Source of the DNA: Ruditapes philippinarum
Taxonomy: Eukaryota
NCBI RefSeq assembly: GCF_026571515.1
Contig: NW_026851633.1
Location: 434,001-498,000 of the forward strand
DNA length: 64,000 nucleotides
Direction of reading: 5' to 3'
The position numbers and the translations under genes are program-made. How positions within the stretch are numbered: position 1 is the stretch's first letter; each line of letters opens with the position of its first letter. The notes under the pieces were generated by a model. The model ran no database searches, had not been told where the DNA came from, and saw only the letters and a program-made list of their open reading frames with translations. Positions 1-64,000 of this stretch are shown here, one piece after another.

Positions 1-42
1 CTACAATGTATTACGATCACTTTTTGTGAAAATTAGAGAAAA

Positions 43-2680
43 ACAAGATATGTTTGTAAAACATGTATGCCCCCTATCAGCAGCCAATTATTCATGTGAT
101 AAGGTAATTATGCATGACTCCTGACCCAGTGATCAAACAATTAATAAGGGTTATCAAGTATCTACTGGTCATGACCTTGACCTTTGACCCCTTGACCCAA
201 AACTCAATAGGGGTCATCTGCTGGTCAAGACAAATCATCATACAAAGTTTGAAGTTCCTAGGCCTAAGCGTTTTTACTTAATTGATCAGAAACCGTTTTA
301 ACTTACAAGGTCAATGTGACCTTGACCTTTGACCCTTGACCCAAAATCAAATAGGGGTCATTTGCAGGTCATGACTAATCACCATGCCAAGTTTGAAGTT
401 CCTAGGCCTAAGGGTTCTTTTATTATTGATCCGAAACCGTTTTAACATACAAGGTTCAATGTGACCTTGACCTTTGACCCCAAAATCAATAGGGGTCATC
501 TGCTGATCATGACCAATCACTATGCCAAGTTTGAAGTTCCTAGGCCCAAGTGTTCTTTAGTTATTGATCAGAAACCGTTTTTACTTACAAGGTCGATGTG
601 ACCTTGACCTTTGACCCCTTGACCCAAAACTCAATAGGGGTCATCTGCTGGTCACCACCAATCATCATACAAAGTTTGAAGTTCCTAGGCCTAAGCGTTT
701 TTAGTTAATTGATCAGAAACCGTTTTTACCTACAAGGTCAATGTTACATGACCTTTGACCCCTTGACCCTAAAAACAATAGGTCATCTGCTGGTCATGAC
801 CAATCACCATACCAAGTTTGAAGTTCCTAGGCCTAAGGGTTCTTAAGTTATTGATCGGAAAGCATTTTTACCTACAAGGTCAATGTGACCTTTCCCTTTG
901 ACCCCTTAACCCCAAAATCAGTAGGGGTCATCTGCTGGTCATGACCAATCACCATACCAAGTTTGAAGTTCCTAGGCCTAAGGGTTCTTTAGTTATTGAT
1001 CGGAAACTGCTTTTACCTAAGAGGTCAATGTGACCTTGACCTTTGACCCCTTGACCCCAAAATCAATAGGGGTCATCTACTGATCATGACCAATCACATA
1101 CCAAGTTTGAAGTTCCTAGGCCTAAGGGTTCTTTAGTTATTGATCCGAAACTGTTTTTACCTAAGAGGTCAATGTGACCTTGACCTTTGACCCCTTGACC
1201 CCAAATCAATAGGGGTCATCTACTGATCATGACCAATCACCATATCAAGTTTGAAGTCCCTAGGCCTAAGGGTTCTTTCATTATTGATCGGAAACCGTTT
1301 TTACCTACAAGGTCAATGTGACCTTGACCTTTGACCACTTAACCCCAAAATCAATAGGGGTCATCTGCTGGTCATAACCAATCACCATACCAAGTTTGAA
1401 GTTCCTAGGCCTAAGGGTTCTTTTGTTATTGATCGGAAACCGTTTTTACCCAAGAGGTCAATGTGACCTTGACCTTTGACCGCTTGACCCAAAAATCGTT
1501 AGGGGTCATCTACTGATCATGACCAATCACCATACCAAGTTTGAAGTTCCTAGGCCTTAAGGTTCTTTACTTATTGATCGAAAACCGTTTTTGCTTACAA
1601 GGTCAATGTGACCTTGACCTTTAACCCCTTGACCCCAAAATCAATAGGGGTCATCTACTGATCATGACAAATCACCATACCAAGTTTGAAGTTCCTAGGC
1701 CTTAAGGTTCTTTAGTTATTGATCGGAAACCGTTTTTGCTTACAAGGTCAATGTGACCTTGACCTTTGACCCTTGACCCCAAAATCAATAGGGGTCATCT
1801 ACTTGTCATGACAAATCACCATACCAAGTTTGAAGTTCCTAGGCCTTAAGGTTCTTTAGTTATTGATCGGAAACCGTTTTTGCTTACAAGGTCAATGTGA
1901 CCTTGACCTTTGACCCCTTGACCCCAAAATCAATAGGGGTCATCTACTTGTCATGACCAATCACCATACCAAGTTTGAAGTTCTAGGCCTTAAGGTTCTT
2001 TAGTTATTGATCGGAAACCGTTTTTTGCTTACAAGGTCAATGTGACCTTGACCTTTGACCCCTTGACCCCAAAATCAATAGGGGTCATCTACTTGTCATG
2101 ACCAATCACCATACCAAGTTTGAAGTTCCTAGGCCTTAAGGTTCTTTAGTTATTGATCGGAAACCGTTTTTGCTTACAAGGTCAATGTGACCTTGACCTT
2201 TGACCCCTTGACCCAAAATCAATAGGGTCATCTACTTGTCATGACCAATCACCATACCAAGTTTGAAGTTCCTAGGCCTTAAGGTTCTTTAGTTATTGAT
2301 CGGAAAACCGTTTTTGCTTACAAGGTCAATGTGACCTTGACCTTTGACCCCTTGACCCCAAAATCAATAGGGGTCATCTACTTGTCATGACCAATCACCA
2401 TACCAAGTTTGAAGTTCCTAGGCCTTAAGGTTCTTTAGTTATTGATCGGAAACCGTTTTTGCTTACAAGGTCAATGTGACCTTGACCTTTGACCCCTTGA
2501 CCCCAAAATCAATAGGGGTCATCTACTTGTCATGACCAATCACCATACCAAGTTTGAAGTTCCTAGGCCTAAGGGTTCTTTAGTTATCACTCGGAAACCA
2601 TTTGGTCTACGGACCGACGGACCGACGGACCGACAAGTGCAAAGCAATATACCCCCTTTTTTTCAAAAGGGGGCATAATT
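43..2680 (-). mobile_element. Non-autonomous Helentron-type element (HINE/pearl/DTC84-like) carrying a tandem array, in the last intron of PACRGL
   Basis: Minus strand starts TTATGCCCCCTTTTGAAAAAAAGGGGGTATA (hairpin), followed by a GTCG/GTCC microsatellite (2608-2635) and ~17 units of ~145 bp. It ends GGGGCATAC...ATCTTGTT. The subterminal inverted repeat TATGCCCC/GGGGCATA is at 66 and ~2670. Confidence 0.85.
165..2600. repeat. ~145-bp tandem array (~17 units) with GTGACCTTGACCTTTGACC core
   Basis: The CAAGGTCAATG anchor recurs at 1598, 1743, 1887, 2032, 2177, 2321 and 2466, a period of 144-145 bp. Confidence 0.95.
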
Positions 2681-2736
2681 ATCACTAAATTCATCAATTC
2701 AATATAATAAAATAAATCTACAAAAAGGTCACATAC

Positions 2737-5926
<3,190 letters not shown>

Positions 5927-6550
5927 ATTTGAAATTTAATTTTGTTTTTTTTATGAAATCATCTTCATCCTTATCAAAGAATTTCTGAAAAATAAAAATA
6001 CACAAACATTTTGGTAGTATTCCAATAAATATTTTCTTGTTTTGGGTCATATCAAATGTACATTGGTCAAGTGAGTGTCTAATTCTACCACTGTTTTATA
6101 TGGGAATGGGTTAATACATGTACAAATGTAGCTAGCTTGAAGAGCAGGCCCAAAAGGCAAAGTGAGCCTTTTTAGTACCTGCTAGATAGTGATGGTTTTG
6201 AAAACTTTTGCCGGAAGTATTGCAATATTATGGGTAATAGACCAATCTCAACTTACAAGATAAGGATAAAAGCTGCGGAATTCTGATTGAAAACGAATTG
6301 TAGTCTGGTCTTCTACACACATCTATGGGAACCATAATTGGCCAGGGAACAATAAAATAAATGGAAGCAGTGCATAAAACACGGAATGGCACATTAAAAA
6401 CGGAAAATGTAAAATAAAAATAAATAATTTTCATATTATCATTCAATTTGTTTACTTCTGAACAAGTGATACATGATATAAAATTATAATTTAAACTATT
6501 TGGCAATACTTTTTTCATTATTTATACTCGTATATATGACTATAAAAATA

Positions 6551-6976
6551 ACGGCTGTCATTGAATATTGCGATATCGAATGGATATATCATCGATATTC
6601 ATCATACGATACAATATCGATACACACTTTCAAATATCAATACAAGCTAAAATTAATTCATTTCTGTTTATGAATATATCTGTATTATTTGCCTAATAAG
6701 AGAAGTCACTTTTTTTCAGCTGTCTTGGCTAACTTGTACTTTAAACTCTGTTTTCAAATGTCAGTGACAAAAATAACAGAAAAAAACAAGCTTTCTGTTA
6801 GTTTGTAGTATTTGTAATGTCTAATACAAGCATGAATAATACAATGATCCTAATTTTAAACACATATTTAAATGTTTTCATTGTATCAACTGAAGTCGAA
6901 ACATGATATATTAATATATCATCGATATTTGTCTCTCAATATATAAATACAAAATTGTCCATCAATGCCAGCCCTA
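6551..6976. mobile_element. MITE with short TIRs and ATCGAT-rich subterminal motifs
   Basis: GGCTGTCATTGA (6553) and TCAATGCCAGCC (6962) form an imperfect inverted repeat. (AT)ATCGAT(AT) is repeated at both ends. Confidence 0.55.
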
Positions 6977-7687
6977 GTTCTGGCTTCCATAACTTTATAT
7001 GTCTCTTTTATTTTGACGTTGTGCAACAGTAAAGTTATGGGTCAACCCTATTTGCAAAGGCTACCAGAATTTTGGCAGTTCGTTCGCCGTACATAAAAAC
7101 CTATTAAAATCACCCTTATTAATCAAATTTGGGTCAAATAAAAAATACCATTTGATAAACAAATCAATTTTGAATCAGTTCATGTTTTGTTTTTAAATGA
7201 AACTTCAATGACATTGTGTACCCAACTATTTGTTAGGGAAATATGTAGAAAATGTTTACCAATATGGAGTCTGCTTTCAAATGAAATCTCACGGGACTTC
7301 ATGTTTTGGGAATTTTAGCATCTATTTTTAGTAATGGACCATACACTATTTTTAGAAAGTGTATGATTTTAAATAAAAACAAACAAACAATGAATTATCA
7401 CTCAAAACAATATAAATCCAACATGTTTTGGTACAATGTCTGTTATTGAATAAATACACCATTATCCATAATTGCAAAGCCATGTTTTAAAATTAAAAAT
7501 AGCTTTTGGGTCAAGGGTCACCAAATGTCATGCAAAGGTATCCGAACATAAATTCTTGCTAGTCACGTGATAATTAGGGCAGAAATGGTGGTGAATTTTA
7601 TGAAATGTGAACCCACTGATAAACTTTTAGGCATTATTCATCAATCTAACGTTCTGTGTTCAAAATTATAGACTGAAGTGTCCCAAA

Positions 7688-9786
7688 GGTAATGTAACGA
7701 TTCGCCACACTAACGATTCGCCACATAACGATTCGACACAGAGTAATAACGATTCGCCACAGTTAAATAACTATTCGCCACGTGTTCAAATACATTTTTT
7801 TTCACATCTGTTTTCAAACTGTTGATGGAAAACCTTTTTCCGTTTTATATTTCATTTGTTAATTACATAAATTAATTACACTAAATACACATTTTATTGA
7901 ATAAAAACACACGAAAACCAAATATTTTATTAACAAAATTACATAACACATTTTATAACTTCGTTATTTATATAAACTGGAAAAATATACGTGTACGTAT
8001 ATTTAGTTTGTTTTGTAATTTGTCTTTGAATTTCTGATTATATTTAAATGCCATTATGTTTGTAATGTTTTGTACACGGACAATCTTTAAATGTGACATT
8101 TTTAAATGGATAAGTCATGCCTTCTACTACCTTTAAGGTCTTTTCTAGTAGATGTTTTCATTGCCTACTTAAGTTATAGCCATACCTACAATTAGAAGAA
8201 CTTCTTACGAATACAAACAGAACGTGTAAAGCGCATTACAACATAAAAATTACTATTGCGAACTTTTGGAAGGAATTTGAATTTGACCATCTTTTGAATT
8301 TCATGAAAAAAAATCTTGAAAGATTTTTCCAGCATTCTAAAGGATTTGAAAGTTAACTAATCCCGTTTGCGCCTACAGCTTTCTTTTTATAGACATTGAA
8401 TCAATTTGAAGGTATTAAATTGTAATTGCTATAAGTTATAAATAGATAAAAAAAATGTCTACAAATTTATGTGGGTATTTTATCTTTATTTATTTATATT
8501 ATTGTTTTAATGATTATGTCATTTAATAATGTACTGGAAATAAAATTTCAAATGTCATAGATGCATATGGTCTACGAAATAAATGTGGTCTCAAAGACTA
8601 CTAAACAATGGATAATTAGCCGAGAACATTTTTGGAAGCCTTTCTGTTTTATGTGACATAAATCAATTCAACTTGAAAGACATAATGTTTTAAGTCACAT
8701 TGAACACTTTGATTTTAACAATTTTTGAAAAAAGTTACAAGGACTGTTCTATCTCCAAATGTTTTCTTAGGTTTTAAAGCAAGGAAATATTAAAATCCAC
8801 AAATCTTTAACGATATTGAGTTGTTCTCCGACACCACGTTTAGTAGTTTTTAAATTTTCAAAATCCGACAATTAAGATAAAAAGTTATGCAATACTAAAT
8901 CTTTATATGCTTTTTTCTCAAAAGCAAAAAAATTGGCACTGAGAACAAAATGTTTTTCAAGCCACGCTGTGTTTCCACATTTTATACATGATGCCATCTT
9001 TGACACTTGTCACATGTAAGAGCACGTGGGTTACTGTAGATACATCTTAAACAGAATGAACAAGGAGGAGCTGGCATGATTCTGATTTCGTTATTTTTCG
9101 TTTGTGTACTATTTTATGTATGTGTTTAAGCTATTTAAACCCTCTTAATCGGCATATATCGGCTCGCTCAAATTAATTTGTAAACAAACATAAGCTTAAT
9201 TGCCGCATTGTTTTGAAATCTGAATACATTGTCAGATAATTAAAGGATTATTTCGGCGTCAATTAAATATTTCTACAACAATCCTAAGGTGATTGGCTTG
9301 TTTACATTAAAGGTGTGACAAATGTTTTACATATGCGTTCTTTAATCAATTATCGTAGATCAATTTTCGTATGAACACATGTTTTTGCAATACTTTGTTT
9401 AAATATTTGACATATATTATAATATATGAACTATATATTTATATATAAATATTAATTGACATATAATTATGTTTATATATGAGTAATTCAATAATTATTT
9501 CAACATATAATTACTTTCTTGTTAATGTACTCCTGTAATAATGTTACTTTGATAAATTGAAATCCGCGATGGGGGCCTTCACTTCATATTACTTGTATCA
9601 AGAAACATTATTAAATTATTGTCATTGTCAAATTATTAAAACAAAAGGAAAAAGTTTGTTGATTACTAAAAAATCATTGTTATAATCATACTGTGGCGAA
9701 TCGTTATTTAACTGTGGCGAATCGTTATTACTCTGTGTCGAATCGTTATGTGGCGAATCGTTAGTGTGGCGAATCGTTACTAATTC
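7688..9786. mobile_element. Non-autonomous DNA transposon with ~100-bp repeat-built TIRs and 8-bp TSD (MULE/Merlin/hAT-like; superfamily uncertain)
   Basis: Five AACGATTCGCCAC-type motifs at 7696-7780 are mirrored by GTGGCGAATCGTT at 9693-9779. TSD GTCCCAAA is at 7680-7687 and 9787-9794. No transposase ORF. Confidence 0.85.
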
Positions 9787-10436
9787 GTCCCAAATATATC
9801 TAACTAGCCCGGGTGTCCACGATACCGGTGTACATATTTTATACAAGGTGTTTTTCATATAAAATTTTTCTGATTTGAAAAAAAAGAAGGAATAAACAAC
9901 TTCATTAACATTTAATCCTCTTTAAAATACATTACAGAGTTCTGTTACTCTGAAATTCTCGCTCATTGCCAATGTAAACAATGGTCGACCATTTTGTATG
10001 ACGTAGTTAAACAGACCAGTGCACTGGTAAAAATGTTATTTATTTGGAAAGCCATCGCAGTTTTAATAGCAAATATATCATTTTAGCATTCTTGTATTAA
10101 TTTAATAATAATATCTGAAAAAAAAACAACACTTTATAACAACATAAAAACGTGTGTTTCAATAATTTACTGTTCATCTTTTATGACTCCCAAGGGATCT
10201 CTGTTTTAGAACCTTTTCCTCCCAATTACAGGTGTATATGTAGCTGGATTCAAAAATTCCCTTCACTTAATTTTAGTGTTATTGTGATTTTCTGGTCATT
10301 TTATATCATTGAATCAATTTTATTTCTATATGATGAAGATAAAATATCAATATAGCACTTAACACAGGCTCCCTTAAAAGACTGAATGAAACTGACTTTA
10401 ATTTTCACAAACTATTTTATATGCACTAATGGCTTT

Positions 10437-12302
10437 CAGGGTTCGACACTAACGGGGTCCCGGGATTCCGAGGATCCCAAAAAGTCGGGAGGAATCCCTG
10501 TGATTCCTAGCTGGGGATTCCGTTGGGATCCCTGAAAAATTGCTGTGTAAATTTTTGAAATTTTCTGAATTAATGTCATTGAATCACAAATATTAAAGAA
10601 AAGTGGTTCAAGAAAGAAAAGAAAAACCCCGCCGGTAAAATCTACACTCTTGAATTATGTTTAGTTTTTCTTTGTGCAGTGACTGCTATCAACTCATTTG
10701 CGATATAAAATGACAAAAATGTTTTGACTGAAGAAACATTCTTGTATACAGTAATTTTATATCATGCATTGACTTCATAAAATAGAGTTGTGAAAATTCA
10801 AAAAAGAAATGTAATTATCGTATAATTATTACACAAGCGATGTGTACTTCAAATTTGTGTTGATCGGCAATGCCGGCGGTAGCTACTGTACAGTTATCCA
10901 GTGTTTGTTGTTTGTTTTTTTATTGCCAAAATTCGGCACTTGTGACCATTGTAAATTTTCGTCAAAATTGTGAAAAAAATATAACTGGTGTATTTTTTCT
11001 CCCTACAGTAGACTACAGCAAAAGTATAATTAATAAACAAAATAAAAAGAATCCATACTTTTAAGTTTAAAATCCTTTTTGAAACTCACAGCCTTCAATG
11101 CTAAATTAAAAAACATTGTCTAACTAAAGTCTAAGTTCAATCAAGGTCACGCATTATTTACCGACAAGAAATACAAAAAATCCTTACGCGTTACATGAAA
11201 CATACAGCAAATGACGAAATATACAGCAAATGACGTATATTTCATCTGACAGTGCTTTTAGCCAATCAGTGTTGTTAGCTACATGACTGCTTGTATGGGG
11301 TGAGTGCCTTTGATGTGACAGGTGTCAAAACTTACAAAAAAATCAATACACAGGGAGGAAAGGGATCGGACATTTCAGTGTAAAAATTGAGAACAATAAA
11401 TTTGGATATTGCCCATCCTGTCAGGGACTTGGAGCAACTTATCATTTTTAAAAATGAAATCATTTAAAGGTACCGTACTTGTAATGCAAACAAAACTGTT
11501 TCTTGATATTTTTATTAGCTTAAGTAAAAGATTATCAAAATATTTAATTTACAACAATCTATGGGATTTTTCCTTTTAAACACAAAAATGTAAAATGAAA
11601 TCAAATATTTTTTTAAAGTGATTATAATTAAGAATTTCCTTAAAAATGACATGAAAGTAAATAATTATAGACAGTTATCCATACCAGACCTTTCTGGAAT
11701 ATGGAGCCTGATCATTACCTGTAACTTTTTAAAGATCTACATATGATAAGTGGGCTCTATTTCAGTGAACCCTAGGCTATCTGGGAAAATGTTTCCCCAG
11801 TTCCTATTTAACTTCAAAAATTCAAACCACCTTGTCAAGTCACATGCATTATACCTTCATTTAGATACAGAAACTGGTTCACAATTATCAACTCCAGGGA
11901 GAAAACGGGTTTTAGCAAGCTATTTTCAAATCGAACTCTTGTTCAGTGAGCTTAATGTTATTCTGTTTCCATGTTCATGTAAAAATATATTATGTTTTAA
12001 TTTATCTTAGCAGTCCAAATATATACTTTGAAACGCTTTTAAAACTTTAAATAGCATTATTTCCAAAGAGCTCATAAACTAGAAACTACATTTTCTGCAT
12101 CTGAAACAAGACAATATATCCTGTATATAGTCTCAAAAATGAAAAGAATTTGAAATTGAATTGCTGCAATCCCTTGTTATTCTTCACCTCCATATTTTAC
12201 TATTTTGATCTGAGGAATCCCTGACATTTAGGAGGAATCCCTGAATTAAATCTCAGGGATTCCTATGGGATCCCTGGTAAAAACAGTTAGTGTCGAACCC
12301 TG
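10437..12302. mobile_element. Non-autonomous hAT-like element, 17-bp perfect TIR, 5-bp TSD
   Basis: TIR CAGGGTTCGACACTAAC ... GTTAGTGTCGAACCCTG. GCTTT is at 10432-10436 and 12303-12307. GGGATCC/GGAATCC subterminal motifs cluster at both ends. Confidence 0.85.
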
Positions 12303-13195
12303 GCTTTCCATAGATTAATTTTTTCCCGCCAAAAATGATGTCAAAAGGTCAAGTGACATGTAATGGAGGTTGAATGACGTCTGCACCAGTCATTTTTTTA
12401 TTTTTTTTGGAAAAAAAAATGTTTTGTAGAGAGACCAATTTATGCAATGGAGAAATAGGATAGTAAAATAAAATAAGGTAGGATATGTGAAATATTTCCT
12501 TCATAAACTCATGAAAATGTTTAAAAACTTTGAAATAGCCAGTATTACTGGGAGCATGTCAAGATAAACACTCGGTAGGTGGCGTTGACAATGATATCGC
12601 GAGATTTGTTAATATACCGGTACAGTGGAGTCACCGGTATCATGGGGTTCGAGTATACCTGTATTAAAATAGCTTTTGTCCAGATCACGCAAATTTATTG
12701 AATTACAGCATGACATAAATATATCACGGTTCTGGTTGACTTTAGAAATGGGATTGGTTTCGGCGAACAGGTCTAGCAGTAGCAGTACTATAAAACCTGT
12801 TCGCTCAAGTCTCTTTTTATTATTATTATTATTATTTTATTTTAGCAACTTTAGCTATGACAGCCCTAATAAAAATGATATTATTTATCACGATTTATCC
12901 ATAATCTTGTTAAACAAATGTGCATTTCGTAGGCAACAAGTGCATTTCGCGAAATGGAGTCAATTTCACATTCTATTACAACCCTCAATATGCTAAGGCC
13001 TTAGAGTTAGACTTATTAAAGACAATATGTACGAATCGCCAGTGGGACGAATCGTTATAAATATTTATCATAATTAATTCTTGTTATCCCGACAACTTAA
13101 GCTATAAAACAGAATAAAACTGATTGTTTAGAATAAATGTATGATTACGTAAATTTTCTTTATCAATCATTTCACAATTTCACAAAAACATTTAC

Positions 13196-13260
13196 CTTTT
13201 TAGAGTAAATTCTAACAACCGGTGTTACGTTTTATTTATTTCATCGTGATATACTACAGG
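13196..13260 (-). promoter_or_regulatory. Candidate non-coding first exon/TSS region of PACRGL
   Basis: There is a donor-like AAAG|GTAAAT at 13195. The start-codon exon has an upstream acceptor at 5985, so a 5' UTR exon should exist. This location is a guess. Confidence 0.25.
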
Positions 13261-13802
13261 GCTTTAGGCTCTAAAGTGCTAAATATTGATAATTGCTTAT
13301 GCAATTTGAGAAGGTAGACAAGAGACCTGTCTGCTCTTTAATGATATCATGCAAATAGCAAAAAAAAAGATAAAATTGGCATATTAATTATAATACACAC
13401 CTATAAAATGTTAAAGAAAATATATTGGTGTCATGGAACTAAAACAGAAATTGAAAACTGCTATGTGTAATTAATAGCCAGTTAACCATATTTCTCCCTA
13501 TGGCCTAAAAGTTATAGACTAAGTGTCTTGGAAACAGAACATTAAATGGGGATTACTTATGGCCATAAATGTCATGCCAGCTTGGAAAAAATATTTTCAG
13601 TCCCATCATGTCAAAAAACTTCAGTTGAGTCCCTTTAATTGCTGATGCAGATTTTAAGTGTTAATGGCATTAAAGCTTCATCTCCATTTAAATCTTAAAT
13701 ACAGCTCTGTGACTTAATGAAAACTATAGTTGTTTCTAAAAATCAATCTTTAATGTAAGATCCTCCTGCAAATACTTCTTCTAGTTAGTTAGCACTTCTA
13801 AA

Positions 13803-14520
13803 TATTGCATCCTAAGATTCATGTGAATTTATTATTGCATTCAGAATCATGTCAATTTCTTATTGCATCCGTAGATTCATGTTAATTTCTTATCTCAACC
13901 AGATTAATGCTAATTTCTTATTACATCTAGATTCAAGCTTATTCCTTATTAACTAATTTCTTATTGCATCCAACTTCATGCTAATATCTTATTGCATCCC
14001 AAGATTCATTGTAATTTCTTATTACATCCAGATTTATGTGAATTTCTGATCACATCCAACTTCATGTGAATTTCTTATTACATCCAGATTCATGTGAATT
14101 TCATATTGCATCCAGATTCATGTGATTTTCTTATTGCCTTCAGATTTATGTAAATTTTTACTATACCAAACTTCATACTAATTTCTTATCACATCCAGAT
14201 TCATGCTAATTTCTTATCACATCCAGATTCATGTTAATTTCTTATTACAATTTCATGCTAATTTCTTATCACATCCAGATTCATGTTGATTTCTTATCGC
14301 ATCCAGATCCCTGCTGATTTCTTATTTCATCAAGATTCATGTTAATTATTTCTTATTACAGTCAGATTCATGCTAATTTCTTATTGCATCCAACTTCATG
14401 CTAATTTCTTATTGCATCCCAAGATTCATGTTAATTTCTTATTGCATCCTAAAATTCAGATTTATGCTAATTTTTAATTGCATTCAGATTCATGCTAATT
14501 TCTTATTGCATCCAGAATAA
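13803..14520. repeat. ~28-bp minisatellite (~25 units)
   Basis: Consensus GATTCATGCTAATTTCTTATTGCATCCA is repeated head to tail with variants. Confidence 0.9.
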
Positions 14521-15132
14521 TGTTAAAATTTCATTGAAACCTTGGCATACAAATTATTTTGCTAAAAAAAGGGGATAGTTCCAAATATGTTGATTGTGAA
14601 TACTTATATATTTATGAAACCATTAATCTTTTTTCTTTTAAATATTCCCTCACCCATGGACGCATACAGCTGTAAAGAAATTAACTTTGACCACATTAAT
14701 TTTTAACTACCTGATGTTGGTATTTACCTTCTTAATGTCTGAGATCCATCACATGTAGTCTTCTGTCTAATTACATTTAAAGAGAATAATCTTTAACTTT
14801 CTGCAATGGATACATAAAGCAGCCTCATGTTCTTAGTCAGATTTTTTATTCATCTTTGATCTGATATATATCAAGGGTCTCTACCTTGAAACAACCAATG
14901 ATCATGTTGAAGGAGAAAACATGTTTGTATAAAAACAACATCCAAAACCCTAAATTGGTTGGTTGACAGGTGACACTTGAACTAAAAGAAACTCTTTGTA
15001 TGAGCATGGTCAGATTCGCTATTGTCTTTTTGTTCTTAATTAAAAGCACATGCTCAACATATTAATTAGTACAAGGCCATTACATTGAATATAATCAGAC
15101 AGACTCAGCTAATAAAGGAATTGTATCAATTA

Positions 15133-15325
15133 GGGAGTGGTGGCCTAGTGGTTTCGGTGTCTGCCTCTCAACCCAGAGATCATTGGTTCAAGTCCTACTC
15201 AGGTCACAACCAGGTTTCCTTATATGGCTCAAGTACTGGCTACTTCCAGGAGGCAGACTGGAAATGATTGTGTTGAAAGAAATTGTTCAGCAATTGAGCT
15301 AAAATTTAATAAATATAAAACTAAA
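15133..15325 (+). mobile_element. tRNA-derived SINE
   Basis: A box TGGCCTAGTGG and B box GGTTCAAGTCC, followed by a non-tRNA body and an A-rich tail. Confidence 0.65.
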
Positions 15326-17096
15326 CCAACTGTGCCAATGATAAAATTGAAATATCTCTATGTGCAATTATAAACATTTGTACATAGTCCATAATTATAG
15401 AACTATTCTACACAAGATAACAATGGAAACATTATAACTTTTACATGCCAACCATTTTTTCCTGCATAACTGCCATGAAAAAAAAAACATTTTTTAAATA
15501 CAATTGCATAGATTTTACTAAAACACTGAATGAAAATGAAGAAGACATTTCTGTTTTTTATTTTTTTAATTCTACATAATTATTAGCCATATTCATATAA
15601 TCATTAACATTTAAACAATACAGGCTAAAACATTTCTATTACTAACCAGAAATTCACATCATGTGTATACAGGAAACATTTCAAATGAAGAACTTGTACC
15701 AAACATTGCTGCAGTGTGACACTAGAGCCATTTACATATGAACAAAAGTTTTCTACTGAATTGTCACCATATTGTTTTTAGAATGTCATAACGAAGGATG
15801 AAATAATCTTTAAATTTTGATTTTAGGTGAAATGTATGTCACACAGCCATTTTTTTTTTGCATGAAGGAGAACAATGAATCCAAATTTAATCGTGGAAAA
15901 AGAAACATACACTTTGCTTACCCTATTATTATTGTAATAGTTTAAAAATGGAAAAACAAAAATAATTTGAATAATATTTTCAACTTCATTTTTTTTTTAG
16001 AAACTAAATGTATGGGTCAAGTTACAAAACTGAAATGTATTACACAACATATGTATCACAGACAATGCTACTGAATAAAATACAATAAATAAAATAATGG
16101 AACAATAAATACATGTACGCACATTTGAAAGTAATAAAATAAATGATAAAAAGCAATTTCAACATAAAAAAATACATCTTATCATATCATTCATGACACT
16201 CATGTTTCAGCGTAATAAAACATTAGAAGCCAAGTAACGAATGACAAAAATCTGAACGCATATCCAGTATTGGTATATTAACTTCTAGGTTGGTCCCACA
16301 TCAATACAGTTCATTTATAAACATAAAAAGGAGAGACATAAAAATGGACATGGATTTTAATATCAACAAAAAGCTGTGTATAATCAAATCTATGGTCTCC
16401 AAGATCTTAAAATATATACATTTGAGTGAAGATGATTGATGACTACAATATATACATTCACATACAATAATGAGACATAATTTTACTGATGTTGACAATA
16501 AAATCATAACTAAACAAGATGCAATTTAATTAAAAAAATTATGCAATGAATAAAAACTATAAAAAACAATCAGTCCCAAACACTTGACTGCTATCATACA
16601 CTGTACTGTGTACATAATATCCTTAAAATTGAGACTTTTATCTTCCTAAAATAAATAATGAAGAACATACACTTTTGACAAAGCCATTTGAGCTAGTTTT
16701 AAAAAACAACAACATATTTTAAAGGCATTTTATGATTTATAATGGACACATTACTTCTTTTCCTTCTTTATACAAAACACGAGCATGTTCAACGTTTGCA
16801 CAACCTTGAGTCATATTCAGTTTGTAAAAAAATAACAACGAAAAAAAAGATCTACCTGAAAGTTCTGAGGCATCAAAAAAAAAATGTCAGCAACCTAGAT
16901 TGATTTTGCCCTTGGGTAAATTTATACACAATTAAAGCACAGCAATTTAAACTGAAGATGAAGTTGCCTAGATCTTTAAATTATCTTAATTTATTAAATC
17001 AGGCATAAGTCAAAGGGGAGTTTTACAACCCATTCATATGTACACATATTTGTCGACTTATGGCTGATTATATACAGAATAATAAGTTAGGTTTGG

Positions 17097-17216
17097 CTAT
17101 GAACCATATGGGATAATTTTACTGGCGGGACTCCATGGTGGTCGGAAATCTTCCCCTTCTTCCTCTCTAAGTTTCCTAAGTTTACGTAAATGTGCCTCTT
17201 TTTCTTCTTGTATCTC
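17097..17216 (-). CDS. MAP9: MAP9 alternative (distal) last coding exon
   Basis: Acceptor TTTTTCCTGTATGATTTCAG, then phase-0 EIQEEKEAHLRKLRKLREEEGEDFRPPWSPASKIIPYGS*. It is homologous to exon 19501-19620. Confidence 0.85.
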   Translation of the reverse strand, partial: EIQEEKEAHLRKLRKLREEEGEDFRPPWSPASKIIPYGS

Positions 17217-18714
17217 CTGAAATCATACAGGAAAAATATGGAAATGGACTTGGCAATCACTTCTTTTTTTAGAAAGACCAGCAAATAAAAAGACAATAAG
17301 ATGGAATTACATAGAAATGTATTCAAATCACACTGGCAACTCAATATAGGCTCAGTATGATAAAATGTTAAATCAAAGCTAGGAGGCTAACTGAAAGCCA
17401 AGAATCTCTGTTGATTTAATAAAAGCTAAACTGAATGAACTGTTTAATAAACAAATGCCACATATGAAACAGTATATCATCAGTTGTAGCTAATTCAATT
17501 ATCTTCTTTATATCCTCCTGCAAGTATGTTCTGAACAATGTTAATTTACCTTAAAAATTAATTTCTTTTGTTAAGGGGAGACAATGTAACTACCGGTACA
17601 AATATTATGAATGAATGCATCTAGGATAACTGTAATCACTGTTGATGATGATTTAAATGATACAAAATTTTTATTAATGAGTGTGGTGTACCCGTAGAAA
17701 TAAAGAAAACTATAGTCATGTTATTTCATATTCATATTCATATATCTTAAGTTTATAAGACTGTCTTTGTTATTTATCTAACATAAATTACTGTAATTAT
17801 TCACCAATAAGACAGATCACTTATAAGAAGTGGCCCTAATTTTGTCTCAAAATGACACTTTTTGGTATATAAGATAACAAAATATTTGACTACATTATTG
17901 AGTGTGTTAAGTGATGTTTCCTACATATTGATCCTACTTAAACATTATTGTTTCAATTTTGGTACTTTAGTTTAACTTTTGTTAAATATTATTCAGAAGA
18001 TTTAGATAACAACCCAATATAGCTTTCTATCATTTAACAATATTAAAAGGGAAAACCTAATCAGTGCTGAAAGAGAATAGGAATGAAAAAAGTGATATTA
18101 TATGTGCTTTGTGTGTGCTATAAATACAGGAAATAACATATGACGAATGTATGAGAATGTTACATAGTTACATTTCAGTAAACAAACAAGTCTACTTTGA
18201 CAGAAATGTTAAAAGTTAAAATATATAGGCTCCGAAGAAAAGTACAGTAAATGGAAGAAGCACAAGCTTGTAATTGCAAGATGTGGTACTTAGCTAATTG
18301 CATATTTTAACCATTTTGTACAAAACAGTGGCAAACATAAATGTAGAAGAGAAAGCAACATAGCAAATCAGAACATAGGTAACAACAATTAACCCATTAC
18401 TTCATAAAGACATGTCTTGACAGTTTTTCATACCCCCCCCCCACCTTCTAGGAGCCTCATATAGTGAAAAAATGCCCTATCTCAGGCCCGAAACACTGTT
18501 TTTTGTTAGAAAAATAGTGAAAAAAAAGATCACTTTTTGCAGCGCCATCCCTTATCTCCAAGAAAATTTTGGACTTGTGAGAGGCTAGAAATGGCCTCAG
18601 GTCAACCTTACAGTTATGTGTAACCAACCCTGAAAAGCCTTTTACTCTATCTCAAACCATTGAGAAGTTGCAGCACTTTAAAATCAGTTTTGATGGAAAA
18701 AATCAACGTGATCT

Positions 18715-18930
18715 TTTTGCAATTTTGAGATGTCCCCTGATTGCCATGGTAACAGGAAACTTAACATTGAGTATGCCGTAACAAAGATTATGGTCCAGTC
18801 AACATTTGTGCTAAGTTTGAACAGTATTGAAACCTTTTTTTGTAGTTTCATACCAATCTGAACTTTTAACAGGAGGCTTTTCAATAAAAACAGCCATTTT
18901 TCACAAAATGCTAATGCAGTAATGGGTTAC
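18715..18930 (-). mobile_element. MITE copy related to 40996-41223
   Basis: Reverse-complement similarity along its length (e.g. GGAGGCTTTTCAAT / ATTGAAAAGCCTCC; GTCAACATTTGTGC / GCACAAATGTTGAC). Confidence 0.65.
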
Positions 18931-19500
18931 GTTAATTCAGAATTCCTTATTGTCATTGAACAAATCCACTGGTATGAGCATTTACAAAATTGTGAAGACA
19001 GTACAATGCTAACACAGCACAAGATATCCATATCATTTCATTCCATTGTCATAATATCATGCATACTTTTACAATTTTTGTTATATTTTTAACTTTGAGT
19101 TTGATATTTGAATACAATCTTTTTTTCCTTTTTGACCAAATTTTAATGTTAATTTCAATCTGTTATAAAAAGATATAAGATAAATATATTTCTAAATCTA
19201 TGTTTGTGGTAGCTGAGTAGAAAATGACATTTGACCTGAAAATATACCCTAAATCTACTAGACAACAGGAAGAACTGTTAGAAACTATTTAAGGTAATAT
19301 GAAGTGTCACACAAATACGAAGAAATCTAATTCATCTTTCAAGCAGATCAAATATATAGGGCATTTTTTTTTTGCTACAAACAATATTACCAAAAAATAT
19401 TTTTCAAATAAAAAAAAGCCCATCAAATTATGATTTGCCATGTGATGCTACAATTTGATATATTTTTTTTTCACACCATGAAAATTAGATAATGGTTCCC

Positions 19501-22500
19501 CTATCGTCCACATGGTATGAGTTTGCTAGCCGGGCTCCAGGCCGGCTTGAAATCATCATAATAATCATCATCATGATGGTGATGTCTATTCTTCATTGCT
19601 TCAATTTCTTGCTGCTTTTCCTGAATAAACAAGGTTTTCAAATATGGGGCAAGTAGCAAGAATTGATGATACTTTAACATGCATATATTGTTGTACATAA
19701 TGTAAGTTAGTATGTGTGGCAGTTCACATTTGGTTACCCAATCTTCCATCTGGCCTCAAGTAAATTAAGTAAAAAAAAACAAAAAAAAAAACAAAAAAAC
19801 ATGCATGGTTATACAAATATTGGGATTAATTTTTGTATGTTTTGTTCATGAAAATATGATAAAACCATTTCTCTGCTAATTCATTGAAACTGTATGTACA
19901 AGTGTGAAAAAGCACTGCAGTTTTTGCCTTTATCTAGCTAGAACTGTCCAGGCTCCCTTTGGTGGACAAGATATCACGCACAATGACATTAAGTCAAAAA
20001 GCTGGAAACTTTTCATATGTCTATAACTATGTCAATATGTCTTAAACCCAAATAAACAAACAACAGTAACAAAACACAATAAATTTGTATGTTTTCAGAG
20101 GATTTTCTGTACAGGTTATTATATCCCTATATCATAATAGTGGCCTGACACAATCTAAAAATTTGACCTACCTTTTTCCTTAACCATTCATTATATTCTT
20201 TTAGAGCACTCCTTTCTTTCTCTTTTTGTGTTTGCATCATAATTTTCTTTGTTTTTAATTTTTCTTCATGTTGACGATGAACGCTTTCCTTGATTTTCTC
20301 ATCTTTTCTCACTTTCCTGTAAAATAAAAGATGATATAGCCTTTTGATTGTCTACCGTTGATCCAAGAGATTTTAAACTGACTTTACTAAACTTTATTCA
20401 AGTATCCAACAATACAGTGGCTCATCAGTATGTACTGAGAGTTGTAAATTCCAGATAAGTCCAATATTTACCCTACATAATGCTAAATATCTTAAATAGA
20501 CTTCCACCTTTAAGTCTGGACAGAATCATTCTTTCTTTGTAGGGTAACTTTCAAAATATTAACTGACTAAATAGCAAGCAATCAAACAAAGATTGGACAG
20601 CATATATGTACACGCTGATTTTGGTCTGTACTGGTTGCATAAATAGAATCTGTTGCCCCAAGCCGACCAAGAGATAATATGAAGCTGTGTGATATGCTTT
20701 AACTTGGACATAGTTTCAATTTCTATAAATAAAACAAACTGTGACTTAGAAATTAAATTAAACTCCATTATTCTATCAAACTTGTGTATGTGATGAAGCT
20801 AAGCAGTTAGCTTTCATAAAGGTTAGTGGTTCTACTCAGGTGAGCACTTATGCTTGAAATATGGCACAGAGAAGGGGCCCAAGGTCTTCCTCCCAACAGA
20901 GCTGAAAAGGCGCAATATGATCTAACAGTTTTGTTTTGACTCAATTAAAATTACACAGTTTGTGTAGAATTGAAATATTTTCACAGTAATTACCATCCTT
21001 TGAACGCTGTCTCATTTTGTTTTTCTTTTTCTCTCTTGGCCTGTCTCTCCTCCTGTTGTTTTCTGTGTTTTTCTTCTACTTTCTTTTTATGCTCCTCAAT
21101 TAATCTTTCATCTTTTGTTTCCTTCCATTTCATAAAGTCCTGTAAAATTATATACAAACATACCATTTCATAAAGTCTGGTAGAAATATACAAAATTATA
21201 AACATATTATAAACATATTATATATTTACTTATAAGTCATCTAAGGCTGTAACTTCACAATGAAATAATAACTTACCAGTACTTTGAATGTGGTATGGAA
21301 AGCCTTAAATATATGAATCTTTGATATGCAAACCTGAGCCCTTTCTATCATATCTTCATTCAATAAATTGTCATTTAAAGGATGTGTTAAACATGTGAAT
21401 GTAAAATCTGACTCGGATTTTCAACATAACTATCAATATATACCTTCTGAGCATCTTTTTTCTTCTGTAATTCTTCTCTTTCCTTCTCTTTCTGCTTCTT
21501 TTCTTCCTCCCTCTTTTTCTGTTGTTTTTCTTTTATAAATGTTTCCTCTTTTTGTTTCATCCAGGCATTGTAAGAGGCAAGAGACTCTAGCTTCTTATCT
21601 TTTTCATCCTGGAATAATCAAAATATTTATGATACTTTCTGGTTTTCAAGCTAAACATGGTCCTGTTCTCAAGATAAAAGTCCATGGACATCCAAACAGG
21701 TTGCACTGCTTTTTGTATGACATTGTTCATGAAAGTTTAAATGAATCTATAAGATGATTTATCTATGTAACATTTTATATAAACTTGTAAACACCATTAA
21801 AGCTTCATTTTAAGATAAAAGTTTCAAGATTACTTATTTCACACATGCTATGTAATGGGCCTTGGTCAGTTTTAACTCTGAAGACTTTTGGAGGGGAACT
21901 GGGTGGGTGGAGCTGGGTCTTACATTGCAACAACACAGTAAAGGTAATTTAGTGACTTTCCAGCTATACTGGTGTGTGAAATCCTTTAGTGCCCTTACGT
22001 GTATTATTTCAGGCACAAATCGGCACCTGAGTAAAACCAATGATGTTTCATAAGCTAGCTGGATAGCTTCCTCACATTAAAGAATCCAAAGTCTTTGTCA
22101 GGATTCGAAACCACAGCGGTGAGAGGCAAGTGGTTAGAAATAAACTACTTTAACCACTTGGCCACAGATGTCCAAATCCTGAAGACAAGGTCTGTTAAAT
22201 TGTGGATTAAATCTATGGTTTTCCATACCAAATAATAATAATGGTAATTTAGTATTTCATAGATTTAATTTACAATTTAACAGAACATTCTGGTAAAAGA
22301 TAGGTTTTCTTTCAACGTTCATTTAGGTTTTAACGGTATATGTGTTAAGTGATTAACAGAACAATGGGATCACCTTTTCTTTTTTCTTCTGTTCTTCCTC
22401 CTCTTTCTTCTTTTGTTCATGTGTTTTCTTCACACTTTCTTTCGTTTTAACTTTCTTCCATTCATCAAATATTGCCTGCCTTATAGATGTGGTACTGTTA

Positions 22501-25500
22501 AAAGCATCAACTGAATAATCTGTAGCAGTAGAACTAGGTCGGGAGCCAGGTAATGTATGACGTGGTTTGGGTCGCAGCACCGCATCATGTGTTCTGTAAT
22601 ATAAATGTCATTCATACTATTTTAAGGTTTTGAATCAAATTATATATTTTTGGTTTTTGAAAAAAGGAAATACATAGTCAATTTTGAATTATTTAAAGCA
22701 TGTGGAACAGGACATCAACAATAACTGAACACAATCTCAATTAAAGTTTAAAAAAAATACTGTTTGTAGCGATTTGTAATACTCTACCACCTTGAATTCT
22801 TCTTTAGTTGTTTGCAAGTTTTTCAGCATACATCAGCAGTTTATCATGGACAAATTATGTTAGTAATATCAAAATGTTATATAACACAACATGTCTTTAG
22901 AGCTTGATCATATTACTTGTGTTGTCTGTAGGTCAAATAGATTCCCTGTTGTCATAGCTTACAATTTACTGGTTCACTTATTCAACTAGCACAATAAGCA
23001 TAATTAGAGTAGGACATGGTGTTTTTATAAAAAGCTCAATTAAGACAATCCTTGAAAATGTTGGTTTTTATTTATTATAAACCCCTATGTTTTAATTACA
23101 CAGTCAGAAAGAAATAATCTTTAAATGAAGAGCAACAAAGTTATTATTTCACCAAAATAAATTGAACTACTATTTAGCTTAAGGTTTAATACAAACTTGT
23201 AAACTTATAAAAGAATTTTTATGAAAATACTCAACATTTTTTCCTACAAGTGTCTTAATAATAATGTAACATACTTAGCACTGGTAGGTCCTTTCTGTGA
23301 GATTTGTTTAGGATCCGATTGAGCATCTTCAACTCGTGATATGATATCATCAGCTGCTTTACGATCACTCCTCTGATTGGTTGAACTGTAATATACACAA
23401 TAAAATGTTATAATACATGGCTTGAAATAATAAGATTACCACAAGTGACTTTATCCATACCGAGCATAATGCACTTGCCCTGCTCTCATTTTGGAAGAAT
23501 CCATGTGTTATTTAAAGGATTTGATTTATTTCTGTATAAAAATTCTGAAATTAAGCCGGTAAAAGCATAGACCCTGACTAGACTGCCTTTATAAGCAGAA
23601 TGGCCTGACTCAATATTGGTGACAAAGGCCTTCAGTAATTATTTTAGTTAAAAACTGAAATTTTTATCTTTACATTTGCAATTATCTGATTTTTTTTCTT
23701 TATCTAAGTAACAATGTATTTAGGAAGGCTTGTAACATCTTCAATATGAATTCTTCAAAGCAAAAAACTATAAAACCATTACTTTTCAATATGCTATTAC
23801 AATTATGCATTTCTTCCACTCTTTAAAATGATATTATCCAATCTTATACAAACTCATGATAACATCATTTCAGATGTATCCTCTGATTTTTTATTATCAT
23901 AACAAATCCCTGATGTTTTTCTACATTTATCATAATTAAGATGCTCTCTACAAAATTAAATGTTAGAAATTCTGTATTTTTCCTAAAACCCAGTTAATTC
24001 TTATAATCATCATTAATTTATTTAAACATCCACCTTAACTTTACTTATTGTGTGTCATCAACATGCCCTACTCTAAATTTCAACTTTTTCCTAAAAGCTC
24101 AAGTGATTTTAATATTTCATACAATAAAATATATGTAGTAAAAAAAACCCCTCACTTATCAACGTCACAATTTTGGGTTATATGCTCTTGAAAATGACAT
24201 AGAGAGTAAAAAATATCACTTTATGGGGCAAATAACTCAAGAAGTATGATGGTGACCCTCAATTATTTTTTCAATTATGATTCTCTTTAATCATGCAAAT
24301 TTAGAGTCAATTCTCCGAACTAGTTAAAACTTTCCTTCTTTGAACATGTATAAAAATTGCAGTACTTCCATACACATTTTTAAAGAAATGATCAAAAACT
24401 TACGTCAAACGTTTTTCTTTTTCCTGTAATCTTTCTGCTTCTTTATTTGGGTCACGATCAAGCTCGAAGCATACAGAACTTTGATCACTGGGAATTTTTT
24501 TACTGGTCTGTTCATCTCTGGTAGACTCCTCATACATACTTGGCTGCTCTGTTTGGGCGGAAAATTAGCAGAAAGTTAATGGTAAATTATTGAGAACTCT
24601 GTAAAGGTTCAACAGTATAAACTTGTCCCCTAAGAGAATAGTCTCCTTCCCTTACAGTATAAATCATACATGATGGTAGAGAAAATCTTCCAAGAGACAA
24701 GGGTGATACTTTTAAACATAACAAATTTAACTTTGATTGAATTTGGAAACTAATTAACATCAGAAGGATATTGATCACAAAATTATATAGTAGCGGGACA
24801 CCTAATGAACACTGTTTATATAACAGAAAAAAATCAAGAATATAAAACTGACCTTTCTAGCCTATTAGAAAAACTGTTAATGCCATTTATAAAATGTGTC
24901 ATAAATACAAAGTTTTTTAACAACTAAAGTGACAATTGTTCAGTGTTCACAAAACTTGTGAAAAACTTAATCAAATACTCTGCGTTCTTCCTGTTTTGAT
25001 ATGGACGAACAATACATGTGTAAATTATATTTGATATAGTTAAATACTGTAAACATATTTTAAATAGAAAATATTTCCTTTCACATTTAATAATTGTTAT
25101 AAGACTAAGAATACTATAATTTGCCTCATATTTTTCTTCTTCTATTAACAACTAACTGATAAGTTTATTATCATGTATGATTATCCTGGAGCATTTTTGA
25201 AAATGAAATAAAATGTACAAATGTGAAACTTTATCAAATCTTATTGGTTGCTATATGATATCATTCTTAACTATAATATTATAGTCCCTTAAATATTTAC
25301 CATTAAATTCATCAGTAATAGAGTCATGTGACACAGATTTCTTTAGATTGCTTTGTCGACCGCTCCCAACTCTATGGTCAGTTCTTGTTTTAGGCTTTGG
25401 CTTATCAGTTGGAGCATCATCAGTCAGGAAGTCAAACAGCCCTGGTTCCTTTTTTGTTTTAGTGTCCTCATTTTCTTCTAAAATAACATCAGAGATGATA

Positions 25501-28500
25501 ATAGTTATTATGTTTGTCCATTACTTATCTTTTGCAGTATGTCACATCAATAAAAACAGAAAAGTTTCGGGTTAACTGATCAAAACACCACCAACTTTCC
25601 ATAAGCTTTAAAATCATGTCTTCACATAAATATGCAAAGCAAGTAAAATTAACTAAGATAAAATAAAAAAAAGAAATTCATGAAATATTAGCTAGAACTG
25701 CCAAAAAATCATGCCATTTTCAATACAAAAAACAGATCTAAGCTTAAGCTTCACTCTCTTAAATTAACAAATACTAAAAGAATGAAAAAATATGACTACA
25801 GCCTTCAATTTATAAGCTTGAGTCTCCACTATGATTATTTGGCAAATTTTTGTTGCAAAGTAAGTAACATTTAGTACAAAATTCAGAAAGTCTGGTAATG
25901 AAACTGCTTATAAATTCATCATTCATTACTCTAACTTGCATTAAATCAAAGCATTGAATTTTGCTTATGATACTGAATGAAATGTCAAGCAGGTTCCTGA
26001 AATAGTTATTGTGACATTTTACAGAAATAATTGCAAATAATAATAACATACCTCTAGAATCAGCTTTAGAAAATCTTTTGGAAGGTGTAGTGCGACCAGT
26101 TGGAGTTTTACGGCCAGTTGGGGTTTCACGCCCAGTGGGTGTTTCTCTTCCAGTTGGCGTCTTCCTCCCTGTTGGGGTATGCCTGCCAGATGACATTCTT
26201 TGAGATGCAGGTGTCCTCTTATCATCTTTTTGGAAACGTCTTCGCTCGCGAGTGGATGGTAAATTTTCTGATTCATCATCAAGCTCTACATGTTTTTCCT
26301 TTCTTCCAAAAATATCCACCTTTGGTTTAGGACGTTCTGATCTTGGTGATTCCATAGACAGAGTCCTGCATTAGGTGTCAACCAAAGAAACATAAATTAT
26401 CCATCCATAGTAAGAGCAGTTATTTGTTTGTTCTACAGCATATGATCTGACTGTAAACAATTCTTACACAGCTTAACTTGTTTTATAGACTTGCCCAACT
26501 TTAAATTTAGAATTGCCAATTTTGGTTAAAAGAGGTTTCAGTATCAAAGAGCTTAACTTGAGCAGATTACCATAAAGCATCTGGTCATAGAGCATTATTC
26601 TGATATAACAGGAAAACATTCAGAAATTACAGAGAACATCTATTTAAATCAGAGAATACACAAATTTTCCATATACTTAACACATGATAATCAATTAACC
26701 ATATTTATTAGATTTTCTTTACAAATATAATGCTACATACATATAAGTCAAGAATTTAAAGACTATCAATCAAATAAGGATAAGTCTGAAGTGTCTATTA
26801 ATTGTTTTAACAAGGTAGACCTAAAATGTAGGACATTCCTTACAACTTGATATTTATTTATACATTTTTAACATATAATATGGGTAGATATATTAAGTTA
26901 CTAAGATATTAATTCTTAATAGCTAGATTAAAATCCTGCATCAAATCAACTGCGACATCCAAAAATTGTAATAAATAATGTTGTGCAACTTTACCTGGGA
27001 GATGAGTCTCTAGATCTAAGTCGTGATTCCTTCGGGCTTGTTTGTCTTGCTCGAGGCACAGGTCTCGGACTTTCATTGATAGGCTGAAGACTTGAATCAA
27101 CTGGTGTTTTTCTTCCTCCTCGCTCTACAAACAAAAATAACATAAATGCATAATTACTTTTAAGACAAGCACCAAACTTATTATCATTAAAAGCTTTCAA
27201 ATGTCCATGAGGCTGCAAGGCGAGCATAAATACAAACACAGAACTTTGTGTCATATAATCATCCGGAATTGCACCTTCAATACAATGACTGTGCTGTCTA
27301 CTATACAACAAATCTTATAAAACCAGAAATAGCACTTAAAGTGATACAATCCTTCAGAATTACACATTTTTGTAATTTTCATTTTATTTTAAACAAATGT
27401 GCAAAGTACCTTCAATAAAATGCAAAAAGAAAGTCTGAACAAATATAAGGATATATTTATCGTCATGAATAGACTACACAGGTTATTGATATGGTGTTAT
27501 GACAGGCATAAAAATAAAGTCTATAAACATTTGTGACATAATATCTCCCACAAAGCAAAGAGTGAAATATAAAAAAATTATCTGTATATTTGTATATAAA
27601 CTACTGAAAATGACAAGTTTAAAAAAAAACAGCCTCATATTTTATCACTCAAGATCCTTTATTTATTCATGAAATAATTTAGTAGAATTAGGGTTATCTG
27701 AACATCAATATATTACTTTAATGATCAACATTATTTTTTGTCCACTCACATTGTAGTATTTTTCAAATTTCTGCTAAGTCTAACTTTAGTTAATGTGTAC
27801 TAACTAAATAAAATTTACTTAATCTGCCGTCTAACCTGAGTCTAACAAATTTCAATAATGCATTATATTAGGGAGGAGTTAGAGGTGTGATTTGCACTCT
27901 GAATTGTAAAATATCTAGGTTAGCAGAACAATGCTAACGTAAAAAACAATTAGGCGAGGTCATGTGTTTCTAAATGTGAGGATACAATCAATTAATTTAT
28001 TACATAGATAATACATGTGGGGCATGCAGAGACAAATGTTTTTTTTATATCCTTTTAACTCTAAGAAAAATGCCTGTTATAAAATTGCTGACTGTTTTAA
28101 ACTTCTTTTTTTTATCTTGAAAAAGTAACCAAAACATAATTTTCTTTCAGTTGATAGGAATGAACTGCATTAACAATCCTTGATATTAAGAATACAATGA
28201 TTATAAATACATTTTTTGACTGGAAAACTCATGGTAAATGGACCCCTCCACCTGTAAACCTAGATTGACACACAAAAAAGCTGTTTTTCAAATGAGCAAA
28301 TCAATAGGGATTTTAAATGTTAGTGAATAACTTAAAGCTAATAATGAATTTGTATAAATTATTAATCTAATGCATTTTCTCACATTTTCCATTTATTTCA
28401 TTAACTCCATTGCTTTTACCTAATTGCATCATTTTCCTCGCTGTTTTTTTTTCAGCATGATAGTCTTACTGTAGATAAAGGTATAAATTCTGTGACATTT

Positions 28501-30760
28501 CAGTAAAAAATGTGCCTGATTATTTGTTGATAGGGCCATTTATTTAGCTTATCTAAATGTGATATGTTAGAAACTTGACAAGGTGTAGACATCTTGTAGA
28601 GCGAAAGGGCGGAGCTATCGGTGATTTAGTGAAATGCCTTGTTTTTGGTTGAAAAAATAATGTTGATCATTAAATAGGTTAATGTTTAATAATATGCATT
28701 AACAAAAATAATTGGTCGCCTGCCTGCGGCAGGCTTGACCAATTATTTTTGTTAATACATATTATTAAACACTAACCTATACGAAATGTTGTTATAAAAT
28801 AAGATCTATATAACAATGTTTATTATACTCACTATCAAGTTCTGCACTGGGCGATGACCTGTCTTGATCACCAAACGGGGATCGTCTAAAACTTGGAGCA
28901 GTCCATTCTTTGTCATGCTTCTGCTGTTGCCTATATAAACAAATATAGTAAACATTTCAATTCTTCTGTTCTGACTTCATTATTAACTTTTCTTTTTCTT
29001 ATACAAATTTTAATTTATCTATTGATTTTATAAATGTACAGCACAGACTCAAAAGTTTGAGCAGCAAATAGTACATGTACAAAGCAATGTTGGACTTAAA
29101 TGAAGTGCAGATTAGCCTCAACGACCTGACTATATTGATGCCATTAGAGTAACATCTTAGCTCAATAAGAAAACTACATGTATATTGAATCATAAAACAA
29201 ACAAAACTGTGATGAATCTTTATGTTAACTTAGAAACATGAAACAATGAACTATAGAATGAACTTAGAAATTCAGGCTTACCATACAATTACATTTGTGA
29301 AGATTTTTTCCAATTGGAAAGTTTTTAACATATGTATCTGTTAACATTAAAAATGTATCTGTTAATATTAAAATCATAATTTGCTTTATTGTTTTATTGG
29401 GTTTTATGTCACACTGACACAGTATATAGGTCATTTGGTGACTAGCTTTACTGGTGAAGGAAGACCTCAGGTGCCCTTCCGTGCATTATTTCAGGCACGA
29501 ACGGGCACCTGAGTAGAACCACTGACGTTCCGTAAGCTAGCTGAATAGCTTCCTCACATGAAAGAATCCAAAGTCCCTGTCGGGATTCGAACCCACAGCG
29601 GTGAGGGGTAAGTGGTTTGAAGTCAACGACTTAAACCACTCGGCCACGGACGCCCATTAAAATCATAACAACAAAGTTAACTTAATAGTTGTTCATATCT
29701 TCAAGTATGGCTTTTGAATGACATTAATACAGAAAAGATTCATTTCAAATACATACAATATATCATATTAAAAAAAAATTCAAGAAAAAAAAATTAACAT
29801 TACATTTCATTTGTTGGAGTCTTCCTCCCAAATATTTTTTCTTCAGCTGTCAATTCAGGAGTAGATTCCTTTGTTGATACTGGTGATTTTTTCCCTCCAA
29901 ACAGTGACTTAGGAAGAGATGTTCCTGATCCAGACGGTGAAGGAGAAGTCCTTCCCTTTGAGAATAGATTTTCTTCCACTGGGGATTGTCTCATAAACTT
30001 TTTATCCAAAGGAGAAGTCTGAGTGCGGGGACTAGCTCCAAACATTTGGTCAACTTCACTTCTTGAAGGCTGTTTTGAAAATCTTGGTGACTCTTTCAAC
30101 GGTGGTGTCTGCCTGAGTGTGGACATTGTATCTTTTTTAGACTGTGAATTTTTCATCCATTTATTGGTGTCAGAAGGTCTCATAGTGTCACCTAAGTCTG
30201 GTTTACCTCTGCGTTTGGCTGAAGTTGGTCTGTCAGTCCTTTTTTGATTCATTCTATAGTTCATAGTCATGCCTAGGAAAATGAAAGAAAATACATACTA
30301 CTTATCTTTAACTTGTTAGCCTTAAATTTTAACAATTTAACTAAAACTTATCACATATTTTTCTTTAGCAAGACAGTTAGAATTGAAGTGTTTTATTTTT
30401 TTCTGAACCTGCAATACCAGGACTAAAACATTGCATATTTTTACAATTAGTGACCTGGAAAACATTCAGGCATGTCAAAGATATTAATAGCAAACTATTC
30501 TGAACAAAATAAATTAAAGAATACTAGTCATATAAATTATAATATGCCGAATTTTGCAATATAAATAAACTAAACTTACTGTTTTCTTCCTCACTGTCAA
30601 AGCCATCATCCATACCCTCTGATTCTTCACTTGTTATGTCTGCAGATAGACCTTTTTTCTTGCGTTCCCTCATTTTCTGCCTTAGTTCACTCTGAAACGA
30701 GTTTGCAGGCTTCTCTCTCCGCTCCTTCATTGACATATATGGGCCATCTACATAATCCAT
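19501..30760 (-). CDS. MAP9: Microtubule-associated protein 9 (ASAP), ~806 aa
   Basis: Phase-consistent exons 30580-30760, 29804-30272, 28833-28930, 26995-27124, 26052-26365, 25301-25477, 24404-24548, 23275-23385, 22374-22593, 21444-21608, 20994-21139, 20172-20316 and 19501-19620. N-terminal SFQSEL...DDGFDSEE, an S/T-P-rich middle, E/K coiled coil with periodic F/Y-x-x-W (FDEW, YNAW, FMKW, FKGW, YNEW) and a terminal PAWSPAS match MAP9 hallmarks. Confidence 0.9.
20785..20960 (+). mobile_element. Degenerate SINE body (family of 29380-29655)
   Basis: Shares GTGGTTCTACTCAGGTG and AGGTCTTCC blocks with that element. Confidence 0.55.
21915..22173 (-). mobile_element. tRNA-derived SINE
   Basis: Minus strand GTGGCCAAGTGGTTAAAG...GGTTTCGAATCC; colinear with 29380-29655. 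Confidence 0.75.
26085..26195 (-). repeat. Coding 18-bp repeat (GRxTPT) x6 in a MAP9 exon
   Basis: Translation GRHTPT GRKTPT GRETPT GRETPT GRKTPT GRTTPS. Confidence 0.85.
27715..28676. mobile_element. TIR-bounded non-autonomous element
   Basis: TTTAATGATCAACATTATTTTTT (27717) and AAAAAATAATGTTGATCATTAAA (28652-28674) form an inverted repeat. Confidence 0.6.
28674..28780. repeat. ~107-bp palindrome (hairpin MITE)
   Basis: ATAGGTTAATGTTTAATAATATGCATTAACAAAAATAATTGGTC ... GACCAATTATTTTTGTTAATACATATTATTAAACACTAACCTAT around a GC-rich centre. Confidence 0.8.
29380..29655 (-). mobile_element. Full-length tRNA-derived SINE with 13-bp TSD
   Basis: Minus strand GGGCGTCCGTGGCCGAGTGG (A box)...GGTTCGAATCCC (B box), with an A-rich tail. 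TSD ATTAAAATCATAA is at 29367-29379 and 29656-29668. Confidence 0.88.
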
Positions 30761-31291
30761 CTGAAAGAAGACTTACATGATATAAAATTTTATATTGGCA
30801 AATGAAAAATGTTTGTAGTTTTAAGAGTTCCTATATGTGTACCGGTAACTTCAATTTGGTATATTTGAAATTAGTGTATAATGGACATGAAAATCTTTCA
30901 ATCAAAACTTCTGCGCAACTTTTGTATTACATCTTGCGAATAGAATTACTGAAAGTTACTGAAAGATACCAAAATATAAATTTATTGGCTAGCTAAAAAA
31001 ATTAATGAAGGTAAAAATAGGAAATTAGTCATTAACTGTTAAAAGATATATACCCGGGTACCCTAAATTTGTTCAAGTCTTAGAGTAATCACTGTTACTG
31101 TGTACAGTATGTCATGAAGTAATAGTATCAAAAAATTTTCGAAAGAAAACAGTTGGATATTTTTGTACATGTACATGACAGAGTAAATTTAATGAATCAG
31201 CCGAACACTTGGATCTGACATTAGAAAATATAGTGTATCATTCCTGCACTAAAAAGATAAAGTAAACTTTACACACACATATGTGTATCTA

Positions 31292-31911
31292 CTGGTCGGG
31301 GACCATCAACCGGACACTTTTTAAACATTTTTCCGTACAGATTTCATAATTTTTAACCTAGAGACCAACAAATTTGACACAGTTCAGCTAGGTTCTTCTC
31401 ATAACTAACAATATACCGGTAGTTTATTTATTTCTGATTGTATAGACACTTATATCTGAGGCTCGATAAGGAGGGTATCAAAATTACCTAAATTGTCTAC
31501 ACTACAGTACCATTTGTCCGGACAGTTCTGTACATGACGTGATTTAATTAAGATTAAAGCTTGGGTGATTGTTTTTTTTATTTTAAACATGATATACAAT
31601 ATTTCAGCAACAAATGCTGAAGTTTTGGATATTCAATTGTATACTCTGCAAATAATTATAGCTGGTATATGAGGTCAGGCATTGTTTTCTTGACCCCCAA
31701 ATCTCAACGTCAACATTCTTGAAATAGACATTAAAATATTACCATTTATGGAGATTGAAATAAATTTATTTACTTATAATTTAAGAAGGAACATGCATTT
31801 AGTGTTGATAAAAAGGTGACCGACAACCACTGAACAAAGAAATTACTAAATTAAGCATTTTCGAGGCCGTCAAGGTTTGGTGGTTGTCCGGTTTTGGTGG
31901 TCCCCAACCAG
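31292..31911. mobile_element. Tc1/mariner-pogo-type MITE (TA target)
   Basis: TA|CTGGTCGGGGACCATCAACCGGACA ... TGTCCGGTTTTGGTGGTCCCCAACCAG|TA. Confidence 0.75.
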
Positions 31912-32137
31912 TATATAGATATATGTATTTTGCTTCTAAAATTTTGAATTATTCTTCATTTAATGAGAATCAATATTTTTTTGTGAAAACATAAATTTTT
32001 ATGTGAAAACCTGACTTAAAATAAATTAGATCTACATCACTGATGACAATAATTCATTCATTATTTGCGAATCATATTATTTTATCATTTATCGATATTG
32101 AATGATACAGAAAAGTGAATGTAATATAAACCCTCAC

Positions 32138-32157
32138 CATTTCCGAAGACTATATCT
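32138..32157 (-). CDS. MAP9: Candidate 20-nt MAP9 micro-exon ending in ATG
   Basis: TTTGCAG|AGATATAGTCTTCGGAAATG|GTGAG. It would splice in phase 0 to the exon starting at 30760, which directly follows an AG acceptor. Confidence 0.5.
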
Positions 32158-32383
32158 CTGCAAATAAGCAAATGATAAGTATTTTGTCTAGCAAAAAATG
32201 TAATAGTTATGATGATTCAACCCAGGGCCTTCCCCTTTTGAAGCGATTTAGGCAAATGTCCCAAAACAAGCTGCAGCATGAAATGTGTGGGGATAAAAAC
32301 ATAAAATAAACTACAATTTACAATGCTGCCGACAAAACATTGAAAGAATTCTTAGCTTATAAAAATATCATTTAAACCCTTAC

Positions 32384-32960
32384 CTTTCCTGATGTTCAGA
32401 TTAATTAAATTATGTTAAAAATACAAATTATCACTACTATTCTACACAAAAATTTCAGCAGGCAGCCATGTTGTTTACGTTACTACGATTCGAAAAATTT
32501 ACATATTAAAATTAAATCTAAACGAAATCTTATTTTGGTCTTTTATGAAAAAAATTGTCAGTTACGATATTTCTTTCATTAATCATATATTTTCGCCATA
32601 AAGTATGGTTTATGCTTATATCTTAAAAATATTTGGCATTAATTTAAATCTCTATTCTATATTTTACTAATTTAATAAATAGACGTGATAAAAAAAATTC
32701 GTTTAGCGCGTTTATGAATTTTTAAAATGTTTATTTTACTTCCTGGATTTTAAAATCTTGTTTTTTGCAAAGGATTAAGAGAAATCAACATAATTTTATA
32801 GGTTATTTGAAATGCTACTTTTATTTATTTTGTGACCATCCGATTAGAGATGTCTTTTTAATTGAGTGACAAATTGTAACAAAATTGAAAGCTGTGCAAA
32901 CTGTTTGGTTTTGATAATTTTTAAAGTTTGAACTGTGGCAACATAGATTTAAAACAGGTA
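32384..32960. promoter_or_regulatory. Candidate MAP9 first exon and possible bidirectional promoter
   Basis: Minus-strand donor AAAG|GTAAGG at 32383; AACATGGCTGCC (YY1-like) at ~32461-32472; plus-strand ACTTCCTGG (ETS-like) at ~32738; plus-strand donor-like ACAG|GTACAT at ~32958. Confidence 0.35.
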
Positions 32961-33208
32961 CATGTATAACCTATGTTTAGTAAGGATAGTCTTTAGTTAT
33001 TAAATACAGACTGTAAGAAAACATTTTAGCCTAAAATTTAGGGGCCATTAAATTTGTGACAGGGCCTTTCTTGAAAGTAATATTTCTAATTGAAAGAGCC
33101 TGGAAATTGAAAGCAAAACTTTCTTGTTTAAAAAAACACTCAAAGCCATTGCCATTCTCTTTGCTTGGGTTTTATAAACTGTAGAGCAGTTGCCAACATT
33201 CCCATAGG

Positions 33209-33600
33209 TGTTCAGCGCATTGATTGGTCACTACCCTTGGGCCCCCCTCACCCACTCTACAACCCTCCTACCTCTCAAAACCATGTAAAATGTAGCATTT
33301 TTCATTTGAAACTAGACTAATTTGAAACATGTTTTAATATTTGGTATATGCTTTTAATTCAATTATCTTCATTTCCCACAAAAAAAATGAAAAATTGATA
33401 TAATTAATTAGTAGATCTATATATATATATCAATTTTTTATTTTTTTGTGGGAAATGAAGGTAATTGAATTTAAAAAGCATATACCAAATATTAAAACAT
33501 GTTTCAAATGAAAAGTGCTACATTTAACATGGTATTAGTAGGAGAGTTGTAGAGTGGGTGAGGGGGACCCAGGGGTAGTGACCAATCAACACGCGGAACA
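33209..33600. mobile_element. ~390-bp foldback MITE
   Basis: Arms of ~180 bp are imperfect reverse complements (TTGATTGGTCACTACCC / GGGTAGTGACCAATCAA) around a TA-rich centre. Confidence 0.85.
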
Positions 33601-33632
33601 TTTGAACATTCCTTATTAAAGTGATATCCAAT

Positions 33633-33790
33633 GGGCATCCATGGATAAGTGGTTAAGGTTGTTGACTTTCAGCCACTTGCCCCTCACTGCTGTATTATTG
33701 AATTTCTCCATGGACCTTGATTCAAATTTCAGTCAAGTGAGGAAGCTATCCGGCTGTTCTTAATAAGGTGCCGGCTTGTTCCAGAAATAT
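33633..33790 (+). mobile_element. Degenerate tRNA-derived SINE 5' half
   Basis: GGGCATCCATGGATAAGTGGTTAAGG...CCACTTGCCCCTCAC...GTGAGGAAGCTATC; same family as 29380-29655. Confidence 0.65.
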
Positions 33791-34822
33791 CCAATAAAGA
33801 ATTTAACGGTAAAATCCCATTCAGCAAGCAGATTATGTATTTGTATTCTTTAACCTTTTCCCTCATTATAAGCGTGTTTCATTGTATGAAAAATAAACAA
33901 AATTGTTTCCATTTTTTTTTCTGACCTGATATATATATATATACGGTATATGGAATAATTTCCTGAAGAATGGGTTTGGTTATCTACATTTTGTATATAT
34001 GCACACATACATCATTTACTGTAAATACAATCTCTAAGTCGACAAATTTTTATCTGTGTCAAGAATTATATTTTGTCTTAGTGGTCAAATTAAGTTTTAA
34101 TTTATAATTCTTTTTTTTTTTTTTTTTTTTTTGCACACTGGACAGCATGAATGCACATGGCATTTCAGGGGCATTTTAGGGGTTAAGGAAACAGCCTTTA
34201 TTCAGCTAAAATATTGGGAAAAATCACAGAGTCTTGTTCAGCTTCCATTATTTGTGACTTTTATGGCTATCATAACGAAAATTTAAATTGTTCAGCCAAC
34301 AGTATAGAGCCTGGTCAGACTGCATAGATGCATCTATGTCAGTGGCAAAAGCTAATCATTAAGTTCCAGTAAGTTAAGTTTTGATATATTATAGTTTATA
34401 ATTATTTTGAGAGACCTCTTGTCATTATTTCATACATTTCATATATTATCCTTTGCTGCTGAAACTATAGCATGATAGTTTAACAATTATTGTACATAAC
34501 ATAAGTTCCTTAATACTTAGGGCATTTCAACGTTAGCATTGTTTAACTATGGTATCCTCTCATTAGACTCTTATCACACTCTGAGTTATACATTTGACAT
34601 CTGAACCTTGCTCCTGTTAAGATACTGTATGAGAAATGATCTTGTGCTGTTAACAGTGAAATAAAGATAAATATTTTATGTCAAGTGAATTTAAAATCTC
34701 TAATCTTTATATACTTGTATTGTAAATATTAGGAAAGAGGACTAATTTACTTGACATGACATGAAATGTTGGTATGTTTCTTCAATACTGAATACATTAA
34801 ATCATTAAAACTGTAAAGTCCC

Positions 34823-36838
34823 TTTTTATACGCCCGTTTGAAAAACGGGACGTATTATGGGAACGCCCCTGGCGGGCGGTCGGGCGGCGTCCAATTTTGT
34901 CCGGAGCATATCTCCTACATGTATGGAGGGATTTTAATGAAACTTCATAGAAATTTTCACCACTATGAGGAGCAGTGTCGCGCACATGAACCAGGTCTCT
35001 AGGTCAAAGGTCAAGGTCACACTTAGAGCTCATTGAAAAATGCTTGTCCGGAGCAAAACTTCCACATGTATAGAGGGATTTCAATATTACTTGGCACAAA
35101 TGTTCACCATTGTGAGGCGGAGTGTTGCGCGCAAGATTCAGGTCCTTGCGGCCAAGGTCAAGGTCACACATAGAGGTCAAAGTTCAGATAAAAATATTAA
35201 GATGTGTATATGGACCATTTAGTCATCATTTATTGAGGGATTGTAACACAAATGGTCATCATCAAGACTATGGCTGTGATACATATAAATTTGGGACAAT
35301 ATATACAAGGTTCAAAGGTCACTAAAAGATGATGAAATATCCAGATTTTGTCCCGAGCATATCTCCTACACGCATGGAGGGATTTTTAATGAAATTTCAA
35401 TAGAAACTTTCACCATTATGAGAAGCCATTTCACGCACATGAACTAGGTCTCTAGGTCAAAAGGTCAAGGTCAACGCTTAGAGTTTCAATTGAAAAAAAA
35501 AAACAAAAAAAAACAAAAAACGCTTGTCTGGAGCAAACTTCAACATGCATAGAGGGAAATTTCAATATAACTTGGCACAAATGTTCACCACTGTGAGGCG
35601 GAGTGTCGCGCACAAAACTCAGGTCCCTGCAGCCAAGCGTCAAGGTCATACACAGAGGTCAAAGTTTAGATAAAAATATGAAGATGTGTATAGGGACCAT
35701 TTAGTCATCATTTATTGATGGATTGTAGCACAAATGGTAACTATCATGACTACAGGTGTGACACATTTAATTTAGGTTAATATTTGCAAGGTCAAGGTCA
35801 CTGGAGATGATTAAATATCCAGATGTGTATAGGGACGATTTAATCAACATTTATTGAGGGATTGTAACACAAATGGTCATTATCATGACTACGGCTGTGA
35901 CACATGTACTTTAGGTCAATATATGCAAGGTCAAGGTCACTTAAGATGGTGAAATATCCAGATTTTGTCTGGAGCATATCTCCTACATGTATGGAAGAAT
36001 TTTTATAATACTTTATGGAAATGTTCACCACCATAAAATATGTATTGCTCCATGCATGATCCAGGTCTCCAGGTCAAAGGTCAAGGACACACTTAGAGCT
36101 CATTGAAAAACGCTTGTCCGGAGCAAAACTTCTAGGGGATTTCAATATAACTTGGCACAAATGTTCACCATTGTGAGGCTGAGTGTCGCACGCAAAATTC
36201 AGATCCCTGCGACCAAAGTCAAGGTCACACATAGAGGTCAAAGTTCAGATAAAAATTTGAAGATGTGTATAGGGACCATTTAGTCATCATTTAGTGATGG
36301 ATTGTAGCACAAATGGTAACTATCATGACTACAGGTGTGACACATTTAATTTAGGTTAATATTTGCAAGGTCAAGGTCACTGGAGATGATTAAATATCCA
36401 GATGTTGTCCGGAGCATATTTTCTACATGCATGGAGGAATTTTAATGTTACTTTATAGAATTGTTCACCACCATGAGACGTAGTGCCCTGCACATGAACC
36501 AAGTCTCTAGGTCAAAGGTGAAGGTCACAGTTAGAGCTCATAGAAAAACGCTTGTCTGGAGCAAAACTTCTACATGCATAGAGGGATTTCAATATAATTT
36601 GGCACAAATGTTCATCATTGTGAGGCTGAGTGCCGTGCATAAAATTCAGGTCCCTGCGACCAAGGTCAAGGTCACACATCCTGTGCATATCTTCCCTACT
36701 GATTTGTTTTAAGGTTCATTTAACAAAACAGTGCCAAGAATAAAAACTTGCTTGCTAGATAACACTTATCCATAATGCCCCCATCTCCATCTAAAGCTTT
36801 CGTAAACGGGCGTATTTTGTGACTATGGCACCCTTTTT
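34823..36838 (+). mobile_element. HINE element with higher-order internal array
   Basis: 5' TTTTTATACGCCCGTTTGAAAAACGGGACGTAT hairpin, GGCG microsatellite, 12 monomers of three types with an AGGTCAAGGTCAC core, and 3' AAACGGGCGTAT subterminal IR plus a short hairpin. Confidence 0.85.
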
Positions 36839-36911
36839 AATTAATATAATTAATATTCTTATAGTAAAGAAAAGAAATTGTTTAGAATATTTCAATAAAG
36901 TACATTTAATT

Positions 36912-37241
36912 AAGTAAATCCACTATAATCATTGTATGCTCCTGGGACTTAGAACAATGGGGAGCATATATAATGATTGGTTTAAGTCTGAACGAAAAAC
37001 TTGTGAACATTCTTTCTTTTTTTTCTGCATGATTATTTTAATTGAGAAAAAAGATCCAAAAAAATACACTGTTTAAAATTTGATATAAGTAAATCCACTA
37101 CAACCATTTTTATGCTCCTGGGACTTAGAACAAATGAGGAGCATATTATGATTGGTTTAAGTCTGAACGAAAAACTTGTGATCATTCTTTCTTTTTTTTC
37201 TGGATGATTATTTTAATTGAGAAAAAAGATACAAAAAAATA
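36912..37241. repeat. ~175-bp direct tandem duplication
   Basis: AAGTAAATCCACTA...TATGCTCCTGGGACTTAGAACAA...GAGAAAAAAGAT occurs at 36912 and 37087. Confidence 0.85.
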
Positions 37242-37679
37242 AAAGCCTTGTGCTTGCAAATTAAATCAACTCAAACCTTATCAAACTATGATAAAACAAT
37301 AGTACATTTTTAATTTAATTTTTTGTATGTTAATTCTTGATATATTTTGCTTCTCTTTCTCTTTAAAGTACCCCAATTGATCAATGTCTTATGTAAGAAA
37401 TTCAATTTTATGTACATCAGTGGAGTTCCTTTACATGTATGTGGAATTTTTTCCTGTTTCTTTTTTTTTTGGTTGAAAAAAATGCCACATAAAAAATCAA
37501 TGGAAAAAGACTCCAAGTGATGGTACATAAAATTATGTACCTACTGTTATCATTGCCTGATCAATAATTTGAGAAGTAAAAATCTATGTTTTTTTTAAAG
37601 CAGTGATAATAGGCTTTCTTTTTTATACAGGTCTGTATACAGCCCTTTATTATGTTCAATCTTTTTTTGCAACACATAA

Positions 37680-38530
37680 CAGTCTGTGCGAAAGTCTGTC
37701 GGTTCTCGGACTTGCCAACTAAAAATCGGGTGGGCCAAGATAAATTTCTATACTGAGTCAGTCCTCATGTCCGAATAAATATTTCAGCCAGTTTGAAACA
37801 ATTTTTGGCCTTCTAAAATATACAAAACTTCCAAGATCAATCTTTTTTTTTTCATCTTTGCATGTCTTCACAGACCCAGATAACCAAAATCACTGCAAGA
37901 TACAACCAGTTTTTGCTAAGTAATGTAAGCCACCATGTTGTCTTGGATAATTTCCTTACCAAAACATATTTTATCTCCTATCTTCAAAATTAAACCTTTG
38001 AAAGATGTATCGTTTTCTTAAGAATTATGCTAATGTTTATTTATTATGTTTCTGTATTTTTTTCATAGTATCTTATAGTTGAGTCTGATAATTCATATTT
38101 GCTAAATATTTTTGTTTATTAATTATGGCAATATCCCTTCCCCACCCCTACAAAAAAAGTCCAGGCCGTGAAAAAAACATCAGGGCCGGAAATAAATCCC
38201 AGTCCCACAGGTGCTCGTCCAGTCTTTGAAGTTTTTAAAAAAAACAAAAAAAACATAAAAATAACTATTTTTGGGTTGAGTGTAAGAAAAAAAAAATTGA
38301 AAAAAAATTTTTTTTTTCCTATATACCATTACTATGAAGTATTACTTCGTATAATGGTATATAGGAAAAAAAAAAAATTCATTTTTTTTTCTTACACTCA
38401 ACCCAAAAATAGTTTGTTTTTTTTTGTTTTTTTTTCAACTTCAATTTTTTTTATATGGGCACCAAGACTGGACAAGCACCTGTGTCCAGTCCTTGTGGCT
38501 GGAATTTTTTTTTGACTTTCGCAGTGACTG
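37680..38530. mobile_element. Non-autonomous hAT-like element with 6-bp TSD and internal palindrome
   Basis: TIR CAGTCTGTGCGAAAGTC ... GACTTTCGCAGTGACTG. ACATAA is at 37674-37679 and 38531-38536. A palindrome spans ~38195-38508. Confidence 0.7.
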
Positions 38531-39367
38531 ACATAAGCTTATCAATAATATTTAACTGTAATTTTTGCTTGAAAATTCCAAAATTGAGACAACTACTGTA
38601 GAATCACTTTTTTCTATAATTGCCATTTGCCATCAATGTTATAGGTATTTTACATTGATTAGACAGAAATCATGATTTTGGTTAGTTATTACGATACATG
38701 AACAAACTTGAATTATATGATTGTGTTTATGTATACATGTATTAATTATTCATACATAATTATGCCAATAACCAGTATAGTAATGTCACACAAACGATCA
38801 GGGATTGATAAATCTACAATACGGTAATAATTTTACACAACATGAAGTGTACTGTTAGAAGGAAGTGGAATAAAAGAAAAAAATAGGAAAGATTTACATG
38901 TTTATTTTAAAAATAATTTTTGTGATTAAATTGGTATTCATTAGTTATATATATTTTACAATGTTATACATTTTGTCATGGCTTGTTATATCTTGTGAAG
39001 ATAAAATGTGACTGAGATATTTTAAGTTTTACAGATGAATAACAGAAACAAAATGACAAGCTGGCTGAATTTTGGAAGGAACATTTCATCTTTATTCATT
39101 TTATTCATTAATTTTAATCCTGCTGGCTGAGCAACTAATCTAACCCATGTGACCAGTACAGACCAAGGTCAGCAGCTGACTGATCATGGTCCACACTGAT
39201 CCCTATTTAGTGACAGTCTTTTCCAATTTTTCAAGTTTTTCTTAAAAATGAATGAATGTTTCTGTTAAGGTTGAAAGAATGGACAAGTTCATTTAAGATA
39301 TTCAGCATGGTAAGGGTTAAGACATGTGAATTAAAAACTTTAATTTCGTTGTAGATGAGATAAAACA

Positions 39368-42300
39368 ATGGGCGGAATTCGAGTGAGAAATCTTCCAAAA
39401 AATGTGACAGAGAAACATTTGAAGATATATTTCTCCAAACGAGAGAATGGCGGCGGAAAAATCAAGAAAATATACTACCCACTCTTCAACAATGATGCTG
39501 TTATTCTGTTTGAAGATAAGAAAGGTAAGATTATAATACATAATGTATGAAGTAAGAAAATAAGATTCCTATTTGAATGTAAGGTTACTTTTGATAAAGT
39601 ACCCAATAATAGCAGTCTAACTCTTACATTATGCTGACTGTAGTCTTTTGTTAACTGGATACCACTTGCATCGAAGTTTTTCTCTAAAATCCGGAAGGTA
39701 GCACTGTGCAGCTTACTCTGAAAGAAAACAGGCAGTAAAAATCTCTTAAATCAAGCTTTTATCGCCTATACAGCATTTGTATTTATACAAAACTAAATTA
39801 CTGATCAACATTGGATTACAAAGATATGTGCTTGTTAGTATCTGATGTAGAATTCCAAGAGAAAAGGAAGAAATATCAGTACTGAACGTACTGGAAAGTT
39901 GGACAATAACTAAGCATACATTTATAGAACATGTATAAACAACAACAACTGTTGATGCTCTCAACTTTATTAAGTGTTTTGTATGCTCTTAAATGTGCTA
40001 CATGCATATCAATGTTGATTAAATGCTGTAAATAAATGTAATTATCTACAGTATTACATGATTAACCCCTAAACACGATCATATTACCCAGTATTGCCCA
40101 CTTTAGGGAGTATTGCCCAGTTGGCTGGTACTGAAAAATTTAAGGCTGGCATTAGATTTGCATGATTGGCATTTAAGGTTGGCATTAGAATTGCATGATT
40201 GAAAGCTGGCAACAGACTTGTTTCCAAATAAAACGACTATGCTCTGAAATAATGTGTGTACAATATGAAAATTCTTAGCCCTAGAGATAGCTGATTTGCT
40301 TTAAACTAAGATATGCACATGTTTTGCTAAAAAAATACAGCAGGCATCGTGACCCTTCTCTAGAATAAGGCACAGTTAAGCATGCTGCATGCATGATAGG
40401 TTTTGCTTTAAAATAAAGTAGACTGCTTCTGTGTCTAGAATAAGGCAGGCAACAGCTTTGCTTTTAAATATTGCAGGCCACAGCATTGCCCAAATATCAA
40501 TTGGTGAAATTGCTCTCTAAAATAAGGCAGACAGCAAAGTTTCTCTGAAAATTAAAGAGTTAACAGTTTTTACTTAAATGTTTCAATAAGTCTGTAATTT
40601 TTCTACACCCGCACAACAAAGTTGTAACAGGTGTATACTAGAATCAGCTCGTCCGTCCGACCGTCTATCAGTTTTTCCTTGTCCGCCCAATAGCTTAAGA
40701 ATCCTTTGACCCACAGTCTTCATATTTGGTTTTGAGATTGATCATGATAAGTATATGACCCCAGTTGATTTTGAGGTCACCAGGCCTAAGGTCAAGGTTA
40801 CAAGGACTTTGACTATAAAAAAACATGTCCACCCAGCCATAGTCTTCAAATTTGGCATGGAGGCTAGTCATGATAATTAGATGACCCCTCTTATTTTTGA
40901 GGCCACTGGGTCAAAGGTCAAGGTCACATGGGCCTTGACTTCAAAAAGCTTGTCCGTTCAATTGCTTTACAATGCTTTGGTCAACTGTAATTTAACCTTT
41001 TACCCCCATGAGCATATTGCGAAAAATGACCGTTTTCATTGAAAAGCCTCCTGTAACAAGTTCAAACTGCTATTAAACTATGAAAATGCTTCAATACTGA
41101 TGAAACTTGGCACAAATGTTGACTAAACCATAGCCTCTGTAACAGCATGCTCAATCGTAAATTTCCTGTGAACATGGCAACGGGGGGACGTCTCAAAATT
41201 GCCAAAAATCACAAGGGAAAAGGTTAATATTGAGGTTGGTAATGACTAGTCGATGACCTTTTTTGATTTTGAGGTCACTAGGTCAAAGTTCAAGGTCAGA
41301 AGGGCATTGACTAAGAAAGCTTGTCCATCCCATAACTTAAGAATCCTTTGACCAACAATTTTCATATTTGGCATGGAGGCTAGACATGACCATAAAATGA
41401 CCACTATTGCTTTTTAGGTCACTGGGTCAAAGGTCAATGTCACAGCGGCCTTAACTTAAAAAGCTTGTCCGCCCAAAAACCTTAGAATCCTTTGACCCAC
41501 ACTTGTCATATTTAGCATGTAAGTTGATCATGACCATTAGGTCTAGGTCACATGGGCCTTTAGTCCAAAAAGCTTGTCCGCTCAATTGATTAAGAATGCT
41601 TTGAGGTCAGGAAGTCAAAGGTTAAGGTCACTTTGAATCTTTACCACTAAAAACATGTAGAATACATATCATAACTTAGAAATGCACTGACTCACTACCC
41701 TCAGATTTGGTAAGGAGGTTGTCTTTGAGCTCTAAATGACCACTGTTGATTCGGTTGTCTTTGAGCTCTAAATGACCACTGTTGATTCTGACAAATTGGT
41801 ATGCGGGAGTATTTAGGCCATGGCAGTGGGAGTTCTAGTTGTATTTATTTTTGTACTCATTTCAGTTATTGACAGTATTCTGAAGATTGAACATCGTTTT
41901 GTTGTACAGGAACTTCCAGAACACATGGTAAGTAATTAACTGCCTTTATATTATATCTTCCATTGTCTGAATTAAGAGAATAAGTTATCTTTTCTATTGT
42001 TTGAATGATTGAATTATGATTAACTTTTCTTAACTTTATCATTTATTTTTGGAAAGGATTCATGCTCGGACAAAACAACAAGTGTGACTAGACAGACCTA
42101 TTAAAATTAAAAACAGAAAAAACTTAATTTCTTTTCTTTAATTTTCTTTTTAAAGATTTGTTTAAACTGTTAATTTGTTTGCTTTTAGAAAAAGTAAAAA
42201 AAGACAAGCGTTGCCCCCGCCTGGCGGTGGCTCTTGTTATATTATATGAATAACCTATTGATATTATGATGATGATATTTGTGTAATAAAGCTGTATGTC

Positions 42301-45300
42301 TGCTTCAAAAATTATTGTTTGAATTTTAAAAACGAAGACCCCCAAAATGCTTGTATGAAATAAATATGGTAGATAATTGCCTTAAAAGCTAATGATGCAA
42401 GCACAAAATCATTGCTAAACGGATAAAACCCTACTATAGGAAATAATATTTTGTTCTGGAACATTTTATTCTTTTTACGTACAATATTCATGTGTGTTAA
42501 TTAACAGAGACATTCTATGTTACAACTTGAATGAAACCAATATAATTTTATTGTTGATAGATTTTATGAAAAAAACATAAGATATAGATGTATACCCTTT
42601 AATTGTTGTTTTACTTTTAATTGAAGGTATTTTCCTCAGTGGATGCAAAACTAGACAGCGAGGCATCAGTGTTAGTTCTGGCGACCCAAAATTTAAGAGA
42701 TGAAATGGAGTACAATGAAAATATTAGAATAAAAGAAGAACATGATGGGACTTTGACATTGACAGGGAACTGGTTCCAGCTAGAGTGGGCCTGGCACTAT
42801 ATTGACTGCTTCATGCAACAACAAGTAACATCCTTAAGCTTGGTTTTTCAGTCTTTTTGTTGTTTATAATGGATATTACTGTGAATTCACTTAGTTTTGT
42901 GGGCATGAAATTTTGTGGTTTTGTCACAAAACATTTTCATGGGTTATTAAATTTGTGGACTGTTCTTTTTTTTTTCTCCAAAATGTAAAATGTAAATAAT
43001 TAATTTTGATGCAAAATAATCTTACAACAGACAAAATGAAATTTAGTTGGACCTTAAATTCATGGATTGACCTATCAGAAACCACAAATATTAGTCACCC
43101 ACGAATAATAATGATTTCACAACAGAATGATTAAAGGGATATGTTAAACATTTTCTGGTAAAGTAGGACCTCAGATACCATATTTCAGGAACCACTGTTC
43201 TAATCTTCTCAGTTAACACCCTTGAAGGTATTCTGTACCTTGTATCATTGAGGGGCAAGTCAAAATACTAATCTGCTTGGGAACACAGCCATTTTTGCTA
43301 AAAAGACAATTAAATTTTACCACTATCTTTATTCATTATCTTGTGGTACTGTACAGGAAAAAAGTAAAAGATATTGAATATTTATGAAAACTTTCTTGTT
43401 GGCTATGTTGATGATAAATATATTTACTAGACAAAGGTCTCAATTTATATTATTAGTATTATATTAAATCGTAAGAGATTATAGTATACTGTCATTTTCA
43501 TTATCATCATATTTATTTGGTAACAGGAAGTGATACAGCATGAAATATCCCAGCAGCCTCAGCGATATGCTGGCCAACCAATGGAAGTTGACCAGAGCAA
43601 TACGAATGCAAACTTTGTTACTGCTGAACCACGTGGTAGATCTCTGACTTCTCCTACCGAAGTTAACAGTGATTTACGCAGAAGCATTGCTGAAAGATCC
43701 AGTGTGGAGGAATCTCTTAGTGGAGTAAGGGAGAAGAAGAGGAAAGATCATCTCAGTAGTCAGTCTGATCCAAAGTATGATGATATCCCGTCACTAAGCT
43801 TTCGAGAGCAAAAGTATGATGATATCCCGTCACTAAGCTATAGAGAGTATGGGAAAGAAAATCATTTTGATGACCACAGGAGTCCTAAACCCCATTATGA
43901 TGAAGATGACAGTGATAATGAGGATTCAAGGTCAAATCAAAGATCAGATTCTCTAAAGAACATGAGGTCATTGAGGGAAAACATTGGTAGTGCATATAAT
44001 GATAATGGTCACCAGAGTTATTTGTCGAAGAGTCATTTACGTGACAGTAATGAAGATTTGGCGGGAACTGGTCATAAAATACCATTAGACAGTATGCCAA
44101 GTACATTCAATGAGGATGTTTATCGCAGGTCAGAAGATGAAAATTCAACATTTAAAGCTTTCTCTGGACTACATTATTTGAGTCAGACTTCATCAGATAA
44201 AACATATAGTAAAAGTTTGAGAGAAAATAGCAGCAGAAGGGATACTGCGCATCGTGAGAGTAACACATCACATGATTCTTTATCATCTACACCAACTAGG
44301 GGCTTGCATTCAAGTTCATTAAGGAAAGATAGTATTGGCAAATCAGGAAAGCCTTCAGTTGATGCAGTGGACCAGTCCCTCGGATTAAGTAAACCACGGT
44401 TACCAGCAAGATCCATGGATATACCCGATAGGTATACAGAAGAGCAGCTTTGTCACACGTTTGACATTCGTGGGGTGAAGGTCACTATTTACTTTGGTGA
44501 CCTGGTGAAGGAGGAGACAGATGCTATAGTAAATGCATCAAATGAGCAATTAGAACATTATGGGGGTATTGCTTATGCGATTCTGAAAGCAAGGGGAAGG
44601 GAAATGGAAGAAGAATGTAGAAATTATGTCCGTAAAAATGGCAAGCTGAAGACAACAGAAGTTATGTCAACATCCGGTGGTAAGGATATTAAATCAACTC
44701 ACATCATCCATGCTGCTGGACCTATGTGGCTATCAGAGAGCTATAAAGATAAGTTTACTAGCCAGCTGACACAGACCTTCCTGAACTGTTTTGATTATGC
44801 TGATAAAAAGCTCTGGATAAAGTCCATTGCCTTACCAGTTATTAGTTCAGGTAAGAGCATTTATACATTTTTATTCTTGACTTGTATTTAGAATATATGG
44901 AATCAAAATGCACAATTCTATTTTAAGAAATGTAGTTAGGACATATTCATTACATTTGTCCTTATTTTTAGAGCTTATATTCTGAGAAAATAAGATGATT
45001 AAAAATAGAATGTAGGTTTTTTTCTCAAAATTTTAATAAAGATAATGATTAAGCTAATTAAATCATGTCCTTGAAAAGTTCTGTAAAGTACACTTGTGTT
45101 TCTTATTATACAGGGGTGTATGGTGCTCCACTAGATACCTGTGTCAATTTTCCTGACTTGCATTTTCCAATAGAATAGAAACCTTAGCTGGAATATTTAT
45201 TACAAGATCAGAGACGTAACTTCTATTGTGTTGGTTAGCACCTTGTAGACAGGTAATAACCTACAGCAGATTGAACAATTTAAATTAAAATTGAAAAAAA

Positions 45301-48059
45301 ATTAGGAGATGAACTTTCAGAAAAGGGGCGACCCGAGGTAGTACAGATTTCTCTAAAACGTATACTAAGGGCGCTTCCTTAGGTTTTGATAGTATTAACC
45401 CATCTTCATCTAGTGAAAAATGGGCAATACCAATTTCAAGAAGGCGTTCCTCCTCGTTAAGTCGAGCAACAGACAAAAGTAGTGGAGATATAAGAAAATA
45501 TGATCCTCAAAAGGGAGAGTTTGTTAGTGAAACGAAAACAAAGCCAGATACAACAACGGGAACCAGCAGTGTTGTTGGAAAACACAGGGAACGCTCTGGT
45601 TCAATGAATACAAGACCTAAAAAAGATACCAGTCAAAGTTTAAGGAACACAATATCTGGAGCTACAGGAGAAAAAATGTCTGAGTCCCTAAGACATAAAA
45701 CAATGCTGTCACCTTCTTCAGACACTAGAAGTAACACCCCACCTAAAATTAAAGCCTCTCTTCTCACTTCTGACAAACTGAAACTACATAAGTCCTCTCC
45801 AAAAAGATCAGAACATTTCGGCCAGCGAACAAGTGACGATTATGGAGCATTCACACATGCTGGGAAAACCAAAGCATCTTATGGAATGTACACAGATACC
45901 AGTGAAGATGATGAAGAATTTGGTTTAAAGAGTTTACCAGCTGACCTTCATAAATATTCATATCGGGAGAAATTTCTTCAGAGTTCAACTGGAAAGCCAG
46001 AAGTTTGTGCCATTTGCCTTGATGATGTTAGAGATCCTAAAAAGCTAGCAAAATGTAATCACAAGTTTTGTCGTGCATGTATTGAAAGACATTTCAGGAG
46101 CTCGAAACCAAGTTGTCCGACATGTGGAGCACTATATGGTAAAGTTACAGGTGATCAGCCACGAAATGGACGCATGACGCAATTCACCGACCGTAGCCGT
46201 TGCTTACCTGGATACGAGCGTGAAGATGGAATGATTGTCATCACTTACACATTCCCAGATGGTATGCAAGAGGTAACGCGCTAATTTTGTTCAATATTTA
46301 GATTAACTTTATTTATCTTGTCACCTTTTTGAACCAGATTTATACTTTTGTCTTTTATTTCCTTGTTATTTGAAACTAGAAGACTAGATCTGAGGGAATA
46401 TATATACAGCTTGGTGCATTAAAATATGTGTAGTTAGTAAGTTACATGTCTATGTGTTATAGTTTTACATCCTAGATACTTTTTGATTTTAATAAGGTTT
46501 TTTAGCTTAACTATTAAAAGAGTAGTAGCTATAAAAAAGTAGTAGCTATCCTACTCATCTGGGCATTGATGTCAGTGTTGGCATAACAGTTAGATCTAGT
46601 GAGAATAGTCAAACAAGCTGTTGTACAGACGGTTCATTTATTTATTTCAGGCCCTGATTTTTGTATCCCTATTTTTATTTTACTTTGTATTTATAATTTC
46701 AAAGTAATGATAAATAAGAATGATCTGATTTGCACTAAATAAAGTAATTTATATGATTTCGTTGTATTGTTTAGTCCTGCCATCCGCAGCCTGGACGTAG
46801 CTACAAAGGTATCACACGTAAAGCCTTCTTACCAAACAATACCGAGGGGCGGGATATTTTACGTCTGCTCAAAAAAGCCTTTGATGCTAGACTGGTCTTT
46901 ACAATAGGTGACTCCAGAACAAGTGGAGATAGAAATGTACTAACATGGAATGATATTCACCATAAAACAAGCATTGGAGGAGGCCCTACAAGGTATGTAA
47001 TTTTTGATATTCTTAAAAAAATTTTTATGTGAGCAGAGGACATAATACTGACAAGTTTTAATCTCTGACCATCTTGGCTGATCTTAGGCTCAGTAAATTG
47101 TTGTGTCATTAATACCCATATTTGAAAACTCACTGATGAATGGCATGACATGAGTGTGAAAATTTGAATGCATAGACAAAGAAATTGCCATACTTGTATA
47201 TTTACGTGGACCTGAAGGAATATGTTTGTTAAGATTTTTGTGTTGTCTGCTACAGAGTAGTGACAACATATAGGGCTCATGCAGTCTGTCAATCTGTTCA
47301 TCTTTCCATCAGTCTGTCCTTAAGTCACAAAACTTGTCCCGACTAATGCTGAAAAACACCTTGTCCAATTTAATCCAAACTTTACAGGAATGATCAGTAC
47401 CAAGTTAAGTTGTGCATATTGTCAGCATTTTCCAGTTCAGTGATTTTTGTCAGAGTTATAACCCTTTAATCATTTTATGTTTTATAGTTTTGTCAATACT
47501 ACTTTTCTTGCACTACAATTTGAGTGAAACTACAGAATTGATCGATACCTCAAGTACTTGCACATACATGTATTTAACAGGTTTTCCAATTGAATGTTTT
47601 TTAACAGAGTTGTGGTTGAATTAAAAAAGCATTTTGGCCAGTTAATGAATTTTGTGTCTCCTGCTACACAGTAGCTGCATTATATTACAAAATAGCCATG
47701 ACATATAGTGAACAAACTGTCCAATAACCATTCAATACAGCTGCTAAATTGGCTATCATGTGAACACTGATTGCTCTCAAATATAGTACAGACAAACACA
47801 GTGATGGGAAACAAAAATTCTTGGTTTTTGTTGACAGATAATGGTTTCTTTAGCAGGAAGGTTTGTGTTTAAATTATTTGTATAAGATTTTATATCTATG
47901 GTTTTTATATAAATGATACATGTACTTTTAATTTACAATCGACATTATTAAATTATATTTATAAACATTTGTATTGTCAGATTTGGATACCCAGATCCAG
48001 GTTATCTTCAGCGAGTGAGAGACGAACTTGCAATCAAGGGCATCACAAGTGACAAATAG
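39368..48059 (+). CDS. DTX3L: Deltex-family (DTX3L-like) E3 ubiquitin ligase with N-terminal RRM/KH-like region, internal macrodomain, C3HC4 RING and DTC domain; frame broken at ~45146-45315
   Basis: Exons 39368-39524, 41866-41927, 42627-42824, 43527-44850, 45114-46272, 46775-46992 and 47981-48059 (~1065 aa). RRM-like [20 protein letters not shown]; macro [46 protein letters not shown]; [24 protein letters not shown]; [71 protein letters not shown]. Orthology to vertebrate DTX3L is approximate. Confidence 0.85.
40598..41840 (+). mobile_element. Degenerate HINE element in an intron of the Deltex gene
   Basis: 5' TTTTTCTACACCCGC hairpin, GTCC microsatellite, several GGTCAAAGGTCAAGGTCAC monomers, and 3' GCGGGAGTAT...TCTAGTT. 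Confidence 0.7.
40996..41223. mobile_element. TTAA-flanked (piggyBac-type) MITE nested in the HINE
   Basis: TTAA|CCTTTT...AAAAGG|TTAA. It interrupts the monomer pattern, and a related copy lies at 18715-18930. Confidence 0.65.
42877..43123. mobile_element. Degenerate TA-target MITE
   Basis: TACTGTGAATTCA...TTTTGTGG and CCACGAA...TGATTTCACA are imperfect inverted ends with repeated TTTGTGG/CCACAAA. Confidence 0.5.
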
Positions 48060-49690
48060 GCTGCAGAGCAGATGTCATTTATTAACCAGTCTACTCTAGT
48101 GTTAAAAGCTGTTCGACTTTTGGACCTTCAGCCTTATATACTAGTTATAACTAAGCTGCAGGAAGTACAGTTGGGATACGTTGTCTGTACATTTATACTG
48201 TTAACTAGCTACTTCATGTACAAGTGCTCAGCTGTACATAATATTATAAATGGATAGAAAGTTGGATAGGGAATCTGCTGCTAAAAGTTGAAAATGGTTT
48301 TTGAAACATAAAAGTTAACTGTTACGATATATAATACATTTTTTAATTTTTAAATTTTAAAGTTTTTATTGCTTGACAAAAAGTTTAAGAATGATTAAAA
48401 TATCAACCGTCGTCACCCCCCATGTTTCTGTTTAATGGATTTGTCCTGCAATTAAACTGCAATGATTTGTTAGGATTTAAAATCTACCTTAACCTGGAAT
48501 TGTGAATTTCTTAAATGGACTAGCAGCTTTATTTTGAAAAATCAAAAAATTAAAGGAAAATAAAAAAAATTTTTAATTGAACAAAAATAAAGCCCGGGCA
48601 GACTGAAGAAAATACCAGTGGGTGGCTCATAGGGGGCAGAGGTTCCGCAGGTTAAAAAATTAAAATAAAAAAATTTGAGGGCAAAACTGTGGCTAATTTT
48701 GTTATTTTAAATTTTGCAGTTATGCAAAGTTTACAGGGATTTTAAACATTATTTTTACATGTCTCCAAGAGATAATATTTAAGTTCTGTACTGCAGTAAA
48801 TATGTTACATATCTATATATTATAAAATGCTTCAAATAGTTGGAGCATAAATGTACTCCCGCATGGCTTATACACTTACATAAATACATGTAACAAAATA
48901 TTGTATACCAAAACAATGATTGTATTGAATTATGAGTGCCTCACACAATCTTGTGGGGGAAAAAAACATCTTTGTTTTGCTACATATATAATGAAGTATT
49001 GTTTTTTATTATTGCTTGTTAAGAATAATTTTATATATTGTATATTTTTTTCATGGCAGTATGCTCGAAAGAAATAAAATACTTGTAAGTATACATTGTC
49101 TACCAAAACAAGGACTATTAAATTTTGAGCACCACACATTACATGTATAATTTTGTGGAAAAAAACAACAGGATGCTACATGTATTATATATAAAGTATT
49201 GTTTTTGTTTTTTATTATTGCTTGTTAAGTATATATTTTATTGCATTATGCTCTTAATGGAAAAACCAAGTTGTTGTAATTGTTGCCTTATTTTTTTTTG
49301 TTAACTTGTTAAAAATTCCTATACATGTACATGTACTTATTTTTTGTCTACACCAACTCTTCTTTCCTTGTCATTACTAATTATGTGTATGTCTTGCTTT
49401 TGAATTTTGAACTCTAAAGATTAGAGTGGTGAAAAGAATAAGGAACAGTGTAGTGTCATATCTAAACTCAGTGATGTTGTCAGGTGTCTCTATTGATTCT
49501 GTCTACAACCATCTAATACACAAACCGGATGTTCTGTTGAGAGCTTGCCAGATTTATTATTGAATATTTCCATAGTGCTGTTACAGTATAAATAGAATAT
49601 AATATTTGTTATTTATTGGTTGGTGATATTAATGTTTCATTTGTATATTAATCAGATTTTGTTCTTATTATTTGAATTGGACTTTATTGC

Positions 49691-50548
49691 TTTTTTAGCT
49701 CGCCTGTCACAAAGTGACATAGTGAGCTTTTGTGATCGCTTTTCGTCCGGCGTCCGGCTGTAAAGTTTTACTTTAAACGACATCTCATCATAAACATCTG
49801 AGCCAATTTCATCCAAACTTCTTTGGTAGTCAACTTTAAAAATTGTTCAAAGAATTTAATTCCATGCAGAACTCTGGTTGCCATGGCAACCGAAAGAAAA
49901 TCTTAAAAAATCGAAATAGCTAGAGCTTAAATATTTGGTATGAAACATCATCTAGTCAGTGTCTACCAAGTTTGTTCAAATAAAAGCCATGGGATCAAAA
50001 TTGGCCCCGCCCCGGGGGGTCATTGATTTTCCTTATTTGTATATAGTAGAAACTTATAAAATCTTCTTTTAAAAATCCCAAATAGCTAGAGCTTAGATAT
50101 TAAGCATGAAACATTATCTATTGGGTGTCTACCAAGTTTGTTCAAATAAAAGCCATGGGGTCAAAATTGGCCCCATCCCAGGGGTCATTGTTTTTCCCTT
50201 GATGTATATAGTAAACACTTAAAAAATCTTCTTTTAAAAAACCCTAAGAGCTAGAGCTAAGATATCTAGCATGAAACATCATCTAATGAGTTTCTACTAA
50301 GTTTGTTCAAATAAGGGCCCTGGGGTTAAAATTGGCCCCGCCCCGGGTGCCATGGATTTTCCTTATTTGTGTATAGTAAAAACTTAAAAAAATCTTCTTT
50401 AAAAAACCCCCAAAGGATTAGAGTTAAGATACTAATCATGAAATATCTTCTAATGAGTGTCTACCAAGTTTGATCAAATAAAAGCCTGGGATCAAAATTG
50501 GCGCCTATATACAGGTGAGCGATTTCAGGGCCATCATGGCCCTCTTGT
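49691..50548 (+). mobile_element. HINE element with ~4 monomers of ~160 bp
   Basis: 5' TTTTAGCTCGCCTGTCACAAAGTGACA hairpin, GTCC microsatellite, AAAATTGGCCCC anchor at ~49997, 50163, 50327 and 50494, and 3' CAGGTGAGCG...AGGGCCATCATGGCCCTCTTGT hairpin. Confidence 0.85.
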
Positions 50549-50708
50549 GTTAATGAACAGAATTGTTTTACTGTTTTTCTGTTACTTGTAAAACTATGGT
50601 TTATGTACTTCCTTCATACATAGAGTAATATACTCAATTAAAATATCTTTTTAAACTTAATTTAAAAAAACATTCCCGGATACAGTTCAACATCTAAGGG
50701 TTTATCAA

Positions 50709-51020
50709 TTTTTTTATGCTTCCCGAAAAATTTCGGGGGAGCATATAGTCACCTGGTTGTCCATCAGTTAGTCCGCACTACCGAATAGGGATAGGGGGCC
50801 ATCTAACTGTAAACAAAACAATAGAGTTCATTCCGTAACAATAGAGTAAGGGGCCATTGGCCCTCTATTAAACAATAGAAATTAACAAAAGAAATGGCCC
50901 CTTATTCCATTTCGGCCGGATGTCTGTCTGTACGTACATACGTCCCGAATTTGTGTCTGGCCCATAACTTTGTTATTTGAAGACGGATTTTATAACTATT
51001 TCACAGAAATGATCACCATA
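50709..51020 (+). mobile_element. 5' part of a HINE (resumes at ~63327-63460), with nested MITE 50781-50915
   Basis: TTTTTATGCTTCCCGAAAAATTTCGGGGGAGCATA hairpin and microsatellite. The monomer GGCCCATAAC.TTGTTATTTGAAG.CGGATTTTA.AACTATT reappears at 63414-63455. Confidence 0.7.
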
Positions 51021-51029
51021 TGATCACCA

Positions 51030-52860
51030 AGTAATAATCCTGGTAATTATCGCGGCATATCTATTACAAATACATTATATAAAGTCTTCCATGAATCTCA
51101 GGCAGGATTTAGGCGTGGTTACTCGGCTATCGATAATGTTTTTTGTCTACAAGCAATGGTTCAAAAATATCTTTCTAAAAAGGGTGGCCGCTTTTACTGT
51201 CTCTATGTTGATTTCCGTAAAGCATTTGATAAAGTGAATCATTCTAAACTTTTCTTGTCACTTGAAAAAAGGGCGTTTTTGGAAATTTTCTTCGAGTTCT
51301 GAAATCAATGTATTTTCATCTCTCTTCATGTGTTAAAACAACTGATTTGTTTAACAATGTTATGATTACTGAATTATTTCCCTGTAACATTGGTACAAGG
51401 CAAGGTGATAAGACAAGTTCAACAATTTTTACATTATTTATAGACGAGTTATCTTCCCTTTTAAGAGAGAAATGTGGCACAGGCATTTTCATTACAAATG
51501 ATATTCCTGATATTCTTTGTTTAATGTTTGCAGATGATGTTGCAAATTGTGCTGAAACTGCTACAAAATTACAACAACAACTTAATGTAATTGATCAATT
51601 TTGCTGGAACACAGGCATGGAAATTAATCTTGACAAAACAGAGATAATTGTATTTCGAAATGGAGGTCGTCTTCGTAATTATGAATCTTGGTCTTTTCGC
51701 GGTCAGCCGGTAAATACAACTGCTGTTTATAAATATATGGGTTTGTTATTCACTCCACAACTATCATGGAATGTAGCTCATGATAAATTAGCTTCACAAG
51801 CTCAAAGAGCAATTTTTGCTATCAAAGGTTATGAAAAACCATTTGGTAATTTTCCCATAAAGGAACACTTTAAAATTTTTGATACAATGATCAAACCTAT
51901 TCTTTGTTATGGATCACAGATTTGGGGGTATGAATTTAGTCCAACTATAGAATCTGTTCATAATATGTTCTGTAAGGGTTTATTAAATGTTTGAAAAAAT
52001 ACAAATACAAGCATGGTGTTAGGTGAATGTGGTAGACTCCCACTTTGTATTACTTATTATACAAATTGCATCCGTTATTGGTGTAAGCTATTAGTTATGC
52101 CACCATACCGTTACCCAAAACAATGTTATTTAATGTTAAAATCACTAGATGAAGCTGGAAGAACTTGTTGGGCTAGCAAAATACGAATACTTCTGTACAG
52201 TTACGGATTTGGTTACATTTGGATTTCTCAAGAAATAGGAGATGTGAATATTTTTGTTAGCATTTTTAAACAACGCATAATAGATTGTTATACCCAAAAT
52301 TGGCATGATAATATTAACAATGCCAGTAGATGTCACCATTATTGTTATTTTAAAAGCTTATTAAATGTAGAACGGGATCTTCTAATAGAAATCCCTGTAA
52401 AACATAAGAAAGCATATGCTAAATTTCGATGTTCAAATCTCAAACTTAATGTTGAAATCGGTAGGCATTTAAATATACCTTTTCAAGAACGCTTTTGCAA
52501 CTTTTGTCTTGAAAATCATTTAACTTATCATATTGACTGTGAATATCATGCTTTTTTTCATTGTAAAAAATATTTAGAAATTAGAAATACCTATTTACTA
52601 AACTGGTATAATTCCGGAAATGAACTACATAACTTTTATGAATTACTTTCATCAAATGATATTTTTATAATTAAGAAAATCTCTACTTATATTTACCACC
52701 TCATGATATCTATAGCACAGTAGCATTTAAATGTAATGATTGTAAAAACTTGTAAAAGACACAACTTTATAATGTTAAATACCATATTTTGTATGACATG
52801 TATTTTGGGCCGGTGGCCTTTATTTACTGAATAAATCTTTTGACTTGACTTGACTTGACT
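51030..52860 (+). mobile_element. 5'-truncated non-LTR retrotransposon (RTE-X-like), disrupted RT ORF
   Basis: NYRGIS, ESQAGFR, VDFRKAFD, GTRQGD, LMFADD, YKYMG; C-terminal LGECGRLPL and CNFC..EYHAFFHC. There is a frameshift at ~51272, an in-frame TGA at 51992, and AATAAA followed by a (TTGAC)4 tail. Confidence 0.9.
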
Positions 52861-53035
52861 ATGAGCCGTGTCACGACAAAACCAACATAATGATCAGGGC
52901 TTACATACCCTATAACAAGTAGAGAAACTGATAGCGAACAGCATGGACCTGATCAGACTGCGCGGATGCGCAGACTAGTCTGGATCCATGCTGGTCGCAA
53001 ACCCATTATGTTGGTTTTGTCATGACGTGGCTCAT
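52861..53035. mobile_element. MITE with ~32-bp TIR
   Basis: ATGAGCCGTGTCACGACAAAACCAACATAATG ... CATTATGTTGGTTTTGTCATGACGTGGCTCAT. Confidence 0.85.
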
Positions 53036-53056
53036 ATAATGTTTTCAACTCAATAC

Positions 53057-54253
53057 TGTGATGTTTTCGGGGGAAGGAAAGATAGCCGTTGTTCGAACCT
53101 AGAGGGGAAAACTCCGACCTGTGGGTGCCTTGATAGAATAATTTCAGATAAACTACAAAGAGCTTGTTTTAAGAACAAAAATGATTTATTTTATTAAGTA
53201 ATCTAAAGATGTGTAGTAAGATGAAGTAGAATCTATAAATAAATTATCAATAAAATGATGACTGTTAGTTATTGTTAGTAAAAGTAAATGTTAGTAAATG
53301 TTAGTTAATGTTAGTTACATTCGTTCCATCATGAACTCCAATTCAGAAAATAGGATCTACTAGGTGATGAAATAAAGCTCAGCTCTTGTAAGTTGTATCC
53401 AGTGTAGATGCCTAGTATCAACTTGTCGTAGATCTATAACGTTTAACTGAGGATTCCTATTAATTAACCAAGTAAAAAGAAACTAAGTAAAATGATTAGA
53501 CTTAAATGATCTCTCCAGTGACCGAATCCAGTAAGCTGAAGGATAACACCGTACCGGCAATATATTGAAATTCCCCGCGTTAGGAACTTGTATATTATTG
53601 GGCACCTAAGCACAGCTAACGCTCTCATCCACTCAGATTGCGGAACGTCCATTTTGGCGCCAAAGCCCTCCATATATCGACCAATGGCTAGCCGTTCGAC
53701 TCCTACATCTAAAAGAAATAGATCCGAACAGGCCACGACGATTTCCAATAAAATCCCCATATCTGGTTGTCTAAGTAACCAATATTATTTACCTAATTTA
53801 GTACTATTTTAACCCAAACATTCTGTTCCGGAATTGATTAAGAATTTAGTCAAAACCAAGCATGCACTGTGACGTCACAATTGACACAAAATGAAAGTAA
53901 ATTAAGTTTGCATTTCCTGATAGAAATAAAGAGTCACCATGCATGTCATCAACTATTTGTAAAAGGTATATTGTCACTGAAATGTATAGTTTGTATACAT
54001 GCATTTATTGCATCATATCCGTTAATTATAAATATGATAATACGAAATGTCATTAGTTTTCACGATCTGTCAAATTTTGCCGGTGTTTTAAAAACAGCTT
54101 TCTCTGCATACCCTGAGTATCACATACCCAGTAAAACTTATCAATGTTATGGTTTTAACTGTTTAAAGCATTTGTAATTTATAATGATGTGTTACATGTG
54201 TAAGAAAGAGTTCTATAACGGTAAACAAAAGGGGGGGGGGTATTCATATTACA
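53057..54253 (-). repeat. 3' LTR of the Gypsy element
   Basis: TGTGATG...ATTACA; direct repeat of 62114-63312; adjacent PPT. Confidence 0.95.
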
Positions 54254-54266
54254 CTCTCCCCACCTT
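54254..54266 (-). other. Polypurine tract
   Basis: Minus strand AAGGTGGGGAGAG immediately precedes the 3' LTR. Confidence 0.85.
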
Positions 54267-54596
54267 AGTTAAAGTAATCCTCCTGGATTACAATCTTAAG
54301 AACCTTAGAAAATAACTTAAGAAATAAGAAACAAACAATTGTACACGGTTTGAACCATCTAAACATGTGAAAGCAACAATTTACATATGAATAATACAGT
54401 ATATTTAACAACAATAAATACATTTGAGCAGAATCAAATTCATGCAAATATCTCATGTAATGTCATGAGAACAACAAATTTAAATTAGTTATTTACTCCC
54501 CAGCCATTCTGAAACAACATCATTATTTTATCAAATTCAACAACCAACAGTATTTTTAAAGTTTCACTTTCACGCCCCCTTCCTCCAGTACTTTGA

Positions 54597-56340
54597 TTAT
54601 ATCATCCGTCTCGGTTCAACGCTCGGCTTTTTTCCAAGGATTTTACTATAGCCCAGGCTTGTTTGTGAGTCTGGGATTTCACCTTTGATAATTCCCCTTA
54701 GATACGAAAGATTATATTGCCGAATTTTGTCTGGAATCTTTTCACTTTCGCTAGTACTTGCCAATGGCTTATCCTGACCGTCAAGCATTAAGAAGGCATA
54801 CTTGTCACAGAGTAATTTTTTAGATATGACTGGGAATTCCACATTATTTTTCCTTTCCAAAAAAATAACGCCATCTGTTCCATCGCAAAGAGCCGGTTTT
54901 TCTGGTGTCAACTCCCGCCAATTCCTGGGTGGCCACTTCATCTGTACATCGCCAACGTCTATCTCAATTTCTCTCGACCAAATCCTTCTACCAGGGGAAC
55001 AAAGAGGCATCACGCCAGTCAACAAAAGTTTTGCTGCCCTGCTTCCCAATGTTGATGGTGAATCGTTTACTTCACTTACAGATGATGACCCTGATGAAGA
55101 ACTAACTTGTTGAAAAAGAGTCTTCGTTTTCCGGGCTTCCATGCCCTACTTTTTATCCCCCGTATACTTCCCCTAGCACTAACACCTTTGTCCTGTTTAT
55201 CCTCTTTAATGCTTGATTCATTTTCAGTGGCTCCCCAAAAACGTCTCCCCTAATCCATCACCTATACTATCCTTTGATTTAACGTAAGTCCCCGTGTTTA
55301 ACTCTTTTTCAAATCGTCTGAGTCAAGTATCGGCAGAAAACTCCCCTGTCCTATAATTTAAACGCATTGATATGTCTACATTTTCTCCAATAGTCAAACA
55401 ATTTCCGTCTTCCTCTGGTCCAACTCTGCCTTTTTCTGTATCCTTCATTTCTCCTAATAATGTGTTAACCGCCGCTTCTGTTTCGTTCCTTTCCTCAGCC
55501 ACTTCACAGTCAAACTCATACTCATAAAAATCCTCTGTCTTCTGTCTCTGCTCTGCGTCCCCTCTTTCTGTTATGCTTTCTTTTTCTACTTTGTTCTTCG
55601 TTTTTGTTCATGTTCAGTATCCATTTTCTCTCGCCTGTCTACATCTAATGCACTTTGTTTATTGTTGTTTGCGTCTTTTTCCAATGATTTATGTTCTTTA
55701 TCAACTTTTTCTAATGTCTTTTGTTTCTTGTTAATGTCATTCTCTATGCAGTCTGTATATCTCTTTCCTCTCTTCCACTGTTGCAAGATTTCTCTTCCTT
55801 TCTATTTGTTATTCTACCCGGCCGTTCACTACTAACTGATCTACCCTACGATCCTTTTTCTTTGAACACTCCTCCCCCTCCTTCCAACCTTTGTTTAACC
55901 TGTCTAACCTTTCCTTTTTATCATCAAATCCCTCTGCCCAATTTCGGAACTCCTTCCTGATAGAATATGCCAATTCACTTCCATATGGGGTAACCGACTC
56001 AGTGACCTTTGCATAATCTATTAGGCTTCAATGCAAAGTAAAACCCTGCCTGACGGGAAAAACATCTCTTTGCTCCTCCATGCCTCATCAGTGTGAGCAC
56101 TACCCCTGACATGACTTTCTAAGTCCGAGATTCTAGTGAATGTCTTTCTCCTTTCCGGGACACCATGGACATACTACTGTCAGACACCGGTGGGCAGAAC
56201 CAATAAGATGCGACTTCAGAGCTCCCCAGGTGCGGAACATCGCAGGACAAAGCCAACATGATTCCCTGTAAAGAACGCCTTCTGTTAGATTTGTTAGTTA
56301 TGTATTTTTTATTTCTTTCAGGACACACAATGAAACATTT
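54597..56340 (-). CDS. Gypsy accessory ORF(s): tandem C2H2 zinc fingers, K/E-rich region, C-terminal domain of unknown function (frameshifted)
   Basis: Manual translation gives CWLCPAMFRTWGALKSHLIGSAH and CPWCPGKE/KTFTRISDLESHVRGSAH (56093-56258). Further fragments lie at 55586-55786 and 54597-55142 (KWPPRNWRELTPE). The start is uncertain. Confidence 0.7.
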
Positions 56341-56744
56341 ATTGATTAAATTTTGTAACTGCAAAAGAAAAAATTTAGGTTGGCCACCCACAGGAGTTGC
56401 GACGAAGACTATACCTGCTCTGCTAAAAAAAACGCGGAAGACTCCATTGTGAAGAATTTACGTTTCCGATATTTTTGTAATTTATTCAAGTTTTATAAAA
56501 AGGTTTTTATTTTTACACATGTTGCCTGTTGAACATAAATAAAAATTTAACACAATTTTACATATGTTGTCTGTTGAACACATATACATTTATTTTATTT
56601 CATTTACTGTTATGTTTTACATAGTTCTATGCATAAATTAACTGTGATATTTTTTTTTTTTACATTTGTATTGTTTATTAACATATATCTATAACACAAA
56701 AATCAAATTCGCGAACACGTGACCAATTCCTTAAACTATCTATC

Positions 56745-59700
56745 CTACATGTCATAACATTGTTTCTCCTTTCTAACCCAACTAGGGACCTTATTACCAC
56801 AGTAGGGATATAATCTATCAATGTGATAAAGCTTTTGGTTTGCCAGTTGAAGTCCGTTTTACCATACAAACCAAATCGTCTACAGTCCTTGTCACTATGA
56901 ACGGTCCTTTCCATTTGTTGACGAGTTTCGAGCTGACTCCGACTTTCCTTGTTGGGTCGTGTAGCCAAACCAACTGCCCTTGCGAATATGCACTGCGTTT
57001 CCGAGATTTGCAGTCATAATGCTTCTTTTGGTATCTAGCTGCAACCTTCAAATTTGTCCTTGCAATATCATGACAGTTTTTCAGTTTGTCTTCAAGATTC
57101 AACACATACTCACTTAAGTCTGAATTGTTTTCCGGCTTAGGACGGCGATAAATGCATGCATTGGTAACCGTGATCTCTCTACCAAACAACACATCTTATT
57201 TGGACTGAGTTTTGAACTACTATGCGGAGAGCTACGTAGGCCATCATTACTTGTTGAAGGTAAGCTGTCCCAGCAATTTCTGGTTGATCACTGCAATATT
57301 GCTTTCCAGCATCGAAATCAGAGGGTTTTAATTAAAAAACCTCAACTTTAATCCGTTGGCCTGGGGCCGTAGGGAAGTAGCATGTGTCTTTTCTCTAAAT
57401 CTAAAAGCTTGCATAGTTCTTTTCCAAAGTTTTGACTCAAAAACATTTTTCCTTGGTCCGTTATATATCTGTAAAGGCACGCCAAATCGGCATATGTACG
57501 TTTTCAACAAGTGCTTTTAGCAACCGTTTTTTGATTCTATTGTTCATGTAAAAGCAAAACACTTTCAGTCCATTTTGTGAACCAGTCAGCCATGACAAGG
57601 ATGTACTTGTTTCCATTGTTTGTTGTAACCGGAAGTGGTCCAAGAATATCCATCATTAGCCTCTTCCTGGTTCCCCAACAAAGTATTGTCCAAGAGGAGC
57701 CTTATTTTTCGCAGTTCTTTGAAATTTTGCTGCTGCACATTTGTCACATACTTGACAATATCTTTTAACAGTATCAACCATCCCGGCCAATAGAATGATT
57801 GTCTGATCTTTCCAAGTGTGTTTCTCTATGCCGAGATGTCCATTGCATTTGGTAGTCGTGTGGCGATGATGTCTAATAACATCGCGTTGTCTATCCTTTG
57901 GGGTAACCAGTTTGATAAATTTGGTCTCTATCGTCAGTTTCGAAATTTCCGATATAGCAAGTTCGCAAACTATTTCCAATCGATCCCATTGCCGCCATAA
58001 TGTTTTCAAATAAGAGGAATAAGCAGAAATGTCAGTCCAAGCTGGTCCTTTTGTTTACCATCCTGCAAGGCCAATTTTTTTATCTTCGCTATGTCTAAAT
58101 CTTGAGTTTGGCTTGATTGATAAATCAATTTAGGGTCCCCATCCGTCTAAGAGAAAGTGATTGTTTGACAATGCAGATGATGCATCCTGTGTCTGACTTC
58201 TGGTAGAGATCCTGATATGTTCTTCCTTGTATTCATCTGACGGTTTTTGTTATATTTTCTCAAAGTTATCTTGTATCTCTTGTTTTGGTGTTTACATGAT
58301 TTACATGGCCTTCTGGAGAGTGCATCTTGCATTTGCATGGCTCTTCCACTTCGGTGTACTACGGTTAAATTATACGTATTCAATTCCTGTAGCCATCGAG
58401 CAACTTGTCCTGTTGGAACTTTTTAAGGATCCCCATCCAACTGACAGCTGCATTATCAGTCCCTTAAAAGATACTTTCCCTGGCCATACAGATAAACTGT
58501 GGAAATGTTTCAAAGCCACCACAACTGCCTAGCATTTCTTTTCTGGTTACACAGTAAGACTTTTCATGCACATTCATGGCTTTGCTCAAATATGCAATTA
58601 CTCTTTCTTTACCATCTTGCATTTGACTTAGCACAGCTCCAGATGAAGAATCAGAAGAATCAGTATCAAGTATTAAATGGTGCACCTAATACCGGCGATA
58701 TGCAAGTATTAGGCCGTTGTAGTCAGTGCATTTTTCAACCTGCGTCGAATGACTCCTGACACTCGTTTGTCCAAATAAAACCTGACTGCTTTTCTCACAC
58801 AGAGCTTGTGCAACGGTTCTAGCCACGTTGAAAAGCCTTAACAAACTTTCGGTAATTAGAAGCTAACCCAAGCAAAAACTGCGCATTTCCTTGCTGTTCC
58901 TTGTGTAGGCCAATCATGCACAGCCTTGAATAATTTTCTCAGGGTCCGTTTCAATGCCCTCCTCCTGATACGACATGGCCAAGGAAACGTACAGATTTCT
59001 GGAAGAATACACATTTGATGGTTTAAGCTTTAGTTTTGCCTCGCGAAGTCTTTCGAAAACATGCTCTAGACGACATAAAACATTGATCAACCGATTCCCC
59101 AGGAGTTTATTATATCATCCATGTATAGAAGAGATTCAACCCACTGAATTCCTCTTAAAACTGTTTCCATTAGCCTTTGGAAAGTCGACCGGTGAATTAA
59201 CAAGACCAAATGCATGACACGAAAATGAAATAAACCTTGGCTACTTTGTAGAAAATGCTGTCTTCATTTTGTCTTTCTTCTTCCATTTCTATTTGCCAGA
59301 AACCACTACAAAGGTCCATGGTGTTGAAACCATTTGGAACCAGAAAGAGAATCAAAGACAATCATCTACCCTAGGTATTGGGATATGCATCTTGAACAGT
59401 CACTTCATTTAGTTTTCGGTAATCAATGCAGAATTCTAGTTTGAGCCGTCCTTTTTCGACACAAGTACACATTGGCCGAGGACCAAGGGCTGTTCGAAGG
59501 CTCGATTATTCCCTCTGTCAAAGCATTTTGTTTACTTCCTCAGATTTCAATATCACGTTTTCCATAAGGTTTGTCTTCTAACTGATTGTCGTATGGGTGG
59601 GGAACTTCCTGTGTTGATCTTATGTTTTACCATATTAGTACATCCAAGGTCATCAGAAACCTTTCGAAAAAGACGTCTTGATATTTGTTAGAGCAATGTC

Positions 59701-60680
59701 GCAAATTTTTCCTTGTCACTTTCTTCCAAATTTTCTTTCCCCTTGTCAAACATTGACTTTATATGATCCGGTAATAGTTATCTTGCTTGGCTTTTTCCTT
59801 GATCTTTACCCCCGCTGTACATTATTGCAGCACATGTATGAGTTTTGTCATTGTCAAAAATTCATGTCTCCTGATACTTCCTGTGTTGGATAACACTGAC
59901 CTATTTCTTGACCACTTTTCAAAGTATACACAGCCTCACTCTCATTCATAACTCCTATAAATGCCCTCAATTCGATGGGGATCTAATAAACCGTTGATTA
60001 ATCTTTACTTCATCTATTTGTTCACCTTTTGTCTCACTTATAAACGCAACTTCAGGAAGCATTTGGTGTCTCAATATTCTCACTGGCACTAACATGCATG
60101 TGTTTGATGGCACTTGTATGTCACTCTTAACAGTAACTCTACATACTCTATTGTTATCATCCTTCATCATCCTACATTGTATTTTATGTCCACTTCTAGT
60201 ACCAAGCTCCAACGTTTCAAGGTCCCAATGTTTGATATTTCCCATTATAAAATCCTGTCCCAAAGAGGCCTGGCAATGATATATCACATACGATGAGAGT
60301 CATTTTAACTTTGAATGGTCCAAAAACCCTATTTCTACCTCTATCTGGCCATGTATTGTGATATTTGTTCCATTCACTGATTGAACATTAATTTCCTTCT
60401 ATCAAGTGGATATGTGCCTTCTCCTCCGCATTGCTCATATGTTTCTTTAGATATCAAAGATGAAGTAGCGCCACTGTCAAGCAGAAAGTCTATATGATAG
60501 TTGTTCATGCTACCCCCTATATATAGTCCATTATCTTCAGAAATTTGTTTAACTTCTACCTGGCCAATTCTAAATGGCATATTATTTTTTGAATGTTGTT
60601 TCACAATGACTAGGTCGATTTCCCTCCATCTCAACCTTCGTCATCTCACGACCTAACGAGATGACGGCTTGAAGTTTTCC
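56745..60680 (-). CDS. pol: Gypsy pol (protease, RT, RNase H, integrase), many frameshifts
   Basis: FLLDSGAT (PR), LLYMDDII at ~59110-59130 (RT), LILDTDSS..GAVLSQ and DALSR (RH), GHLG..CDKC (IN zinc-binding), ICRFGVP, WKGPF; ends YHIDRL...*. Confidence 0.92.
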
Positions 60681-61570
60681 TGGTTCCTTAGGTGGGGTTT
60701 GTTTTGTAACCTATTCTTTTGTGGACATTGTCTCCAAAAATGATCCCTGGCCCCACATGTAAAGCACGATCTGTCATTTACAGGCTTCCTATCAGTTGTC
60801 TCAAGTTTATCCAGGCGTGCCTCTATCCACTGTATAGCTCCTTTTATAGTCTTAAGTTCTGTGTCTTCTTTGAAGTCTGCAGGTTTGACATCTCTCAACT
60901 TTTCAGAGGACTACACCTCTTATCAGTCCTGCAGATGTGGTTGCTCTCCCTAGCACATCCTCGTATCGTTCGACTATTTCTACTGCTTCCCTGATTGTTC
61001 TACAACTTTTATCCATCAGTCTACACCTCATTTCCGGTGAAAAGCTCTTGTAGAAATGTTCCAGTGCTAGCATCTCTTGAGCCACTGGATCAAGTGACAC
61101 GTATGCTTTTGAGCATACAGCCTAATCTCATCTCCAAACTCGGCAACTGTTTCATTCTTTTGTCTAGTACGTGTCTGAATTCTGGATAGCCATCGGTTAG
61201 CCTGTCTTTTGCTACCAAATCTTTGTTCCAGATGATTAGTAAGAACTTGGTATGACCTTTTTTGATGTGCTAATGAGCTATAATGAAGCCTGGCCTGTCC
61301 CTTAAGTGCTGTTGCTAGGTAAAGAAGCTTCTCTTTGTCCGACCATTCTGCAAGTTCTGCACAGTCCTCAAAGTAGGCCTGGTACAAATCCCACTCTTCT
61401 TCCCCAGTATAAGGATCAGGCTTTATATTTGGTGCATGGCGTCGTACATAATGTTCCCTAGGAATGTAGCATGGTCTCTTTCATCACCCATATCTCCTGA
61501 CTCATCATTCCCACCTGGATGATTCATATTGAAATTGACTTCAGAATCCGAATTCATGTTGATCTGCCAT
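60653..61570 (-). CDS. gag: Gypsy gag (frameshifted)
   Basis: KPDPYTGEEEWDLYQAYFEDCAELAEWSDKEK..L..RFG..Q..ETVAEF; CCHC knuckle CFTCGARDHFWRQC; ends QENFKPSSR*. Confidence 0.9.
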
Positions 61571-61681
61571 ACTTAAAATAATTATTTGAGCTTCTGGTAA
61601 ATAAAGATATGAAGAAATAATAAAAGAAAACACAAAGTTTTTTTTTTTTAAGTATCTTGTATTATGTAAGATATGCTAAAT

Positions 61682-61995
61682 TCGGATCCGAACAGGTGTG
61701 CGGAATCGAACGGGTGTACGGCGTCGAACAGGTCCACGGATCCGAACAGGTGTACGGAATCGAACGGGGTGTACGGCGTCGAACAGGTCTACGGATCCGA
61801 AACAGGTGCACGGAATCGAACGGGTGTACGGCGTCGAACAGGTGCGCGGATCCGAACGTGTGCACGGCGTCGAACAGGTCCACGGATCCGAACAGGTGCA
61901 CGGAAATCGAACGGGTGTACGGCGTCGAAACAGGTGCGCGGATCCGAACAGAACGGGTGTGTGGATCCAAACAGGTGTGCGACGTCGAACGGGTC
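61682..61995. repeat. CpG-rich 18-bp-unit tandem array (54-bp higher-order unit) in the Gypsy leader
   Basis: Cycle CGGATCCGAACAGGTGTG / CGGAATCGAACGGGTGTA / CGGCGTCGAACAGGTCCA, about 17 units. Confidence 0.92.
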
Positions 61996-62092
61996 TAGAA
62001 CCTTTTTCTCCAAAGTTTATCTCTCTAATCCTCCCCAGTCCAAAATAATCTCTACGTCCAAAATTGGTCCGTAATTTTGAAAATATATCAAA

Positions 62093-62112
62093 ATCCCACT
62101 TCTCTGACACCA
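62093..62112 (-). other. Primer binding site (tRNA-Leu type)
   Basis: TGGTGTCAGAGAAGTGGGAT 1 nt after the 5' LTR. It equals the tRNA-Leu-type PBS TGGTGTCAGAAGTGGGAT plus a 2-nt insertion. Confidence 0.8.
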
Positions 62113-62113
62113 G

Positions 62114-63312
62114 TGTGATGTTTTCGGGGGAAGGAAAGATAGCCGTTGTTCGAACCTAGAGGGGAAAACTCCGACCTGTGGGTGCCTTGATAGAATAATT
62201 TCAGATAAACTACAAAGAGCTTGTTTTAAGAAAAAAAAAATGATTTATTTTATTAAGTAATCTAAAGATGTGTAGTAAGATGAAGTAGAATCTATAAATA
62301 AATTATCAATAAAATGATGACTGTTAGTTATTGTTAGTAAAAGTAAATGTTAGTAAATGTTAGTTAATGTTAGTTACATTCGTTCCATCATGAACTCCAA
62401 TTCAGAAAATAGGATCTACTAGGTGATGAAATAAAGCTCAGCTCTTGTAAGTTGTATCCAGTGTAGATGCCTAGTATCAACTTGTCGTAGATCTATAACG
62501 TTTAACTGAGGATTCCTATTAATTAACCAAGTAAAAAGAAACTAAGTAAAATGATTAGACTTAAATGATCTCTCCAGTGACCGAATCCAGTAAGCTGAAG
62601 GATAACACCGTACCGGCAATATATTGAAATTCCCCGCGTTAGGAACTTGTATATTATTGGGCACCTAAGCACAGCTAACGCTCTCATCCACTCAGATTGC
62701 GGAACGTCCATTTTGGCGCCAAAGCCCTCCATATCGACCAATGGCTAGCCGTTCGACTCCTACATCTAAAAGAAAATAGATCCGAACAGGCCACGACGAT
62801 TTCCAATAAAATCCCCATATCTGGTTGTCTAAGTAACCAATATTATTTACCTAATTTAGTACTTTTTAACCCAAACATTCTGTTCCGGAATTGATTAAGA
62901 ATTTAGTCAAAACCAAGCATGCACTGTGACGTCACAATTGACACAAAATGAAAGTAAATTAAGTTTGCATTTCCTGATAGAAATAAAGAGTCACCATGCA
63001 TGTCATCAACTATTTGTAAAAGGTATATTGTCACTGAAATGTATAGTTTGTATACATGCATTTATTGCATCATATCCGTTAATTATAAATATGATAATAC
63101 GAAATGTCATTAGTTTTCACGATCTGTCAAATTTTGCCGGTGTTTTTAAAAACAGCTTTCTCTGCATACCCTGAGTATCACATACCCAGTAAAACTTATC
63201 AATGTTATGGTTTTAACTGTTTAAAGCATTTGTAATTTATAATGATGTGTTACATGTGTAAGAAAGAGTTCTATAACGGTAAACAAAAGGGGGGGGGGGT
63301 ATTCATATTACA
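62114..63312 (-). repeat. 5' LTR of the Gypsy element
   Basis: Direct repeat of 53057-54253; adjacent PBS. Confidence 0.95.
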
Positions 63313-63462
63313 ATACGTACAATACAATATTGAGACGACGTGTCACGGGCAACATTTGGGTCGCTTCCTTGGAGGTCAAGGTCACAGCATGACCTTGCAG
63401 CAAAATCATGTCCGGCCCATAACGTTGTTATTTGAAGTCGGATTTTACAACTATTATAGAAC

Positions 63463-64000
63463 TGTCGCGATTGATTATAAAGGGATTGACAATACAAACA
63501 ATCGACTTACCTTCCACGTCTGGATCGTAGCCAAGCTAGGAATTGCCTAATTCTTCTGAGTATATATTACAACAATATGGCGCCCAACTGTCAGACTAAA
63601 CACACTCGTTCCGGTTGGTCCGGAACCTTCCGTTAACTTCCGTCAACTCCCGTAACCAGTACCATACGGTACTACACTCCTCCCCGTCCTATTCTTTAGG
63701 AGGGGTCTGTGGCTCCAGGAAGTTAACCAAGCACTGACGCCTCTCTAGTCCAAGGGCAGACTAGAGCTTCCCGGTTCATACCGGTACTGGTACTTGACCA
63801 TGATGCCAGAGGGCTGGACAACATGGCCTACTTGACTGAACCGTACCAATTTCAGCCAAGCCTCAAACCCAGACACTCAATGGCTGTCAGACACTTTAGG
63901 AAAGCTAAGGAGTTGGGACTCCTCAGCTGACAAGCTGAACATGGCTTTCAGATTGTCTTCCTGGTGTCTTTCCAGCATGGATATCAATGACAGTAGACAG
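63463..64000 (-). mobile_element. 3' end of a second LTR retrotransposon (LTR 63463-63676, PPT 63677-63685), extends beyond the window
   Basis: A 214-bp TGT...ACA segment is preceded on the minus strand by GGGGAGGAG. The HINE monomer breaks abruptly at 63462 and GC content rises. The partner LTR is not visible. Confidence 0.55.

Follow-up and report, generated by a model that had tools for sequence, protein, structure and literature searches.

In a Ty3/Gypsy lineage for which all named hosts are bivalves, a third gene lies on the same strand as gag and pol, 0.5 to 0.8 kb past the pol stop and before the polypurine tract. We recognized it in a complete element within a 64,000-nucleotide stretch of Ruditapes philippinarum DNA (the window). 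The gene encodes a soluble protein with two C2H2 zinc fingers and a conserved C-terminal domain, which together represent an apparently undescribed protein family. We have very little doubt that the gene is genuine and belongs to the element, and its product quite probably binds nucleic acid. An earlier sequence-only reading of the window had proposed a conserved non-env gene at the env position, with a predicted and likely nucleic-acid-binding product, and our results support that proposal.

The host element

The Ty3/Gypsy element occupies positions 53057-63312 on the minus strand, with two long terminal repeats (LTRs), a primer-binding site, a polypurine tract, and a target-site duplication all present. 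The 5' LTR (62114..63312) has TG...CA ends; aligned with the 3' LTR (53057..54253), it is identical in 1193 of 1202 columns, and the differences comprise 8 gaps and 1 substitution. The left copy of the 4-bp target-site duplication lies at 63313..63316, and its letters recur at 53053-53056. The primer-binding site (62093..62112), which we take to be tRNA-Leu-like, immediately follows the 5' LTR; a comparable site is present in a related locus (L003:415). The leader contains a CpG-rich tandem array of 14.4 copies of an 18-bp unit (61689..61951), where the observed/expected CpG ratio is 1.73, compared with 0.83 in the LTR and 0.43 in the flank. The array is followed by gag with a CCHC knuckle (60653..61570) and pol in the order PR-RT-RH-IN (56745..60640), both broken in this copy. 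Pfam matched gag to DUF1759 above the cut-off and to Retrotrans_gag and zf-CCHC below it, and matched the protease and integrase of pol. The pieces of the window pol map in order onto the unbroken pol of three related loci (L001, L003, and L004), and Pfam recovered the PR-RT-RH-IN order in L001 and L004. A polypurine tract (54254..54266), read from the sequence, abuts the 3' LTR.

Small indels break every reading frame of the window element. Because gaps outnumber substitutions between the LTRs, these breaks look like assembly error. A 3.2-kb contig of run X5 across pol differs by 123 gaps versus 31 other letters, and 10 of the 12 indels listed (174 further rows exist) are common to at least three of four runs. 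Most of the frame breaks thus look like long-read or assembly error and, since the LTRs are also nearly identical, the element is young.

G/A-run motifs, presumably of the slippery-site-like type, occur at the gag-pol overlap in three related loci (L001 ~1262, L003 ~1685, and L004 ~1425) and in the window (~60680), which suggests −1 frameshifting there. Just outside the element, broken non-LTR retrotransposon frames lie on the plus strand (51013-52723) and are, we assume from their motifs, reverse-transcriptase-like. Contig depth marks the element flanks (52900-53056 and 63313-63455) as very high-copy repeats. Tandem or satellite-like arrays are found elsewhere in the window (67-2671, 13815-14571, 34875-36679, 40678-41516, and 49903-50516), with units of ~145, 28, and 165 bp; inverted relatives of the 145-bp array occur near 41 kb.

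The third gene in the window copy

Between the pol stop (56747-56745) and the 3' LTR (starting at 54253) lies a gap of 2.5 kb, as the sequence-only reading had stated. That reading had placed a gene at 54597..56360; a gene is there, but similarity to an unbroken natural homologue puts its limits at ~54556 and ~56265 on the minus strand. The homologue, P0001 (JGI), is a natural, unbroken protein of 556 aa, and 521 of its 556 residues fall in exact 7-mers shared with the window. Because this unbroken natural protein matches the region, the third-gene reading frame is not due to chance. The peptides quoted earlier are all present in the order given: finger 1, finger 2, and then an aromatic segment, a K/E-rich tract, and a Trp/Pro segment. 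The single 1-nt slip that had been postulated was an underestimate, as the whole gene contains 15 frame changes relative to P0001, one of them inside finger 2. The start of P0001 has been called at a Met inside finger 1, and the window gene has no in-frame ATG in the interval from the upstream stop to its first cysteine.

The claim that the gene is not env was borne out by hydropathy, which revealed no transmembrane segment; the maximum 19-residue value in P0001 is 0.92, and a value of 1.6 is reached in only 7 of 73 long homologues (as judged by hydropathy alone). We found no homology to viral fusion proteins among the Pfam matches or the fold-search matches listed. The lack of a transmembrane segment by hydropathy likewise argues against a fusogen of the sORF2 type. 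Proteins of the sORF2/FAST-like class are described as having 60-210 aa and one transmembrane helix (10.1101/2025.03.14.642691), and this candidate was ruled out for a protein of 556 aa without a hydrophobic segment.

Protein family, hosts, and genomic context

A family profile built from the C-terminal 164 residues of three proteins was searched against 1.84 billion representatives at a threshold of E<=0.001, yielding 213 clusters at 50% identity. Our analyzed set (n=152) comprised the best 150 of these 213 clusters plus P0001 and P0002; 73 of the 152 homologues are at least 400 aa long, and 35 have both fingers complete. Word-index protein searches returned few matches (3, 1, and 4), and the ESM Atlas gave no usable match for the C-terminal domain and only matches <0.9 for P0064. 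The named hosts, available for a minority of the 23 clusters looked up, are the bivalves Mactra antiquata, Mytilus species, Mercenaria mercenaria, and Dreissena polymorpha. Mactra has 8 near-identical gene models on 6 contigs that differ in length, and clusters of 15 members occur in Mytilus and Dreissena; clusters of 8 to 15 near-identical members on separate contigs are as expected for a mobile element. In a tree of 56 C-terminal domains, the window protein belongs to a subclade of six proteins (support 100/98). Two database models are chimeric, joining the C-terminal domain to a Gypsy protease (P0047) or a Gypsy integrase (P0059).

No third-gene locus was found in scans of viral_contigs and genome_contigs or in a first metagenome scan. 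A further metagenome scan recovered 11 loci, five with >5 kb of upstream sequence and four too short upstream to judge the gag-pol context. The sequence-only reading had asked whether homologues always follow pol; this holds for four of the five long loci and fails for L008. In L001, L003, L004, and L005, gag-pol lies directly 5' in the same orientation, separated by 630-760 nt from the third-gene start, and pol is unbroken in three of these four loci. The order in L005 is LTR, primer site, gag, pol, third gene, purine tract, and LTR; in L002, a purine tract and an LTR-like start follow 64 nt past the third-gene stop. Upstream of L008 (10 kb) and L009 (1.7 kb), we found decayed pieces and no gag or pol match, and L008-L010 are mutually 84-94% identical. 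All of L008-L011 are decayed copies in one metagenome, two of them without nearby gag or pol, and they possibly represent a non-autonomous deletion derivative in which the third gene was retained.

Selection and divergence

The third gene is only ~26-30% identical among L001, L003, and L004, compared with 52-54% for pol. The main argument for coding selection is that, at this level of identity, frames of 480-560 codons stay open and retain invariant motifs. When L001-L005 are compared, the N-terminal domain shows identities of 0.45/0.56/0.33 at codon positions 1/2/3 (fourfold sites, 0.35); the corresponding values are 0.45/0.57/0.34 for the C-terminal domain (fourfold sites, 0.29) and 0.35/0.47/0.27 for the linker, a pattern that protein-guided alignment partly produces or inflates. 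Synonymous sites are near saturation at this divergence, which is beyond the range for estimating dN/dS. The sequence-only reading had named as contrary outcomes a frame that is not conserved among copies, a neutrally decaying host fragment, or a match to a described env or accessory family. We found instead a gene conserved across elements, a coding-selection pattern, and only weak, generic C2H2 matches in Pfam.

Domain architecture

HMM searches and structure prediction gave two confidently predicted domains in the third-gene product and no Pfam family beyond weak C2H2 matches. On the minus strand of the window, the aromatic, helical part of the N-terminal domain (55865..56092) is followed by a charged, low-complexity linker, delimited by composition, with basic clusters and an acidic-aromatic patch (55060..55864), and a conserved C-terminal domain of ~165 aa (54556..55059) that is found in 213 clusters and belongs to no known family. 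In an AlphaFold2 model of the homologue P0013, computed with 65 sequences, residues 10-150 and 330-497 are confident (pLDDT ~95; pTM 0.44), and the linker is predicted to be disordered (pLDDT <50 over most of its length). The helical N-terminal part is thus confident in the model and is present in 60 of the 73 homologues of at least 400 aa (from the best 150 of 213 clusters plus two). The N-terminal domain is basic, with a median net charge of +6 in 35 proteins. Among 65 members, Pfam matched zf-C2H2 in 15, zf-C2H2_jaz in 2, and zf-met in 1; the matches are weak, and all those in the first of the tested members fell under the curated cut-off.

Modeled alone, the C-terminal domain is predicted to form a beta-hairpin plus helices (pLDDT 93.9; pTM 0.83). 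It matched no Pfam family, and a fold search of 48161 chains gave a best Z of 4.7, with none at or above 5; the best Z for the whole model was 4.4. Foldseek searches of viral and PDB libraries returned nothing at E<=0.001. The lack of a clear match does not in itself establish a new fold.

The linker differs among subclades. A further conserved domain of ~110 aa lies inside it in 46 of the 73 long members, including the third genes of L001-L005 as well as P0046, P0057, and P0064. By eye from the alignment, this middle domain is predicted to consist of three strands followed by helices, and a search with its profile recovered no relative of solved structure (best E 0.21). The window subclade lacks the middle domain and has a charged, low-complexity tract in its place. 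A K(K/R)x(K/R) basic cluster occurs in the linker of 41 of the 73 long homologues, a raw count without background. Members of the window subclade also have an acidic-aromatic patch in the linker (window ~55540-55500, P0001 234-250, and P0002 216-232), which we take to be reminiscent of acidic activation motifs.

Zinc fingers

Finger 1 (56190..56258, minus strand) has the pattern C-x2-C-x12-H-x5-H, based on sequence and homologue alignment. Finger 2 (56093..56171, minus strand), identified by sequence, Pfam, and alignment, reads C-x2-C-x15-H-x5-H and contains one internal frame change; the x12 spacing between Cys and His given for it earlier is incorrect. Both fingers do end in GSAH with H-x5-H spacing as had been described, but this is a peculiarity of the window element and not a family trait. 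Among the 35 homologues with both fingers, finger 1 has H-x5-H in 20 and H-x4-H in 13, and finger 2 has H-x4-H in 33, with 14-15 residues from Cys to His in most. An x15 spacing with H-x4-H is found in 25 of 35 second fingers, and a 12-residue spacing is found in 1. The fingers are separated by 6 residues in 34 of 35 proteins, and these residues are mostly hydrophobic.

The H-x5-H spacing had been taken to favor RNA-binding fingers of the matrin/U1 type. This is defensible for finger 1, where 20 of 35 proteins share the C-x2-C-x12-H-x5-H pattern of matrin/U1C/JAZ fingers, as far as these are described (PMC9508840, PMC9775027). Finger 2 is unlike them, with 14-15 residues from Cys to His, H-x4-H, a gap of 6 residues between the fingers, and a Pfam preference for zf-C2H2; the matrin pattern occurs in 0 of 35 second fingers.

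Base-reading positions are variable in finger 1. In finger 2, position −7 from the first His is Arg in 36 of 48 sequences, and position −4 is Asp in 37 of 48 and Glu in 8 of 48. In the C2H2 code as outlined in PMC12264921, the −7 and −4 positions read the 3' and central bases, respectively, with Arg reading guanine and Asp reading unmodified cytosine; the predicted finger-2 target under this code is therefore N-C-G. This conservation favors a protein that would bind DNA rather than RNA. Alternatively, the Arg-Asp pair may form a structural salt bridge. The best sequence matches of the profile to solved structures were ZNF524, ZBTB17, and CTCF, with the ubiquitin ligase KCMF1 also listed, and such matches are biased toward DNA-binding fingers because these dominate the structure database.

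Classical DNA-binding C2H2 arrays use a TGEKP-type linker. The third-gene fingers share with such arrays the charged or polar base-reading residues of finger 2 (Asp or Glu in 45 of 48) but lack both the 12-residue finger-2 spacing and a TGEKP-type linker. A hydrophobic linker of just 6 residues, together with conserved aromatic residues, points toward a packed double finger and away from a classical array. In a search for shared words of 6-8 nt in four LTR-like regions, counts were at the shuffle level and no CpG word was enriched. Tandem arrays of the leader type were found in none of the five related loci tested, and binding to the leader array cannot for that reason be a family-wide function.

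Expression signals

Directly before the third gene, a motif scan identified candidate branch points and a 3' splice acceptor (56266..56297, minus strand); the acceptor-like signal at 56266 has two branch-point-like motifs and matches L001-L005 in position and phase. In each of the five loci whose start is intact, a pyrimidine-rich CAG precedes the ATG by 1-4 nt; under acceptor criteria set post hoc, 35 of the 786 ATGs in these loci qualify. Five database proteins are called from an inner Met near finger 1, and in four of them the translation of an acceptor-like sequence stands just before the Met. In the window subclade, the stretch from the acceptor to the first cysteine contains no start codon, so an upstream exon would have to supply one. 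Using rough weights, we found no conserved splice donor of matching phase in the 5' regions, gag included. Contigs of X15 (an RNA library) and X1 (RNA by our guess) are unspliced through the acceptor. Both end at 56552-56555, where DNA runs go on, which is a weak hint of an internal transcription start nearby. X15 spans the third gene but leaves gag-pol uncovered, and X1 has greater depth over the third gene, as judged from contigs of runs chosen with this stretch. Another pyrimidine-rich, acceptor-like signal lies shortly 5' of the gag start in the window (~61600-61590) and in L003 (~580-592) and may mark a leader intron.

Possible functions

We tentatively propose, giving it somewhat less than an even chance, that the third-gene protein binds DNA and regulates transcription of its own element. 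The gene would be expressed from its own subgenomic mRNA, entered via the acceptor just before the frame; the donor may be located within the LTR or leader, or else past an internal promoter. The protein would be nuclear, with finger 2 and the helical domain binding the element's own DNA, and the linker and C-terminal domain would recruit host factors that raise or protect element transcription; the nuclear location, DNA binding, and recruitment are the parts of which we are least sure. It would act like foamy-virus Tas or plant VANC without belonging to either family. A narrower version, which we consider unlikely, is a sequence-specific transcription or anti-silencing factor, with finger 2 reading an unmethylated CpG triplet in the CpG-rich LTR or leader while the possibly new fold of the C-terminal domain recruits activators or blocks methylation.

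A less likely alternative is a Rev/CERV-like export factor, a nuclear protein made from a spliced mRNA that would bind unspliced genomic RNA and take it out of the nucleus, as an element with a splice acceptor requires. The conserved acceptor-like signal implies that genomic RNA would keep an intron, and the CERV protein of Cer1, which comes from an LTR-retrotransposon spliced mRNA and also has structured domains and flexible linkers, is described as having such a role (PMC10309623). The fit of finger 1 to the RNA-binding pattern points the same way, but finger 2 is not matrin-like and keeps DNA base-reading positions, the few zf-met and zf-C2H2_jaz matches are outnumbered by those to zf-C2H2, and the cysteine loop and gag-shared exons of CERV are not seen here. 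RNA would also be involved if the protein suppressed small-RNA or double-stranded RNA (dsRNA) silencing, with host RNA pathways and not element DNA as its target. JAZ-type H-x5-H fingers are reported to bind dsRNA (PMC9775027), and the faster divergence of the third gene relative to pol is expected under conflict. However, finger 1 alone fits the JAZ-type pattern, and faster divergence would also be expected wherever an accessory gene encodes a disordered linker, leaving this explanation improbable.

We give similarly little credence to a cofactor of the integration complex or particle, with fingers that tether integration to chosen host DNA or a C-terminal domain that binds Gag or integrase. 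Retention alongside gag-pol in four of five long loci and the pairing of a likely DNA-binding end with a conserved second domain would suit such a cofactor, but the protein is encoded by a separate gene behind its own acceptor and not as a pol extension. That the gene is a neutrally decaying captured host fragment or an envelope-like fusogen is barely credible: the window copy is heavily broken and the gene does occupy the env position, but unbroken homologues exist in many elements, conservation refutes neutral decay, the breaks resemble long-read error in both the LTRs and the pol contig, and hydropathy values are too low in P0001 and in all but the few long homologues noted above.

Comparison with known systems and implications

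Regulatory accessory genes mark complex retroviruses. Foamy-virus Tas binds DNA, and to our knowledge C2H2 fingers are not part of it; VANDAL elements are plant DNA transposons. Tas is described as the product of a regulatory gene with an internal promoter (PMC7828637). The third gene is comparable in its proposed regulatory role of transactivation, in its place near the 3' LTR, and perhaps in having a promoter of its own, but Tas is retroviral and is encoded after a true env, and the third gene is set apart from it by description. The VANC proteins of Arabidopsis VANDAL transposons are reported to be anti-silencing proteins (PMC5735166); they are alike in being element-encoded, with a proposed binding to their own DNA, and the window element has a leader tandem array, but arrays of this type are absent from five related third-gene loci. 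We regard both VANC and Tas as analogies only.

Accessory genes in Ty3/Gypsy elements have been described in the Tat clade and in fungal chromoviruses (PMC2774666). In Drosophila gypsy, an errantivirus, env is described as a third open reading frame expressed from a spliced subgenomic mRNA (PMC4276936). Our gene shares the position between pol and the 3' LTR and, as proposed here, a spliced subgenomic mRNA, but encodes a zinc-finger protein with no evident signal peptide, fusion peptide, or transmembrane anchor. CERV of Caenorhabditis elegans Cer1 is the one worked-out animal LTR-retrotransposon case found in the literature searched. It is described as having a leucine zipper, a C4-type loop, a G-protein-like domain, and exons shared with gag, with no obvious homology beyond nematodes in that account (PMC10309623). 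Likenesses to the third-gene protein include a length of ~500 aa, an animal LTR retrotransposon as host, flexible linkers, a putative zinc-binding motif, and a spliced mRNA, the last proposed here for the third gene. Compared by description, the third-gene protein differs in its two C2H2 fingers and in being encoded wholly past pol, and no G-protein fold was among the fold-search matches listed for the C-terminal domain.

No description of the third-gene family was found in the freely available literature searched, and Repbase, subscription journals, or supplements may already annotate this frame. The terms "orf" and "zinc" are absent from the main text of PMC6238403, on mollusc LTR clades, and the available portions of PMC10886601 and PMC12440569 do not mention this gene. 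Many family members are carried in public annotation as host C2H2 genes, and P0140 (XP_045198590.2) is publicly named "gelsolin-related protein of 125 kDa-like." Members annotated in bivalves as host "C2H2-type domain-containing" or "hypothetical" genes inflate zinc-finger gene counts.

The family is large, with 213 clusters at 50% identity, and resides in young, multi-copy clam and mussel elements, and one or two domains of its protein belong to no known family. If the protein does read CpG, animal retrotransposons would have an equivalent of VANC and Tas. The third gene offers a direct test case for how retrotransposons lacking a virus-derived env control their own transcription or RNA export.
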